DNA of 64,000 nucleotides, taken from assembly GCA_964537935.1 (NCBI GenBank), contig CAZICT010000003.1:2013-66012 (forward strand), given 5' to 3'. Within the stretch, counting starts at the first letter, position 1. Each line of letters opens with the position of its first letter. A program made the position numbers and the translations under genes. Positions 1 through 64,000 of this stretch are shown here, one piece after another. Origin of the DNA: an uncultured Candidatus Saccharibacteria bacterium (GTDB taxonomy: Bacteria > Patescibacteriota > Saccharimonadia > Saccharimonadales > CAZICT01). The notes under the pieces are model-generated. The model ran no database searches. It had not been told where the DNA came from and saw nothing but the letters and a program-made list of their open reading frames with translations.

Positions 1-108
1 TAAATTTGTTTCCAAATAGTCATATATCCATGTCTACCAAAAGAACCATTTAAAGCCGGTTTTTGCTCATATTTGACATATATAGTCTAAATTAGTTTAA
101 TATAGAAA

Positions 109-1074
109 ATGTCAACGATTGAGAGCCGCGACCCCTTGTTTGATACTGGGTTTGAAACAGAAGCATCGCCAGATCATTTTATGTCTGAGCAATCTGCTAG
201 CGTGCCTTACGAATATACTCATTACGAACTTTTTGAAATGCTTAACGATGCGTTTGCTGAAGCCATTACGATTCCACCACCAAACAAAACTTTAACAGGG
301 CCTTTTAAAGACAACATAGAACAAATACTCAAGGACATTGATGAAGAGCTTGAAGAATCTGGGCTTACTCCTGATATGTTGCAGTACGAGGCTTACCAAT
401 CTACCGAAACAATAGAGAGAATATCTGAGCTAAGCAAGGAAAAAGAGGATATTAAGGATAGATTGAAATATAAAAAGTGTAATAAGCTTTGGCGATATGG
501 CACCGAAGCGGTCGCGCCTGTTTTAGCTTCTCAAAGCTCACCATCGATTACCTTCGATAGACCGCCTTACGTCAGGCAGGAGCAACAACGGGACTGCAGT
601 GCAGCCAGCTTCTGTATGTTATTTAATGGCCTAACAGGACTCAATCTATTTCCTGATGCGGTCGCTCACATAGCAAGAGTTAACCAAGTCATTAGCCGCA
701 TCGACGAGCCTTTAGATGAGGATCTGTTAATGAGGATGTTCCAGTCTAGTAGATTTGAAAAGCAATTTGATATTAAAGTTAAGAACATACCTCTCTACGG
801 AGCGGATTTAAGGCAAATTGCCGATGTGGCACAAAAAGTCAAAGAAAGAATGCCTGACACTAAAACCTACTGTCATCTAAGATTGGGTAAGATGGGGAAT
901 TATTCAGTAAATCACAATGCAATTTTATTGGATTCCAGCCAGATGGGCGTAACTTTACTTGACCCATCAGTACTAAACGGGCCTTATTATAGAATTGAAC
1001 ACCGCAAGTTTGCCGGTCTCTGGGCAAGGGCATATATGCGCGGAAATCTCATTATTGGTTTGCCCACACAATAG
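109..1074 (+). CDS. hypothetical protein, possible papain-like (C39-type) cysteine peptidase fold
   Basis: 321-aa ORF. QQRDCSAASFCMLFNG (Gln..Cys) and later NHNAILLD (His/Asp) resemble the Q/C/H/D order of C39-like peptidases. TTGACA(73-78)-N17-TTTAAT(96-101) ends 7 nt before the ATG. Confidence 0.45.
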   Translation: MSTIESRDPLFDTGFETEASPDHFMSEQSASVPYEYTHYELFEMLNDAFAEAITIPPPNKTLTGPFKDNIEQILKDIDEELEESGLTPDMLQYEAYQSTETIERISELSKEKEDIKDRLKYKKCNKLWRYGTEAVAPVLASQSSPSITFDRPPYVRQEQQRDCSAASFCMLFNGLTGLNLFPDAVAHIARVNQVISRIDEPLDEDLLMRMFQSSRFEKQFDIKVKNIPLYGADLRQIADVAQKVKERMPDTKTYCHLRLGKMGNYSVNHNAILLDSSQMGVTLLDPSVLNGPYYRIEHRKFAGLWARAYMRGNLIIGLPTQ

Positions 1075-1168
1075 AGTACTGATTGGCTGATCATTAAAAT
1101 ATTCCAGTCTGACTCGCGAGCTAAATAAAAACGCCAAATCACCAACAAACAAAATATATTTCTTGCAT

Positions 1169-1205
1169 AAGACTCCGAGTCGACTCGGAGTTGACTCGGA
1201 GTCCT
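1169..1205. repeat. short palindromic repeat made of three ACTCSGAGT units
   Basis: aagACTCCGAGTcgACTCGGAGTtgACTCGGAGTcc. The first two units form a perfect 20-nt palindrome. The same unit family recurs at 59769-59803. Confidence 0.6.
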
Positions 1206-1417
1206 GACGAAGTAGTTAAATCAAAACTGGCAGTAGTGTTTCTTGTGGGTTTGCTTGAGTTAACCGGCAAAAGAGTAATGCAAATAAGGTTTCACTTAGC
1301 AATATAGGTTTGTCATGTTACTGAGCCTCAGGAAGATTCACTATATCTCTTTTAGTAAAAACTGAATTTTCTTTATCAGCTCACACTGTGCAATAATTAG
1401 CATAAGGAGAAATACAT

Positions 1418-1999
1418 ATGAAAAACAATCAAAAAGGTTTTGGCATCCTGGAATTGCTGGTATTAATAATTTTAGTAACGATCATAATCGTGATGGGTTG
1501 GATGATTTATAACAAAGACAAATCATCGGACTCTGCGACAGAAAACGACAGTCATAATAGTGAGGTACAAAAAACAGAAAACGACAGTGAAGCAAAGACT
1601 GAGGCAGAAACTGATATCGAAACAATTAAAGAAACAGAGTTTTTTGAAATAAAAGAAATGGGTGTGAAGTTCAAAATAACCCCTAAATTGGAAGGTCTTT
1701 ATTATCACACATCAGAGGACGGGGACACAGTTTATTTTTCAGTTGAGGCACTGAAAGGTACGGACTGTGCTGCTGAGAAAGTCGCGCAGTTTGCACTCAG
1801 CCGTTATTCTGAAGCTGAAATTGATAATGTACCTGGTTCCGAATACATCAAAAGTAGTTCAAAAGTAATAAATGGTTATTATTATGATACGGCGAGAGGA
1901 CAAGCAATGTGCACTGAAGATCCTAAAACTGCTAAAATAGTTTCCGAGTTTTATGAAGAAATTATCGTATTAGTGCCCGAAGAGCTACAGGCAATATAA
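1418..1999 (+). CDS. prepilin-type N-terminal cleavage/methylation domain protein (pilin-like)
   Basis: N-terminus MKNNQKG|FGILELLVLIILV has the class III signal pattern (Gly-1, Phe+1, Glu+5, hydrophobic helix). AAGGAG RBS lies 8 nt upstream. Confidence 0.65.
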   Translation: MKNNQKGFGILELLVLIILVTIIIVMGWMIYNKDKSSDSATENDSHNSEVQKTENDSEAKTEAETDIETIKETEFFEIKEMGVKFKITPKLEGLYYHTSEDGDTVYFSVEALKGTDCAAEKVAQFALSRYSEAEIDNVPGSEYIKSSSKVINGYYYDTARGQAMCTEDPKTAKIVSEFYEEIIVLVPEELQAI

Positions 2000-2283
2000 A
2001 AGAACTGTTTAGCCCATTATATTAAGTATTCCTTGTGATATTACTATTTAAGCACTGAGCTAGAAGATAGATTAAAAATAATTGAAGAGCGCAATAGGCG
2101 AGTAGAGGCCGACAAGGCCTGGGAAACAAGTCTGAAGCGCAAGTCTTTTAAATTATGACTTTTAAAAAAGTATGACTGCCAACCAACATTTAATTATTGG
2201 CAAACTTTGTGATTGGTGTAAAAAGACTGAACCAGGATTTTGGTCAAGATAATTGCTATACTAGGAATAGAGAAAGGGGCGAT

Positions 2284-2682
2284 ATGACCAAGATTTTTAT
2301 AACCCAGTTTGACCATGACAGGCTCATAAATTTGCTTGCAAAAAAGAGACCGCATGACAGTTATGACGAAACCCTAATGAGTGAGCTCAAGAGAGCGAAG
2401 ATTGTTGAACCGGCTGACATCCCACCGGATGTCATAACCATGAACTCTCAAGTTAGATTTCTTGACTTAAACAACAATGATTGGGATTTTTGGTTGGTTT
2501 TTCCGGAACAGGCTGACCTAAAGCAGAATAAGATTTCTGTTCTTTCCCCGATTGGCTGCGCGCTGCTTGGCTACAAAGTCGGTGATAAAGTTACGATTAC
2601 TACGCCCAAACACGGCGAACGCGAATTTACGGTAAAAGAGATATTGAGCCAGCCGGAACGCGAAGGCAAGTTTGATTTATAA
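2284..2682 (+). CDS. rnk: GreA/GreB-family C-terminal domain protein, Rnk-like
   Basis: VSPIGCALLGYKVGDKVTITTPKHGEREFTVKEI matches the GreA/Rnk C-terminal domain. The ATG at 2284 has an AAAGGGG RBS. The TTG-extended ORF from 2197 was trimmed. Confidence 0.7.
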   Translation: MTKIFITQFDHDRLINLLAKKRPHDSYDETLMSELKRAKIVEPADIPPDVITMNSQVRFLDLNNNDWDFWLVFPEQADLKQNKISVLSPIGCALLGYKVGDKVTITTPKHGEREFTVKEILSQPEREGKFDL

Positions 2683-2767
2683 TCGGATCTAATTATATAG
2701 ATAACGGCTGAGCTGCTATCGAAGATTCCTGGTTATGTCGCAGTGACTGATGCGATAGAATAAACCA

Positions 2768-4069
2768 ATGAGCAGACTGCAAAAAGATATAGCCGGCTGG
2801 TTGCTGCTTGTAGGATTTATTGCCGTACCGGTTGTGCTCTGGCAATCTTACACGGGTACATCTGCGTGGGCCAGCACCTCGAGCAGTCTTAGATCAATCG
2901 GGCAGTTGAGCGGTCTGATTGGAGCAAGCTTGTTTTCGCTTAATTTTATTTTGGCTGCACGGCTTGGATGGGTTGAGGAACTTATGAGCGGGCTACCCAG
3001 GATTTATACCTTCCATCACTTTTCCGGAATAGCGGCGCTCATTTTGCTGCTAATGCATCCGTTGTTTCTTGGGCTGCAGTATTTGCCGTTTTCATTTTCT
3101 TTAGTGGTGGATTTCTTTGTACCCGATTTTAGTGATAAGCCAAAACTGCTGGGAGCTATTGCGCTGCTGACTATTGTTGTATTGCTGTTCATAACTTTAT
3201 TCATGCGTATTGCCTACCATAAGTGGAAGGCGACCCATCAATGGCTGGGCCTGGCACTTTTGCTGGCAAGTTTGCATGTGTACTTAATTCCAGGGCACCT
3301 ATCGTCGGCGCCGGGGCTGCGCTACTACATGGTTTCGGTAATCATTGCCGGATTGGTGGCATTTACGTACCGAGTTTTGTTTGGCCGCTGGCTAATCCGC
3401 CGTTATCCGTACAAAGTCAATAAAGTAAATGTGCATGATAATGGAACGGAGGTAATCTTATCGCCGCTTGGTAAGCCGGTACGATATAAAGCCGGTCAGT
3501 TCTTTTTTATCCGGGTTCATGATGCAGCCGAGGTTAGTAAAGAATCGCATCCGTTTTCATTTACCAGCCCGCCAGGCAAAAAATATATCTCGTTTACCGC
3601 CAAGCCGATCGGAGATTATACTGCCACGCTAAAGTTGCTGTCTCCAAAAACCACGGTTGATATTGAGGGCCCCTATGGGCGCTTTATATTTAACGATGCC
3701 CGACAAAACCAGGTATGGATAGCTGGCGGGATCGGCATTACGCCGTTTATGAGCCGCGCCCGGGAGCTTTTGGACGGACAACAGGCCAGGGTAACACTCT
3801 ATTACATTGTTAGAAATAAAAAAGATGCAATATTTTTGAAAGAATTAACGGATATAGCCGCTAAAAACAATAATTTTGAGTTAAGGGTTTGGGAAAGCTC
3901 CAAAAAAGGCAGATTAAGTACCGATGACATCATCGAAGTTAACGATGCAGCCCCTCGCAGCTATTTTATTTGCGGCCCGGATTTGATGATGAAAAGCCTA
4001 AAGCAAGGACTGCTAAAAGCAGGCGTTAACCGCGGCGATATCTACACTGAAGAATTCAAGCTTTATTAA
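2768..4069 (+). CDS. ferric-reductase/NOX-family flavocytochrome (6-TM heme domain + FAD/NAD(P)H dehydrogenase domain)
   Basis: Two His pairs in TM helices (HHFSGIAALILLLMH and HQWLGLALLLASLH). HPFSFTS FAD motif, GGIGITPF NAD(P)H motif, C-terminal FICGP. Confidence 0.8.
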   Translation: MSRLQKDIAGWLLLVGFIAVPVVLWQSYTGTSAWASTSSSLRSIGQLSGLIGASLFSLNFILAARLGWVEELMSGLPRIYTFHHFSGIAALILLLMHPLFLGLQYLPFSFSLVVDFFVPDFSDKPKLLGAIALLTIVVLLFITLFMRIAYHKWKATHQWLGLALLLASLHVYLIPGHLSSAPGLRYYMVSVIIAGLVAFTYRVLFGRWLIRRYPYKVNKVNVHDNGTEVILSPLGKPVRYKAGQFFFIRVHDAAEVSKESHPFSFTSPPGKKYISFTAKPIGDYTATLKLLSPKTTVDIEGPYGRFIFNDARQNQVWIAGGIGITPFMSRARELLDGQQARVTLYYIVRNKKDAIFLKELTDIAAKNNNFELRVWESSKKGRLSTDDIIEVNDAAPRSYFICGPDLMMKSLKQGLLKAGVNRGDIYTEEFKLY

Positions 4070-4143
4070 TCATATATTAAGACCGCGAGTAAATATAAAT
4101 GCTCATGCTTGCATTAAAGCCAATTAGTTTATAAAACTACACC

Positions 4144-4887
4144 ATGTCAGAGCGCGACTTAATCAGTGAGGTGCCGAAAACGTTTTTAGGGCTTTCCGAG
4201 AAAGAAAACATAATATTCAGCCCTTCTTTGGCTGGTGAGTTATACACTGGTCCACCAGAAACACTGGAAGCGCGGACTGCTATAGCCACCCTAACGGGCT
4301 TGGTTCATGCAGCATATCGAGCCAAAAATGCGGCTGATTTGGCTCTTTCCTGGCGCAACTATAATGTTGGCGCAAGTGCAGTAATGTGTAACTTTGAGAA
4401 AGGTTATATAGGTTATCTCGACGGATATAACGTTAAGCCGTCACCAGGAGATAGTGAGATTAATCTGCACGCTGAACAGGTAGCTATTGCAAAAGGACGG
4501 ATGCGTGGCCTAAACAGAGTTATGGGTATTGCTGTTTTTGCCGATCCTGATAATGATGACGCTAATCCGCTTGGGACTGAAACATTGCGCCCCTGCGGCC
4601 GGTGTACAGAAATGTTCCAAGTGACCCCCGAAGTTGATGAACGTACGTTGGTATTGGGCACCAATTTAAATTTTACGAAATGTGAATTGTATACAGTCGG
4701 TGCGCTTCAAAAAGCCCAGACCGAGGATAATAAACTAATTCACGACAAGTTGGTTAGCGATCCATTCCCACTCGCCGCCGAAGAAGATTTTGATTATTAT
4801 GACCGTTGCCTGAAGCCACACCTCACCATGGCAGTATTTGCGCTGTACGGTATAGATCCATCGAATTTATATGCGCCCCAGAAATAA
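4144..4887 (+). CDS. cytidine/deoxycytidylate deaminase-fold zinc protein
   Basis: HAEQVAI (H-A-E) and PCGRCTEM (PCxxC) zinc-deaminase motifs, with long N- and C-terminal extensions of unknown function. Confidence 0.6.
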   Translation: MSERDLISEVPKTFLGLSEKENIIFSPSLAGELYTGPPETLEARTAIATLTGLVHAAYRAKNAADLALSWRNYNVGASAVMCNFEKGYIGYLDGYNVKPSPGDSEINLHAEQVAIAKGRMRGLNRVMGIAVFADPDNDDANPLGTETLRPCGRCTEMFQVTPEVDERTLVLGTNLNFTKCELYTVGALQKAQTEDNKLIHDKLVSDPFPLAAEEDFDYYDRCLKPHLTMAVFALYGIDPSNLYAPQK

Positions 4888-5015
4888 CCAGCTTGTTTTT
4901 TAGTCAAACGTACGGCATATAGGCATAGGAAGTAAGGGGTAAAACACTTTTTGTGCGTTATCTAACTGTTTAGTGGTGTTGGCCAAGTCATAATCTCCAA
5001 GCGAGAGGAGGTCTG

Positions 5016-5627
5016 ATGAAAGCCGTTATTTTAAACTGTTCTCTTAAAGCATCACCTGAAGCATCCAGCACCGAAGCGCTCTCAAGGGTGCTTGGTGATG
5101 AATTTTCCAAGCGAGACGTTGATTACGAAGTCATTAGAATCGCTGACCACAATATTCCACCAGGGGTAAGTTCTGACGAAGGTAACGGTGATGAGTGGCC
5201 GGCTATCAGAGAAAAGATTTTAAATGCTGAGATTTTGGTAATCGCTAGTCCGACTTGGGTGGGGCGAATGTCGAGTCTGGCCCAGCGTATTATTGAGCGA
5301 ATGGATGCCATGCTTTCTGAAACTGACGATGAGGAGCGACCTGTGGCCTACAACCACGTGGCCGGTTTTATAGCCACCGGCAATGAAGACGGCGCCAAGC
5401 ACGTTATCGGTGAAATGGAAGCGGCCCTGCTTGAACTGGGCTTTACCGTTCCGGGGCAAGCCTGGACATATTTTAACCACGGTTCGCAGATGGGTCCTAC
5501 TTACTTAGAAACCGAAGACGAAGACAAAAAGCAGCGGGCGCACCGCAACGCAACAACTGCCGCACATAACCTGGTGGCTGTGGCCCAAGCCTTGCAAGCA
5601 AACCCTATTCCTTCACCTAAACAATAA
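5016..5627 (+). CDS. NAD(P)H-dependent FMN reductase / flavodoxin-like fold protein
   Basis: MKAVILNCSLK...ILVIASPTWVGRMSS pattern typical of the family. GAGGAGG RBS. Confidence 0.7.
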   Translation: MKAVILNCSLKASPEASSTEALSRVLGDEFSKRDVDYEVIRIADHNIPPGVSSDEGNGDEWPAIREKILNAEILVIASPTWVGRMSSLAQRIIERMDAMLSETDDEERPVAYNHVAGFIATGNEDGAKHVIGEMEAALLELGFTVPGQAWTYFNHGSQMGPTYLETEDEDKKQRAHRNATTAAHNLVAVAQALQANPIPSPKQ

Positions 5628-5682
5628 CTGCATGGCCTGATCTGGAGTTAATGCTAACACTTGATTTTGCTATGCTTAAATC

Positions 5683-6213
5683 ATGAAACACGAACATGGA
5701 CCTATTGATCATTCTGATATGGTGAAGGGCGAGAGTTCTCTAAAAGAATATCTAAAACTTGTGGCTGTTGTTTTGGCTGTGACGCTTTTTTCGTGGTTCT
5801 TAAATATCAATTTCGGAGAAGGCGGATGGATGGAATTTATGCGCTGGTTCATGGGCGTGTTCTTCCTAGTATTCTCGGCTTTTAAGTTCATCGGTTACAA
5901 CATGTTCACCATCATGTTTGCCGGCTACGACGTAATCGCTAAACGCTTTAAGCCCTATTCTTATGCCTATCCGTTCATTGAGCTGGGATTGGCTATTTTG
6001 TATCTAGCCGACCTTTGGCCAGCTGGCCGTGACTCGGTCACCCTGGCGATTATGGGAATCAGCTCCGTCGGTGTGCTCCAAGAGGTCCGCCGTCGTAGTG
6101 GTGTTCACTGCGCCTGCCTGGGCAACGTCATCAAGCTGCCGCTCAGCACCGTCAGCCTGGCCGAGGATGTTGGCATGGGTTTGATGGCTTTTGCTATGCT
6201 GGTACTTCGGTAA
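5683..6213 (+). CDS. MauE/DoxX-like integral membrane protein
   Basis: Four predicted TM helices and a CACLG motif near the C-terminus, as in MauE-family proteins. Confidence 0.5.
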   Translation: MKHEHGPIDHSDMVKGESSLKEYLKLVAVVLAVTLFSWFLNINFGEGGWMEFMRWFMGVFFLVFSAFKFIGYNMFTIMFAGYDVIAKRFKPYSYAYPFIELGLAILYLADLWPAGRDSVTLAIMGISSVGVLQEVRRRSGVHCACLGNVIKLPLSTVSLAEDVGMGLMAFAMLVLR

Positions 6214-6255
6214 ATTATGTTAGGCGGCTTTATAAAGCATTGTTAAGATTAATAT

Positions 6256-7842
6256 ATGAAAAAACTTCTACTTATATTATTTGGAATACTGCCTCTATTT
6301 TTATCTTTACAGACAGTGCATGCCCAAAGTTCAGAGAAAATCATAAATTTTAAGAGCGAAGTGGTGGTGTCAGAAGATAGTACGGCGCATATTACCGAAG
6401 CTATCACTTATGATTTCGGCTCTAACCAGCGTCGTGGAATATTTCGGGACATACCTGTTACGTACATCGTATCCGGCGACCAGGGATATGAACTTTCTCT
6501 TGTAGTCTTAAGTGTTAGTCGTGACGGTCGGCCGGAGCAATATAGAAACGAAGGCAAAACCGGCAATTTTGAGCGGCTTCGCATTGGCAATCCGGATGTT
6601 ACTATCAGCGGTGCGCATACTTATGTTATTGAATATGAATTAAGTCCGATTGCAATAATGGCTGACGACGGCAATGCAATCGTCAGGATAGACGCTCCCG
6701 GAACGGGCTGGCCCGTGCCTACTGAAAAAGCATCAATTATTATCCGTGGTCCAACTGAACCGATTACACAAACGTGCTATGAGGGCGACCTCGGCAATAC
6801 TGCACAAACTTGCAAACGTAATGACCGGGATTTTCAGACTTTTTCGAGTAGCGGAGTATTAGCGGCCGGAGAAACGCTGACGGCAGAATCGGCTTTTGAC
6901 GCCGGTGCTTTTAACCGGTTTGCGGAACTAACTACGGTATCGTCCGGTGGTGACTTCCCGGTGGTGGTGGCGTGGATTTTTGGGGCCATAGGTTTGATTA
7001 TTAGCCTGTTCGTTGGTAAACGGATCATGCATAACCTCCAATACAAGTCACGCCGCGGAAAAGAGCTGGTCATTGCACAATATGAACCGCCAAAGGATAT
7101 GACTCCCGCAGAGATGGGACTGCTAATCGACAATAGCAGCAAAGGCGCCGAGTTCAGCGCTACGGTTATTGACCTTGCGGTGAGGGGATATTTGAAGATA
7201 GTGCAAACCAAGGAGAAAAAGTGGTGGAGCAATGCTGAGTATGATTTTGTAAAACAAGCAGCTGATCCGGCAGCACTAGTTCCGTATGAAAGACAGATAT
7301 ATAACGCAATTTTTGAAAAAGGTGACAAAACTTCCATGAAAACTTTAAGAAATTCCACAAAATTAAGGGGAGCTTATCAGTCACTCAGGAGTAAGCTCGT
7401 AAAACGCTTAGAGAAACGAGGTTTTTACAAGCCGGTTAGCGTGTTTGAGCGGAATTTAGACGCAAGAGTTAGTGAAGCGGGCTATAAGACATGGGCCGAA
7501 GTAGCAGGCTTTAGAAAATTTTTGGAAGTGACTGAAAAGGATAGAATGGCATTTCATGACGCACCGGAACGGACACCGGAGCAGTTCAGTAAATATCTAC
7601 CATATGCGGTGGCCTTAGGCGTGGAAAAACAATGGGCAAAACAGTTCAGAGATCTGACGATAGATACGAGCGATTGGTACGAGGGTAATACGCTCAATGC
7701 AATAATTTTTGCTAACAGCATCCACGGCTTGAGCAATAGCTTAAGTTCCATGGCTACAGCCAGTACAAGCAGCGGTTCAAGCGGTGTAGGTGGCGGTTTT
7801 TCCGGTGGCGGTTTTTCCGGCGGAGGCGGTGGCAGCTGGTAG
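6256..7842 (+). CDS. DUF2207-type membrane protein
   Basis: Signal peptide, extracellular N-domain, TM helices and a Gly-rich tail GGGFSGGGFSGGGGGSW characteristic of DUF2207. Confidence 0.7.
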   Translation: MKKLLLILFGILPLFLSLQTVHAQSSEKIINFKSEVVVSEDSTAHITEAITYDFGSNQRRGIFRDIPVTYIVSGDQGYELSLVVLSVSRDGRPEQYRNEGKTGNFERLRIGNPDVTISGAHTYVIEYELSPIAIMADDGNAIVRIDAPGTGWPVPTEKASIIIRGPTEPITQTCYEGDLGNTAQTCKRNDRDFQTFSSSGVLAAGETLTAESAFDAGAFNRFAELTTVSSGGDFPVVVAWIFGAIGLIISLFVGKRIMHNLQYKSRRGKELVIAQYEPPKDMTPAEMGLLIDNSSKGAEFSATVIDLAVRGYLKIVQTKEKKWWSNAEYDFVKQAADPAALVPYERQIYNAIFEKGDKTSMKTLRNSTKLRGAYQSLRSKLVKRLEKRGFYKPVSVFERNLDARVSEAGYKTWAEVAGFRKFLEVTEKDRMAFHDAPERTPEQFSKYLPYAVALGVEKQWAKQFRDLTIDTSDWYEGNTLNAIIFANSIHGLSNSLSSMATASTSSGSSGVGGGFSGGGFSGGGGGSW

Positions 7843-7939
7843 CCAGGCTCTTAGGTAATATAACTCAAAAAGTGTGAATTTAACCGCTGCGAACACGTAA
7901 CGCTTAGAGTAAAGTAACTTGACGTAACGGAGATATATT

Positions 7940-8251
7940 ATGGACAGCGAAGACGCCCAAAGGTCAAAACAAAACCAGGAAGCTGATGACGCTAAGCAAG
8001 AATCCCCGGATGTCGGTTTTAATTTGAAAGACCTGGCTAAAGCGCCGGTAAAGCCGCTGGAACATGTCACTTCAGAAACCGAAGAAGATACCAACAATTC
8101 GAGTGTAAAATTTTTGATGGGAGTCGGCTTGGTGTTGGCTATCGCCGGGCTGTTGATGATTGTGGCTAGCATCATGTTAGCCGGGTTTTTTGTGATGCTC
8201 CTGGGAGGCTTGGCAATTACGGCAAGCGTTTTTACGCCGCTTAAAAAATAG
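7940..8251 (+). CDS. small membrane protein (acidic N-terminus, two TM helices)
   Basis: GGAG RBS 7 nt upstream. Hydrophobic C-terminal half. Preferred over the overlapping antisense ORF 7777-8175. Confidence 0.5.
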   Translation: MDSEDAQRSKQNQEADDAKQESPDVGFNLKDLAKAPVKPLEHVTSETEEDTNNSSVKFLMGVGLVLAIAGLLMIVASIMLAGFFVMLLGGLAITASVFTPLKK

Positions 8252-8302
8252 GCTACTCAAGACCTCTGGAATTAAAAAGTTTGATTGCTATACTGGTGAA
8301 TA

Positions 8303-9664
8303 ATGCCTCCTCTATTTGACAGTATGGTAGTGCTCGCGATAGTGCTTGTGATAGCACGCTTCATTAAGCGCGGTTCGGCGGTGCTCCAGAAGCTTTTTAT
8401 ACCAAGTTCTCTGGTTGCGGGCGTTGGAGGATTGATACTAGGGCCCCAACTACTCGGAACCATTCCAGCCGAAGTTACGGACTACTGGGCGCAATTTCCG
8501 AAACACCTTATTAATATTGTCTTTGCCGGATTATTCTTAGGCAAGTTCATACCAAGCAGAAAAGAAATCTGGCGCCAGGCAGGCCCGATGATAGCGTTCG
8601 GCAATACCTTAGCTTGGGGTCAATACGTGCTAGGAATCGCTTTGACGGTATTTTTCCTGACCCCGATTTTTGATGCCAATCCGCTTGCCGGTGCGTTGAT
8701 GGAGTTAAGTTTTGAAGGCGGCCATGGCACTGCCGCTGGTTTAGCGCCGACATTTGAACAGCTCGGTTGGCCGGAAGGAACCGACATTGCCCTGGGCCTC
8801 GCAACGCTCAGTATAATCGTGGCCGTATTAAGCGGAATCGTATTCATCAACATACATAACCGCAAGCACGGTTTTTTGACTGATGAAGTAACCTGGAATC
8901 GGCAGCGCCGGCAACTGATAAGAAGTGGCTATAATCTGGTCCGGTTGGGCGAAAAAGTAAACACAAATCCCAAGGCAATCATTATTAATGTGATAGCATT
9001 CGTGGCTGCAATCGGGATAGGCTGGGGCATTTTAGAGAGCTTGGTGTTCGCTGAAGATGCTTTTATGAGGAGCTTTACGGACCTCCGTTTCTTTACTTAT
9101 GTACCGCTTTTCCCGTTTGCCATGATTGGCGGATTGATCGTTCAGCTCATACTAAAGAAGCTGAAAAAGCAGCACTTTATTCAGCGCCGGACAGCTGAAA
9201 TATTCAGCGCGATTGCGCTTGACCTGCTTATCGCCAGCGCGATTGCTACGGTGTCGTTAAGCGTAATCGGTAACAACTTGCCGATATTTATAACTTTGGG
9301 TGTCGGTGGAATAGTGTGGATACTGGGCAGTTTCATCGTGCTTGCCCCCAGGATGTTCAAGACATATTGGTTCGAAAAAGGCATAACCAATACCGGGCAA
9401 TCTATGGGAATGACTGCAACCGGCCTGCTCTTAAACCGGTTGGCTGACCCGACCAATAAATCTAAGGCCAGAGAAGGTTTTGCCTATAAACAGCTAGTGT
9501 TCGAGCCGTTTATGGGCGGGGGTTTGGTCACCGCTACGGCCGCGATAGTTATTCACGAAGCGGGGTCAATTCCGGTCCTAATCGGCTCTACTTTGATCAC
9601 TCTTTTTTGGCTTATATTGGGTCTACATCTAGGCAGACGACGTCGGACCCAGGTAAATACATAA
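8303..9664 (+). CDS. gltS: sodium/glutamate symporter
   Basis: Polytopic protein with MELSFEGGHGTAAG, typical of the GltS/ESS family. Confidence 0.8.
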   Translation: MPPLFDSMVVLAIVLVIARFIKRGSAVLQKLFIPSSLVAGVGGLILGPQLLGTIPAEVTDYWAQFPKHLINIVFAGLFLGKFIPSRKEIWRQAGPMIAFGNTLAWGQYVLGIALTVFFLTPIFDANPLAGALMELSFEGGHGTAAGLAPTFEQLGWPEGTDIALGLATLSIIVAVLSGIVFINIHNRKHGFLTDEVTWNRQRRQLIRSGYNLVRLGEKVNTNPKAIIINVIAFVAAIGIGWGILESLVFAEDAFMRSFTDLRFFTYVPLFPFAMIGGLIVQLILKKLKKQHFIQRRTAEIFSAIALDLLIASAIATVSLSVIGNNLPIFITLGVGGIVWILGSFIVLAPRMFKTYWFEKGITNTGQSMGMTATGLLLNRLADPTNKSKAREGFAYKQLVFEPFMGGGLVTATAAIVIHEAGSIPVLIGSTLITLFWLILGLHLGRRRRTQVNT

Positions 9665-9770
9665 CATTAATTAAAGTCTTTAACTGTTTTGTGAAGTATT
9701 TGTGAAAAGTCTCACTGACAACACCTATAAAATTAGGCGATAGTACAGTCTTGTAACCAGGGGAATCTAG

Positions 9771-10040
9771 GTGTTTTACGATAAGCAACTTCCGCGAATA
9801 CAAAAGCTTCATGAGCTTGGCAAGGCGATTAAAACGTTTCCGGTAACAGCCAAAGAAGTTGTGTTTATGGCTAAACGTCTAGGCTATAGTCCGCACTTAA
9901 TTGAGTTTTTGAAATTGTTTCCTGATGAAGAAGTATTCGAAGACAGGACTGACTTTATAGCGCGCTGCGAGAGCGTATGTTTGCTTATTCAGCAGGAGCG
10001 TGAAGCTCCGGAAGAGATTCTTCAAAGCCCGCCGGAATAA
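9771..10040 (+). CDS. DUF2795-like small protein
   Basis: FPVTAKEVVFMAKRLGYSPHLIEFLKLFPDEEVFEDRTDF fits the DUF2795 pattern. GTG start. Confidence 0.45.
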   Translation: MFYDKQLPRIQKLHELGKAIKTFPVTAKEVVFMAKRLGYSPHLIEFLKLFPDEEVFEDRTDFIARCESVCLLIQQEREAPEEILQSPPE

Positions 10041-10042
10041 TA

Positions 10043-10078
10043 AAAAACAGCCCGTAATAATTACGGGCTGTTTTGTTT
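10043..10078. terminator. bidirectional intrinsic terminator
   Basis: aaaacagcccgtaa/ttacgggctgtttt stem with A/T runs on both sides, between convergent genes. Confidence 0.75.
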
Positions 10079-10090
10079 TCGTCAGCTATA

Positions 10091-10396
10091 TTACCAACTG
10101 CGATCATTGCGATTGCCGCCACCGCGGTTGAAGTCGCGACGTGGTCGCTCTTCGCGAGGACGAGCCTCGTTCACGGTAATGGTTCGACCACCGAGCTCTG
10201 AATTATTCAAAGCTTTTTCAGCTGCTTTTCCTTCTTCGTCGTTTTCAAATTCGACAAAGCCAAAGCCTTTGCTGCGGCCGGAATCTCGATCGGTAATGAC
10301 TTTGGCGCTGGCAACAGTACCGTGAGCTGCAAATATATCTGCTAACTCATCGTCAGTCGTCGAGAATGGCAAACCACCTACAAATAACTTGTACAT
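10091..10396 (-). CDS. RRM-type RNA-binding protein with Arg/Gly-rich tail
   Basis: RNP-2 LFVGGL and RNP-1 KGFGFVEF motifs. C-terminal RPRRDFNRGGGNRNDR. Confidence 0.88.
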   Translation of the reverse strand: MYKLFVGGLPFSTTDDELADIFAAHGTVASAKVITDRDSGRSKGFGFVEFENDEEGKAAEKALNNSELGGRTITVNEARPREERPRRDFNRGGGNRNDRSW

Positions 10397-10573
10397 AGAT
10401 TGTTCCTTCGTTATTAATGACCAGGCACGACCCCTTACTTGTATCGCTTACACGATCAGACCTGTTCTACGAAAAACCAAGAAACAAATCGAACTAAACC
10501 AGCTAACAGTTAAGAACCTGTAAAAGCATTAAACCATATCCGTATAAATACTACAATGTTAAACATAACTATA

Positions 10574-10601
10574 TTGACAAATTAACAAACTTATGTATAA
10601 T
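10574..10601 (+). promoter_or_regulatory. sigma70-type promoter with extended -10
   Basis: TTGACA(10574-10579)-N16-tgTATAAT(10594-10601). Confidence 0.55.
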
Positions 10602-10799
10602 AATAAATGTTGATGCATCAAAACAAACAACAAAATTAAAAAAGGGAACGAAAGGTCGCTCATGTGTTAAAGCTGTTTGGTGAGCTAGCATACGAATTGT
10701 TGCCTACCACCAATGGAGACATCCTAAAGATTGACGCAGATTTGGCAGATCTTTTTTAAGGTAGCCATAAAACAAACAATCTAAAAGAAAGGAAAAATA

Positions 10800-10892
10800 A
10801 TGTTGATACAAGATATCAAGCCGCGTACCAGCGGAAACCGACGCAAGTCAAAATTGCGCTTCAAACGATCCATCTTGATCGTAACGCAATAA
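10800..10892 (+). CDS. possible 30-aa highly basic peptide
   Basis: MLIQDIKPRTSGNRRKSKLRFKRSILIVTQ. GAAAGGAAAA RBS directly upstream, strong terminator directly downstream. Below the ORF-track size cutoff. Confidence 0.3.
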   Translation: MLIQDIKPRTSGNRRKSKLRFKRSILIVTQ

Positions 10893-10894
10893 AC

Positions 10895-10940
10895 AATAAC
10901 TCCCGGTAGTATTTACCGGGAGTTATTTATTTTTAATGAT
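10895..10940. terminator. intrinsic terminator (bidirectional hairpin)
   Basis: aataactcccggta/taccgggagttatt stem followed by a T-run. Confidence 0.65.
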
Positions 10941-11096
10941 TTGATTGACTATACTTTGTTCGTCGATTGAGTAAAGTTGTTCTAAGTCAACGATAATGGT
11001 GTCGCGAATGTAGTTGAATGAAGCAACCGCTCCGACTACAAAAGTGGTATAGAAAAACAGAACAATAAGTCGGGACGCTAGTCTTCCTTCGGACAT
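10923..11096 (-). CDS. possible 57-aa single-TM protein
   Basis: Hand translation gives MSEGRLASRLIVLFFYTTFVVGAVASFNYIRD.... It ends inside the 10895-10940 hairpin. Confidence 0.3.
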   Translation of the reverse strand: MSEGRLASRLIVLFFYTTFVVGAVASFNYIRDTIIVDLEQLYSIDEQSIVNQIIKNK

Positions 11097-11232
11097 AAAA
11101 TTATTTTATGAGTAGGTCTTGCCTTAACGCAAGGTTGAGCATTTTAGGTAACTAGATTTACCTACGTTTTATTTAGATAAGTTATGGCAATGGAGGAGAA
11201 GGTAGTATATGGTTTTACGGACATAGCCTTAA

Positions 11233-11269
11233 GGACAATAAAAGGACGGCCACTGGAGGGGCCGTCCTT
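11233..11269 (-). terminator. intrinsic terminator downstream of tRNA(CAU)
   Basis: AAGGACGGCC/GGCCGTCCTT 10-bp stem followed, on the minus strand, by TTTTATTG. Confidence 0.65.
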
Positions 11270-11282
11270 ACTTGGTTCATAT

Positions 11283-11359
11283 TGGTAGCAGGGGCGAGAC
11301 TTGAACTCGCGACCCCAGGCTTATGAGTCCTGTGCTCTAACCAACTGAGCTACCCTGCC
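11283..11359 (-). tRNA. tRNA with CAU anticodon (elongator Met, or Ile2 if lysidine-modified), CCA encoded
   Basis: Reverse complement GGCAGGGTAGCTCAGTTGGTTAGAGCACAGGACTCATAAGCCTGGGGTCGCGAGTTCAAGTCTCGCCCCTGCTACCA folds as a cloverleaf. The 31:39 pair is A/G. Confidence 0.9.
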
Positions 11360-11539
11360 GTAACGCTATTCCGGATTTTTGTAAGTGATGCTTGATTCAA
11401 AAGTCCAGACTTACTTTTTGGCTGGTCGTGGAGCTTTTGCCGTTAAACAACAGGGGCAAATATAACACATTTTATCTCTTATGACTAGAGCGCCAGCTTG
11501 CATGGGAAGCGACTATTCATTTGGGATATACTATCAAGC

Positions 11540-12145
11540 ATGGTTAAAGCAAAAAGAATGACACTTCCGCAAGTATTGCCGTGGATACTAATTATTACCG
11601 GCATTATCGGTTTATTGGCTTCGTTCATACTCACATATGACAAAATTCAAGTACTTAAGGACCCCAGCTACAACCCTTTGTGTAACATTAATCCGATCTT
11701 CAGTTGTGGTTCTGTTATGGATACAGAGCAAGCAAGCCTGTTCGGAGTACCGAATACAATCTTTGGACTCGTCGGCTACGCGGTAATCATAACTACCGGT
11801 GTGATATTACTGGCGGGTGCTAAATTGAAACGATGGTACTGGCAAGGAATGCAGATAGGAGCAACAATCGGTGTAGTGTTTATGCATTATCTATTCTTCC
11901 AGGGAGTTTACCGTATAAATGCTATTTGTCCGTGGTGTTTTGTAGTTTGGATGATTACGATTCCTTTGTTTTGGTACCTTACGTTATATAACCTGCGCCA
12001 AAAGAATATAGTTTTAGCCAAAAGGGCGGAGCCAGTAAACGCTTTTGCACAAAGACACCACGGTGACATTCTAATCGTTTGGTATTTGATTATCTTCGGT
12101 ATTCTTTTGACACACTTTTGGTATTACTGGAAAACACTGATTTAA
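11540..12145 (+). CDS. vitamin K epoxide reductase (VKOR) family protein
   Basis: Loop cysteines CNINPIFSC and active-site CPWC in a 4-5 TM protein. The TTG start at 11498 was trimmed to the ATG at 11540 (11558 is also possible). Confidence 0.8.
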   Translation: MVKAKRMTLPQVLPWILIITGIIGLLASFILTYDKIQVLKDPSYNPLCNINPIFSCGSVMDTEQASLFGVPNTIFGLVGYAVIITTGVILLAGAKLKRWYWQGMQIGATIGVVFMHYLFFQGVYRINAICPWCFVVWMITIPLFWYLTLYNLRQKNIVLAKRAEPVNAFAQRHHGDILIVWYLIIFGILLTHFWYYWKTLI

Positions 12146-12146
12146 G

Positions 12147-13040
12147 ATGTTGAAGATTGATGAGCTTCCAGCCGGATGTTACGTGGTGGCTGTGTCTGGT
12201 GGTGTTGATTCGATGGTATTGCTGGATGTTTTACGACAAGCTCCAGAACTTTCGCTTGTAGTAGCCCATTTTGATCATGGTATAAGGGAGAATTCAGCTT
12301 TAGACCGCAGGCTGGTACAGGATGTATGTGCGGGCTATGGTTTGCAGTTTGTGTATGACGAAGGCAAACTCGGTCCAGGAGCCAGTGAGGCTGCTGCCCG
12401 AAAAGCTCGTTACGCATTTTTAAATAAAGTACAAAAAGCCAGCAATGCCCGGGCTATCATAACCGCACATCATCAAGACGATTTATTAGAGACTATTATC
12501 TTAAATATTCTGCGCGGAACCGGCAGAAAAGGTCTCAGCCCTCTGCGGTCGCGGAATAACGTTTTACGCCCGTTACTAAGCTGCACGAAAGCGGAAATCA
12601 TTAGTTACGCTAAACAGCATCAGTTACGCTGGCATGAAGATAGCACCAATAGAGATACAGCTTACCTACGTAATTACATAAGGCTCAAATTACTGCCAAG
12701 ATTCTCAGTGGAAGATAAGCGGCGCTTGCTTGAAATAAGCCATAATGTCCGACTTTTGAACCAGCAGATTGATGCGCTGATTATTAACCTGCTTCACGCT
12801 CATGCAGATGGTTTAAAGCTGAACAAAAAGCAACTTATCAAACTTGGTCACGCTGAAGCCAAAGAAGTTATGGCGGCATGGTTACGGACAAATGGCATTA
12901 GTGATTTTGACGCCAAAACATTAGAGCGGATAGTAGTTGGCGCTAAAACACTTCCAGCAGGACGCAAGATAGAAGTCCAAAACGGCATGATTATAGAAAT
13001 CAAAAAAAGTGATTTGGCACTCAGGCAGCACGACCGCTAG
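12147..13040 (+). CDS. tilS: tRNA(Ile)-lysidine synthetase
   Basis: PP-loop VAVSGGVDSMVL and HFDHGIR motifs. Confidence 0.88.
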   Translation: MLKIDELPAGCYVVAVSGGVDSMVLLDVLRQAPELSLVVAHFDHGIRENSALDRRLVQDVCAGYGLQFVYDEGKLGPGASEAAARKARYAFLNKVQKASNARAIITAHHQDDLLETIILNILRGTGRKGLSPLRSRNNVLRPLLSCTKAEIISYAKQHQLRWHEDSTNRDTAYLRNYIRLKLLPRFSVEDKRRLLEISHNVRLLNQQIDALIINLLHAHADGLKLNKKQLIKLGHAEAKEVMAAWLRTNGISDFDAKTLERIVVGAKTLPAGRKIEVQNGMIIEIKKSDLALRQHDR

Positions 13041-13074
13041 CATTAGTTGTCAGCGGTCTGTATAATATTTTCGT

Positions 13075-14949
13075 ATGGATAAAAAACCGTTTCAGAAATT
13101 ACCGAATAAGGGTGGACGAGGACCGAAGCGAAGTGGCTTCAAGAACTTCGGATTTATTGCATTGTTAATTTTGTTCGGAATGATTATTTATGCTGCTTAT
13201 AATCAGCCGAACAATCTTGAAGAAGTACCAATATCACAAGTCGTCCAAGAAGCTAACGACGGCAAGTATGAACGCATTGAAGTAGATGGCAGCACTCTGA
13301 CGATTACTGAAAAAGGCGAAGAAGATCCGTCCCTGCGTTCATATAAAGACCCTCAGGTCAGCCTGCGCGATGAAGGTGTCGACTATACAAAAGTGGCCGT
13401 TGATACCCAGCCGCCGTCTAATACCGGCGGAATCTGGCTGACTCTGGCTGGCTCTCTGTTACCGGTAATAATTATTAGTGCCGTATTGTTCTTTATGCTT
13501 CGCAGTGCCCAAGGTCAAGGCAACCAGGCATTAAGCTTTGGTAAAAGCCGTGCGCGGTTGTATGGCAATGAAAAAGATAAAGTTACGTTTGCTAATATCG
13601 CCGGGTCCGACGAAGCCAAACAAGACCTACAGGAAGTCGTTGAGTTTTTGAAGTATCCAAAGAAGTTTGAATCGGTTGGCGCTCGTATACCGAAGGGCGT
13701 ATTGCTGGTAGGGCCACCTGGAACCGGTAAGACAATGTTAGCGCGTGCAGTAGCCGGCGAGGCGAATGTACCGTTCTTCAGCATCTCCGGCTCGGAATTC
13801 GTTGAAATGTTTGTAGGTGTAGGTGCCTCCCGTGTAAGAGATTTATTCGCTAAAGCAAAAAAGAATGCTCCATGCATAATTTTTGTTGATGAAATAGATG
13901 CTGTTGGCCGACGACGCGGTAGCGGTATGGGCGGCGGTCATGACGAGCGGGAGCAGACGCTTAATCAAATCCTTGTAGAAATGGACGGATTTGAGCAGGG
14001 TACCAATGTAATCGTACTGGCGGCAACTAACCGAGCTGATGTGCTTGATCCGGCGCTGTTGCGTCCGGGACGATTTGACCGCCGGGTTAATATCGGATTA
14101 CCAGACCGTAAAGACCGTGAAGCGATTTTGAAAGTACATTTTTCCAAGAAGCCTATTTCCAAGAACGTCGACCTAAATGCTTTAGCTGGAAAGACTGCCG
14201 GATCATCCGGTGCGGATCTGGCTAACATTGCCAACGAAGCTGCTATTGTGGCGGCGCGCAACAACCGCAAAGAAATCAACCAACATGATGTGACTGAAGC
14301 CTTTGAAAAGGTTGCAATCGGTCCTGAGCGTAAGGGCAAAATCATGAGTGAAAAGGAAAAAGAACTGACCGCTTACCATGAGGCCGGGCATGCTATTGTC
14401 GGCCATGTTCTGCCTGACAGTGACATGGTTCATAAAGTTACGATTATTCCGCGAGGCGGAACAGGTGGAGTTACATGGTTCATACCTCCGGAAGATAAAA
14501 GCTACCATAGCATTATTGAGTACAAGGATGTGCTTGCCCGTATGCTTGGCGGGCGTATCGCCGAAGAGGTTATATACGGTTTAGACAGAGTAACGACCGG
14601 TGCCGGCTCTGATCTGCAAAAAGCATCTGAATTAGCCCGAGAGATGGTAATGAATCAGGGTATGGGCAAAAAACTGCGTGACCAGGTGTTTAAGAGCGAG
14701 GAAGGCATCATGATGGAGCGTATGATGCATGAAAGACATTATTCTGAAGAGACTGCCAAGCTGATTGATGATGAAGTCGAAGCACTTATCACCGAAGCGG
14801 CTGACCGGGCTCGCGAAGTGGTAAAAGCAAACAAAGACAAATTGGAAAAACTGAAGGACGCACTACTCGAAAAAGAGACCGTCGAAGCCGAAGAAGTTAT
14901 AGAGATTCTCAACGGTTCGATCCTACCAAAAGCCGCTGCCCTCTACTAA
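13075..14949 (+). CDS. ftsH: ATP-dependent zinc metalloprotease FtsH
   Basis: Walker A GPPGTGKT, second region of homology, HEAGHAI zinc motif. tgTATAAT at 13059-13066 lies 8 nt before the ATG. Confidence 0.97.
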
Positions 14950-15056
14950 GTTTTGATAAACCATACCTTCGAATTGAAGCCATAATCCTAAAAAGAAATA
15001 TAAAAAATGAATTTCTCTGGCCAATCGTTTCCATCCTCGCCTATAATGTGTGATGA

Positions 15057-16646
15057 ATGAACAGATTGCTCAGCCGCGCCAATAAGCGAATTTCCCTGGG
15101 CGGCGCAGCCGCTCTATTGATTGCCACCTCAATTCTCGGTCAGCTGCTCGGTTTTTTGCGAACCAAATTGGTAAACGCTAACTTTCCGGCCTTTGGCCCT
15201 GAAAGTACTGACGCATATTTTGCGGCTTTTAAGATTCCTGATTTCTTTTTCTTCACGATCGCTGCCGGTGCGCTCGGCGTAGCTTTCATGCCGGTGTTGG
15301 CGGATCACCTTGAAAGAGGTGACAAAAAAGGCATGTGGGATATGACCGATAGCCTGATGAACCTTCTGGCAATAATCATGGCAATCATCGGATTTATCAT
15401 TCTCATTTTTGCCGAGCCGCTACTACACTACATCGTGGCGCCGAACTTAACACCCGAGCAGCTACACAATGCGGCGACAATCATGCGGCTAATCGCTTTC
15501 AATCCACTCTTGTTCACTATTTCTGGTATCATTACCAGCGCCCAACAGACATTAGGCAGGTTTTTCTTCTACGCAATCGCGCCGCTGTTTTATAACAGCG
15601 CAATCATTGCCGGAATATTTATATTCCGCGATAGCATCGGACTTATCGGTATAGGCGTCGGTGCCCTGATAGGTGCTGTACTCCAGCTGTTAATAGCGTT
15701 ATTCGGGCTCAACGGAACAGGATTTCGTTATCGGCCGATTATTAAATGGAAGAGCCCGGATTTCCGGCTTATACTCCGTCAATTGCCTGCTCGTTCGGTT
15801 GACCAAGGTCTTGATTCGATCAACAGTATAGTCGAAACAAACTTTGCCCGGCGGCTTGGCGAAGGTAACATTACGTTTTATGAGAATGCCTATTTGCTGC
15901 ATACCGCGCCGATTCTGCTTATCGGTACGACGATCTCAACGGCTGCATTTCCTCGGTTAATCGAACGCCTGGCACAAAACCGTAGCGATCTATTCAGAAG
16001 AGACTTTTTAAAAGTACTGCGCGTGATGATTTGGATAACGATGCCGGTTGCGGTGGTAGCATTTTTTGCCCGGGCGTATCTGGCACGTTTAATTTATGCT
16101 GACCAGGCTCCGGTTATTGCCACTATCCTTGGCTTCTTGGTTGGGGCAATATTTTTCAGAACGATTTACGCTTTAATATCACGCTGGTTTTATGCTCAAA
16201 AAGATACAAAAACACCTTTATTTGTGTCCTTGTTTGCCATAGCACTTAACATCTATTTAGCATTTGTTCTATCGCAAAAAGATATGTACGGGGTAGCCGG
16301 ATTGGCTATGGCGCAGTCAATAGTTGCGGCCACAGAAGTGTTAATTTTATCCGGAATTATGTTTATCCGTGACCGCAAGCTTATCGATCCTGAGTTCTGG
16401 AGTGCGGTAGTTCGAACCATTTCAGTAACCGGCTTCAGTGCGTTGACGGCTTATATAATGATTTCTTTTTTCCCGCTCCAGGCCGCCGACCGGGGTATTA
16501 TTACGCTAGGTTTTAAGCTGAGCGCAATCGCGGGAGCTACTCTAGCGGTCCATATGCTGGTATCGACACTAATCGGATTAGAAGAAACCCAACCGGTTAT
16601 TGCAAAAGTTAAACGTATAGTCACCCGTCCGGTACGGCTTCAGTAG
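15057..16646 (+). CDS. murJ: lipid II flippase MurJ
   Basis: 529-aa polytopic protein with a MurJ/MviN-type N-terminus (ILGQLLGFLRTKLV...). Confidence 0.9.
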   Translation: MNRLLSRANKRISLGGAAALLIATSILGQLLGFLRTKLVNANFPAFGPESTDAYFAAFKIPDFFFFTIAAGALGVAFMPVLADHLERGDKKGMWDMTDSLMNLLAIIMAIIGFIILIFAEPLLHYIVAPNLTPEQLHNAATIMRLIAFNPLLFTISGIITSAQQTLGRFFFYAIAPLFYNSAIIAGIFIFRDSIGLIGIGVGALIGAVLQLLIALFGLNGTGFRYRPIIKWKSPDFRLILRQLPARSVDQGLDSINSIVETNFARRLGEGNITFYENAYLLHTAPILLIGTTISTAAFPRLIERLAQNRSDLFRRDFLKVLRVMIWITMPVAVVAFFARAYLARLIYADQAPVIATILGFLVGAIFFRTIYALISRWFYAQKDTKTPLFVSLFAIALNIYLAFVLSQKDMYGVAGLAMAQSIVAATEVLILSGIMFIRDRKLIDPEFWSAVVRTISVTGFSALTAYIMISFFPLQAADRGIITLGFKLSAIAGATLAVHMLVSTLIGLEETQPVIAKVKRIVTRPVRLQ

Positions 16647-16671
16647 CACCTCTGATATAATCGAGAGACGT

Positions 16672-18453
16672 ATGAACCAGGAATACATCCGAAATTTTTG
16701 TATAATTGCGCATATTGATCACGGTAAATCTACGCTTGCCGACAGGTTGCTTGAGATGACTGATACGGTCGAAAAGCGGCAAATGAAAGAACAGCTGCTT
16801 GACAAAATGGACCTGGAGCGCGAAAAGGGTATTACTATCAAATTAACACCGGTACGCATGAAGTACGAAGATTATGAACTAAATTTGATAGATACGCCCG
16901 GGCATGTGGACTTTAGTTACGAAGTGTCGCGTAGCTTACAGGCCTGTGAAGGAGCGATTTTAGTTGTTGACGCTTCGCAAGGTATTCAAGCGCAGACTCT
17001 AGCAAATGTTTATCTTGCTATGGCACAAGACCTTACTATTATCCCGGTCCTCAATAAGATCGATCTACCAGCTGCCGATGTCGATCGGGTTAGTGCTGAA
17101 GTTGTGAATTTATTGGGTTGCAGCAAGGATGACATACTGCAAGTTTCAGCCAAAACGGGACAGGGAGTTGAACAGGTACTTAAAAGAGTAATCCAAGATA
17201 TTCCACCGCCAAGAGGATCTGAAAGTTCAGAAGCCAGAGCATTGATTTTTGACAGCTACTATGATGATTACCGCGGTGTTGTTCTGTATGTCCGGGTGTT
17301 TGACGGTGAGATTTCAAAGAATTCACAAATCCAAATGATGGCTACGACTGTTGACGGCCTGGCACTGGAAGTAGGGGCCTTAACGCCCGGTATGATACCA
17401 GCGGCAACTCTACGGACTGGAGAGATTGGCTATATTGTTACCAATTTGCGCAGCACGCGTGAGGCAAAAGTTGGTGACACTGTAACTTTGCATAAAAAAC
17501 CAGCAACTTCTGCCCTACCTGGCTACAAAGACGTAAAACCATTCGTCTATGCCGGGTTCTTCCCTGAGAGCAACGAACAGTATCAAGAACTCAAAGAGGC
17601 AGTCGAAAAGCTATCTCTCAGCGATTCGTCGCTGCAGTTTAGTCCAGAGAATTCACCGGTGCTCGGTTTTGGTGTACGAGTTGGCTTTTTGGGCTTACTA
17701 CATATGGATATTGTGCGTGAACGATTGGAGCGTGAGTACGGGCTCGAGTTGGTGGTCACTAACCCTTCTACAGACTATGAAATCACACTCAATAGCAACG
17801 AAGAGATTGCCATACGATCAGCATCTGACTTGCCCGACACGGCACAAATAAGAGAAATTCGCGAGCCATGGATTAAGGGCGAGATAGTAGCACCAAAAGA
17901 ATTTGTCGGTGCGGTAATACAGCTTATTGCCAGCAAGCGCGGGTTACAAAAAAACTTGAGCTATGTCGATGCACAGCTGGCGCTTATTTCATTCGAGGCA
18001 CCGTTAGCGAACTTGCTTACTGACTTCTATGATCAGCTCAAGAGCGTAACTTCCGGTTACGGGTCTTTTAATTATGAGTTGGCCGACTACCGTCCGGAAG
18101 ATCTCGTGAGGCTTGATTTCTATATCGCCGGTGAAAAGGTTGATGCACTGAGCGTTATGGTCCACCGCAGTGAAGCCCAGAGCCTGGGCCGGCAAACAGT
18201 CGAAAAGTTAAAAGAGGTAATTCCGCGACAAAACTTCCAGGTAAGCTTGCAGGCCGCGATTGGCGGAAAGTTTATTGCTCGTGAGGATATAAGTGGGTAC
18301 CGCAAAGACGTGACGGCCAAACTGTACGGAGGAGACGTATCTCGCCGCAAAAAGCTTCTCGCCAAACAAAAGAAGGGTAAAGAACGTATGAAGCGTTTCG
18401 GTAAAGTGGATATTCCAGCCGAGGCTTTCACCGTCATGCTCAAGCGTGATTAG
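16672..18453 (+). CDS. lepA: translation elongation factor 4 (LepA)
   Basis: IRNFCIIAHIDHGKSTLADRLL G-domain and the LepA C-terminal domain. Confidence 0.97.
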   Translation: MNQEYIRNFCIIAHIDHGKSTLADRLLEMTDTVEKRQMKEQLLDKMDLEREKGITIKLTPVRMKYEDYELNLIDTPGHVDFSYEVSRSLQACEGAILVVDASQGIQAQTLANVYLAMAQDLTIIPVLNKIDLPAADVDRVSAEVVNLLGCSKDDILQVSAKTGQGVEQVLKRVIQDIPPPRGSESSEARALIFDSYYDDYRGVVLYVRVFDGEISKNSQIQMMATTVDGLALEVGALTPGMIPAATLRTGEIGYIVTNLRSTREAKVGDTVTLHKKPATSALPGYKDVKPFVYAGFFPESNEQYQELKEAVEKLSLSDSSLQFSPENSPVLGFGVRVGFLGLLHMDIVRERLEREYGLELVVTNPSTDYEITLNSNEEIAIRSASDLPDTAQIREIREPWIKGEIVAPKEFVGAVIQLIASKRGLQKNLSYVDAQLALISFEAPLANLLTDFYDQLKSVTSGYGSFNYELADYRPEDLVRLDFYIAGEKVDALSVMVHRSEAQSLGRQTVEKLKEVIPRQNFQVSLQAAIGGKFIAREDISGYRKDVTAKLYGGDVSRRKKLLAKQKKGKERMKRFGKVDIPAEAFTVMLKRD

Positions 18454-18542
18454 ACTAAATCTTTACCATACATTTGACGTTAGGTGTGATATATTTAGCA
18501 GTTTTTTTGTTTTTTTGAGGGCATAATTCTCTTATTCAGCAA

Positions 18543-18749
18543 ATGAAAGGAATCATAATGAATGAGTCCAGTGCCAGCGTGTCCCAAAAAATATTTCGAT
18601 ATACTAAAAACCTGATCATGCTCATAGGTTTAATGCTATTTTTTACTCTTAGCGCACAAGCAGTCAACAGTATAGATAGCCCGGGGATTATTGAAGGCGA
18701 GCAGACGCCAAAATTTTTAGTCGACAATATGATAAAGAAAGTGTTTTAA
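18543..18749 (+). CDS. small secreted/membrane protein
   Basis: Signal-like LIMLIGLMLFFTLSAQA. The start may instead be the ATG at 18558, which follows GAAAGGA. Terminator follows. Confidence 0.4.
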   Translation: MKGIIMNESSASVSQKIFRYTKNLIMLIGLMLFFTLSAQAVNSIDSPGIIEGEQTPKFLVDNMIKKVF

Positions 18750-18762
18750 ATAATCTGATCTA

Positions 18763-18803
18763 AAAAAGCCCTCGCTGCTAATAAGCGAGGGCTCTTATTT
18801 TTT
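18763..18803 (+). terminator. intrinsic terminator
   Basis: AGCCCTCGCT/AGCGAGGGCT stem followed by TTATTTTTT. Confidence 0.78.
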
Positions 18804-19007
18804 GTTTGTGACCTTATTGTAACCTCAAACGTTGGTAATTGCACCCGTCATTCATATGAGGCCGCATGAGTATATAGAGTGGATTTTCCACAGGTGGTGG
18901 CTGAAGAGCGGTTAGATAAATGGGTATGTCCTTTTGGTTGATAAAACATAGTGCTATGAAGAAAAACATTACCCGAAGGATTATTTAAAATAGCCGTCAA
19001 AAAACAA

Positions 19008-19034
19008 TTAGCACTCTTGACTCATGAGTGCTAG
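19008..19034. promoter_or_regulatory. CIRCE operator (HrcA binding site)
   Basis: TTAGCACTC-ttgactcat-GAGTGCTAG against consensus TTAGCACTC-N9-GAGTGCTAA (17/18). TATAAT at 19044-19049 follows. Confidence 0.88.
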
Positions 19035-19051
19035 ATACTCTATTATAATGT

Positions 19052-19070
19052 CATTGGCACTGTGCCAATG
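19052..19070. promoter_or_regulatory. 19-bp perfect palindrome between the -10 and the hrcA start (second operator or 5' UTR hairpin)
   Basis: CATTGGCAC-t-GTGCCAATG. The overlapping stretch 19054-19080 can also be read as a degenerate CIRCE, TTGGCACTG-N9-GAGTGCAAG. Confidence 0.55.
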
Positions 19071-19082
19071 AGAGTGCAAGCT

Positions 19083-19784
19083 ATGACCGAACGACAAGCC
19101 AATATATTGAAAGCAATAGTCGAACAATATGCCGAGGTGGCTAGCCCGGTAGGTTCAAGCTTGCTTGCCAAGGTCTTTAACGTTTCATCAGCTACGATTC
19201 GGGCTGAAATGGCAGAATTAGAAAGGCTTGGTTACATTCACCAGCCGCACACCAGCGCCGGTCGTGTTCCGACGGATAAGGGATATCGATTTTACGTCAA
19301 CCATATTTCTGAGCAACAAGAAAGCATTGAAGAAAAACGAGCAGAGCGCGCGCTTGGTACACGCGTACATCATGGTGGAGTACCGGAGCGAACGATCCGT
19401 AACGCTGTTGATACGCTGGTTGAACTTACTCATAACCTAGGCTTAGCCACAATCGGCAGCCAACTGTATATAAGCGGGTTATCTAATTTATTCGGACAGC
19501 CGGAGTTTGTCAGCGGATCACATGTCCAGCAAGTTGCGAGGTTGCTGGACAACCTTGAGCCGTGGCTTAGAGAAGCTGCGCCAAATGAACCCCTTAGTGT
19601 TTACATAGGTTCTGAAAATCCGATTGGCCGGAGTGCACGCGCCAGCCTGATAATCAGCCGGTTCCGCAGCCCTTATAGCGACCATAGTTATATAGGCGTA
19701 CTGGGTCCAACCAGACAACAATACCGTGAAGTTATCGGACTCGTGCGTTACGCCGGTCAAGCACTAGAGGAGGCATTGTTATGA
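19083..19784 (+). CDS. hrcA: heat-inducible transcription repressor HrcA (short form)
   Basis: MTERQANILKAIVEQY...ATIRAEMAELERLGYI...GRVPTDKGYRFYV wHTH. The GTG-extended start at 19062 was trimmed. Confidence 0.85.
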   Translation: MTERQANILKAIVEQYAEVASPVGSSLLAKVFNVSSATIRAEMAELERLGYIHQPHTSAGRVPTDKGYRFYVNHISEQQESIEEKRAERALGTRVHHGGVPERTIRNAVDTLVELTHNLGLATIGSQLYISGLSNLFGQPEFVSGSHVQQVARLLDNLEPWLREAAPNEPLSVYIGSENPIGRSARASLIISRFRSPYSDHSYIGVLGPTRQQYREVIGLVRYAGQALEEALL

Positions 19785-20287
19785 CAAAAAAGTCAGAAAA
19801 TCGTAAATCAAAAGTATCGTTAGATGAGCTTCAGGTACAGCTGGAACAGGTGACAGAGGCATTGCAGCGCGAACGGGCTGACAGCGAGAATATCCGCCGT
19901 CGTCATGACGAGCAAATTGCTTCGCTGAACACAGTAGTCAAAGCCGGCGTGGTAAGTGATCTACTGCCGGTGGTCGACAACTTCGACCGGGCGCTCAAAC
20001 ACGTTCCGAAGGAGCTGGAGAACAACGATTACGTCAAAGGTGTTCGTAATATCGTCAAACAATTCGAAAAAACGCTGGGCGATATGGGTGTGGAGCGTAT
20101 CAAAACGGTCGGCGAGGTGTTCGACCCAACCGTGCACGAAGCCGTAGCCATGGAAGATGGCAAGGGCGACATGGAAGTCGTATCAGAGGAGTTGCAATCA
20201 GGCTACAGGCTCGGCGAACACGTTATCCGCCCCGCGATGGTAAAAGTACGGCTGGAATCCTCACGGAACGTGAAGGATAGAAGTTAG
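19781..20287 (+). CDS. grpE: nucleotide exchange factor GrpE
   Basis: LLPVVDNFDRAL and the C-terminal beta domain. ATGA overlap with hrcA. Confidence 0.92.
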   Translation: MTKKSENRKSKVSLDELQVQLEQVTEALQRERADSENIRRRHDEQIASLNTVVKAGVVSDLLPVVDNFDRALKHVPKELENNDYVKGVRNIVKQFEKTLGDMGVERIKTVGEVFDPTVHEAVAMEDGKGDMEVVSEELQSGYRLGEHVIRPAMVKVRLESSRNVKDRS

Positions 20288-20370
20288 AAAGTGGCGAGGA
20301 GCTAAGACGGTGTATAGTTTGAAAATTGTAAATTGCTAACTGAAAACTAAGCGACAAAGGAGCGTCTATC

Positions 20371-22290
20371 ATGGGAAAGATTATAGGAATTGATTTAGGT
20401 ACAACCAACTCGGCCATGGCCGTTATGCAGGCCGGGAAAGCGGAAATTATTGCCAACTCTGAGGGCCAGCGCACTACGCCGTCGGTCGTAGCCGTTAATA
20501 AAAACGGTGAACGACTGGTCGGTCAGGTAGCTCGCCGCCAGCAGGTGACAAATTCCGCCAATACGATTTATGAAGTCAAGCGCCTGATTGGCCGCAAATT
20601 CAGCGACAAAGAAGTCCAGCGCGATCTCAAGCTGATGGGTTATGAAATCGTCAAAAGCGGAACCGGCGTTAAGGTCAAAATGGCCGATAAGGAATACAGT
20701 CCGGAAGAGATCAGTGCCATGGTGCTCGGTAAGCTCAAGGCTGATGCCGAAGCTTTCTTGGGCGACAAAGTAACCGAAGCCGTCATTACCGTACCGGCTT
20801 ACTTTGATGATTCACAGCGTACTAGTACTAAGGACGCCGGTAAGATTGCCGGTCTGGAAGTTAAGCGCATCATTAACGAGCCGACGGCCGCGGCTCTGGC
20901 TTATGGCCTTGATAAGAAAGCCAAGGATGAAAAAATTGCTGTCTACGACCTAGGTGGCGGTACGTTCGACATCTCTATCCTGGAACTCGGTGATGGCGTG
21001 TTCGAGGTCAAATCAACCAATGGCGACACCCACCTTGGCGGCGCCGACTTTGACCGTGTGGTTATCAATTACTTTGCCGACGAGTTCAAGAAAGAGCACG
21101 GCATTGACATAACCGACGACAAAGCTGCTATGCAACGTCTGCGCGACGAAGCCGAAAAGGCCAAGATCGAACTGTCCACTACCACTGAGGTTGACGTCAA
21201 CCTGCCGTTCTTGACGGCTGACGCTGACGGGCCAAAACACTTTGAGACCAAGCTGACTCGTGCCAAGCTGGAAAGTCTGGTAGGAGAGTTGATTGATAAG
21301 ACCGCAGTTCCGTGTGAAAAGGCGCTCAAAGATGCAGGCATCAAAGCCAGCGAGATTGACGCCGTTGTACTGGTGGGCGGTATGACCCGCATGCCGGCCG
21401 TTCAAAAGAAAGTTGAAGAGATATTCGGTAAAGAACCGATGAAAGGCGTTAACCCGGATGAAGTCGTGGCGATTGGCGCGGCTATCCAGGGCGGCGTACT
21501 GCAGGGCGATGTCAAGGACGTGCTGCTGCTGGACGTCACACCCTTGTCACTCGGTATCGAAACCCTGGGCGGTGTTGCCACCAAGCTGATTGAACGCAAC
21601 ACTACCATTCCGACCAGCAAGTCAGAAACCTTCAGCACCGCGGCCGACAATCAGCCGCAGGTGGAAATTCACGTTGTTCAGGGTGAGCGCGAAATGGTGG
21701 CTGACAACAAGAGTCTGGGCCGATTCGTTCTGGACGGTATCCCGCCGGCCCCGCGCGGCGTACCGCAAATTGAAGTGACATTTAACATTGATGCCAACGG
21801 TATTCTGAATGTCAGCGCCAAAGACAAAGGCTCCGGCAAAGAGCAATCAATCACCATCCAAAACAGCGGTAACCTGGACAAGACCGAAGTTGAAAAGATG
21901 GCCAAGGAAGCCGAGGCCCACGCCGAAGAAGACAAGAAAAAGCGTGAAGCCATCGAGGCCCGCAACGTGCTCGACAGCGCCGTTTATCAGGCTGAAAAGA
22001 TGAAGTCCGACCACAAGGACAAGCTCAGCGAAGACGATACCAAGAAAATCGACGAAGCCGTCGAAGCCGCCAAGAAGGTGGTTGGCGACGAAAAAGCCGA
22101 TAAAGAAGCTCTGGAGGCAGCGGCTAAAAGCCTAAATGATGTGCTGATGCCGATTGGGGCTAAGATGTATGAAAGCGCTCAAGGCACGACAGATGAAAGT
22201 TCGAAGGCGGAAGGTGGCGAAAGTAAAAAAGGCAAGGCTAAAGACGGACCCGTAGAAGGTGAAGTCGTCGACGAAGACAAGGAAAAGTAG
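20371..22290 (+). CDS. dnaK: chaperone DnaK (Hsp70)
   Basis: [18 protein letters not shown] and other Hsp70 signatures. AAGGAG RBS. Confidence 0.99.
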
Positions 22291-22305
22291 CGAGCGGATC
22301 TTTGG

Positions 22306-22347
22306 GACAAATTTGAGCAGGCACAAATACTGGCTGCTCAATTTGTC
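22306..22347 (+). terminator. long stem-loop after dnaK (possible terminator or attenuator, no clear U-tract)
   Basis: gacaaatttgagcag ... ctgctcaatttgtc, a stem of about 14 bp. Confidence 0.45.
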
Positions 22348-22473
22348 TACCAAGGGGTTTCTCATATAAAAATACCCGATATTGGTAATTCGCCTAAACA
22401 TAACTAGTTATTTAGTAAAAAAATTAGCCAAATTAAGCCCTGGCAAGATGTTACGATAGAGCAGGAGGGTCTT

Positions 22474-23052
22474 ATGGGGAATACCCCAAATATCGTAAAC
22501 GCTGAATCACAGGTATTTACAAAAAGTCTTGAAACAGCCAAAGGATTGCTCAAAGAAACTTTGCCTGAAGAGTCTTTGGTTAGAAATATAGGCTCACTTA
22601 CAATTCGAGCTAGGATTTTTCAAGAAATCGATATGCTAGAGAGAGTGGATTTGGCTATAGGTGAATTTGAGCCAGATGCACGACACCGTTCCATGCTACC
22701 GAATTTTCAAATCCTGGCCGTCAGGCATGAGCATTCAAGCGCAATCAACCCGGAAATAATCCGAGGACAACAGGCATCATTTTATACAAGTCTAAAGAAA
22801 AAAGGCGCGACTGGCGGGAAATTCGAACGTCATATTACCGATCCGGAAATACCAATTAAAGAATTTTTGCAAACATCGTTTGAATCATATTTTAGTTTTT
22901 TCCATGAGACGGTTTCACGGCAACCGCTACATGATCAACGAACTACATCTTTAATCGGCAGAATTATCAGTAGCGCAGTGTCTCACATTGATGAGAGTAA
23001 GCCTGCACAAAAAGCCCATAAGATATTGCCTTCCACCATGTCAAACGTTTAA
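22474..23052 (+). CDS. hypothetical protein inserted between dnaK and dnaJ
   Basis: 192-aa ORF with a GGAGGG RBS. I recognise no motif. Confidence 0.6.
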   Translation: MGNTPNIVNAESQVFTKSLETAKGLLKETLPEESLVRNIGSLTIRARIFQEIDMLERVDLAIGEFEPDARHRSMLPNFQILAVRHEHSSAINPEIIRGQQASFYTSLKKKGATGGKFERHITDPEIPIKEFLQTSFESYFSFFHETVSRQPLHDQRTTSLIGRIISSAVSHIDESKPAQKAHKILPSTMSNV

Positions 23053-23061
23053 AAGTCTATA

Positions 23062-23088
23062 CTGGCACTCACTATGCTCAAGTGCTAA
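23062..23088. promoter_or_regulatory. CIRCE-like operator upstream of dnaJ
   Basis: CTGGCACTC-actatgctc-AAGTGCTAA, 15/18 to the CIRCE consensus with correct N9 spacing. It overlaps a TAAAAT -10-like box. Confidence 0.65.
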
Positions 23089-23100
23089 AATATATAGCGT

Positions 23101-24204
23101 ATGGCCAAGAGAGATTATTACGAAGTATTAGGTGTGTCAAAAAGTGCGAGCGCTGATGAAATAAAAAAGGCGTTCCGGCGCCTGGCGGTTAAGTATCACC
23201 CGGATAAAGAAGGCGGTGATGAGGCCAAATTCAAGGAAATCAACGAAGCCTACGAAATCTTGAAAGATCCAAGCAAACGTCAGCGTTATGACCAGTTTGG
23301 TCATGCTGGCGTGGGTGGAGCAAGCGGTGCCGGTAATCCGTTCGAAGGCTTTAGTGGCTTTGGCGGTCAGGGACAAAATATCCATTTTGATTTTGGTGAC
23401 TTGGGGCTAGGTGACATCTTCAGCAGTTTCTTTGGCGGCGGTGGGCAAAGGCGCAGCCAGCAGGCTCGCGGCCGAGACGTGGAGACTTCAGTAGAAATTA
23501 CTTTCGAACAAGCAGTGTTCGGCACGGAAGCAGAGCTTAACTTGAACCTGGAAGATGAATGTGAGCACTGTAAGGGAAGTACGGTTGAGCCGGGTTATGA
23601 GCTAAAGACTTGCGATACGTGCAAAGGCCGGGGCCAGGTGGTGACGGTGACTAAGACCATTTTTGGCAACATCCAACAAGCCAGTGTGTGTCCAAAGTGT
23701 AACGGACGAGGCAAGATACCAGAAAAGGAGTGTAGTGTTTGTGGCGGTAAGGGAACTCAGCGTAAATCACAGGATGTAACACTCAAGATACCAGCCGGCA
23801 TCGATGACGGCGCTACTATTCGTTTAAGGGAGCACGGTGAAGCTATAGCCAATGGTCCGAAGGGCGATCTGTATGTCAATATTCGAGTGAAACCTCACAA
23901 AAAATTCACTCGGGAAGGCGAGCTTATATTAAGCGAAGAGCGTGTCAGTATGGTAGATGCTGCACTTGGTACGGAAATTAAGGTTGATACAGTTGACGGA
24001 CCGGTGACTATGAAAGTACCGGCCGGAACACAAAGCGGAACAGACTTCAAGCTATCCGGCCACGGTGTTCCACACATAAGGCGGGATACTCGCGGCGCCC
24101 ATATCGTTACTTTACACGTCGAAACACCATCCAAATTAACTAAAAAGCAAAAAGAATTACTTGAAGAATTTAAGGGAAGCAATAAACGAGGTTTTTTCAG
24201 TTAA
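23101..24204 (+). CDS. dnaJ: co-chaperone DnaJ
   Basis: J-domain HPD (KYHPDK), G/F region, four CxxCxGxG zinc motifs. Confidence 0.97.
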
Positions 24205-24281
24205 GTAATTATCCCTCAAGTTGAAGGCATGCTAGCGCAGTTTTTATTCCGGCGTGGTATAGTTTTTACTAAAGGCTAACG

Positions 24282-26597
24282 ATGCTTGAGCTTATAGGGA
24301 TTATTTTCATCATCGGTTTTGCGGTAGGTTGGCTCACTTCCAAAAAGGAAGTCGATAATTTGCGGATTCAGGTGGCCCAGCTGTCGGCTGCTTTGCAGGC
24401 ACAAACTACAAAGCATAATGTGCAGCATCATCAGCCAGAATCGAAGCATCAGACCAATGTACAGTTACAGCAAACAGCAGTGCAAGACAATCAAGATTCT
24501 TTTCAGCAAGATGCTGTCATAAACCACGTTGATAATGCTGTTATTCTCCTATATTTGGGTGCTTTTTTATTTCTTGGAGCAGTCGGTTTATTTTTGGCTT
24601 TCGGCGGCCTACCGGGCGCAGCCAAGACGTTATTGGTTGCCCTGCTAGTAGTGTGTTTTTATGCTACGGGCCTACAGTTATCCAATCAAACACGCTTAAA
24701 ACCGGCTGGTGTGGCTTTCTTGGGAATCGGAATGGTGTTAATGCCATTTTTAGGACTGGCTGCACACGTTTATCTTTTCGACCGGCAGGCTGGAGCGTTA
24801 GTATGGACACTAACATCAGTTTTAAGTATCGGTTTATATACTCATGCACTTATTAAAACCAGGCAGCCGTATGTTAATTACTTTATGCTGGCAGCAGTAC
24901 TGTCTTTGTTCGAGGCAGGTGTCGCATTAGTCGAGTTACCGGTATATTACTTTGCCTGGATGATGGCACTCGTTGGAATTATCTATTTGTTGGTGCTGCG
25001 AATTAAAGGCATATGGTTGGATGTGCAACAGGCGCTCAAGGTGTCATCCAGTGTGCTTGTACCGGCGGCTATAGCGTTCAGTATTTTCAGTGTACCGGTT
25101 TACGGTTTATTTGAGCTTTCACTTACTTTAGCCTTGGCAGGTGCCTACTACTGGCTCGCAGTCTATCTTGAAGCAGCCGGTAATCAGCAGGACGAATACG
25201 TAGCGCTTGCTGATATGGCAAGTATTGCTGCGGTGTTAAGTTTTGTATATTCATTCAGCCATGATTTTACTGTTTTCTCTGTCATTGCAATCAGTATTGC
25301 GTTCGGACAACTGTTGTTTTTGGCATACCGTCATCTTAAGGGTGAGGCTTTGGCGGGAGCTTGGAGCAACATAGGAGCAGTAACCGCCATCGTTCCGTTG
25401 GTTGCAGTTTTGTCATCACTCGATAATGCGCCGCTTTTAACTTCTGTGTTTGCGACTGCGATTGCCGTATGGACAGGCCTATTTTTAGTAATGAGCAGGT
25501 CAGCTTACCTGGCTGCTGCACTTGGAGGATCACTCCTGCTACCGCTTATTATGGGCTTCTATCTGTTTGAACCCGAATGGTCAGCGCACATATTTGTGAT
25601 TGTTTATGGTGTGATTACAGGACTAATATTTATTATGCGTCGTATTTTGCAAAATTTTGATCACTTTGACAGAGTAATTAAAACTAGTTTTTATTTAGCA
25701 CTTATAATCGCCTTGTATTCATCCATGTTTGGCGGATTATATTTGTTTTCAGTATCACTATTGATACTCTCCGCTGTCTTTATAGCGCTTTCTTATTACG
25801 AACCGCAAACACAGCGCCGTACTTTATTCGTGCTTGGTTTGGCCTCTCAGCACTTGGCAACGATATGTCTGGTAGCTGGAGCCACATCGAGTTCAAGTGA
25901 ACAGATGTATGTGTTGCCGGTTAGCTTATCACTGCTTGGGTTGTTGCATTATGGTGCGGCAATGGTGTTGGATGTCAGTGAGTTGCGGCGCCAGTACATC
26001 CGTTTTTCAGCGATTGGAGCATTTGCGATAGCAGCCGCCACGGTAATGGTTTACGAGCAGACCACCTTCCCAATGATTTTGGCACTATTTGCCACAGCCG
26101 GACTGCTATATTTTGAAGGACAGCACAATAAAAGCGTTACGATGCAGGAGTTTGCACTTGGTGTCGCTATGGCTGCGATACAGTGGTTACTCTATTTGGT
26201 AGGCTTGAGGGAATTTTTGGTATATTCACATCTGTGGGCTCTTTTCTTTGCTAATCTTGCTGTTCAACGATATGCACGAGGAGACCTCGCCAAAGAGTAT
26301 AGCTATACGTTGACCGCACTTATGATTTTGTCGTTGCCGTTAGCTATTGTAGCGCTTGGTAATCAAGGGCAATTGTACGGATGGCTTCTAATTATTGAGC
26401 ACTTGCTGCTACTGCTGTTAGGTATGGTCATTAATCGCCCGCTCGTACGCCAGTGGGGTTTGTGGGTATCTGTTATGGCGGTTTTATATCAATTACGCGA
26501 CCTGACATTTTTGGCCCTGGGTTTCTTAGCGATAGTATTAATTAGCATAGCCATTCGTGTTCTACAAAAGAACTATGATGATAATGGCAGTAAATAA
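24282..26597 (+). CDS. large polytopic membrane protein, unknown function
   Basis: 771 aa. N-terminal TM helix, Gln/His-rich linker, then about 20 hydrophobic helices. Confidence 0.7.
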   Translation: MLELIGIIFIIGFAVGWLTSKKEVDNLRIQVAQLSAALQAQTTKHNVQHHQPESKHQTNVQLQQTAVQDNQDSFQQDAVINHVDNAVILLYLGAFLFLGAVGLFLAFGGLPGAAKTLLVALLVVCFYATGLQLSNQTRLKPAGVAFLGIGMVLMPFLGLAAHVYLFDRQAGALVWTLTSVLSIGLYTHALIKTRQPYVNYFMLAAVLSLFEAGVALVELPVYYFAWMMALVGIIYLLVLRIKGIWLDVQQALKVSSSVLVPAAIAFSIFSVPVYGLFELSLTLALAGAYYWLAVYLEAAGNQQDEYVALADMASIAAVLSFVYSFSHDFTVFSVIAISIAFGQLLFLAYRHLKGEALAGAWSNIGAVTAIVPLVAVLSSLDNAPLLTSVFATAIAVWTGLFLVMSRSAYLAAALGGSLLLPLIMGFYLFEPEWSAHIFVIVYGVITGLIFIMRRILQNFDHFDRVIKTSFYLALIIALYSSMFGGLYLFSVSLLILSAVFIALSYYEPQTQRRTLFVLGLASQHLATICLVAGATSSSSEQMYVLPVSLSLLGLLHYGAAMVLDVSELRRQYIRFSAIGAFAIAAATVMVYEQTTFPMILALFATAGLLYFEGQHNKSVTMQEFALGVAMAAIQWLLYLVGLREFLVYSHLWALFFANLAVQRYARGDLAKEYSYTLTALMILSLPLAIVALGNQGQLYGWLLIIEHLLLLLLGMVINRPLVRQWGLWVSVMAVLYQLRDLTFLALGFLAIVLISIAIRVLQKNYDDNGSK

Positions 26598-26693
26598 ATA
26601 TTTACTTACCTAGCTCGTAACACTACATAAGACATATTTGGCCATATAAAAAAATATGTACAAATCGTTTATGCTAGTAAATAATATTTACTA

Positions 26694-26807
26694 ATGAATA
26701 GCGACAATAATGGCCAACAGGGGTTTATCACTATGATAGTTTTATTATTACTTATTGTAGTGGCGGTTGTGTGGCTTGCATATTCACGAGTCAGCGGTGC
26801 TCAATAG
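26694..26807 (+). CDS. possible 37-aa single-TM peptide
   Basis: MNSDNNGQQGFITMIVLLLLIVVAVVWLAYSRVSGAQ. Preceded by the palindrome at 26676-26692. Confidence 0.3.
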   Translation: MNSDNNGQQGFITMIVLLLLIVVAVVWLAYSRVSGAQ

Positions 26808-26816
26808 TACGGTATT

Positions 26817-26845
26817 TTGACAAAGAGTTCTTATAGTGCTATAAT
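26817..26845 (+). promoter_or_regulatory. consensus sigma70 promoter giving a leaderless transcript
   Basis: TTGACA(26817-26822)-N17-TATAAT(26840-26845). The ATG at 26852 is 7 nt after the -10 and has no SD. Confidence 0.7.
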
Positions 26846-26851
26846 ATAATA

Positions 26852-27265
26852 ATGACTCAAAAGCACAATTCAGTACTTGGTTCATTTGAGCAGGTGACTT
26901 TTCCGGACTATAACGATTATTCAGTCGTTGCCAAAATTGACACCGGAGCATTTACCGGAGCACTGCATTGCACAAAAGTATTTTTAGACGAATCTGGCAA
27001 AGAGCCTGTGCTTCATTTTTCACCGTTTGATCATCCGGAAATAGAAATGACTGAGACGGATTTTAATACCGGCGAAGTTCGCAGCAGCAACGGTGATACT
27101 GAAACGCGTTATTTTATTAACACTGAAATCCTAATCGACGGTAAAAAATATCCAATTACTCTCACGTTAGCAGATCGAAGCGAAATGAAATGGCCGGTAC
27201 TTATTGGCCGTCGTTTCTTGCGTGATCACAAGTTTTTAGTTGACGTGAACAAACCCGCAAAGTAA
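26852..27265 (+). CDS. RimB-like retropepsin-fold peptidase (putative ATP-dependent zinc protease family, PF05618-like)
   Basis: VAKIDTGAFTGALH (D-T-G) and the position directly upstream of rimK. Confidence 0.72.
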   Translation: MTQKHNSVLGSFEQVTFPDYNDYSVVAKIDTGAFTGALHCTKVFLDESGKEPVLHFSPFDHPEIEMTETDFNTGEVRSSNGDTETRYFINTEILIDGKKYPITLTLADRSEMKWPVLIGRRFLRDHKFLVDVNKPAK

Positions 27266-27266
27266 G

Positions 27267-28190
27267 GTGACAATAATGAATATAGTTATTTTATCCCGAG
27301 GACCGGGCAATTACTCAACGAAACGCCTCATGGAGGAGGCTAAAAAGCGCAGTCACACTGTTCAGGTTATTGATTATTCACGCTGTTATGCCACGATTGA
27401 GAAAAGTAATCCGATCGTAAGTTATGAAGGTACGGATCTGATCGGGGTAGATGCTATCATACCGCGTATCGGCAGCAGCTTTACTCGCTACGGATCGGCT
27501 ATCGTTCGTCAGTTTGAGATGCAAGGTGTCTATACTACTACCAGCTCGATAGCACTTGTGCGATCGCGTGATAAACTTCGCAGCCTGCAAGTACTGTCAC
27601 GTGCCGGTGTAGGTATACCTAAAACAGTATTTTCGCGCGGTATGAGTACTGAGGTAGACGGGTTAATCGAAGATCTCGGCGGTATGCCGGTGATTATCAA
27701 GCTGGCTCGAGGTACTCATGGCAACGGTGTTGTATTAGCCGAGACTAAAAAGGCTGCCAAGTCAGTACTCCAGGCTTTTTATGTGATGGATGATGACGGT
27801 ACAAATATTTTGCTCCAGGAATTTATTAAAGAGTCTGCCGGTACGGATATTCGTGCTTTCGTAGTGGGCGGCAAAGTAGTTGCCAGCATGCAACGCCAGA
27901 GCCTGGACGACGATTTTCGCTCTAATCTACATCAAGGCGGAACAGGAAAGCCAATAAAATTGACCGATGACGAACGTAAAACTGCGGTTAAAGCAGCAAA
28001 AGCTATGGGGCTACCAATCTGCGGTGTGGATATGATGCGCTCCAGCCAAGGTCCTTTAGTGCTTGAGGTAAACGCCAGTCCTGGATTTGGAATAGAGCAG
28101 GTCACAAACCGAAATGTAGCCGAAAAAATCATAGAATACGTTGAGCAAAACGCTAAAGGCAAGCGGCGCAAAGATCGTGTCGGTGCATAA
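27267..28190 (+). CDS. rimK: RimK-family alpha-L-glutamate ligase (ATP-grasp)
   Basis: ATP-grasp motifs throughout (PVIIKLARGTHGNGVVL, GVDMMRS..GPLVLEVNASPG). Start is the GTG at 27267 or the ATG at 27276. Confidence 0.9.
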   Translation: MTIMNIVILSRGPGNYSTKRLMEEAKKRSHTVQVIDYSRCYATIEKSNPIVSYEGTDLIGVDAIIPRIGSSFTRYGSAIVRQFEMQGVYTTTSSIALVRSRDKLRSLQVLSRAGVGIPKTVFSRGMSTEVDGLIEDLGGMPVIIKLARGTHGNGVVLAETKKAAKSVLQAFYVMDDDGTNILLQEFIKESAGTDIRAFVVGGKVVASMQRQSLDDDFRSNLHQGGTGKPIKLTDDERKTAVKAAKAMGLPICGVDMMRSSQGPLVLEVNASPGFGIEQVTNRNVAEKIIEYVEQNAKGKRRKDRVGA

Positions 28191-28671
28191 GAAGTTTTAT
28201 GCCGGCCTTATATGCTTGATATTAATTGGAGCAGCCTCTTTCTGGCTGTATCATGATGGTAAAAATCAGACTGATTCAAACAACCAGCCTATAGCGCAAG
28301 AATCTGCAGAAAAAACCACCGTCGGCCGCATAGGTGATGGCTATTTTAACTTTGAGGTTGCTGATAGCCCATTTGAGCGCCAACAGGGATTGTCGGGCAG
28401 GCAGCCGCTACCGCTTTCTGATGCGCTACTATTCGTATTCGACGAGCCGGGTAAGCATTGTATTTGGATGAAGGATATGCAGTTTAATATTGATATTCTG
28501 TGGTTTGATAACCAGAAAAGACTTGTTTACGAAAAACGCTATATATCACCTGATACTTTTCCGCAATCGTTCTGTCCAGATGATGACACCCTGTATGTGG
28601 TCGAAATGACAGCTGGAGCGGCTGATAATAACCAGATAAAGCTTGGTGATAAATTAGAGATTGCGCTTTAG
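28141..28671 (+). CDS. DUF192 domain protein with N-terminal TM anchor
   Basis: LLFVFDEPGKHCIWMKDMQFNIDILWFD is typical of DUF192 (COG1430). The start is uncertain because the TTG at 28141 overlaps the rimK end. Confidence 0.68.
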   Translation: MSKTLKASGAKIVSVHKKFYAGLICLILIGAASFWLYHDGKNQTDSNNQPIAQESAEKTTVGRIGDGYFNFEVADSPFERQQGLSGRQPLPLSDALLFVFDEPGKHCIWMKDMQFNIDILWFDNQKRLVYEKRYISPDTFPQSFCPDDDTLYVVEMTAGAADNNQIKLGDKLEIAL

Positions 28672-28701
28672 CTTATTTATACCGGTTGCTATCATACATT
28701 T

Positions 28702-29190
28702 ATGATTCCGATTATCGTTATCGCACTTTTTGTGTTTGTGCCTGTTCTGTGGTCAGTAATTTTTCGCGTGAACGTGTTATTTTTGTTTATCGGTATCGTA
28801 ACCGGTGAGCTGATTGTCAGATTTTTGAGTGATGATGCGATTTTGGCGATCAACGCTTTCTATAACAACCAATACGTACCGCTTGCCGCACAATTAACAC
28901 TCTTGCTTCTTCCGGTCATGGCTACACTTCTATTTATGCGTAAAACACTGCCTGCCCAAAAGCTTGCACTGCAATTCTTGCCAATACTTGCCTGTGGGCT
29001 GCTGCTTGCCGTTTTGGCAGTGCCGCTATTTCCAAGCGAGTTTCAACAACAAGTGTTCGATCTTCCTTTTGGGAACATGTTCAATGAGGCCCAGGATATA
29101 GTTGTGGGCTTTGCGGCTGTTACCGTACTACTAACTGGCTGGCAAGGCTACCGCGTTAAGGGTGAGAAACACGGCAAGCATCACAAATAA
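28702..29190 (+). CDS. membrane protein, unknown function
   Basis: 162 aa, 4-5 hydrophobic helices. Confidence 0.6.
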   Translation: MIPIIVIALFVFVPVLWSVIFRVNVLFLFIGIVTGELIVRFLSDDAILAINAFYNNQYVPLAAQLTLLLLPVMATLLFMRKTLPAQKLALQFLPILACGLLLAVLAVPLFPSEFQQQVFDLPFGNMFNEAQDIVVGFAAVTVLLTGWQGYRVKGEKHGKHHK

Positions 29191-29193
29191 CTA

Positions 29194-29388
29194 TTAAGAT
29201 TTGTTATTACCGGCAAGCGCAGTTACACCAATCGTTGCAAGTGCGGCTATGCCAACGACAAGCACAGTCTTGCCAAGTGTTGTTTTGAGCTCTTCAAACT
29301 CCACTGCACCGAGCACAAGTGCAATAAGCAACGCAGCTACGACGACAATTACGATAATTCCACTAATTTTTAATGTCTTATTTCCCAT
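29194..29388 (-). CDS. small two-TM membrane protein
   Basis: AAGGAGG RBS 5 nt upstream of the ATG. Hydrophobic 64-aa product. Preferred over antisense ORF 29201-29452. Confidence 0.6.
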   Translation of the reverse strand: MGNKTLKISGIIVIVVVAALLIALVLGAVEFEELKTTLGKTVLVVGIAALATIGVTALAGNNKS

Positions 29389-29448
29389 AACAACCTCCTT
29401 ATTACCTATAAATATAGCCTGCTTTGATGAGTTATCACAAGCTGTTGC

Positions 29449-29970
29449 TTAAAAAGTGTCAGGCTCCTTTGGTGGTTGTGGCAAGGATGGTTGGGCGAAC
29501 TGTCCATTTTGTTGAAATGGATTTTGAGCAATATTAATGAAATTTAAAGATTGTTGTGCAATATATACGGCAACAGGAGATAATAGTAGGAAAAAAACTA
29601 TTAAAAGTACAGCATCGGCTCGTCCGTTTGTATAAGTGTTTATCGCCTGTGAAAGCTTAACTATAATCCATATACCAACAACGAAATAAACAAAAAAATA
29701 TAAGAGTAGTGCAAAAAACGCTAAAGAAAGGCCCAATAGCGTGTCATTTGCCGTATAAGTTATAGAAACAAGCATTACAATTAATACTATGGCTGCTAAG
29801 AAAGGACTAAGAAAAAACCACACTAAAAACTTTGGACTTGGCGCTTTGATACCTCGGCTGTAGAGGTCACGGCAAGTTATATACAGCCAATACACAGAAT
29901 AAAAAGGTACAAACGTATATAGAAGGGCAGTGGCTAAAGGATTACGCTGCTTCATCATAGTGGGTTGCAT
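29449..29970 (-). CDS. DUF4234-like membrane protein
   Basis: NPLATALLYTFVPFYSVYWLYITCRDL resembles the DUF4234 signature. Four TM helices and a Gln/Pro-rich tail. Confidence 0.55.
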   Translation of the reverse strand: MQPTMMKQRNPLATALLYTFVPFYSVYWLYITCRDLYSRGIKAPSPKFLVWFFLSPFLAAIVLIVMLVSITYTANDTLLGLSLAFFALLLYFFVYFVVGIWIIVKLSQAINTYTNGRADAVLLIVFFLLLSPVAVYIAQQSLNFINIAQNPFQQNGQFAQPSLPQPPKEPDTF

Positions 29971-30011
29971 TATTGTAATAATAGCACTTAATTTTAATAT
30001 TTAACTAAGAG

Positions 30012-30041
30012 TTGACTTTACAGATAAAATACGGATAATAT
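30012..30041 (+). promoter_or_regulatory. sigma70-type promoter facing the tRNA-Lys locus
   Basis: TTGACT(30012-30017)-N18-TAATAT(30036-30041). Confidence 0.5.
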
Positions 30042-30125
30042 AAGGAGTTAATTTTCTATTTAGCCATGCAGCCTTCCAGAATTTTAAACCAAGCAGCTTG
30101 TCTGCTGTTTAAAGTTTTGTGAGAA

Positions 30126-30184
30126 GGGCGGATAGCTCAGCCGGCGGAGCCTTGCTGCAGGACAATAAGCACTTTTAGGTGCTT
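30126..30184 (+). pseudogene. tRNA-like 5' fragment (acceptor strand + D-arm) followed by a UUU anticodon-like hairpin
   Basis: GGGCGGATAGCTCAGCCGGCGGAGCC shares ATAGCTCAGCCGG with tRNA-Lys. AAGCA-CTTTTAG-TGCTT (30167-30184) has a 7-nt loop with U33 and UUU. No T-arm or 3' acceptor strand is present. Confidence 0.45.
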
Positions 30185-30245
30185 TAACCGGCAAAAGCCA
30201 GAACTTTTATAATTTGATAACCGTTGATACACTTCCGTTAGTTAC

Positions 30246-30322
30246 GGGTCCATAGCTCAGCCGGTTAGAGCACCTGCCTTTTAAGCAGGGTGTCGTGGGT
30301 TCGAGTCCCACTGGACCCTCCA
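30246..30322 (+). tRNA. tRNA-Lys(UUU), CCA encoded
   Basis: GGGTCCATAGCTCAGCCGGTTAGAGCACCTGCCTTTTAAGCAGGGTGTCGTGGGTTCGAGTCCCACTGGACCCTCCA gives a perfect cloverleaf. Confidence 0.96.
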
Positions 30323-30329
30323 AACCAAG

Positions 30330-30350
30330 AACTCCCTTTTGGGAGTTTTT
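30330..30350 (+). terminator. intrinsic terminator after tRNA-Lys
   Basis: aactccc-tttt-gggagtt followed by ttt. Confidence 0.7.
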
Positions 30351-30393
30351 AGTTTGGTTGCTTTAATGAGACTCAAACCCATGGCACTCCAAA

Positions 30394-30514
30394 AGGGTGT
30401 CGTGGGTGAAGATTGCCGGTGGCAATCTGCAAGAGAACCTTCACCTGACAGCTGTGCTGTCTTGGCAGAAGTTCTGGGCCCGCAGAATGTGGGCGAGTCC
30501 CACTGGACCCTCCA
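30394..30514 (+). ncRNA. partial tRNA-Lys 3' copy whose T-loop is interrupted by a four-helix element of about 86 nt (unclassified structured RNA)
   Basis: 30394-30407 and 30494-30516 are identical to tRNA-Lys. 30408-30493 replaces a single T-loop nucleotide and folds into four hairpins. A homologous element lies at 61938-62023. Confidence 0.6.
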
Positions 30515-30523
30515 AATAAAATG

Positions 30524-30550
30524 ATTCATCTAATAGATGGGTTTTTTTAT
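30524..30550 (+). terminator. probable intrinsic terminator
   Basis: attcatc-taata-gatgggt stem (two G:U pairs) followed by T7. Confidence 0.5.
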
Positions 30551-30614
30551 TTTTAAGGTCAGGTTTCGACCTATGCTTTATTAAGTATTCAATTTGCTAC
30601 ACTAACTTCATAAT

Positions 30615-32066
30615 ATGAAACAAATGCGCAAATTGCGCCGTACTACTGTATTAATGTGGATCTTGGCCGCATTTTTGTGTGGATTGGTAATAGGAAAAAC
30701 CGGACTTGGCAGTTTTTATATAAGTGCAATTTTCATGCTGGGCGTAATAGCTCTTATGTTACGAAAACTGCAGCTTAGAGCGATTATCATATGGGCAAGC
30801 ATAGGGTTTTTGCTCGGGTACATTAGAGGCAGTTACTTCTTTGGCTTGCTTGCTCCATATCACGCTTTGGATGATCAGCGGGTTACTGTTACCGGAATCT
30901 CAGATAGTGATGCGGTGTATAACGATCGCCAGCAGCTCGAATTTGACCTCAGAAACATATCGTTTTCTGAGCCGGTTGATGCATCTCCACCGGGCGTTAT
31001 GAGAATCAGTGGCTTTGGGGTACCAGCGGTTTATCGTGGCGATAAGGTGCAAGCAACAGGCAGACTGTATGTTTCGCGTGGCTCACGACAAGCCGGGATA
31101 AGTTTTGCGCAGATTGAAGTTATCAAACCCACAACATCGAAATTCGAACGTTTGCGCAGACAGTTTGTTGCCGGAATGTCGACGGCGCTACCTGAACCTC
31201 ACGCATCATTAGCGCTAGGGATTTTGATTGGTCAACGCACAACTTTGCCAGAGCGTATAAATGATCGTATGAGCAAGGTAGGATTGACGCATATTATTGC
31301 AGTTTCAGGATATAACCTAACGATAATTATCGAAGCAGTACGACGAGCCGGCAAAAAGCGCTCAAAATATCAAAAATTGCTTTTTTCTGGAGTGCTGATG
31401 GTTGCTTTCTTGTTCATAACCGGCTTCAGTGCTTCAATTGTTCGCGCAGCCGTAGTGAGCAGTTTGAGCCTTTTGGCTTGGTATTATGGACGAACAGTGC
31501 GCCCGGTCTTACTGCTATTAATCGCGGCGGCTGTTACTGCCGGAATATACCCTTCATACATTTGGTCTGATATTGGCTGGTATTTATCATTTGCTGCTTT
31601 CTTCGGGGTTTTGGTAGTGGCTCCATTAATTACAGCGCGCTTTTGGAAAAATAAAGAACCCCGCCTAATTAGTTCGGTACTACTTGAAACGATTTGTGCG
31701 CAAATTATGGCAGCACCGATAATTCTCTATATTTTTAATGAAACTTCACTGATTGCTGTACTGAGTAATTTGTTAGTTGTGCCGATCATACCTCTGGCCA
31801 TGCTTTTATCGCTTATTGCCGGGCTGGCTGGTATGGTCATACCGATGTTAAGCGGTTGGCTGGCTTGGCCGGCGAGAGCGATACTTACCTATGTTCTGGA
31901 TATAATTAAGATTTTAGCTGAAGTACCGTATGCGCTTGTTAAAGCAACAATGTCCTGGCAAACGCTAACGTACGTTTATTTGATCGTAGTATTCATTACG
32001 TTCGTACTATGGCGTCGCCACCTTCGTCAGCGTGCTATAATAACAGATAAGATAAGCACTAACTAA
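30615..32066 (+). CDS. comEC: ComEC/Rec2 family DNA internalisation channel (no metallo-beta-lactamase domain)
   Basis: DUF4131-like N-terminal region plus the competence domain (GLTHIIAVSGYNLTII, SASIVRAAVVSSL). Confidence 0.85.
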   Translation: MKQMRKLRRTTVLMWILAAFLCGLVIGKTGLGSFYISAIFMLGVIALMLRKLQLRAIIIWASIGFLLGYIRGSYFFGLLAPYHALDDQRVTVTGISDSDAVYNDRQQLEFDLRNISFSEPVDASPPGVMRISGFGVPAVYRGDKVQATGRLYVSRGSRQAGISFAQIEVIKPTTSKFERLRRQFVAGMSTALPEPHASLALGILIGQRTTLPERINDRMSKVGLTHIIAVSGYNLTIIIEAVRRAGKKRSKYQKLLFSGVLMVAFLFITGFSASIVRAAVVSSLSLLAWYYGRTVRPVLLLLIAAAVTAGIYPSYIWSDIGWYLSFAAFFGVLVVAPLITARFWKNKEPRLISSVLLETICAQIMAAPIILYIFNETSLIAVLSNLLVVPIIPLAMLLSLIAGLAGMVIPMLSGWLAWPARAILTYVLDIIKILAEVPYALVKATMSWQTLTYVYLIVVFITFVLWRRHLRQRAIITDKISTN

Positions 32067-32080
32067 GGAGTAGATTAAAT

Positions 32081-32821
32081 TTGGCTGGACATTCAAAATG
32101 GGCAAAAATCCATCGCGGCAAAGCAGTTGAAGATGCAAAACGCGGAGCAGTATTCACTAAACTAGGCAATGCGATTGCAATCGCTGCTCGTGCCGGTGAA
32201 GATCCTGATATGAATTTTGCGCTTCGGTTGGCGATTGATAGAGCAAAAGCCGCCAATATGCCTGCCGCCAATATCCAACGGGCAATTGATCGGGGAGCCG
32301 GAAAACTGGGCGGTGAACAAATTCAGGAAGTCTTGTATGAAGGCTATGGACCGGGCGGAGTGGCTATTTTGGTTGAAGCGGCCACGGATAATATTAATCG
32401 CACATACCCTGAAGTGCGTCTGGCGTTTAGCAAGCACGGCGGAAACATCGCAGAAAAGGGCGCAGTTGCTTTTCAGTTCGCACAAATGGGCATGATTCGT
32501 GTTAAGGGCACTGGCGACGAACTGATGCTGCAACTCATGGACGCCGGCGCAGAAGATATCCAAGAAGAAGATGAAGAATCGATTGTTTACACAGACCCTA
32601 AAGAACTGGCTAAAGTACGAGATGCGTTAAAAGATCAAGGTATTGATATAATTGAAGCTGAATTGACGTACGTTCCGCAAAATACCATAGAAATAACCGA
32701 CGAAGCCACCGCCGGCAAAGTTCTACGCTTAATGAACGCGCTGGAAGATCTTGATGACGTTAGCCAGACACATACGAATTTTGAGATCTCGGACGAATTA
32801 TTACAGAAGCTAGATACATGA
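32081..32821 (+). CDS. yebC: YebC/PmpR family DNA-binding regulator
   Basis: MAGHSKWAKIHRGKAVEDAKRG. TTG start with an AAGGAG RBS. Confidence 0.95.
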   Translation: MAGHSKWAKIHRGKAVEDAKRGAVFTKLGNAIAIAARAGEDPDMNFALRLAIDRAKAANMPAANIQRAIDRGAGKLGGEQIQEVLYEGYGPGGVAILVEAATDNINRTYPEVRLAFSKHGGNIAEKGAVAFQFAQMGMIRVKGTGDELMLQLMDAGAEDIQEEDEESIVYTDPKELAKVRDALKDQGIDIIEAELTYVPQNTIEITDEATAGKVLRLMNALEDLDDVSQTHTNFEISDELLQKLDT

Positions 32822-33291
32822 GAATATTAGGAATTGATCCCGGAACAGGAATTTTGGGGTTTGGGATTATTGATGTAGATACCAGGAATAAAGCAGTGTT
32901 GGTAGACGCCGGCGTAATCCGGACACCAGTTAAGCAACCTGATAGCGACCGGCTGCTTACAATTTTTGATGAGCTTAGTGAAATAATCACACAGTTCACC
33001 CCGTCTGTAATGGCGGTTGAGAAGCTCTTTTTTGCTCAAAATGTTACGACCGCCATGAGCGTAGCCCAGGCGCGGGGCGTCGTTCTGCTCTGTGGCAAGC
33101 AAAATCAATTAGATTTATACGAATACACACCACTCCAGATCAAACAGGCACTTACCGGATATGGTCGTGCGGACAAAAAACAGATTCAGGAAATGGTCAG
33201 GATTATTTTAAATCTCAAGCAACCACCTAAGCCCGATGACTGTGCCGACGCTCTTGCCGCGGCTTTATGCCATGCCCAAAGCATGAGATAA
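32818..33291 (+). CDS. ruvC: Holliday junction resolvase RuvC
   Basis: MRILGIDPGTGILGFGII and the catalytic acidic residues. ATGA overlap with yebC. Confidence 0.93.
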   Translation: MRILGIDPGTGILGFGIIDVDTRNKAVLVDAGVIRTPVKQPDSDRLLTIFDELSEIITQFTPSVMAVEKLFFAQNVTTAMSVAQARGVVLLCGKQNQLDLYEYTPLQIKQALTGYGRADKKQIQEMVRIILNLKQPPKPDDCADALAAALCHAQSMR

Positions 33292-33298
33292 TAAGGTT

Positions 33299-33880
33299 AT
33301 GATTGTTTGGCTCGACGGCATTGTCGCCGAAAAAATGAACGAAGGTATAGTACTGAATGTACGCGGTGTGGGCTATGGTGTGCTGGTGGCTCTAGGAGAC
33401 TATGCACGGTTAACAGCTGGCGAGCCGGCAAGGTTATACATACATGAACATATCCGCGAAGACATGCATGACCTATACGGCTTTGTCCGCCAGGAAGACA
33501 AACAGTTATTCGAACAGCTGTTAAGCGTTAAAAATGTTGGCCCAAAAGTGGCACTGGCAGTAATGAGTATAGGCTCGAGCGAGGCGGTGCGTGGAGCGAT
33601 TGCAAATGGCGACGTAAAGCTTTTGCAAAGTGCTAAGGGAGTAGGCAAAAGAGCTGCCGAACAAATGGTCGTTGAGCTCAGGGATAAAGTCGGCCTGGTT
33701 GCATCCGACGCCGCAGAAGGCATAGTGAGCCGCGGAGGAGTAAATATGGCTGATGAAGCCGTCCAGGCTTTGATAACGCTTGGTTATTCAGAGTATGATG
33801 CTCAAGCGGCATTAAGCGGCATTGACGCCGAGCTGCCGACCGAACAGCGCATTACCATAGCACTGAAAGGGAAGCAGTAA
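33299..33880 (+). CDS. ruvA: Holliday junction branch migration protein RuvA
   Basis: OB fold N-terminus, HhH motifs ([24 protein letters not shown]). Confidence 0.93.
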
Positions 33881-34911
33881 TGGCGATTGAGCGGATTGTA
33901 CAACCAGTCATAGACGACGATGTTCAAGAGGTGGAATTCGAAGTAACGTTGCGTCCAAGAGATTTCGATAATTATATCGGTCAAAAAAGAATAAAAGAGA
34001 ATTTAATGCTGGCTATAGCTGCTGCCAAAAAACGAGGCGAACCGATTGATCATGTGCTGTTGTACGGGCCACCGGGCCTCGGCAAGACAACTCTTGCAAG
34101 TGTGATAGCCAATGAAATGAGTGCCAATATCCGTGTTACTTCCGGCCCGGCTGTTGAGCGTGCCGGTGATCTGGCGAGCTTGCTGACCAATCTTCAAGAC
34201 GGTGATGTTTTGTTCATTGACGAAATCCACCGATTGCACCGCAGCGTGGAAGAAGTTTTATATAGTGCTATGGAAGATTTCAAGCTGGATATTATGCTTG
34301 GCAAAGGACCAAGTGCCCGCTCGCTTCGGCTTGACCTGCCTCGATTTACTATCATCGGCGCCACGACACGTACTGGTGCATTAGCGGCTCCGCTTCGTGA
34401 TCGATTTGGCCTACAACACAGGCTGGAGTTTTATACTCCTAAAGAAATTGCTCAGATAATCATAAGGGCGGCTCAGATTCTGGGGGTGAAAATTGATGAA
34501 ACGGCCGCCGAGCATTTAGCAAAACGAGCTCGCCTGACGCCGCGTATAGCAAACCGTTTACTCAAGCGGGTGCGCGACTACGCAGATGTCAACGGCGACG
34601 GAATTATCGATGAAAATATTGCTTATTCGGCACTTGGTATGCTTGAAGTTGATGAGTTAGGCCTTGATCCGGCAGACAGACGTGTGCTTGAAAAAATTAT
34701 CGAACACTACAACGGTGGACCGGTAGGTCTAGAAACAATAGCCGCGCTTACAGGCGATGAAAAATCAACAATCGAAGATTTTTTTGAGCCGTATCTAATG
34801 CAAATAGGTTTGCTGGAGAGAACACCCAGAGGACGTAAAGCCACACTTAAAGCCTATGACCATCTGGGTAAGACTAAAAGCGATAACTCTAATCAGTCGT
34901 CAATGCTTTAA
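33880..34911 (+). CDS. ruvB: Holliday junction DNA helicase RuvB
   Basis: [11 protein letters not shown] Walker A, DEIHRL Walker B. TAATG overlap with ruvA. Confidence 0.97.
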
Positions 34912-34923
34912 AATAGGAACCGT

Positions 34924-35505
34924 ATGCAACAAACTAATTTATCAAAACACGGGAAGAAGTGTCTGAGCCTAATTGAGTTTGACGAAGAAGAAAAGGTTAT
35001 TGCTGAAATCCGTAGGCATCCGTTTGGCCTTTTTCTGATTTATACTACCGGCTTAACCATCGCCGTTATAGTATTTGCGGCCCTTGTTGGTGGCGGCTTA
35101 TTGGCTGAAGGCGACCGAGCTGATTTTGGTTTTGATATCGGTGTGCTTAAGACGATTTTGGTAGTGGCCGGTACGGTATTAGCCGGTTTAGTGCTTGTCG
35201 GTACGGCAATAGCCGGTTATTTATATAAAAATAATGTCGTGATTCTAACAAGCGAAAAAATCGCCCAGTTTTTATATACTTCATTGTTTGACCGCAAGAT
35301 TTCCCAGCTTAGCATTGGCGATGTGCAAGACGTGACTGTGTCACAAAAAGGTGTATTTTCTCGCATCTTCAATTACGGCACACTGGTTATTGAGACAGCC
35401 GGCGAACAGCAGAACTACATGTTTACCTATACGCCGGATCCGTATAATACGTCCAAAAAAATCGTCGGAGCGCATGAGGAAAATTTAAAAAAGTACGGCA
35501 ACTAA
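34924..35505 (+). CDS. bacterial PH-domain (YdbS/YdbT-like) membrane protein
   Basis: EEKVIAEIRRHPFGLF, two TM helices, then a PH-like C-terminal region. Confidence 0.6.
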   Translation: MQQTNLSKHGKKCLSLIEFDEEEKVIAEIRRHPFGLFLIYTTGLTIAVIVFAALVGGGLLAEGDRADFGFDIGVLKTILVVAGTVLAGLVLVGTAIAGYLYKNNVVILTSEKIAQFLYTSLFDRKISQLSIGDVQDVTVSQKGVFSRIFNYGTLVIETAGEQQNYMFTYTPDPYNTSKKIVGAHEENLKKYGN

Positions 35506-35511
35506 GCACTG

Positions 35512-35811
35512 TTACTCGGCGAACGGATTTTCACGGGCCTGCTCGAAAATACTCTTTACTTCTACGCTGCGTTCTTCCAGTCGGAGCATAGTATCTATGG
35601 CCGACTCATCTATTTTGGGGCGTTTTACCTCCAATAGCTTTTCAGTCAGGGCTGACTCTTCCGGGTCGGCTTGGGCCAGTGAATTAATCCGATAAACGAA
35701 TAGTATGTAGACGCTGCATAAGCCGACGATAAGTATTATCGGTAAATAACGCTGGATCGATTTAGCGCTTTGTTTTATTAGGGGCAGTATGTCTTTTACT
35801 TCTAAATTCAT
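35512..35811 (-). CDS. small single-TM protein, last gene of the pilus operon
   Basis: 99 aa. Its start overlaps the stop of the pilO-like gene. Confidence 0.5.
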   Translation of the reverse strand: MNLEVKDILPLIKQSAKSIQRYLPIILIVGLCSVYILFVYRINSLAQADPEESALTEKLLEVKRPKIDESAIDTMLRLEERSVEVKSIFEQARENPFAE

Positions 35812-36404
35812 GGTCTTATATACACCCTGATATCTAAATTAAAATCAACCATCGTGCGGTCACTGGTATTGGGGGTGATATTAATTGATGCTACTTGCGC
35901 GGTACGTCGATTGTTTTCAAGATTTTTAAGAAAGGTCAGTAATCGGTCATAACTAACTGGTGAGCTGTTCCTGATGCCGATTGTCATCTCATATACATCT
36001 TTCATGCCTTCAACTGGCGCAAGTTGGGATATCGGCGCTGACTTGGAGTTTGATTTGGCACTTTTTTCACCAAGGGAAGAAGCCGGGAAGCTAAAACCGG
36101 CAATCGATACACCGGATTCTTCGGCGATTAAGGTGATTTCCCTGATTGTTCCGGCCTGATCCTTATCTTGGGGCACGATTGCCCTGGCTAACCCATCAAT
36201 AGATTTGAATTCTTCAACGTCACGTCTGCCTTGGGCGAGTGCGAGTTGTTGCTCTACGAGAAATTCATCCTCAAGTTTAAGTTTTATTAACTCATTTGAT
36301 TTCTCTGTGAGCAGTTGATTGCCAAAATAACCTCCTGCACCACCAATGCCAAGCGATACAACGAATAAACCCAAAAGCAGATAGAACATCTTCTTGCTAG
36401 TCAT
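35808..36404 (-). CDS. pilO: PilO-like type IV pilus assembly protein
   Basis: N-terminal TM helix plus coiled coil. Position after pilN with overlapping start/stop. Call is based on context rather than sequence. Confidence 0.5.
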   Translation of the reverse strand: MTSKKMFYLLLGLFVVSLGIGGAGGYFGNQLLTEKSNELIKLKLEDEFLVEQQLALAQGRRDVEEFKSIDGLARAIVPQDKDQAGTIREITLIAEESGVSIAGFSFPASSLGEKSAKSNSKSAPISQLAPVEGMKDVYEMTIGIRNSSPVSYDRLLTFLKNLENNRRTAQVASINITPNTSDRTMVDFNLDIRVYIRP

Positions 36405-36993
36405 CGCTGTCTCCTTGTTTGGGTATCAGGAGGTAGGATGAGCTATCACCAAAAAGGGCACGAACTGTGACACCACAGGGATATTCTGAGTTAGTTGTAT
36501 TGTTGCAGCTAATATTTTCGATATCGGCCGTTTCGAAAATCTGATTATTTGGGTCTTGGAGGTTAACGATGATTTGTGATCCGGTCTGTAGGTCTCTGGC
36601 TTGGAAAATTAGGTCGATACCGCCATTTACTTCAGTTAAGTTTATCCCGGTAAGCACTGCTCCAGACGGAATTGATGAACCTATTTGAGCCAGCAGTTTA
36701 GAGAATAACACTTGCTTTGACAGCACTTGAGTAACGAGCTGAACGCTCTCGCTTATGTTGGTTACTTGTGACTGGGTTTCTTCTAAGTTTTGCACCTCAA
36801 GCTGTAATCTCGTTTCTTCAAGTCTTTGGGCATAAGTGTTGACGGACTGAGACAGGTAAATATAACCGGCGGCAATAATAAGCCCTAAACCGAGTATGCC
36901 AGCTGCTAGAAAAATAAGCCACTTGAGTAAAAACGTATTTTTACGAGCATAAAGCAACGTTTGTTTATAATCGGGTGGCAGCAAATTTATCAT
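36397..36993 (-). CDS. pilN: PilN-like type IV pilus assembly protein
   Basis: MINLLPPDYKQ N-terminal motif, single TM helix, coiled coil. Confidence 0.7.
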   Translation of the reverse strand: MINLLPPDYKQTLLYARKNTFLLKWLIFLAAGILGLGLIIAAGYIYLSQSVNTYAQRLEETRLQLEVQNLEETQSQVTNISESVQLVTQVLSKQVLFSKLLAQIGSSIPSGAVLTGINLTEVNGGIDLIFQARDLQTGSQIIVNLQDPNNQIFETADIENISCNNTTNSEYPCGVTVRALFGDSSSYLLIPKQGDSDD

Positions 36994-38066
36994 ACGAAAA
37001 TCTCCTTGGAGTTCGTCAAAGCCAGACCCGCCACTGTGACATACATTGATTTCTCGGCGCTATTTGGCGGTTGAAGTTTACCGAAATCAAGGTGTTGCCA
37101 AGGGTCACACATTCGAACCGGCAAGCGGAGCAGATTGGTCATATATTCGGATAGTCCCGGCATGTTTGCACCACCGCCCATGGTTACGACTTGAGCAATT
37201 TTTTCTTCGCTTCCAGAGCGCTCTTCGTAATAGCGAATCATACGCCTTACTTCACTGATAAGCTCATCAAGAACCGGTGCCAATCCTTCAGTGATTTCTT
37301 TTTGTTTCTTGCTTAGCCCAAGTCCGTATTTGGTTTTAATTATGTGTGCTTCTTGCTTGCTGACCTTTAGCTTATCAGCGATAAGGCTGCTGAAGCTATC
37401 ACCTCCACCGGGAACGGTTCCGGTAACAACAATCCCGTCGTCGTAGATGGTTATATCACTTGAAAGAGAGCCGAGGTCGATTAATACCGTTGGGATTTTG
37501 CTGCGTTCGGAGTGTTCAAAAAGTCGTCCAGCCGATGCGATGGTGGTTTCGAACATCACTGATTCAACGCCGATAAGACGTGTAAATTGAAGATATGATT
37601 CAACGATTTTTTTAGGTGCGGCAACTGCTAACAATTCAGTTGATTTGCTGTCTCGTTTTAACACCGTGTAGTCCATGTATAATTCGTCAACCGGCATCGG
37701 TATGTATTGCTCGGCTTCAAGCTTTACCGCCTCATCCAGTTCACTTTCTTTGAGTTTTGGCAGGCTCATAAGCCGGTTGAAAGTTTTACTGGCGGGTATG
37801 GCGACTGCGACTCGGCGGGTTGTAATTTCACCGATAAGATGTTTTTCAAATAGTTCTTTGGCACTTTGGGCGAGTGCGACAGGGTCTTTGATTAAACCGT
37901 CTTCAATTGCACCTGCTTCAAAAGCAGTTACTCCATATCCGGTGATTTTTTGTTTGCGACCCACAGATTCGATTTGCATAGCTTTTAGACTACTGAAACC
38001 AATATCCAGTCCAAACAACGGTCGGTCGTGATATAAATAAGTAGTATTGTTCATGCTGCCCATCAA
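36990..38066 (-). CDS. pilM: type IV pilus assembly ATPase-fold protein PilM
   Basis: Actin-like fold motifs (GLDIGFSSLKAM, LIDLGSLSSDITIY). Confidence 0.85.
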   Translation of the reverse strand: MMGSMNNTTYLYHDRPLFGLDIGFSSLKAMQIESVGRKQKITGYGVTAFEAGAIEDGLIKDPVALAQSAKELFEKHLIGEITTRRVAVAIPASKTFNRLMSLPKLKESELDEAVKLEAEQYIPMPVDELYMDYTVLKRDSKSTELLAVAAPKKIVESYLQFTRLIGVESVMFETTIASAGRLFEHSERSKIPTVLIDLGSLSSDITIYDDGIVVTGTVPGGGDSFSSLIADKLKVSKQEAHIIKTKYGLGLSKKQKEITEGLAPVLDELISEVRRMIRYYEERSGSEEKIAQVVTMGGGANMPGLSEYMTNLLRLPVRMCDPWQHLDFGKLQPPNSAEKSMYVTVAGLALTNSKEIFV

Positions 38067-38145
38067 AGCATAACAGCTTTAACCTGTAGTATAGCAGATT
38101 ACCCGGGGCTCGTCTTAGCTGAACTTATGCGAAATTCAATTAACA

Positions 38146-38173
38146 AAAAACACCTCTTTTCAGAGGTGTTTTT
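38146..38173. terminator. bidirectional intrinsic terminator after pilA
   Basis: aaaaacacctct-tttc-agaggtgttttt. Confidence 0.75.
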
Positions 38174-38190
38174 ATATTAAGCAGAATTAC

Positions 38191-38682
38191 TTAGTTGCCG
38201 AGAGAAGTTTCTACAAGCAGTGAGCGGCCTGCTAGGTCGTCAGTTCCTGCTGTTGCACCGTCAACTTCACCTTCGTATACGGCTGTTAGTGTGTAGCCAG
38301 TACACGGAGATTCAGCACTAGCGTCACAGTCTGCTGGCGTAACCTCGTAGCTGTATGCACCGACAGCTGGAGCAGCAACAAGCGCGCTGGTATCACCATT
38401 TGGATCACGGAGAGCATCTTCTTCAAGTCCGCCCATGCCGTTATTTGAACGCCACTCTCCATCATTTATGTTAGTCAGGGTTGGATATGTGCCATTCTCG
38501 GTCTCATACACCTCTAGTTGTGTGCGTAGAGAATTAATGTCTGCTTGACGGTCAGCATTGCGTGCTTTGCGCTGTGCACCGCCTACGGTTGTTAATACGA
38601 TTGCCGCCAATATACCGATAACGACAATAACTATCAGAAGCTCCACGATAGTGAAACCCTGTTCTTTACGTTGTAGAGTCAT
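38191..38682 (-). CDS. pilA: type IV pilin (major pilin candidate)
   Basis: MTLQRKEQG|FTIVELLIVIVVIGILAAIV class III signal. GAAAGGGTGG RBS before the ATG at 38682. The ORF-track start at 38733 was trimmed. Confidence 0.82.
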   Translation of the reverse strand: MTLQRKEQGFTIVELLIVIVVIGILAAIVLTTVGGAQRKARNADRQADINSLRTQLEVYETENGTYPTLTNINDGEWRSNNGMGGLEEDALRDPNGDTSALVAAPAVGAYSYEVTPADCDASAESPCTGYTLTAVYEGEVDGATAGTDDLAGRSLLVETSLGN

Positions 38683-38794
38683 TGTGAGGACCCACCCTTT
38701 CTTAAGTGTGTTTATACTTTTTGATCTTACCAATAGGTAAGTATCTGCAGTAAAGTATAACCATTAACGCAATCAGGTCAATAGTAAACCAGGG

Positions 38795-40000
38795 CTATCC
38801 GCCTGTGTTTTGGCTTAATGAAGCCATCGGACCCATAACGCTTATAGCTATAACGCCCACCATGCTCCCTAGAAATACAATCATGACCGGCTCTATAATT
38901 GAGCTAAGGCTGTCCAGCGTGGCAGCCACATCTTCTTCATAAAAATCGGCAACTTTAATCAGGATGGTATCTATCTGACCGGTTTCTTCTCCGACCGCTA
39001 ACATCTGGGCGACAATTGGCGGGAAGTGCTTACTATGCGAAAGTGGTTCGCTAAGTTGTTTTCCGCTCTTTATAGCCTTGGCTGCTTCTTTTAGTTCTTC
39101 TTCTATAACTTTGTTACTGACAGCCGCACCTGTAACCTCCAAGGCGTCAAGCACGCCAACGCCTGCAGACATAAGAGAAGCAAATGTGCGGGAAAACCGT
39201 GCAATTGCGATTTTTACGATAATTGTTTTAACGATGGGCGCCTTCAATAGGAAAGCATGAAACTTATATTTGCCGGCTGGCGATTTAATATAACGCCGAA
39301 AACTGAAAACTGCTAATCCAAGGGCTGCAAATATAAGAATTGCATTCGACTGCATGAAGTCACTAAAATTCAATAATGCTTGAGTATAGACAGGCAATTC
39401 CGCGTCTGCTCCACCAAGATCTTTCAGTATGGCTCCAAGCTTCGGGATAACGAAAAACATAATTCCAAAGAACGCAACGATAGTAATCACTATCAGAACG
39501 GTAGGGTAGGTCATGGCACTTTTTACTTTCTTCCGCATTCCGGCGTCTTGTTCCACCTGGGAAGCCAGGCGTTTTAGGATTTCATCCAAGATACCGCCGG
39601 CTTCACCGGCGCGAACCATGTTTACATAGACGTCTGAAAATACACTCGGGTGTTTTGCAAACGCCTCGGCCAGTGATTGACCGCCTTCGACATCTTTGGT
39701 AACCGCTGCCAAGACCGATTGAAAATATTTGTTTTCGGTTTGGGTTTGCATGGTGTTAAGTCCGCGGGTCAATGGCACACCGGCCGAAGTCATGGTTGAA
39801 AGCTGCCTGGTAAAGATGACGAGGTCTTTAAGCTTAACCTTGCCGCCGCGCTTTGCTTTGCCGCCGTCATTGGCCTTAATAACAACCGGCTTTAAGCCTT
39901 GGTTTGCGAGCGTGGCAGCTAGTGCCTCGCGGTTAACTGCGTCAGCAAGTCCCTTTACAGTTTTACCTTCTTTACTAACAGCAGTGTAAGCAAATTTCAT
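38795..40000 (-). CDS. pilC: type IV pilus platform protein PilC (GspF family)
   Basis: Two GspF repeats and three TM segments. Confidence 0.92.
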   Translation of the reverse strand: MKFAYTAVSKEGKTVKGLADAVNREALAATLANQGLKPVVIKANDGGKAKRGGKVKLKDLVIFTRQLSTMTSAGVPLTRGLNTMQTQTENKYFQSVLAAVTKDVEGGQSLAEAFAKHPSVFSDVYVNMVRAGEAGGILDEILKRLASQVEQDAGMRKKVKSAMTYPTVLIVITIVAFFGIMFFVIPKLGAILKDLGGADAELPVYTQALLNFSDFMQSNAILIFAALGLAVFSFRRYIKSPAGKYKFHAFLLKAPIVKTIIVKIAIARFSRTFASLMSAGVGVLDALEVTGAAVSNKVIEEELKEAAKAIKSGKQLSEPLSHSKHFPPIVAQMLAVGEETGQIDTILIKVADFYEEDVAATLDSLSSIIEPVMIVFLGSMVGVIAISVMGPMASLSQNTGG

Positions 40001-40002
40001 AG

Positions 40003-41814
40003 CTAACGCTCCGCGGTTACGCGCAATATTTCCTCAACAGAAGTCTGTCCTCTAAGTGCTTTAATAAATCCGTCCAGTTGCATCGTTATCATGCCTTGCT
40101 GGATCGCAATATTCTGTATCTGTTCGCTGGTTCCATTGGCGACTATAAGTTTTTGAACTTCCTGGGTATTAGAAAGAACTTCATACACACCCATACGTCC
40201 TTTGTAACCGATGTGTCCGCAACTTTCACAGCCGCCTTCATGGACCTTGAACAAACGGGTAATTTTTGACTCGGTAGTAGATAGGCTGGAGGTATCGGTT
40301 TTGCTTTTACCGGTGTTAGTCTTTCCGATACCTCCTTCTAAGGCCTGTTTTTCGAGGTCATGTATGCGTTTCATTACTGAATTGTCATCAGTATTAAAGA
40401 TATTGGCAAGCTGTTTTAAGGTGGCAGCATCGGGCGTGACTTCCTCACGGCAGTCAACGCATAAGCGTCGAACAAGACGCTGACCAACCACTGCTCTAAC
40501 GGTGCTGGCTATCAAAAAAGGCTCAATTCCCATATCTAGTAACCGCGGCAAACAAGTAGCAGCATTATTGGTGTGAAGTGTCGCAAAAACCAGGTGACCC
40601 GTAAGGGCGGCCTGTACGCCAAGTCCCGAAGTTTCGGAATCGCGAATCTCACCTACCATGATAATATTCGGATCTTGTCTAAGGAGTGCGCGCAACCCGG
40701 CTGCAAATGTCATGCCGGCTTTTGGATTTACTTGAGTTTGATTAGCGCCGGGAATTCTGTACTCTACCGGATCTTCAATAGTTGAAATGTTAACAGTCGG
40801 CTTGTTAAGCAGGCTTAATATACTAAATAGACTGGTTGATTTTCCCGAACCGGTCGGTCCGGTAACCAGTATCATTCCATGAGGTTGTTTAATGGTTCTA
40901 TTTATCGATTCTAACGAGACGCCCCAGTAACCAAGCTCCTCAAGCGAAGATGCTTTAGACGATTCATCTAAAATACGCATCACAACCTTTTCTCCGTCGC
41001 TCACCGGCAGAGTCGAAACACGCAGCGCATACAACGAGTTGCCGATTTGGATCTTGAACCGGCCATCTTGCGGCGCCCGTCGTTCGTCAATCTTTAAGCT
41101 GGATAATATTTTTATGCGCGACACCAGTGCACCATGGACCTTTTTAGGTAATTTATTGGCTTCCCGCAATACTCCGTCAACGCGGTAACGAACGATAACA
41201 TAATTTTCACGCGGCTCAATATGAATATCACTTGCATTACTTCTGATGGCATACTCAATAATAAGATTAACTGTTTGAGCAATAGGCGAATCTTCGGCCA
41301 GATCTTCTTCGTCAATTTCATCAATTACATCAAAGTCATCGTCTTCAGCGGAAACTACTTTGGTGAGTTCGTTGCCGATGCTGCCGCGATATTGGTCAAG
41401 TGCGGCCTGGATAGTGCTATTGGCGGTGATGTGCACCTTGGTGTTGGTACCCAGCTGCTTTTTTAGAAAGCTTACCGCTTGGATATCGTCCGGATCTTCC
41501 ATAGCCAGAAGCTTGGTGCCATCCTCTTCTACGCCGAACAGCACCACGTTATATTGACGGGCAATTCGCTCAGGTATCAGCTTGAGAATTTCGTGCTTGA
41601 TCTCCTTGGGGTTAAGTTCGATATACGGTACGTCGATTTTTTCGGCATAGAGCTCTGTCAGCTCCTTTTCGGTAATCAGATTATTTTGAATAACCAAATC
41701 CTGCAAGGGCTTCTTTTCGGCTATTTCCTGTTCGCGCAAGCCGGCAAGTTGTTCTGGTGACAACTTACCAGCGTCACTTAACAGCTTTTCTACTAGTACG
41801 TCTGAAATTCTCAT
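40003..41814 (-). CDS. pilB: type IV pilus assembly ATPase PilB (GspE family)
   Basis: T2SSE N-domain, Walker A GPTGSGKST, Asp/His boxes, tetracysteine CVDC..CESC motif. Confidence 0.95.
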   Translation of the reverse strand: MRISDVLVEKLLSDAGKLSPEQLAGLREQEIAEKKPLQDLVIQNNLITEKELTELYAEKIDVPYIELNPKEIKHEILKLIPERIARQYNVVLFGVEEDGTKLLAMEDPDDIQAVSFLKKQLGTNTKVHITANSTIQAALDQYRGSIGNELTKVVSAEDDDFDVIDEIDEEDLAEDSPIAQTVNLIIEYAIRSNASDIHIEPRENYVIVRYRVDGVLREANKLPKKVHGALVSRIKILSSLKIDERRAPQDGRFKIQIGNSLYALRVSTLPVSDGEKVVMRILDESSKASSLEELGYWGVSLESINRTIKQPHGMILVTGPTGSGKSTSLFSILSLLNKPTVNISTIEDPVEYRIPGANQTQVNPKAGMTFAAGLRALLRQDPNIIMVGEIRDSETSGLGVQAALTGHLVFATLHTNNAATCLPRLLDMGIEPFLIASTVRAVVGQRLVRRLCVDCREEVTPDAATLKQLANIFNTDDNSVMKRIHDLEKQALEGGIGKTNTGKSKTDTSSLSTTESKITRLFKVHEGGCESCGHIGYKGRMGVYEVLSNTQEVQKLIVANGTSEQIQNIAIQQGMITMQLDGFIKALRGQTSVEEILRVTAER

Positions 41815-41964
41815 TGCTTGAAGCCATTATAGTTCAATTAAGCGTAAGCGATAAGACCTTTCTTAAACAGACAACTTACTTAATGTCATAAATTAATTAT
41901 TGAATATATAGGAGCCGGTTTTGTTATAATAAATTATGAAAAGGGAAAGTGAGGGAGTCTGCAC

Positions 41965-42993
41965 ATGGCCGCGAATAAAGATAATAGCGCGAAGAAATCT
42001 GACGCTCAAAGCGAAGGCAAAACTAAGGCCCTTGGTTTGGCATTAGAGACGATTGAGAAACAGTTTGGTAAAGGTTCGATAATGAAATTGGGCGAGTCCC
42101 AGAGAGTGAACGTCGAATGTATACCAACCGGCAGCCTGAGCCTGGATATAGCCCTTGGCGGTGGCTTGCCGAAAGGACGAATTATTGAAATCTATGGTCC
42201 GGAAAGTTCCGGTAAGACCACACTTACCTTGCATGCTATTGCTGAAGTCCAAAGACAGGGCGGCACCGCAGCGTTTATTGACGCCGAGCATGCTCTTGAC
42301 CCTTCGTATGCTAAGCGGATTGGCGTTGATGTTGAGAATTTACTATTAAGCCAGCCTGATAACGGTGAACAGGCTCTTGAAATTACAGAAACTTTAGTTC
42401 GTAGCAATGCGGTTGACCTAATAGTAGTCGACTCGGTTGCCGCTTTGGTCCCAAGAGCTGAGATCGAGGGCGACATGGGTGACAGTCATATGGGGCTTCA
42501 GGCCCGCTTAATGAGCCAGGCTTTGCGTAAATTGACCGGAGTTATTTCTCGTAGCAAAGCTACTGTCATTTTTGTAAACCAGATACGTATGAAGATTGGT
42601 GTGATGTTTGGCAACCCAGAAACAACCACCGGTGGAAACGCCCTGAAGTTCTACGCTTCAGTTCGTATGGATATTCGTCGTACCTCTCAGATAAAAGTAG
42701 GGGATGAGGTTATCGGCAACCGCACGCGCGTAAAGGTAGTCAAGAACAAGATCGCACCTCCGTTCCGTCAGGCTGAATTCGATATCATGTACAACAAGGG
42801 CATCAGTACCTCCGGTGATGTTCTTGATCTGGCCGTAACCCATAATATAGTCGAAAAGTCCGGTGCCTGGTTCGCATATAATGACCAGAAAATCGGCCAA
42901 GGTCGGGAAGCGGCGAAGAGCTATCTGGAAGAAAATCCGAAAATTTTGGATGAAATCGCCAAAAAAGTACGGACTTCGGCCGAAAAAGAATAG
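41965..42993 (+). CDS. recA: recombinase RecA
   Basis: [10 protein letters not shown] Walker A and the full RecA core. Confidence 0.99.
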
Positions 42994-43094
42994 AAAATTA
43001 ACACTGATTTTTTAGGTCTTCTTAAGCACCTCTCAATTATGTTTTTCCATATGGTCAAAATCGCAGATTAGGCGTATAACTGATCTTAAGAATC

Positions 43095-43343
43095 ATGGAA
43101 CAAATAACAGATAACAGAAACAGTCGGTGCGTATACGAAGAATTTGTAGCTGAGCGCGCACGCACCAACATGGAGGACGGAATATATGCCTGTGATGATT
43201 GCGGAGGAGCGACATTGATTATTGTAAGAGACGGAGAGTATCGGGGGGTGATTTTCCCGACTCGATTCCTGGAATCCGGTGATCTGGTAGGGATTGAGAC
43301 AATTTATGGCAATAATGAAGATGAATATAAATTAGCCGGATAA
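43095..43343 (+). CDS. hypothetical small protein
   Basis: 82-aa ORF with a CDDCGG motif. I recognise no family. Confidence 0.45.
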   Translation: MEQITDNRNSRCVYEEFVAERARTNMEDGIYACDDCGGATLIIVRDGEYRGVIFPTRFLESGDLVGIETIYGNNEDEYKLAG

Positions 43344-43432
43344 TAGCACGTAGACTTACATAGCATAAGCTAGCAAGAATGAATCACCAAGCGGTCGAAG
43401 AAAGGGCGTAGACGGTATCTATATTAAATTAT

Positions 43433-43816
43433 CTAAGAAGGAGGGTCGTAGGTACGGTCTGCGTAGTTATGGTTGGGCCAAATTTGCTCTAAAGTAATTA
43501 AATCTTGCGCGGCATTGAATTGTCGCCACAGCTCTTCGTCAGAATCATTTCCGAGTAGCTCGACAAAGTCTATAGCTTCATCGGCCTGGAAAGGTTTGGC
43601 AGGTTCTTCTTCAGTCACGTATTCGATCACAACATCAGTCTGTTCCAGTAAGCGCAGGTGTCTCTCATCTGCTTCTTTTGTAACGAGCACTTTCCCTGCT
43701 GGGCATACAAAAGAGTATTCAGCACGAGTGTGCTCTGCATCGGTGATGGCACGTACATCTCCCTCTGTTACAGATTGTTCACCGTGTTGAGGACAATTTG
43801 ATTTTATAACTGTCAT
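43433..43816 (-). CDS. hypothetical acidic protein
   Basis: 127-aa ORF with N-terminal C-x2-H ... C-P pattern and a very acidic C-terminal half. Confidence 0.5.
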   Translation of the reverse strand: MTVIKSNCPQHGEQSVTEGDVRAITDAEHTRAEYSFVCPAGKVLVTKEADERHLRLLEQTDVVIEYVTEEEPAKPFQADEAIDFVELLGNDSDEELWRQFNAAQDLITLEQIWPNHNYADRTYDPPS

Positions 43817-43878
43817 GACTATATCGTTCGCTATTATGGTATATGCTATACCGCAAAGAGGATATTTTCGACACTGTT

Positions 43879-44490
43879 ATGAAGGTTACTGATATCAAGC
43901 AGCAAGTTAAGCGAAGCGACCGCTACTCGATTTACATCGACGGTAAGTATGCCTTTTCGCTGTCTGAGCTTGAGCTGGTGAATTCCGGCCTTCGCGTGGG
44001 AAGGGAGTATTCAGAAACCGAAATTGCCGAACTCCAGGATACTGCCCTAATAGATAAAGCTTATGATCGTGCCTTAAACCAACTGGCCCGCCGGCCGCGC
44101 AGTGAATGGGAGTTAAGGGACTATCTACGACGAAAAGAGTATCAACCAGAGATAATCGAGACGGTAATCGACCGCTTAAGGGACCGCGGTTATATAGACG
44201 ATGCCGACTTTGCGCAGCGCTGGGTAGAGAATCGTCGCCTGCTTAAGCCGATTAGTAAACGTCGATTAACACAAGAACTCAAGCAGAAACGAGTCAGTGA
44301 TGAAATTATTTCTAACACTTTAGCAAGTGACGAGACTGATGAGCGAGCGGTACTGAAGGAATTAATCGAAAAAAAACGCCGGCAGACACGCTATCATGAC
44401 GAACAGAAGTTGGTGCAATACCTCATGCGCCAAGGATATAATTATGAAGATATAAAAAGTGTTTTGAGCGAATTAGCTTCCCAGGAGTGA
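43879..44490 (+). CDS. recX: RecA regulator RecX
   Basis: Three-helix repeats (YLRRKEY..IIETVIDRLRDRGYIDDADFAQRWVENR). The start may be 43843. Confidence 0.8.
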   Translation: MKVTDIKQQVKRSDRYSIYIDGKYAFSLSELELVNSGLRVGREYSETEIAELQDTALIDKAYDRALNQLARRPRSEWELRDYLRRKEYQPEIIETVIDRLRDRGYIDDADFAQRWVENRRLLKPISKRRLTQELKQKRVSDEIISNTLASDETDERAVLKELIEKKRRQTRYHDEQKLVQYLMRQGYNYEDIKSVLSELASQE

Positions 44491-44997
44491 AGGGATTGGC
44501 ACGGCCTTCGCAGGACGCAAGATATCTTTGACGATAATTTTCTTATTGGTTATCTCAATAATTTCGTTACGATCAACACTTAACTGACCGGTATTGAGGC
44601 TTTTTAGTATGCTGCGAGCGACATATAGTTTTTGTATATAAAGAGATTGGTCATCAAAGGCGTAATCAACTACTTTACCGATTCGCTGCTTACTTTCGGT
44701 ATAGACGGCTTTTCCGACCAGCTCAAATCTCAGCTCAATCAACTCTTTAAGGCGTATAAGGTCTTCTTCTTCGCTTAACACTTCATGGTCGTTAACCACT
44801 ATTCCATTGGCAAGGATTTCACGTATTTCCAGCGCCACAAGGATAAGCTGCTTTTTTTCAAACCTGTCCTGGCAAAATAACCCCTCAATCTTAAGATTAT
44901 TGGGATTAATAATCTCACCGGTACTTGTCGCGACCGAACCACCGGTCCGAAGTGACAGGATAGGAGTATTGACGAGTGTCGTGCGAAGCTTAAGCAT
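44473..44997 (-). CDS. PRC-barrel domain protein (two copies)
   Basis: Two repeats of a PRC-barrel-like pattern (VNTPILSLRTGGSVA.., GKAVYTESKQRIGKVVDYAFD). Its 3' end overlaps the recX 3' end. Confidence 0.55.
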   Translation of the reverse strand: MLKLRTTLVNTPILSLRTGGSVATSTGEIINPNNLKIEGLFCQDRFEKKQLILVALEIREILANGIVVNDHEVLSEEEDLIRLKELIELRFELVGKAVYTESKQRIGKVVDYAFDDQSLYIQKLYVARSILKSLNTGQLSVDRNEIIEITNKKIIVKDILRPAKAVPIPSLLGS

Positions 44998-45074
44998 TAC
45001 GGTTCCAGTATAGACAATTCAAACGTGTGGATAAATGCTTGCACACAATTAAGTATCATAGAATACTTCATACT

Positions 45075-46559
45075 ATGAAACGATTAAGATGTGGTGCCTT
45101 AATCCTTGTGGTGATGCTGTTGCCTGGTACGGCCCACGCCCAAATCGTAGAAGACTTGCCTGAAGAAGCGCCTTTTTCGCCGAGAATTTTTATCCAAGCC
45201 ATTCAGGTTAGCGGCAAAGAGTTTGTGGCACTTAAAAACAACAGCGAAGAAGAACTTTCGCTCGGTAATTATCGTATCCAGTATTTCAACGACTATGACG
45301 TGGCCGCCGCATCAAGTAGTAAATTGATTGATCTGTCAGAAATTATTTTGCCAGCCGAAGCAACTTTGTTATTGCTTACCGAGCCGACATTTGTGTGTGA
45401 AGGAATGGTGGTAGGCAGTGCCAGCTTGGGCTTTGCCGATAAAAAGGGGCTAGTCCAAGTCGTGCGCGAAACACAGCTAGTTCCCGGCGGGCCGGTTTCT
45501 GTGGAAGTGGAGGATGCGATTGGCTGGTCAGACGAAGCTGAGCCACCAGAGGAAGTCGAGAAGACTCCTGAAAGTAAAGATCAGTTCTTTTGGCGAAAGA
45601 TTACTGAAGAGTTAGATAGCGATCTGGAAACGGCCCCGTTGCCATTTAGTGAATGGTCATGGCAAATCGCAAAAACAGATGAAGAAAATGTGTGCGACAT
45701 AACACTTGTAGACAACAGTCCGATTAATGAAGATGAGCAAACAGAAGCAGCATTACCACCGCTTACTTTGGCGCCAAAAGTTGAACCGCCTGCAACCATT
45801 TTGCCAAAAACTACACAAGTGGTTGCCGCAAAAACAACTGCCAAGAAGCCGGTTTATCCGGCCAGGAGCATAGGGTTGACTGCGCCGCAGATCACCGAGC
45901 TGCTGCCTAACCCGGGTCCGCCATTAACCGATGCCGACGATGAATTTATCGAACTTTATAACTCGAATGACAAAATATTTGAGCTGAGCGGCTTTAAATT
46001 AGAAGTAGGATCAACCTCAAAACGGACTTATACCTTTCCGCAAGGAACACTTCTAAAGCCAAAATCATTCACGGCGTTTTACTCGACTGATATAAGCGTG
46101 AGTTTGGCTAACACCAAAAGCCAAGTCAGGCTACTTGATCCATTCGGTAATATGATTAGTGAAGCTGAGGTTTATGAAAAAGCCAAGGATAATCTGGCTT
46201 GGGCGCTAGCTAGCGGTAAATGGTATTGGACTACAACCGTTACACCGGGCGCGGCGAATGTTATAAGCGAACCGGCCGCCACAGTAAAAGCAGCCTCAAC
46301 ATCTAAGGCTAAGGCCGTATCAGCTACTTCTTCTGGAGGCAGCACAACGAATGGCTCAGGCGCCGGATCAATCGCACCTGATCCGCTTCCGGAAGAAAAC
46401 AACAATGATTCGCTTCACCCGATAGTGCTTGCTGGCGTGGGTATGCTCGCGCTAGGATATGCCTTGTATGAGTATCGTCAAGACATTGCGCATCGAATCA
46501 ATCAATTCAGACAATACCGAGCAGATCGGCGAAGCCATAGGACGTCGGCTCAGGGGTAG
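45075..46559 (+). CDS. lamin-tail-domain (LTD) surface protein with C-terminal TM anchor
   Basis: Signal peptide MKRLRCGALILVVMLLPGTAHA. ITELLPNPGPPLTDADDEFIELYNSND LTD signature plus a weaker N-terminal LTD. TM helix near the C-terminus. Confidence 0.7.
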   Translation: MKRLRCGALILVVMLLPGTAHAQIVEDLPEEAPFSPRIFIQAIQVSGKEFVALKNNSEEELSLGNYRIQYFNDYDVAAASSSKLIDLSEIILPAEATLLLLTEPTFVCEGMVVGSASLGFADKKGLVQVVRETQLVPGGPVSVEVEDAIGWSDEAEPPEEVEKTPESKDQFFWRKITEELDSDLETAPLPFSEWSWQIAKTDEENVCDITLVDNSPINEDEQTEAALPPLTLAPKVEPPATILPKTTQVVAAKTTAKKPVYPARSIGLTAPQITELLPNPGPPLTDADDEFIELYNSNDKIFELSGFKLEVGSTSKRTYTFPQGTLLKPKSFTAFYSTDISVSLANTKSQVRLLDPFGNMISEAEVYEKAKDNLAWALASGKWYWTTTVTPGAANVISEPAATVKAASTSKAKAVSATSSGGSTTNGSGAGSIAPDPLPEENNNDSLHPIVLAGVGMLALGYALYEYRQDIAHRINQFRQYRADRRSHRTSAQG

Positions 46560-46956
46560 GGAGGTTTTTGAACTCAACAGCGACCTCGGGGGAGGCAAAA
46601 CTACCTTTGCCAGAGGTCTGGCGCGTGGCGCAGGCAGTAGTGATCATGTTGCCAGTCCTACGTTCACGATTAGCAGACAATATTACGCTGACCAGCTCAC
46701 TATTTATCATTATGATTTCTATCGATTAAGTGAAGCCGGCCTTATGCAGTTCGAACTAAGTGATGCTTTTGACGATCCTTCTGGCGTGGTGGTCGTAGAA
46801 TGGGGAAAGATAGTACGGGGTGTTTTACCGGAATCACGGGTTACAATACATATTACGCGTACAAACGAGAGCGAACGGATTATTGAAATAACATACCCGG
46901 AAGAACTAGACTATTTATTACAAGACTATGCTGATACTAACAATACGAACCGATAA
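46468..46956 (+). CDS. tsaE: tRNA t6A37 biosynthesis ATPase TsaE
   Basis: L.SDLGGGKTTFARGLARG P-loop and HYDFYRL motif. The start is uncertain (46459, 46468 or TTG 46486) and overlaps the upstream gene. Confidence 0.8.
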   Translation: MSIVKTLRIESINSDNTEQIGEAIGRRLRGREVFELNSDLGGGKTTFARGLARGAGSSDHVASPTFTISRQYYADQLTIYHYDFYRLSEAGLMQFELSDAFDDPSGVVVVEWGKIVRGVLPESRVTIHITRTNESERIIEITYPEELDYLLQDYADTNNTNR

Positions 46957-47320
46957 ACCTGAAGCCGAACTGGGCCTCTATGAAGGCAAAAACAAACTTA
47001 AGAGTCTGGTTTGGGTTGCGCACAGAAAACTGGCAGAGCAGTTGCTTGGCAAGATAGAAGATCTTTTAGCCGACCAGCAAAAAACTTTTCCTGATATCAA
47101 AGCTATAGCTGTCTACGAAGGGCCAGGCAGCTTTACCGGTCTTAGAATTGGAGTTAGTACAGCAAATGCGCTTGCGTACGGCTTGAATATTCCAGTTATT
47201 GCTAAAGGTGGTAATGATTGGGAAGAATCTGCAATCGATGAACTTCTGCAAGGAAACGCGCATCCTACGGCAATTCCTAACTACGGTCAAACGGCTCACA
47301 TCACACAGCCCAAGCGTTGA
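46928..47320 (+). CDS. tsaB: TsaB (YeaZ)-like protein, N-terminal domain only
   Basis: YEGPGSFTGLRIGVSTANALAYGLNIPVI. Only 130 aa. Confidence 0.78.
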   Translation: MLILTIRTDKPEAELGLYEGKNKLKSLVWVAHRKLAEQLLGKIEDLLADQQKTFPDIKAIAVYEGPGSFTGLRIGVSTANALAYGLNIPVIAKGGNDWEESAIDELLQGNAHPTAIPNYGQTAHITQPKR

Positions 47321-47397
47321 TAATTGTAGACTCCTGTTGCATTGATTGGTTTTTTGCTACAATAAACCGTAAGAATAATCGAAAATAAATAACCTAT

Positions 47398-48354
47398 ATG
47401 TCTAGCCAAAGAAGTCAAACGCATAATCGAACTATCAGACGCGGACAATATGACACGCACCGTCACTCGCAAAATTCGGCGCGCCTTCAGCCTAGCGACA
47501 AAAGCAAAACAGTTACGGGTAAATCAGAAAAAAACGACCAAAAACCCAAGTCAAAAAATACCACTACGGCGCCCAAAACAAAGTCTAAACCGGCATTACC
47601 ACGTCAATCGCGGTCTATGGTGCTTGCTCGACCATCCCTAAAACCAAAAAAGAAAAAAATTCGTAAAAAAAGTCTCAGGCGTCCAAAAGTAGGCCTTAAA
47701 CATGCGGTTCTACTTTTTATGGTAATAGTTAACGCTGTGCTAAGCGCTGTATATGTAGTGCCCCACTTAAGAGGTGAGCATAGTGAAGACCCAATGGATG
47801 TAGTAGCCGTCAATACTATAACGACGGATTCGGCGGACATTCAAAACAGTGGCCATGCAGATGAAACTGAAGTACTTGGCGAGGTCATATCAAATTACGA
47901 AGTAGCCCATGATCTACCGCGACTGCTTATTATTGACAAGATCGGTGTAAAAGCGCGCGTGAAACGGGTCGGTGTCGGTCCTGCAGGAGCCATGCTGACG
48001 CCGAGCAACATCAACGATGTCGGTTGGTATGATGGCAGCGTCAAGCCAGGTGAAAAAGGCGCGGTTGTACTTAACGGGCATATCACCGGCGCATCAAGGC
48101 CGGGAGTGTTTGACAGGCTCGGTTCACTGAAAGAGAATGATGTACTTAAGATTGAGCGCGGCGACGGAAAAATTGTCAATTATAAAGTCGTCGGTTTTGA
48201 TAGCGTTGAACGAGGAAAGCTTAAGTTAGATACTTTGGTCGAATCAAAAGACCCGAGCAAACCTGGCCTGAATATAGTGACGGCCTCGGTTAGATTCGAC
48301 GTACGAACCAACAAATTTGAACCACATTTAATCCTCTACACCGTACAGCAATAG
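47398..48354 (+). CDS. sortase-fold (class E/F-like) membrane protein lacking the catalytic cysteine
   Basis: Lys-rich N-terminus, TM helix, then VGWYDGSVKPGEKGAVVLNGHITG..VFDRL..L..ND and NIVTASVRFD where sortases have TLxTC. The product contains no Cys at all. Confidence 0.6.
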   Translation: MSSQRSQTHNRTIRRGQYDTHRHSQNSARLQPSDKSKTVTGKSEKNDQKPKSKNTTTAPKTKSKPALPRQSRSMVLARPSLKPKKKKIRKKSLRRPKVGLKHAVLLFMVIVNAVLSAVYVVPHLRGEHSEDPMDVVAVNTITTDSADIQNSGHADETEVLGEVISNYEVAHDLPRLLIIDKIGVKARVKRVGVGPAGAMLTPSNINDVGWYDGSVKPGEKGAVVLNGHITGASRPGVFDRLGSLKENDVLKIERGDGKIVNYKVVGFDSVERGKLKLDTLVESKDPSKPGLNIVTASVRFDVRTNKFEPHLILYTVQQ

Positions 48355-48542
48355 CTATTGTTGACCAAGCCTGTTCTATGAGCGTATATTTGTAGTCAGG
48401 ATTTGATGCTGGGAGAAAAAGCCAAAAGCAAAGTCCACTTTGTTATATTTAATGTTTGATTATCTAAAGATATTGTCAAAGAGCTAATGAAGTGAAAGTG
48501 ATTGCTCGCTAGACATCTTTAGTGCCGATAGAAAGGGAAAAT

Positions 48543-50057
48543 ATGGAACCTATCACTCTTCTGCTGGTAGCGGTTGGAGCAGCGGCAGGGTTTGGCGCGA
48601 GCACGTACGCGACCAAAAAGAAGCTGGGCTCTGCGGAAGCACAAGTTGAAAAAGAACTGAAGAAAGCTCGTAAGGAAGCAGAAAAATTATTAGAAGAAGC
48701 AAGAACCGAAGCCGCGGAAATCGCTGAAACAGCCCGTAAGGATGAAAGTGCACGGCGTAAGGAATTGAAGACAATCGAGCAGCGGTTATTGGACCGTGAG
48801 GAAAACCTTGATAAAAAACTCGATGATCTTGATAAGCGGACTGAATCTTTGCGCAAGGGTGAGGATGAAGTTGAACAGCTTAAAAATGAAATTCGTGAAA
48901 TTAGAGTTCGTCAGCAGGACAAGCTGGAAAAAATCGCTAAGCTTACCAAAAAAGAAGCTGCAGAAAAGCTTATGCAGATGACAGAACGCGATATACGCAA
49001 TGATCTGACCGGGCTTATCAATAAACTGCAAAACGAAGCCAAAGAGCTTGCTGAGGAAAAGGCGTCGACGATTATCGTTGAGGCCATGGAGCGTATGGCA
49101 AGCGAAGTGACTGCCGAGCGAACAGTAACAGCGGTCAAGCTTGATGATGAGGATATGAAGGGCCGTATCATCGGTAAAGAGGGGCGAAATATCCAGGCAT
49201 TACAACGTGCCACAGGCGTAGATATCATGGTGGACGATACTCCGGGCATGATAATCTTAAGCTCCTTTGATCCGGTACGGCGTGAGGTAGCTCGTCGGGC
49301 GCTTGAAATGCTGCTCAAAGACGGTCGTGTACATCCTGGCCGAATCGAAGAAGTCGTTGAAAAAGCTCAAAAAGAAGTCAACAAAGATGTTATCCGCGCC
49401 GGAGAAGATGCTGCCCGTGAAGTCGGCATCATCGGTATTCCAAAAGAAATTTTACAGCTGCTTGGAGAACTTAAGTTCCGCACCAGTTACGGTCAGAATG
49501 TACTCAAGCATAGTACTGAAATGGCGCACATGGCCGGAGTAATTGCCGAACAGATAGGCGCGGACGTGAAGACCGCCAAATATGCAGCCCTAATACACGA
49601 TATCGGCAAAGCATTGACTCATAAAGTCGAAGGTAAGCATCACCATATCGGTGCTGAAATTGCCCGTAAATATGGTGTGCCGGATCCGATTGTTCACGCT
49701 GTAGAAGCTCACCACGACGACATAGAGGCTACTACGGTTGAAGCTTTGGTTATCCGTGTAGTTGATGCCATCAGCGCAGCCCGTCCCGGTGCTCGTAATA
49801 TTTCTGCTGAAAACTTTGCGGAACGCATGCGCGACCTTGAGAACGTCGCCAACAGCTTTGAGGGCATTGAGAAATCTTATGCCATAAGTGCCGGCCGTGA
49901 GGTACGGGTCTTTGTCCGTCCTGGAGATGTTGATGACCTGACCGCTATCAAGCTGGCCCGCGATATTGCCACCAAGATCGAGTCAACGATGCAGTACCCC
50001 GGTACCATCAAGGTTAACGTTATCCGCGAAACCCGTGCTATAGAATTCGCCAAGTAG
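48543..50057 (+). CDS. rny: ribonuclease Y
   Basis: N-terminal TM helix, coiled coil, KH domain (GRIIGKEGRNIQ), HD domain (HDIGK). The GTG start at 48522 was trimmed to the ATG after GAAAGGGAAAA. Confidence 0.96.
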   Translation: MEPITLLLVAVGAAAGFGASTYATKKKLGSAEAQVEKELKKARKEAEKLLEEARTEAAEIAETARKDESARRKELKTIEQRLLDREENLDKKLDDLDKRTESLRKGEDEVEQLKNEIREIRVRQQDKLEKIAKLTKKEAAEKLMQMTERDIRNDLTGLINKLQNEAKELAEEKASTIIVEAMERMASEVTAERTVTAVKLDDEDMKGRIIGKEGRNIQALQRATGVDIMVDDTPGMIILSSFDPVRREVARRALEMLLKDGRVHPGRIEEVVEKAQKEVNKDVIRAGEDAAREVGIIGIPKEILQLLGELKFRTSYGQNVLKHSTEMAHMAGVIAEQIGADVKTAKYAALIHDIGKALTHKVEGKHHHIGAEIARKYGVPDPIVHAVEAHHDDIEATTVEALVIRVVDAISAARPGARNISAENFAERMRDLENVANSFEGIEKSYAISAGREVRVFVRPGDVDDLTAIKLARDIATKIESTMQYPGTIKVNVIRETRAIEFAK

Positions 50058-50059
50058 AC

Positions 50060-50551
50060 ATGCCGTTCTTTAGCCACGAAGAAAACAGACGCCATCATAA
50101 CAGCCTGCCAGCCAAGCCGATGTCAGCCGGCGTGGTTTTTAGGGACGAGTCCGGCAAGATTATGCTGGTTAAGCCGAATTACCGCGACTTTTGGATTGTT
50201 CCTGGCGGTAATATCGATGAAAACGAATCGCCGCTTAACTGTGCGGTCCGTGAAGTAAAAGAAGAAATTGGTCTAGAGATTAGGCCTAGGCAATTGTCTT
50301 TCCGCTTAGTGGATTACCGACCAACACATGACGGTTTTAGCGACAAACTTAATTTTTACTTTGACGGCGGTACATTGAACCCAGAGCAAATCGACCAAAT
50401 CAAATTACAAGAAGAAGAATTGGACGAATACCGTTTTGTAACGCTTGATGAAGTTATAGAACTGAGTAGTGACTGGACAGCTCGACAGATACGGTTTGCC
50501 ATAAGTCAGGGCGGCCCGTTTTATCTAGAAGGCGGCCGACAGGTAAAGTAG
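50060..50551 (+). CDS. Nudix hydrolase
   Basis: Nudix box GGNIDENESPLNCAVREVKEEIGLE. Confidence 0.88.
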   Translation: MPFFSHEENRRHHNSLPAKPMSAGVVFRDESGKIMLVKPNYRDFWIVPGGNIDENESPLNCAVREVKEEIGLEIRPRQLSFRLVDYRPTHDGFSDKLNFYFDGGTLNPEQIDQIKLQEEELDEYRFVTLDEVIELSSDWTARQIRFAISQGGPFYLEGGRQVK

Positions 50552-50616
50552 ATTAATTAAATTTAGCTAAGTATTTGAACAATTTCCGTCACCGGTTATA
50601 CTTAAACATAAGTAAT

Positions 50617-53600
50617 ATGACAAGGTGCATGGGGATTCTGCATAGCAGTGGTGCGGTCTGGCGTAAGTCAAGGTCAGTCAGATTATTCGGAATCATTGCA
50701 ACACTACTAGTCAGTCAATTTAGTTTTCTGATTATGAGCACGACCAAGGTGGGTGCAGCGCCTGGTGATGGGCATATGCTGTTATTTTGGGATGGCGGAT
50801 CGGCTCCAAGTGGCTGGTCTTGTGTTTCTTGTAGTCCTGGCGATCCGTTTTATCAACGTTTCCCAAGAGCAAATCAAACTTACGGAGCTGTCGGTGGTAG
50901 TGCATCTCACAGTCATACGGTAACTGCAGTAGCAGATGCCTCAACTGCGACCGCCTCATTTGCTACAAGTGGAACTGCCATAGCCGACCGCACCCATAGC
51001 CACTCTGCTAGCGCGACAGTTAGCACAGTTTCCAGTCTGCCTGGCTATCGACAACTCAACATAATTCGACGTGATAATCCAGGGGAGCCCGGCACACTGC
51101 CAGCAGGAGCTATCGCTTTATTTGACGAAGCGGTGCCAAGCGGTTGGACGAGGTACGCTGCTCAAGACGGATATTATCCTTATGGGGGCTCCAGCGCTGG
51201 ATCCACCGGCGGCAATAACAATCACAACCATACCGTAAACGGAAGCCTGGATACAGCTAGCGGCATCACTCAAGGACAGGTTAACTTTTTTGGATCTCCT
51301 TCGGCGCGCTCCAACCACACTCATACTTTCAGTGGAACCAACAACTCGGTCAATCATGAACCGCCATACATTACAGCCATATTCGGAAAGCTCAACTCAG
51401 TGTCGACGTCTCCCGATGGCATGTTAGCCATGTGGGATGATGATGCGCCAAGCAATTGGACGATACAATCCGGCAGTTCAGGCAGTTTTTACCAACGGTT
51501 TATTAAGGGATCGGCTACCTACGGAAGTATTGGTGGCACGTTAAGTCATACACATAATGACCATAGTGTAGTTTCTAGCGGTCCTTCCGGCGGTTCGCTA
51601 AGTAGTTTAGGTGGAAGTCAAACAGCTTCAGGCTCTCATACTCATCAAGTGCATTTAACTAATTATTCAACCGAAGATAATATACCGCCTTATCGTGATG
51701 TAATAATTGCCAAGCGCGTACCGCAATCAGAAACCAATCTAGCGGCTTATAGGGTCTATAAAAACCATAATTCAACTGATATAGGTGAGCCATTAGCCAA
51801 TCAAAACACGATTGGCACGACCCCTAAAAAAGGCCGCACTTTTCGGGTGCGTATGCTCATAACAGTTACCAGCGCCAATCTTGGTATAGCCAATAAGGTA
51901 TTCAAGCTTCAAGTAGCCGAGCGCTCCGGCACGTGTGATACCGGTTTTATTGGTGAGACGTATAGCGACATTACTTCATCTGAAGGTAATATTAGATTTG
52001 CTGATAATACAAACGCTGCAGACGGCGCCAGTCTCACAGTCAATGCTGCCGATCCAACCAGCAGCAACCCAATAATTGCTCAAACCTACGAAGAGGATAA
52101 TACCTTTACCAATAATGCCGAAATCGCAATCGGCCAAGATGGTATGTGGGACTTTGCACTTGTTGATTATGCATCAAACGCATCCACCAGCTATTGCCTC
52201 AGAGTTGTGTATGGTGACGGTACGCTGCTGGATGACTATAGTGTCATTCCTCAAATAATTACCGATGATGGAAGCGGACACATGCTGCTGTACTATGCCG
52301 GAACAACCGTACCCTCCGGTTGGGAGTGTGTTTCATGTTTGCCAGAGGATGATCTCTACCAGCGTTTCGCACGCGGTTCAGATGCTTATGGCGCCAAAGG
52401 CGGATCGGCAACTCATAGCCACAGCGCTGACGGAAGTGTCGGTGGATCAAGCACTAATACTGTCAGCACCAATGCCAATAATGGAATATCAACCAATAGT
52501 CACACCCACACATTCAATCCAATAATCAGCAATACTAATTTATTGCCCCAGTACCGACAGTTAAAAATCATTCGAGCCGAAGTTAGCGGAGTACCCAACC
52601 AGCTGCCTGCTGGAGTTATTGCGATTTTTGACGGCACATTGCCGACTGGATGGACGCGTTATTCAGCTCAAGACGGGTATTACATAAGGGGTGAAAATAC
52701 CGTAGGAACAACAGGCGGAAGCAATACTCACAGCCACTCCATAACCGGAACCACAGGGGCGGCAGTAGGTGAAGCTGGGTCAGGCGGCGGCATATTTGGA
52801 TTAGTTTCGGCGGCCGTGCATGGACACACTCATAACGTCAACGGATCTACCAACTCGGTTAATCATGAACCGTTATATCGAGCGGTCATACTGGCCAGAT
52901 TGAATTCTGCCAGCCCGGCTCCCCTAAATATCATTGCGATGTGGGATGAGACTCCGCCGCTTTCCTGGACTCGTATGTCCGACGAAGGAGGTCCTTTATA
53001 CGAACGATTTACCAAAGCAGCGGCTACCTACGGTGGAACCGGTGGCAACGCCAGTCACTCCCATGCCAATGTAAACATCAACACTTCGGGTCCGAGCATA
53101 ACTACCAATGTTGCCAATAACGGCACTAACTCAAGCGGTTCTCATACGCACACTGTTACGGTGTCGAACATATCGTCTGAAGACAATCTTCCGCCGTATA
53201 CGGATGTAATTTATGCCAAGCAGGGCGCACTAAACACAGCACCTTATTCACCGGCTAACAGCCAGCAGTTACGTTCGAGCGATAATAGCCCAATTACGGT
53301 AGGCGCCTACTCAAACGGTTCACAGGTTACTTTCAGAGCTGAAGTCGAGGATCCTGATCCGGTAGACAGTCTACAGTTGTGTATAGAGATTGAGCTAATC
53401 GGGACAAATTTTGATAACAATCCCACGCAGTGTGGTGCCAGCGTGGACTACACAGGAGAACCGGTAGAGGCTGAAATGACGATCAATGGCCTGAGCGATG
53501 GGGCAAGCTACCACTGGCAGGCACGAGTTAAGGACGGCGGCGGCGCGATCTCTTCGTGGACAGCTTTTGGAGGTAATCCGGAAAATCAGGCTGATTTTAT

Positions 53601-54429
53601 AATGGACAGTTCGGCGCCGACCGGCTCGGTTTATGATGGTGACATCACTGGTTCCGATCAGGAATATAACGACGGGGCACTGGATAATTTATCGGCAAAC
53701 TGGGAATTTACAGATAGCGGCTCTGGGTTAATGGGTTATGAATATGCGATTGGAACAGCGCCTTCATCCACGGATATCAAACCGTATACCAGCGTTGGAC
53801 TGAATGACAGTGTGACAGCGCCTTCCTTGGCGCTTACCACCACGCAGGTTTATTATTTCAGTATTCGAGCTGTCGATAACGCTGGCAACGAAAACGTTAT
53901 TTCATCGGACGGCCAGCTGGTAGCTCCGTCAATATCATTCTCGGCAAGCACCGGCAGCATAACCTTTAACGGACTTAACCCTGGTAATGGCTACACCGAT
54001 ACGCAAACCACAACACTACAAACGACCACCAACGCCAAAAACGGCTATGTTATCAGAGCATACGCAACCGGCTTACTTACTTCTTCGAATGGGGAAACAA
54101 TCGATATGTTTGATGGCGGTACATATGCAAATCCCGATAGATGGAATCCAAATGACAAGGGGTTTGGCTACACTTCCAGCGACACCCTTGTGCAAGGTGT
54201 CAACAAATTTCATGCACCTATGTGTTTTGACGGCGGTACCAATTCTTGTTTTGCACCTTATTCCTTAACGTCACCAGGTGACATTGTTGCCGATAATCCT
54301 GGCCCGGTTTCCGGAACAGCAATATTAAATGAGATATTCACTATCACGCATAGAGTTACTACAAACAACGTGCAAGAGACGGGTAAATATACAACTACTC
54401 TGGTGTTCAATGCTTCGGTTTCGTTTTAG
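50617..54429 (+). CDS. giant secreted/surface protein with 2 x 3 tail-collar-like HxH modules and Ig/Fn3-like C-terminal domains
   Basis: N-terminal hydrophobic segment. Six modules of the form x-F/W-D..P.GW..(x)..Y.RF..YG..GG..HxH...HxH...(E/D)xxPPY. The start is uncertain (50575 TTG, 50617 or 50629 ATG). Confidence 0.75.
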   Translation: MTRCMGILHSSGAVWRKSRSVRLFGIIATLLVSQFSFLIMSTTKVGAAPGDGHMLLFWDGGSAPSGWSCVSCSPGDPFYQRFPRANQTYGAVGGSASHSHTVTAVADASTATASFATSGTAIADRTHSHSASATVSTVSSLPGYRQLNIIRRDNPGEPGTLPAGAIALFDEAVPSGWTRYAAQDGYYPYGGSSAGSTGGNNNHNHTVNGSLDTASGITQGQVNFFGSPSARSNHTHTFSGTNNSVNHEPPYITAIFGKLNSVSTSPDGMLAMWDDDAPSNWTIQSGSSGSFYQRFIKGSATYGSIGGTLSHTHNDHSVVSSGPSGGSLSSLGGSQTASGSHTHQVHLTNYSTEDNIPPYRDVIIAKRVPQSETNLAAYRVYKNHNSTDIGEPLANQNTIGTTPKKGRTFRVRMLITVTSANLGIANKVFKLQVAERSGTCDTGFIGETYSDITSSEGNIRFADNTNAADGASLTVNAADPTSSNPIIAQTYEEDNTFTNNAEIAIGQDGMWDFALVDYASNASTSYCLRVVYGDGTLLDDYSVIPQIITDDGSGHMLLYYAGTTVPSGWECVSCLPEDDLYQRFARGSDAYGAKGGSATHSHSADGSVGGSSTNTVSTNANNGISTNSHTHTFNPIISNTNLLPQYRQLKIIRAEVSGVPNQLPAGVIAIFDGTLPTGWTRYSAQDGYYIRGENTVGTTGGSNTHSHSITGTTGAAVGEAGSGGGIFGLVSAAVHGHTHNVNGSTNSVNHEPLYRAVILARLNSASPAPLNIIAMWDETPPLSWTRMSDEGGPLYERFTKAAATYGGTGGNASHSHANVNINTSGPSITTNVANNGTNSSGSHTHTVTVSNISSEDNLPPYTDVIYAKQGALNTAPYSPANSQQLRSSDNSPITVGAYSNGSQVTFRAEVEDPDPVDSLQLCIEIELIGTNFDNNPTQCGASVDYTGEPVEAEMTINGLSDGASYHWQARVKDGGGAISSWTAFGGNPENQADFIMDSSAPTGSVYDGDITGSDQEYNDGALDNLSANWEFTDSGSGLMGYEYAIGTAPSSTDIKPYTSVGLNDSVTAPSLALTTTQVYYFSIRAVDNAGNENVISSDGQLVAPSISFSASTGSITFNGLNPGNGYTDTQTTTLQTTTNAKNGYVIRAYATGLLTSSNGETIDMFDGGTYANPDRWNPNDKGFGYTSSDTLVQGVNKFHAPMCFDGGTNSCFAPYSLTSPGDIVADNPGPVSGTAILNEIFTITHRVTTNNVQETGKYTTTLVFNASVSF
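50764..51717 (+). repeat. intragenic repeat set A (three tail-collar-like modules)
   Basis: GDGHMLLFWDGG..SGWSCVSC.. through ..DNIPPYRDVIIAKR. Collinear with set B at 52270-53223. Confidence 0.8.
52270..53223 (+). repeat. intragenic repeat set B (three tail-collar-like modules)
   Basis: GSGHMLLYYAGT..SGWECVSC.. through ..DNLPPYTDVIYAKQ. Module-by-module counterpart of set A. Confidence 0.8.
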
Positions 54430-55357
54430 GTTTTGGCTGGTCTTTGTAGGTTTTTTGTTGTTTTTGCCGCTAAAAAACCATAGCTTGAATGCCCAGCAAA
54501 CCGTGGCGCCAACCATAAATGTCGCACCGGCCGTGATTGAAACTACTGTTAAGCCGGGAGAGGAGATCGAGCGGTTCGTGACAATTCGTGTGGATGGAGA
54601 AAATAGCCTGCCAATCAGTGTCCAAGTCCATCCTTTGTACGTGAACAGCGAATTACTTGACCCTTTAGACACCTCGAGATACGACTTCAAAAAACACATT
54701 TCGATAGACAATACCGATTTTATTGTTAATCCTGGAAAACCTGCCAAAATAAGGCTCAAGATCACTCCGCCGGAAGATTCGAGTGGCGGTTACTACGCCC
54801 AGCTGAACGTAAGGAGCCTGTATATTGAGGATACGCCCAGCTCACCTAGTAGCGCCAGAGTATTTCCGGAAGTGAGCGTGCCGATATTGCTTTCAACTAA
54901 CCAGGAAGTTATTAATGACGCACAGATTCCAACCAAAAATATATTTCCCTGGCAGTCAGCACCAAATCAAACCAGAGTTGCCACATTCGAGCTCGAAAAC
55001 ACCGGCAACATTCATAATCTTATGACTCCACAGGTGATTATTACCAGAAATGGACAAGAGGTTGAAAGCTTTACCGCGCAACCGTTTGTACTGTTGCCTA
55101 ATTCCCGGAAGCAGGTTGATATAAGTTGGCAGGTGCCGCAGGACTATGGGGTATACGAAGCGTCTATCAGTATGCAGCTTGGCGGTGAAGGGTTTACGAT
55201 TGATACTCCTAAGGAAAGGGTTATCGTTATGCCCAGCCCGCTTAGCATGCTGATATTTATAATTCTCATATGCTTGGGCGCTTATATTTTAGTTAATAAA
55301 AACAGGTTTATAAAGGCAGTAAAGGTACTTATTAATCCGGATAAAAAAATAACTTAA
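54410..55357 (+). CDS. DUF916/DUF3324-like (CscA-like) surface protein with C-terminal TM anchor
   Basis: Signal peptide MLRFRFRFWLVFVGFLLFLPL, two beta-sandwich-like halves, C-terminal TM helix plus basic tail. The ORF-track start at 54329 was trimmed. Confidence 0.5.
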   Translation: MLRFRFRFWLVFVGFLLFLPLKNHSLNAQQTVAPTINVAPAVIETTVKPGEEIERFVTIRVDGENSLPISVQVHPLYVNSELLDPLDTSRYDFKKHISIDNTDFIVNPGKPAKIRLKITPPEDSSGGYYAQLNVRSLYIEDTPSSPSSARVFPEVSVPILLSTNQEVINDAQIPTKNIFPWQSAPNQTRVATFELENTGNIHNLMTPQVIITRNGQEVESFTAQPFVLLPNSRKQVDISWQVPQDYGVYEASISMQLGGEGFTIDTPKERVIVMPSPLSMLIFIILICLGAYILVNKNRFIKAVKVLINPDKKIT

Positions 55358-55425
55358 TCTTCTTGTGCTTTTTAAAATGTTTATGTAAAGTATATTTAAC
55401 TTCAGACTATGAAGAGCAACACTAA

Positions 55426-56490
55426 ATGGGGGAAACAATGAAGACTATGACTGGTAGGCCAACGGCGCTTGTGGTGTTGGCTGCTTTATTAATGGCGACG
55501 CTTATTCCGGCAGCTCGGGTTATTGCTTTGACGAATAGCTCTCTTGCTCTGTCCGATCCGCGTACCAATCAAACAAACGTCAGTTATACGTTGAGCGTAA
55601 ACGGCTTGGCCGGCTCATCAATACAATGTATTGATATCTTTTTAAACACAGCTGCCGATGGCTCCGGCTCGGCGGTGCCTGGTATCGATACGTCCTCATT
55701 TGACCTTAGCAGTTCAACCGCTCTTACAGTGGGTTCATGGACTGAGAACACATCGGTAAACGGCCGGCTTCGCATCACGAGTGCAGGTGAAACGCCCAGC
55801 GCAAACGGCAACTTTGTATTTACGGGTATAAATAACGGCTCGAACACCGGAACCACTTATTACGCGGTATTTACCTCGTACTCAACTTCCGGGTGTACCG
55901 GTGGCAGCGAAGTTGACGAAGTATCGGTAGCTTTCGTTTACACCGATGGTGAATTGGTTGAACTTACCGTAGAACCAACATTGACCTTCAGCGTTAACAG
56001 CGTTGGATCAGGAGAAGACGTAAATTCTGTTCAAACCACTGCGGCTTCTTCTGCCAGTGGTATAGATTTCGGCAATAATGTAACTCAAGCCGCAAACGGG
56101 ATTTCAGCACACGATCTTGTTGTGACCACCAACGCGGTCGGCGGCTACACCGTATATATTCGCCACACCGGTAATCTTTCAAACGGTTCGCATGACATTG
56201 ACAATCATAGTGGTACCAATGCGTCACCAACTAGTTTTCCGGGTGTAGGTACCGAGGCTTGGGGATATGCGACTGAAGACAGCTCGCTCGCAGGCGGCAC
56301 GGCTAATCGCTTTACGACAGGCAATAACTGGGCTGGCTTTAGCGAAACCAACCAACCGGTAATGGACAACACCTCAGCTACGGTCGGTACCGACACGACT
56401 CGCGTCGGTCACCAAGTAGGTATTGCTGCTACCACCCCGGCAGGCTCATACCAAACCACCATAGTCTACACGGTTACCTCCACATACTAG
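55426..56490 (+). CDS. secreted beta-rich surface/fibre subunit candidate (WxL- or SCPU-like C-terminal strand)
   Basis: Signal peptide, Ser/Thr/Gly/Asn-rich, ends TTPAGSYQTTIVYTVTSTY. The start may be 55438. Confidence 0.45.
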   Translation: MGETMKTMTGRPTALVVLAALLMATLIPAARVIALTNSSLALSDPRTNQTNVSYTLSVNGLAGSSIQCIDIFLNTAADGSGSAVPGIDTSSFDLSSSTALTVGSWTENTSVNGRLRITSAGETPSANGNFVFTGINNGSNTGTTYYAVFTSYSTSGCTGGSEVDEVSVAFVYTDGELVELTVEPTLTFSVNSVGSGEDVNSVQTTAASSASGIDFGNNVTQAANGISAHDLVVTTNAVGGYTVYIRHTGNLSNGSHDIDNHSGTNASPTSFPGVGTEAWGYATEDSSLAGGTANRFTTGNNWAGFSETNQPVMDNTSATVGTDTTRVGHQVGIAATTPAGSYQTTIVYTVTSTY

Positions 56491-56556
56491 TAGTGCTTTG
56501 CATATCGGTGTGTCCGGTCTACAATATATTCAACAGTTAAAAAATACGGTGTTTGA

Positions 56557-57510
56557 GTGAGGAAACGACAAATCTTTTATGCGGCAGTTGCTTTCGTAGT
56601 CTCGGGAGCAACTGCTGTATTTGGTATCAACCTAATTCATGCCCAAGAAACTGAAAATCAGATTACATTGGCTGTTTCACCCCAGAGCCTGGATCTGACC
56701 GCTAATCCGGGCGAAAAGCTTACCAACACATTCCGTCTTACTAATGCTTCGAATGAAGCGGTCGAAATCGCAGTAGCTACAAAAAACTTTGTCCCGAGGG
56801 GCGAAGAAGGAGCAGTTGATCTTACGACCGATACGACCGGATTTTCGTTGGCGGAATGGATGGAGGTTCAGCCGCAAACCGTAAACCTCGGTGCGGGGAA
56901 GACAGAAGATTTTAAGGTTGATATCTCAGTCCCGGACGAAGCAGAACCGGGCAGTCACTTTGGATCGGTGGTATTCAGTACGGTGCCACAGGAAAGGGAA
57001 GGTACGGCAGCAGCAGTTTCTCAGGAAATTGCTCCGGTTATCCTGGTGCGTGTAGCTGGCGAAGTGGAAGAGTCGGCTCGCATAGTCGATTTTAAGGCCG
57101 ATAAATCTTTTTATAGCAACGAAGATAGCGTTACGCTCACGTCACGCATAGAAAATACCGGCAGTGTTCACTTCAAGCCGGCCGGAAAAATCGAAATAAA
57201 AAACATGTTCGGTAAAAAAGTCACAGAAATCGAACTTGATAAAAGGAATGTGCTTCCGGGGTCAGTCAGACAAATACCAACTACATGGGATAGCAGCGGT
57301 TTTAAGATTGGTCGGTATAAAGCGACACTCACGCTGGTTCTAGGTGACGGCAATATTATAGAAACAGACGAAACAACCATAACGTTCTTCCCGTACCAAG
57401 TTATCGTACCGGTAATACTCGTGATTGCGTTGGTTGTGTTTGGGATTGTCAGATATCGACAGCGCATAAAGTTGGCCCTAAGAGTACTTAGAGGCAAAGA
57501 CAATTCGTAG
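56557..57510 (+). CDS. DUF916/DUF3324-like (CscA-like) surface protein with C-terminal TM anchor
   Basis: ITLAVSPQSLDLTANPGEKLTNTFRLTN..., ..EPGSHFGSVVFS.., C-terminal TM helix plus RYRQRIK. Paralogous architecture to 54410-55357. Confidence 0.5.
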   Translation: MRKRQIFYAAVAFVVSGATAVFGINLIHAQETENQITLAVSPQSLDLTANPGEKLTNTFRLTNASNEAVEIAVATKNFVPRGEEGAVDLTTDTTGFSLAEWMEVQPQTVNLGAGKTEDFKVDISVPDEAEPGSHFGSVVFSTVPQEREGTAAAVSQEIAPVILVRVAGEVEESARIVDFKADKSFYSNEDSVTLTSRIENTGSVHFKPAGKIEIKNMFGKKVTEIELDKRNVLPGSVRQIPTTWDSSGFKIGRYKATLTLVLGDGNIIETDETTITFFPYQVIVPVILVIALVVFGIVRYRQRIKLALRVLRGKDNS

Positions 57511-58889
57511 TGTTTCGATTATTGCGAAACAACAGTAAAGCTCTTTGTGTCGTGGCGTGTGCCGCGGTTATGGCGAATTTATTTTGGAATGGTAGCCTTA
57601 CGGCTCAGACGCCAGTTAGACTGACAGTGCCGGATACAGCCGTACGCATCAGTGGTTTTGCGGCTCCTAAGGCGCTTGTGACCGCCAAGCGTGATGGAAC
57701 GGTAGTCGGTTCTGTTACCGCCAATAGCCAGGGAGGTTTTGAGTTCGTGTTCGGTTCGCAAACACCCGGAATCTACAACTACAGTGTTTTTTATGAGCAC
57801 CTTAATGGTTTGCGTTCAGTTGAAGAAACGATGTCGGTAAGCGTACAAAACAAACAAACCACCGACATCAGGATTTATTTGCGACCGCTTGTTTTACCTC
57901 TTTTGGACGACGAAGTCGTTCAGGGCGGCATTTTACAAGTGCGCGGTCACACTGCGGCTGGTGGAAAAGTCGTTTTAACTATAGACGAAAACAAGCAGGA
58001 GCTGTCAGCGACTGCCGATTCAAGCGGGTTCTATGAGTTTTTGATTGATACCAAAAACTTGAATACCGGACGGTACCATTTCAAAATAACCGCAACCAAA
58101 GATGGGCTATCAAGCGACCGAACGTCACCGGTTTCTTTTACGGTTCATGCCAGCAACAGTACTGATGCCGATCCGACAGACGATGTGACTGTCCAGCCGG
58201 AACAACTGCCGCCGCCAACAGTTTCTTCACCTCAGGACGGAGAGACGATTGAGGGTAAAAGCGTCACGATTTATGGACGTTCCTCTCCCGGTTCGCAAGT
58301 TAATATTTATACCGATGACAATCTGATAGCCTCGGTCCTGACCGGCGAAGACGGTTCGTGGAACTACAACTACACCGCCAATACTCCTAAGGTCTCTTTC
58401 TCTTTCTCAGCGTGCATCGAAAGCCGATGTAGCATTATTACAAGAAGCATCACAGTTTCTTTCGCTGTTCCCGATTCATGCTCAGTAGAGCTTGAGCTGA
58501 GTGCGCTTAGGTTTTGGGATATTGCAGCCGGCAGCCAAATAGAGCTGGAGGTTATCAGGGCCTCAGGCAACGGCGAGTTCACCATAGATTGGGGCAACGA
58601 CAGCACTGAAACATATTCACATGATGGAAAGTTACCCCGTGTCTTTAGGGGCCGCTACGACTTTCCCGGCTTATACCAGGGAAAAATTACATACCGGCAA
58701 TATTCGACAGCTACCACCAGAGCTTGCAGTGCGGAGCGTGTATTCAGTATCAATGTTCGAAACGAGCTTAGTAAAAGCGATTTTAGCCCTGCTTTGCGAG
58801 TCGGCATATTCAGCCTGGCGCTAGTAAGTGTTTCCGGTGCGCTATGGTTCACCCGCAGCAAGTGGCTGGCTTTACTGTTACGAAAATAA
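57510..58889 (+). CDS. Ig-like repeat surface protein with C-terminal TM anchor
   Basis: Signal peptide. Repeated beta-sandwich segments (VRISGFAAP..VTA, LQVRGHTAAGGKVVLT, ETIEGKSVTIYGRSSPGSQVNIY). Its GTG start overlaps the upstream stop. Confidence 0.5.
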   Translation: MFRLLRNNSKALCVVACAAVMANLFWNGSLTAQTPVRLTVPDTAVRISGFAAPKALVTAKRDGTVVGSVTANSQGGFEFVFGSQTPGIYNYSVFYEHLNGLRSVEETMSVSVQNKQTTDIRIYLRPLVLPLLDDEVVQGGILQVRGHTAAGGKVVLTIDENKQELSATADSSGFYEFLIDTKNLNTGRYHFKITATKDGLSSDRTSPVSFTVHASNSTDADPTDDVTVQPEQLPPPTVSSPQDGETIEGKSVTIYGRSSPGSQVNIYTDDNLIASVLTGEDGSWNYNYTANTPKVSFSFSACIESRCSIITRSITVSFAVPDSCSVELELSALRFWDIAAGSQIELEVIRASGNGEFTIDWGNDSTETYSHDGKLPRVFRGRYDFPGLYQGKITYRQYSTATTRACSAERVFSINVRNELSKSDFSPALRVGIFSLALVSVSGALWFTRSKWLALLLRK

Positions 58890-58931
58890 TTGCTTTGTCT
58901 TCTTAGCCACTAGAACTGCTAAGATAGATAT

Positions 58932-59720
58932 ATGAGAATTCTTTATGTCGGCGATATTATGGGGCGGCCGGGAATTGATACCGTCGCTCAGATTTTACCG
59001 GAAATGCGGTCGCTTCACGAACCTGACTTGATAATTGCCCAAGCCGAAAACGTAACCGAGGGTAGGGGTATGTCAGGTGAAGATATGCAAGAGCTGCAGA
59101 GTCTTGGGATTGATTGCTTTACCGGCGGCAACTGGAGCACGTTCCGGGACGGCGTATTGAACGATACCGATCCGGTAACGCGTCCGGCCAATTATACGAC
59201 TGAAACTCCCGGGAAAGGTTACCGTTATATCGGAACGTCCCTAGGAGAGGTGCTGGTAATCAGTTTGCTTGGAAAGATCGTTGGCAAAGATGCGGATAAG
59301 ATTATTAAAAATCCGCTGCAAACTATCGATGAGATTCTGGAAAAAGAGAACGACCGTAAAAAAATTGCTACCGTGGTTAATTTTCACGGTGACTACAGTA
59401 GTGAAAAGCGAATAATCGGCTACTATCTGGACGGCAGGGTGTCTGCGGTAATCGGCGATCATTGGCATGTGCCAACAGCTGATGCCATGGTTCTGCCAAA
59501 GGGTACGGCTCATATTACAGATGTAGGAATGTGTGGCAGCTTGCACTCAAGCTTGGGAGTGAAGCTTGAGAGCGTAATTCCCAGGTGGCAAAAGGGAAAG
59601 ACGACCAGAAACGTCATTGAAGACGCAAAACCTTATCAATTTAATGCAGTGCTGGTCGAAATAGACAAAACTAGCGGCCTAGCCAGCAATATTACTCATA
59701 TTCAAAAAATAATAAGTTAG
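58932..59720 (+). CDS. ymdB: YmdB-like metallophosphoesterase (2',3'-cyclic-nucleotide phosphodiesterase family)
   Basis: MRILYVGDIMGRPG, AENVTEGRG, GNW, HWHVPTAD motifs of TIGR00282-type proteins. Confidence 0.9.
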   Translation: MRILYVGDIMGRPGIDTVAQILPEMRSLHEPDLIIAQAENVTEGRGMSGEDMQELQSLGIDCFTGGNWSTFRDGVLNDTDPVTRPANYTTETPGKGYRYIGTSLGEVLVISLLGKIVGKDADKIIKNPLQTIDEILEKENDRKKIATVVNFHGDYSSEKRIIGYYLDGRVSAVIGDHWHVPTADAMVLPKGTAHITDVGMCGSLHSSLGVKLESVIPRWQKGKTTRNVIEDAKPYQFNAVLVEIDKTSGLASNITHIQKIIS

Positions 59721-59768
59721 TTATTTTTAAGCTGCGCTTCAGTCTGCCACAAGTACCAATCCAGCAGC

Positions 59769-59803
59769 AGACTCGGAGTTGAATCGGAGTCGACTCCGAG
59801 TCT
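59769..59803. repeat. short palindromic repeat made of three ACTCSGAGT-type units
   Basis: agACTCGGAGTtgaATCGGAGTcgACTCCGAGTct. Same unit family as 1169-1205. Confidence 0.6.
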
Positions 59804-59901
59804 TGTGATAATAGGCATATAATTATGGACTGACATCCCAGGATTATAAATTAACCCGGACAGAGGTTTTAAAGCTTGTTTATGATATGTGGCTGATAAG
59901 T

Positions 59902-60090
59902 TTATATATCCTGACGGCCACGGAATCCTACAAAGGCGATAAATACGCTCGCGACCATATTGAAGATGACAATTTTTATTACTGGCAGTTCACTTTCTAT
60001 TGCCAGCAGCGCCGCGCTACCAAGCCAAACCGTCACAATCACTCCAGCTGTGTAAGGATATTTAATAAACAGCAAAAATTCCTTAAGCAT
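59902..60090 (-). CDS. small two-TM membrane protein, translationally coupled to the ABC1 kinase gene
   Basis: Its ATG lies inside GATGCTTAA, which overlaps the stop of the upstream gene. Confidence 0.5.
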   Translation of the reverse strand: MLKEFLLFIKYPYTAGVIVTVWLGSAALLAIESELPVIKIVIFNMVASVFIAFVGFRGRQDI

Positions 60091-61624
60091 CGTTGGCTCC
60101 CTTAATATCCATTACTTTATTACCTCTGGCCTTATTGAGCAACTGTTGGAATAGCTTCGGGTCACGTTCGGCTACCCGCTCCAGCCAGTTGCTGACGGTG
60201 TCAATCGCGTCCGATATGCTCATGGAATCTTCACTATTGCCGTGCATAAGCTCCGGGTGTTCCTGGCGTACCTGCTCGACAACACGTCGTAACACTTTAG
60301 GTAGTACGACACTTTGACGGCCCAACGCTTCTACCAGCGTCATGTAGGTTTGGGCGGCTCTTATAATTTCCGAAGCCTCAAGCTTCATAACCAACCCGAA
60401 ACGATTATCTTTATTGACCATGCGATTTATGACTTGCAGGATTCGTCCGTCTTTAACCAGCGAATTAATATTTCGTGTCCCCACAGCCTCGCTTAGTGCC
60501 GCCTGGGCAATTTGCCCGATTTCAGCTGTAAAATTAGTCTGCATACTCCTTTCGCCCGGCACAAAATTACTTAGCTTACGAAGAGCCCGGTAAAGGTCGC
60601 TTGCAAAAAAGCGCATAAATTGTTCGAAAATACGAACAATACTGTTACTGTCCTGGTAGAATTCGCTCCACCCTTCCAGTAGTCCGAAAAAAGCTGCTTT
60701 GTTATATGGAGTGGACGCGGATATGCCAAAGTCAATTACACCCACGCGGTTTTCTGTCATAAGCCTGATGTTCCCTGGGTGCGGATCGCCCTGAATCCTT
60801 GGCAAATTAAAAATACCGTTGATAGCCTCAAACCCGAGAGTTTCTAGTTGCGTGTCGAGGTCAGAACCAAGTTTTTCAGCCACATAGGCCACCGGTTCAA
60901 TGCCCTGCTCCTGCAATTTAACTATCTGAGCCACCGAAATGCCTTCGATGTATTCCTGAACAATGATGTTAGGAGTGCACAGGTCTATAAAAGTTTCCGG
61001 AATAACGAGTTTCGGGTTGTTTTTGTAGTATTGATATAGCTCGTTAGCGAATTCGGCTTCGGCTACGTAGTCAGTCTCTCGTAATGTGGACGAAACAAAT
61101 TCTCTTATGGCCTGATTGATGTCCATGTCCATATTCGACATCATGTGTCCGTAAAATCGTTTAGTGAACGCGCTGAGTAACTTCAGGTCATAACGCAGCA
61201 GTTCGCGCACCATAGGACGTAACACTTTGACGACTATCGGCTTGCCGCTTACATGGGTGCCGTAATAGACCTGGCCAAAACTGCCAGCCGCAAATGGCTC
61301 AGGGTTTATGCCAGTGATTTCACTTAACTTTTCTGGCGGTAGCTCGTGGCGCAAAATTGCGACCACATCTAAGGGTTCGCTGTCTAAGTTTTCAAAAATC
61401 TTCAGACGCTCTGGATTGTGCCAGCGACGCATTATTTCACTTTTAAGCAACACACCCTGAAGAAATTTTATGTACACACCACCCATTTTCATAAACTCTT
61501 CACAAACGTAGCCGTACATCCGGCCATCGTTGTATTTACGATTTAAATAATAAGCCCTGGTGATCATGCGGGCTAACCTGGCTGTGCGCTTGCGTTTGAT
61601 GGCTGCCACACTCTGCGGCCGCAT
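60083..61624 (-). CDS. ABC1/UbiB-family atypical protein kinase
   Basis: FAAGSFGQVYYG..VVKVLRP, GDPHPGNIRL and IDFG motifs. Confidence 0.9.
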   Translation of the reverse strand: MRPQSVAAIKRKRTARLARMITRAYYLNRKYNDGRMYGYVCEEFMKMGGVYIKFLQGVLLKSEIMRRWHNPERLKIFENLDSEPLDVVAILRHELPPEKLSEITGINPEPFAAGSFGQVYYGTHVSGKPIVVKVLRPMVRELLRYDLKLLSAFTKRFYGHMMSNMDMDINQAIREFVSSTLRETDYVAEAEFANELYQYYKNNPKLVIPETFIDLCTPNIIVQEYIEGISVAQIVKLQEQGIEPVAYVAEKLGSDLDTQLETLGFEAINGIFNLPRIQGDPHPGNIRLMTENRVGVIDFGISASTPYNKAAFFGLLEGWSEFYQDSNSIVRIFEQFMRFFASDLYRALRKLSNFVPGERSMQTNFTAEIGQIAQAALSEAVGTRNINSLVKDGRILQVINRMVNKDNRFGLVMKLEASEIIRAAQTYMTLVEALGRQSVVLPKVLRRVVEQVRQEHPELMHGNSEDSMSISDAIDTVSNWLERVAERDPKLFQQLLNKARGNKVMDIKGANDA

Positions 61625-61818
61625 TATTTCCTGCCAAATCCGATTAAGAACAGAACGATTGTAGAAACCATGACCACCAGGTAAAGTTGAAACACTTCAG
61701 TGGCGTCTGTACGTGTCAATGCAATCAGGATAATTGCGACCCATATCAATAGGATCGTAAAGAAGATTGACACATATTTCATATGCTTATTATAACATGA
61801 AATCAGTACACGGGCCAT
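61624..61818 (-). CDS. small two-TM membrane protein upstream of the ABC1 kinase
   Basis: Its stop overlaps the kinase start (TAATG). The likely true start is MKYVSIFF at 61782. Confidence 0.5.
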   Translation of the reverse strand: MARVLISCYNKHMKYVSIFFTILLIWVAIILIALTRTDATEVFQLYLVVMVSTIVLFLIGFGRK

Positions 61819-61845
61819 TATTTGTAGCGAAAAAACAGGGAATTA

Positions 61846-61853
61846 TGTATAAT
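61846..61853 (+). promoter_or_regulatory. extended -10 promoter (TGTATAAT) upstream of the tRNA-Pro locus
   Basis: tgTATAAT lies 27 nt before the tRNA-like 5' end at 61881. Confidence 0.55.
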
Positions 61854-61880
61854 GTTCCTCTGTCGTACAGATTAATTTAC

Positions 61881-62029
61881 CGGGGATTGGCGCAGTTGGC
61901 TAGCGCGCTTAGGTCTTTGGACCGCGAGGTCGGAGGTGAAAACAGCCTGTGGCTGTTTGCAAGGAAGCCTTCCGATGCCAACTGGTTGGCAATTGTGAAG
62001 CTTCGGGGTCGCGGAACGTGACCGAGTCC
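61881..62029 (+). ncRNA. tRNA-Pro 5' copy (defective anticodon arm) fused at the T-loop to a four-helix element of about 86 nt (unclassified structured RNA)
   Basis: 61881-61910 and 61919-61937 are identical to tRNA-Pro. The insert at 61938-62022 starts at the same T-loop position as 30408-30493. Only CGAGTCC of the tRNA follows. Confidence 0.6.
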
Positions 62030-62064
62030 GTAGGAGTCGAACCTTTATAGTAGAATGTTGATAT

Positions 62065-62141
62065 CGGGGATTGGCGCAGTTGGCTAGCGCGCGCGGTTTG
62101 GGACCGCGAGGTCGGAGGTTCGAGTCCTCTATCCCCGACCA
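62065..62141 (+). tRNA. tRNA-Pro(UGG), CCA encoded
   Basis: CGGGGATTGGCGCAGTTGGCTAGCGCGCGCGGTTTGGGACCGCGAGGTCGGAGGTTCGAGTCCTCTATCCCCGACCA folds as a cloverleaf. Confidence 0.96.
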
Positions 62142-63769
62142 CGATCGAAATCATTCGATATTAAGAACCCTTTCCAGGGTTCTTTTAATTTGAAATCAAC
62201 TTTGTACCCCTGTTTTTTGTCCTTGAGCGGGGCAGTAATAGTGAAGTTCGAGAAAAAGTTTTTTAATACGTTGTTCATTAGCTCAATATCATGTATTTGC
62301 GGGATTGTAACAGATGCATTTCCAATAAGTTCGAGATATTTCTCATAAGTTATTACCGAGCCTTTTAGTGCTTTCCTCCGGTCAGTTGCTTTCTTGAATT
62401 GGTTTTCTAACTTCTTCAGCTCTTTCTGCATTGCATCCAGATCATAGTGTTGCTTCATGCTAGGATCATTGGCCACTAAGTTCTTAGCATTTTCATATTT
62501 TTCCTCTTTAGTGGCGATAACCTTCATGAGTTCAGCAATCTGTGAAGAGAGTTTTCGTGCGCGTTTCTTGTTAGTCTCTTCAACACGCTTAACATGTTCC
62601 TTGTAGTTTGACCGAGTTGTAAAGCGGTACTTGTTAAAGAAGTCTATTACTTCATTCAGGACCACCTTTGCACGAATGCTCTTGTTTTTGAACGGACAAG
62701 TGAATGTCTCGCATTTGTAATAGTAGTAATACTTAGTTCCGGGCTTCAGTTTCTTAGATGTTATCCCTGAAGCAAATGGTTTTCCGCAGTGACCACAGTC
62801 AATCATACCTCTTAAAAGCATGGCTCTCGTGGTTCTTGGGTTTTTAACCAGCATAGAGGACTCCAGGCGACCTGATTTGAAGCTAGACACCCTATTTATC
62901 TTCATGAAGTCTTCAACGGTCACAGCAGGCTCAAAATCATAATAATCGTGCAAATTGACCGTATGTTTCCCGTACTTTAGTACTCCGGCGTAGGTAGGGT
63001 CCTTCAAGAGTTTTGAAATAGCATCTTTATCCCATTTGAACCGTATGTGTTCTTTTCTATATGGCTTCACCGTGTAAGTAGTTGTGTTTAGCCATTTTGC
63101 TATATCAGCTTGTGTCTCCTTATTAAGCCGTTCTTCGAAAACACGTTTTATTAAAATGAAGTTCTCACCATCAGGTTGCAGCCTCCGTTGTTCATCAATA
63201 TAGTATCCATGTTTCTTTTTACCTAGGAATTGACCGCTTTCAGTGATCCTTTTATTGCCTCTTGTTACAGACTCGCTCAAATGCTCAGAGTATTGCTTAG
63301 AGAGAACGAAGGATATGCCTAATGTCATTTTTCCAGTAGGTGTATTTTCGAAAGAACTTGTAGCAAACTGGAGATCCTTGATAATGCCTTTATCCAGAAG
63401 GTCAATGATCTCTCCGGCCTCTTTCATATTTCGAGAGAGTCTATCAGGATGCCAGGAGAGGATTGCGTCAGCTTTACCATCAATGATTTCTTTAATGACG
63501 CTCCTAAACTCAGGACGCGTCTCCGATTGTTTTGCGGAGGCCTTTTCTTTAACGACTTTTACGATGTTAAGAGATCGAGGATTTGCTATCCGTTCCATAC
63601 ACTCCTTAATTTGATCAGGTATGGACCTCTCTTGACGCTCCTCGTCATAGGTAGATTTCCTAGCGTATAAAATGTATCGGAGGTTAGTGACGTCAATTTC
63701 AGAAGGACTATCATCTTGAAGACTACCTTGAAGTAGTTCGTGAAGCTCTTTAGGGTTGCTGGGTAGCAT
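62129..63769 (-). CDS. large serine recombinase (resolvase catalytic domain + recombinase domain + zinc-ribbon/coiled-coil)
   Basis: YILYARKSTYDEERQERSIPDQ (catalytic Ser), ILSWHPDRLSRN, Cys cluster CGHCGKPF...YYYKCETFTCPF. The last four codons overlap the tRNA-Pro 3' end. Confidence 0.9.
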   Translation of the reverse strand: MLPSNPKELHELLQGSLQDDSPSEIDVTNLRYILYARKSTYDEERQERSIPDQIKECMERIANPRSLNIVKVVKEKASAKQSETRPEFRSVIKEIIDGKADAILSWHPDRLSRNMKEAGEIIDLLDKGIIKDLQFATSSFENTPTGKMTLGISFVLSKQYSEHLSESVTRGNKRITESGQFLGKKKHGYYIDEQRRLQPDGENFILIKRVFEERLNKETQADIAKWLNTTTYTVKPYRKEHIRFKWDKDAISKLLKDPTYAGVLKYGKHTVNLHDYYDFEPAVTVEDFMKINRVSSFKSGRLESSMLVKNPRTTRAMLLRGMIDCGHCGKPFASGITSKKLKPGTKYYYYYKCETFTCPFKNKSIRAKVVLNEVIDFFNKYRFTTRSNYKEHVKRVEETNKKRARKLSSQIAELMKVIATKEEKYENAKNLVANDPSMKQHYDLDAMQKELKKLENQFKKATDRRKALKGSVITYEKYLELIGNASVTIPQIHDIELMNNVLKNFFSNFTITAPLKDKKQGYKVDFKLKEPWKGFLISNDFDRGRG

Positions 63770-63926
63770 GAGTCCAGCTTACCAAAGTTCGAGAGCTTTT
63801 ACGTAAAAGAAATTAAAGGAAAACTTTTCTACCAGAAGAGTCGAAGACATACATTTCTTCAGTAGTAGATTGCTTGGTTTTCTTTTTAGGCATAGATATA
63901 GAGTAGCTTTTCTGGTCATCCCCGAC
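62131..63926 (-). mobile_element. putative minimal integrative element (recombinase only) in the tRNA-Pro 3' end
   Basis: 9-bp direct repeat ATCCCCGAC at 62131-62139 (in the tRNA) and 63918-63926. The interior looks AT-richer by eye and holds only the recombinase gene plus about 150 bp. Confidence 0.4.
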
Positions 63927-64000
63927 AATAATTTTTTCTGTATATAGAAGGACGGTAGTTAGTCAGGTCGTCGGGCGCCGTCGATGATTGTAGCTAAGGG

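Follow-up and report, generated by a model that had tools for sequence, protein, structure and literature searches.

The last 1.86 kb of the 64,000-nucleotide stretch analysed here (the window), from 62142 to 64000, is very probably the recombinase-proximal end of an integrative island of about 6.85 kb, put into the 3' end of tRNA-Pro(TGG) in a Saccharibacteria (TM7) genome by a large serine recombinase. The preliminary description had rightly named the tRNA-Pro 3' end as the insertion place of an integrative element driven by a serine recombinase. It had set the size of this element at about 1.8 kb, whereas the true right end falls beyond the window, 6,845 bp away from the tRNA. Logan contig L001 matches window positions 62114-64000 with 0 mismatches in a 1,887-nt overlap and adds 6,423 nt, and extended coordinates are the window numbering carried past 64000 along this contig. 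The whole element measures 6,845 bp and runs to 68985 in extended coordinates, a right end that rests on the public-assembly contig, identical over the overlap, together with a motif match. The features are as follows:

62065..62141, + strand: tRNA-Pro(TGG) (ARAGORN; Rfam tRNA, 63.4 bits).
62136..62141, + strand: CGACCA, the common core of attL and attR (boundary comparison of L104 with L107).
62142..62191, + strand: P' arm, CGATCGAAATCATTCGAT...GAACCCTTTCCAGGGTTC and then a T-run, inside the C-terminal coding region of the recombinase.
62129..63769, - strand: large serine recombinase of 546 aa, in its integrated, C-terminally swapped form (Pfam domains, invariant residues, ORF reconstruction).
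63813..63893, - strand: small ORF of 26 aa (MPKKKTKQSTTEEMYVFDSSGRKVFL) just 5' of the recombinase gene (peptide conservation).
63918..63926, + strand: right-hand 9-mer of the preliminary description (P-arm motif absent, attR HMM without match at 63890-63930, not conserved).
62142..64000, no strand: left 1.86 kb of the element, the rest lying past the window end (L001 extension, ORFs, attR HMM).
68957-68985, extended coordinates: attR (HMM), followed by a terminator hairpin.

Regarding base composition, the AT-richness noted earlier by eye stood up for the interval ending at 63926, which has 40.3% GC where the host averages 45.6% (equally low values occur in only 3.5% of 1.8-kb host windows), but it does not stop there. 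GC content is 42.3% for 63927-68985, staying low to at least 68985, and the 41.8% of the whole element is lower than in any 6.8-kb host window. The island is also variably present: among 21 species-level relatives, only L016 has a homologue of the recombinase at this locus, and the cargo genes were found in none of the 21.

The 546-aa recombinase proposed earlier is a real one, encoded by an ORF at 62129-63769 with Resolvase (PF00239, E 4e-20, residues 33-179), Recombinase (PF07508) and Zn_ribbon_recom (PF13408) domains. R37, S39 and R45/Q46 are invariant across 24 homologues, as are the zinc-ribbon residues C325, C328, C353 and C358, and S39, within an ARKST motif, is the predicted catalytic serine. 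A single-sequence PDB search returned one weak match only, to the catalytic domain. The best fold matches of the AlphaFold model of a relative, P0036 (pLDDT 82), were the SPbeta, phiC31, LI and Bxb1 integrases, and the model shows long helices (392-440 and 450-475) beyond the zinc ribbon. The catalytic domain, the recombinase domain with zinc ribbon and coiled coil, and the attP/attB geometry described below are all those of a large serine recombinase. The enzyme is predicted to recombine attP with attB, and this copy of the island may well be active.

The tRNA-Pro(TGG) gene lies next to an ABC1 kinase gene, an arrangement kept in relatives. Two family loci, L104 and L107, have 99%-identical host flanks and the same tRNA-Pro(GGG) and carry different cargo; their element-specific sequence starts on the left directly after CCA and ends on the right directly before TCTCGACCA. 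Because these hosts are near-identical and their cargo differs, both boundaries are fixed to CGACCA, the final 6 nt of the tRNA, and on this comparison the crossover must lie within them. With the crossover in these 6 nt, the tRNA stays intact. The arm-symmetry score is maximal at -0.5/+0.5 relative to the last A, which points to CA of CCA as the probable central dinucleotide. The T arm, acceptor strand and CCA of tRNA-Pro form the B arm, and attL consists of the tRNA 3' end plus P'. The P' consensus, nnAnCGAAATcAT...GAACCCnnnnnAGGGTT, was observed at all tRNA-Pro and tRNA-Gly loci and also in L109, a circular contig with a real attP; the hairpin and T-run of the P' arm probably also terminate the tRNA transcript.

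At the other end, the attR of this element reads AGTTCGAG-N13-TCTCGACCA, a conserved motif, and a terminator of the tRNA type comes after it. In 15 other distinct loci, AGTTCGAG-N13-TYNTCTCGACCA stands 4.0-9.9 kb from the tRNA, and no locus has it at less than 3.9 kb. An attR HMM, built leaving out this genome, matched extended 68943-68986 with 38.8 bits (E 5.9e-12) and gave no match near 63918. The sequence after attR is CCAAAACAAGGGCCCGCTCGAAAAGCGGGTTTTTGTTTTGG, and the same terminator architecture follows tRNA-Pro in the empty-site relatives L002 and L014. For this element, the predicted attP junction joins GTAGTTTATCTCGACCA to CGATCGAAATCATTCG, and the predicted empty attB junction joins TCTATCCCCGACCA to AAACAAGGGCCCGC (also given as TCTATCCCCGACCA to AAACAAGGGCCCGCTCG). 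For the tRNA-Gly and tRNA-Arg subfamilies, no attR was found within 10 kb by DNA motif or tail-peptide motif, and the family attP pattern had no match in an IMG/VR scan.

Serine integrases use attP and attB sites of about 40-50 bp that share a short core. Their outer (ZD) motif is 5 bp nearer to the centre in attB than it is in attP (PMC3783163). Here, the B arm has GTTCGAG at -23..-17, as the tRNA T loop, and the P arm has it at -28..-22 (18 attP sequences), a comparison that covers one arm pair, the B' arms not being conserved. In the proposed reaction, the enzyme would join a circular attP, of the form ...AGTTCGAG-N13-TCTCGACCA running into CGATCGAAAT...GAACCC..GGGTTC, with an attB that comprises the terminator of the tRNA as well as its T arm, acceptor strand and CCA. 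In the B arm, the outer motif, that of the zinc-ribbon domain, would then be the T-loop GTTCGAG, which is placed 5 bp farther out in the P arm.

The recombinase ORF overlaps the tRNA, with its final four codons and stop inside tRNA-Pro, and the earlier proposal that the junction sets the C-terminus was borne out by reconstructing the split gene. In all 16 of the 16 reconstructed attP sequences, the frame in phase with the recombinase stays open for 34-46 codons past the junction (the other frames average 8 and 19 codons), and two real attP contigs likewise lengthen the ORF by 34-46 codons. The tail past the junction encodes a conserved peptide, GR(D/E)xxxxLEL(F/Y/L)x(Y/F/W)I, and the database proteins P0036 and P0092 bear this extension. 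On these reconstructions, attP falls within the recombinase gene, and integration swaps its last ~43 codons for a few codons encoded by the tRNA. The protein of the circular form is predicted to have 586 aa, against 546 aa in the integrated form. Upon integration, the last 43 codons are shifted to the far end of the island, with three codons of the tRNA and a stop taking their place.

The peptide of the 26-aa ORF upstream of the recombinase is conserved in L112, L105, L106 and L107, with a family C-terminal motif Y(V/L)xDxxGxK(I/V)(I/Y)L-stop, and the ORF is a candidate regulator or directionality factor. Its C-terminus (...GxK(I/V)(I/Y)L-stop) is similar to how the missing tail ends (...G(N/L)(I/V)(V/L)(F/Y)-stop). 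One tentative reading, to which we would give only a small chance, is that the gene split acts as a built-in directionality switch, in which the full-length 586-aa enzyme, made by the circle alone, integrates, and the tail-less integrated form, ending in residues encoded by the tRNA, together with the small upstream ORF allows excision. If this were true, it would give the Mx8/SSV layout its first counterpart among bacterial serine recombinases, in a Saccharibacteria clade specialised on tRNA 3' ends. An attP within the gene would in any case offer a natural experiment on the role of the extreme C-terminus of serine integrases in directionality, where the C-terminal swap may have a functional effect.

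The preliminary description had the element carrying the recombinase only, which the extension contradicts: genes of the same element continue past 63926, and the part from the recombinase to attR has five cargo ORFs, all on the + strand. One of them encodes an AAA_14/DUF4143 ATPase, a candidate defence gene. Pfam and PADLOC recognised only AAA_14/DUF4143 (PDC-S01) and DUF5681 in the cargo and in a circular relative, and no replication, transfer or known RDF genes in either. The islands appear to bring defence-type cargo into very small genomes.

This circular relative comes as two 5,667-nt contigs (L109 and L110) from two samples, each with a 30-nt terminal overlap. The two are exact rotations of one another (0 mismatches in 5,637 nt), the tRNA is absent and the joined P-P' junction is present. 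They represent a 5,637-bp circle, or in principle could be tandem repeats instead. In the wider family, at about 60 homologue loci the end of the ORF overlaps a tRNA 3' end by ~10 nt, the target being tRNA-Pro (TGG, GGG or CGG), tRNA-Gly(GCC) or tRNA-Arg(GCG). At the family level, two junctions, a circular form and variable cargo were found, as in tRNA-linked integrative elements. Across a whole clade of hundreds of homologues, attB would consist of the T loop and CCA end of a tRNA-Pro, tRNA-Gly or tRNA-Arg gene. The enzymes and their 50-bp sites target a sequence that every Saccharibacteria genome has, and they could become integration tools for a phylum whose genetic manipulation is very hard.

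Among other explanations, one could argue that the unit is larger or composite, reaching from tRNA-Pro(TGG) to a tRNA-Pro(CGG) at extended 70376 (~8.3 kb), either as tandem elements or through island exchange via the common 3' halves of the two tRNA-Pro genes. Contig L001 ends within this second tRNA (5' half from 70376), and the 1.4 kb between attR and tRNA-Pro(CGG) is AT-rich (39.2% GC) and unannotated. The order tRNA-Pro(TGG), recombinase, cargo, tRNA-Pro(CGG) recurs in L028, L046, L047 and L055, variable DNA lies between both tRNAs without a recombinase in L013 and L018-L020, and tandem junctions were found in L027 and L031. However, in L046 and L047 the attR motif precedes the CGG tRNA (4,977 versus 5,885 nt), and in L022 the two tRNAs are only 190 bp apart and are therefore host genes. 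A complete attR, the split-gene remainder and a native-type terminator stand at 68985, and we consider the larger unit quite unlikely. We also rejected a variant in which tRNA-Pro(CGG) forms part of the element attP and crossover takes place in the T arm common to both tRNAs, since attR with its own terminator comes 1.4 kb earlier, the two tRNAs are adjacent in L022 and the attR of other elements lacks a tRNA.

It is still less probable, in our judgement, that an island of 6,845 bp survives here only as a fixed remnant, with its recombinase domesticated or decaying beside the tRNA and its mobility lost. We found neither an empty site nor a circle of exactly this element, and the natural last 43 codons are missing from the integrated gene. 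Against this, the ORF and the catalytic motif are intact, and so are the two att sites and the 43-codon remainder. Further, the homologue at this locus is confined to one of the 21 species-level relatives (L016), hosts that are 99% identical carry different cargo, and the circle of a relative exists.

As for the preliminary description's own model, it proposed that a minimal 1.8-kb element of recombinase alone was bounded by a direct repeat of ATCCCCGAC, with an ancestral tRNA end of ATCCCCGAC followed by aataattttt and an empty site in which tRNA...GAC would run into AATAATTTTTT. In its favour, the 9-mer does occur twice, confined within the window to 62131-62139 and 63918-63926, the tRNA position at which the repeat ends is also where an 18-nt copy of the tRNA 3' end in L016 stops, and the 1.8-kb interval is AT-rich. 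The probability of a chance repeat had been put below 1%, but of 3,000 dinucleotide shuffles of 62142-64000, 12.5% had some 9-mer that also occurs in the final 30 nt of the tRNA, and another such 9-mer, TCGGAGGTT, is found at 63677 within the recombinase ORF. The conserved P-arm motif is missing at 63918 and the attR HMM is silent there. At the position homologous to the right-hand 9-mer, the closest relative (79% aa identity) carries TTGGTGGTAATT, and C[CT]CGAC on that strand is absent from the 300 nt upstream of the recombinase in 53 of 54 non-redundant relatives. Comparison with relatives showed recombinases at tRNA 3' ends with no 9-bp repeat or second 9-mer, the common core being 6 bp (CGACCA), a length expected of serine integrases and unlike the direct repeats of tyrosine integrases, and long direct repeats are neither needed nor made by serine integrases (PMC9303363). 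No family member has attR nearer than 3.9 kb, the smallest found being 3.99 kb, and this element has neither both att junctions within ~2 kb nor a lack of cargo. Low GC and non-conserved genes go on to 68985, past 63926, and the 43-codon remainder of the recombinase gene lies at 68985, not at 63926. With this evidence, the minimal element is barely credible, and the 9-mer at 63918-63926 is no att site but matches by chance, within the leader of the small-ORF/recombinase unit. We also considered the right-hand 9-mer as a conserved recombinase-binding site in the enzyme's own promoter, which its non-conservation in relatives rules out. A direct-repeat search for element ends, an approach blind to those of serine integrases, gave downstream tRNA copies of at least 11 nt only in L016 (18 nt) and L046/L047 (11 nt).

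Returning to the ~6.85-kb island, serine integrases are textbook examples of tRNA-gene avoidance. To our knowledge, the only earlier hints of serine integrases at tRNA genes are 14 unproven computational calls. These calls, 14 of 297 S-Int assignments at t(m)RNA genes, were published with the remark that they 'will require experimental proof' (PMC7192596). For large serine recombinases, the 3' ends of tRNAs are a rarely seen target class that has yet to be proven. The small serine recombinase of phiRSM, from Ralstonia filamentous phages, does have an attP/attB core of 13 bp from a tRNA-Ser 3' end (PMC4471427), but it is of the small resolvase/invertase type without recombinase or zinc-ribbon domains, travels in a filamentous phage, and has no described int split.

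The large serine integrases of phages and ICEs (Listeria A118/LI, phiC31, Bxb1, SPbeta) have the same domain order, with a catalytic domain, a recombinase domain and a zinc ribbon with coiled-coil insert, and likewise a short core, an int gene adjoining the att site and a 5-bp-shifted outer arm motif (PMC3783163). They differ in their target, which is protein-coding there and a tRNA 3' end here. The Saccharibacteria elements are 4-10 kb long, with no phage or conjugation genes recognised, attP inside the ORF and a very distant sequence. Islander/TIGER islands also place small, strain-variable cargo beside an intact tRNA with the integrase tRNA-proximal, but that class is defined by tyrosine integrases and a displaced 20-45 bp tRNA fragment, whereas the repeat here is 6 bp.

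Mx8 IntP and the SSV-type ('suicidal') integrases have attP within the integrase gene and a tRNA target, and integration alters or splits the integrase (PMC4383910, PMC8371274). Here too, the free and integrated forms encode different proteins, but those enzymes are tyrosine recombinases, a chemistry that ours does not share. The resemblance is one of gene layout only, and the Saccharibacteria enzyme is not a member of that class. SSV-type integration cuts the gene into two large parts, and a review restricts this type to archaea; in our case only the last ~43 codons are exchanged, and the nearest parallel is the Mx8 IntP-to-IntX case.

Finally, we looked at the region upstream of the real tRNA, outside the element. 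Rfam recognised nothing there except the tRNA itself, and a structured RNA-like module in this region had no match in the IMG/VR scan. The module is fused to a partial tRNA gene:

61881..62031, + strand: decayed 5' copy of tRNA-Pro (its positions 1-54) fused to the structured RNA-like module of ~95 nt, 5' of the real tRNA.

The large serine recombinase adjoining tRNA-Pro(TGG) lies in the following setting (window positions):

62065-62141, tRNA-Pro(TGG)
62129-63769, minus strand, large serine recombinase of 546 aa with Resolvase, Recombinase and zinc-ribbon domains
62165-62191, hairpin GAACCCTTTCCAGGGTTC with a T-run behind it, within the part of the gene that codes for the recombinase C-terminus
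63813-63893, minus strand, small ORF of 26 aa upstream of the recombinase

As the preliminary description had it, the recombinase ORF runs into the tRNA, with its last four codons and stop inside it (C-terminus ...DFDRGRG), and GC content is lower in the interval than in the host (40.3% vs 45.6%). It had also proposed a recombinase-only element of about 1.8 kb. Using an exact look-up of the recombinase protein, we retrieved L001, a public contig of 8,310 nt (Logan, SRR7082976), which matches window 62114-64000 identically and contributes 6,423 nt more. With this rightward extension a larger element continues past 64000: five more ORFs lie to the right of the recombinase, on the plus strand in extended coordinates (window plus contig overhang), in an element of 6,845 bp, and the recombinase-only reading did not hold. 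One of these ORFs encodes an AAA_14/DUF4143 ATPase matching the candidate defence family PDC-S01.

The boundaries were defined with two related loci, L104 and L107, whose hosts are 99% identical on both sides and which carry different cargo at the same tRNA-Pro(GGG) site (reverse transcriptase and IS elements in L104; HigB, an HTH/M78 protein and a P4 cII-like gene in L107), with recombinases sharing 81% DNA identity. Element-specific DNA starts directly after the tRNA CCA and stops at ...AGTTCGAG-N13-TC(A/T)TCTCGACCA, past which the 99% host identity resumes, followed by a terminator hairpin. Fifteen further distinct tRNA-Pro loci share this right-end motif, at 3,990-9,883 nt from the tRNA. 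An HMM of the motif, trained without the window's genome, matched extended positions 68943-68986 (38.8 bits, E 5.9e-12), where L001 reads AAAGTTCGAGAAGAAGTAGTTTATCTCGACCA followed by AAACAAGGGCCCGCTCGAAAAGCGGGTTTTTGTTTTGG; the latter has the 'CCA plus A-rich, GC hairpin, T-rich plus TGG' terminator architecture seen after tRNA-Pro in two relatives (L002, L014). Because the motif and the terminator architecture are found at 68985, the element would span 62142-68985 (6,845 bp to the end of the CCA), with its first 1.86 kb alone in the window; the right end, outside the window, is placed by the identical public contig and the motif match. The GC content of 62142-68985 is 41.8%, lower than that of any 6.8-kb window in the host part. 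We infer that this copy is mobile.

The right boundary had previously been proposed at 63926, on a 9-bp repeat regarded as too specific for chance. The 9-mer ATCCCCGAC does occur exactly twice in the 64-kb window, starting at 62131 and 63918; the left occurrence corresponds to the acceptor 3' strand and discriminator of the tRNA together with the first C of CCA. Yet when dinucleotide shuffles of 62142-64000 were scored for any 9-mer common to the tRNA's last 30 nt, 12.5% also gave such a match, and the real sequence holds a second one at 63677, within the recombinase ORF. By itself, the repeat is weak evidence for an element boundary. The right copy is located 25 nt upstream of the 26-aa ORF, the HMM gave no match around 63918, and L112, the closest relative (79% identical in protein sequence and 73% in nucleotides over the intergenic region), reads TTGGTGGTAATT at the homologous position. 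Of 54 non-redundant relatives, 53 lack the motif C[CT]CGAC on the same strand in the 300 nt that lie upstream of the gene. From these comparisons, the copy at 63918 is a lineage-specific coincidence.

The sole sequence common to attL (tRNA 3' end plus P' arm) and attR (P arm, ahead of the terminator hairpin) is CGACCA. Counted from the final A of CCA, GTTCGAG occupies -23 to -17 in the tRNA T loop and -28 to -22 in the P arm, a 5-bp offset that matches the rule of the Listeria integrase, whose zinc-ribbon-domain motif is 5 bp further inward in attB than in attP (PMC3783163). There is weak inverted symmetry between P and P' (GTTC/GAAC), and since its score is maximal with the centre at the CA of CCA, this is the putative crossover dinucleotide. 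In loci L027 and L031, another P'-like arm (GAACCC..GGGTTC) comes directly after the P arm of attR, and therefore elements or remnants stand in tandem; composite arrays thus occur.

We joined P to P' in silico at 16 loci. The recombinase frame stayed open for 34-46 further codons in all 16, against means of 8 and 19 codons in the other two frames, and the added peptide is conserved (GR(D/E)xxxxLEL(F/Y/L)x(Y/F/W)I..., with a hydrophobic end ...(I/V)(I/V/L)(F/Y/L) before the stop). The window element's recombinase would thus have 586 aa in the circular form vs 546 when integrated, a C-terminal swap that may have a function. The extension is present in P0036 (593 aa) and in P0092 (592 aa), both of them database proteins. 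P0036 comes from 5,667-nt contigs of two samples, each with a 30-nt terminal overlap; once trimmed, they are exact mutual rotations (0 mismatches over 5,637 nt). These contigs contain no tRNA and carry the joined attP, AATAGTTCGAGTAGGAGCCGTTTCTCTCGACCA followed by CAATCGAAATCACC...GAACCCATCCCAGGGTTC, direct evidence that the family has a circular form. The AlphaFold model of P0036 (pLDDT 82) has a complete serine-integrase architecture, its tail forming two helices of modest confidence, and Foldseek ranked the SPbeta, phiC31, LI and Bxb1 integrases at the top.

Two further features accompany the gene. The hairpin GAACCCTTTCCAGGGTTC, translated as KEPWKGF in the recombinase frame and kept in all loci, together with its T-run probably substitutes for the tRNA terminator, which integration shifts to the far end. 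The 26-aa ORF is conserved in the family: most members have a small ORF ending in Y(V/L)xDxxGxK(I/V)(I/Y)L ahead of the recombinase. It is a candidate for a regulatory role or for a directionality factor; its C-terminal end resembles that of the full-length recombinase tail.

More than 1,300 recombinase homologues are detectable, the best 120 sharing 47-79% identity. We inspected 80 loci from metagenomes along with several long contigs; in around 60 loci the ORF end overlaps a tRNA 3' end by about 10 nt (Pro TGG, GGG or CGG; Gly GCC; Arg GCG); most contigs without a visible overlap stop at that point. Long tRNA-derived direct repeats were almost never found downstream of the recombinase in these loci, which agrees with the prediction for a serine integrase (PMC9303363). 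In L112 (Logan SRR27185445; reverse-complement 1-1620), the P' arm abuts non-tRNA DNA of 54-65% GC that matches the tRNA-Pro end by 11 nt only (CACCCCGACCA); this could be a secondary site, an insertion into foreign DNA, possibly of an actinobacterial host, or an assembly chimera.

The adjoining ABC1 kinase places the host in Saccharibacteria/Saccharimonadales. The order kinase, tRNA-Pro(TGG) is kept in 21 species-level relatives, followed by 0 to about 8 kb of variable DNA and then conserved host genes. None of the cargo genes recurs among these relatives, and L016 alone has a recombinase homologue, at the same position; it also carries an additional 18-nt tRNA 3'-end copy (120-137) about 170 nt past attR. 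L001 terminates within a second tRNA-Pro (anticodon CGG, start 70376 in extended coordinates). The 1.4 kb between attR and this gene (extended 68986-70423; L001 1-1437) has 39% GC and two ORFs (258 and 74 aa) without a match in a family search; in the relatives L013, L018-L020 and L022 both tRNA-Pro genes are separated by 0.2-3.7 kb of variable DNA with no recombinase. Cargo in the related islands L104-L107 and L111 is defence-like or selfish: RVT_1 reverse transcriptase with IS elements, HigB toxin with HTH/M78 and a Beta_protein gene, Z1 domain with DNA methylase, and SocA_Panacea.

Chemistry and site geometry are those of an ordinary serine integrase; the unusual features are the tRNA target class and the placement of attP within the recombinase gene. 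TIGER (2020) placed 14 of its 297 S-Int islands at t(m)RNA genes, a finding that according to the authors had not been reported before and required experimental proof (PMC7192596), and in phiRSM a small serine recombinase makes use of 13 bp from a tRNA-Ser 3' end (PMC4471427). In the Mx8 and SSV integrases the coding region reaches across attP (PMC4383910), and a review of archaeal integrases confines recombinases disrupting the gene that encodes them to archaea (PMC8371274). Within an incomplete coverage of the literature, we found no published work on Saccharibacteria/Patescibacteria serine recombinases at tRNA genes.

A structured RNA-like module of about 95 nt was also observed near tRNAs, at two window positions:

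61881-62031, RNA-like module
30406-30502, RNA-like module

It is also present in loci L002, L003, L014, L048, L081, L082/L085 and L104/L105/L107, and gave no match in Rfam or IMG/VR. No linked protein gene was found; the tRNA-Lys copy precedes the core genes ComEC, YebC and RuvCAB. The module may represent a small RNA gene or, alternatively, a miniature mobile element that targets tRNAs. It has three helices, with compensatory changes in 20 of 34 predicted pairs, and conserved unpaired stretches (GUGA, GCAAGG and a GCRGAAYGU loop). It always adjoins a tRNA gene, embedded in a tRNA-like pseudo-fragment: 3' of tRNA-Lys, tRNA-Pro and tRNA-His, a duplicated tRNA 3' portion carries it within the T loop, with a second terminator coming next, and upstream of recombinase-occupied tRNA-Pro and tRNA-Gly it comes after a decayed tRNA 5' copy.
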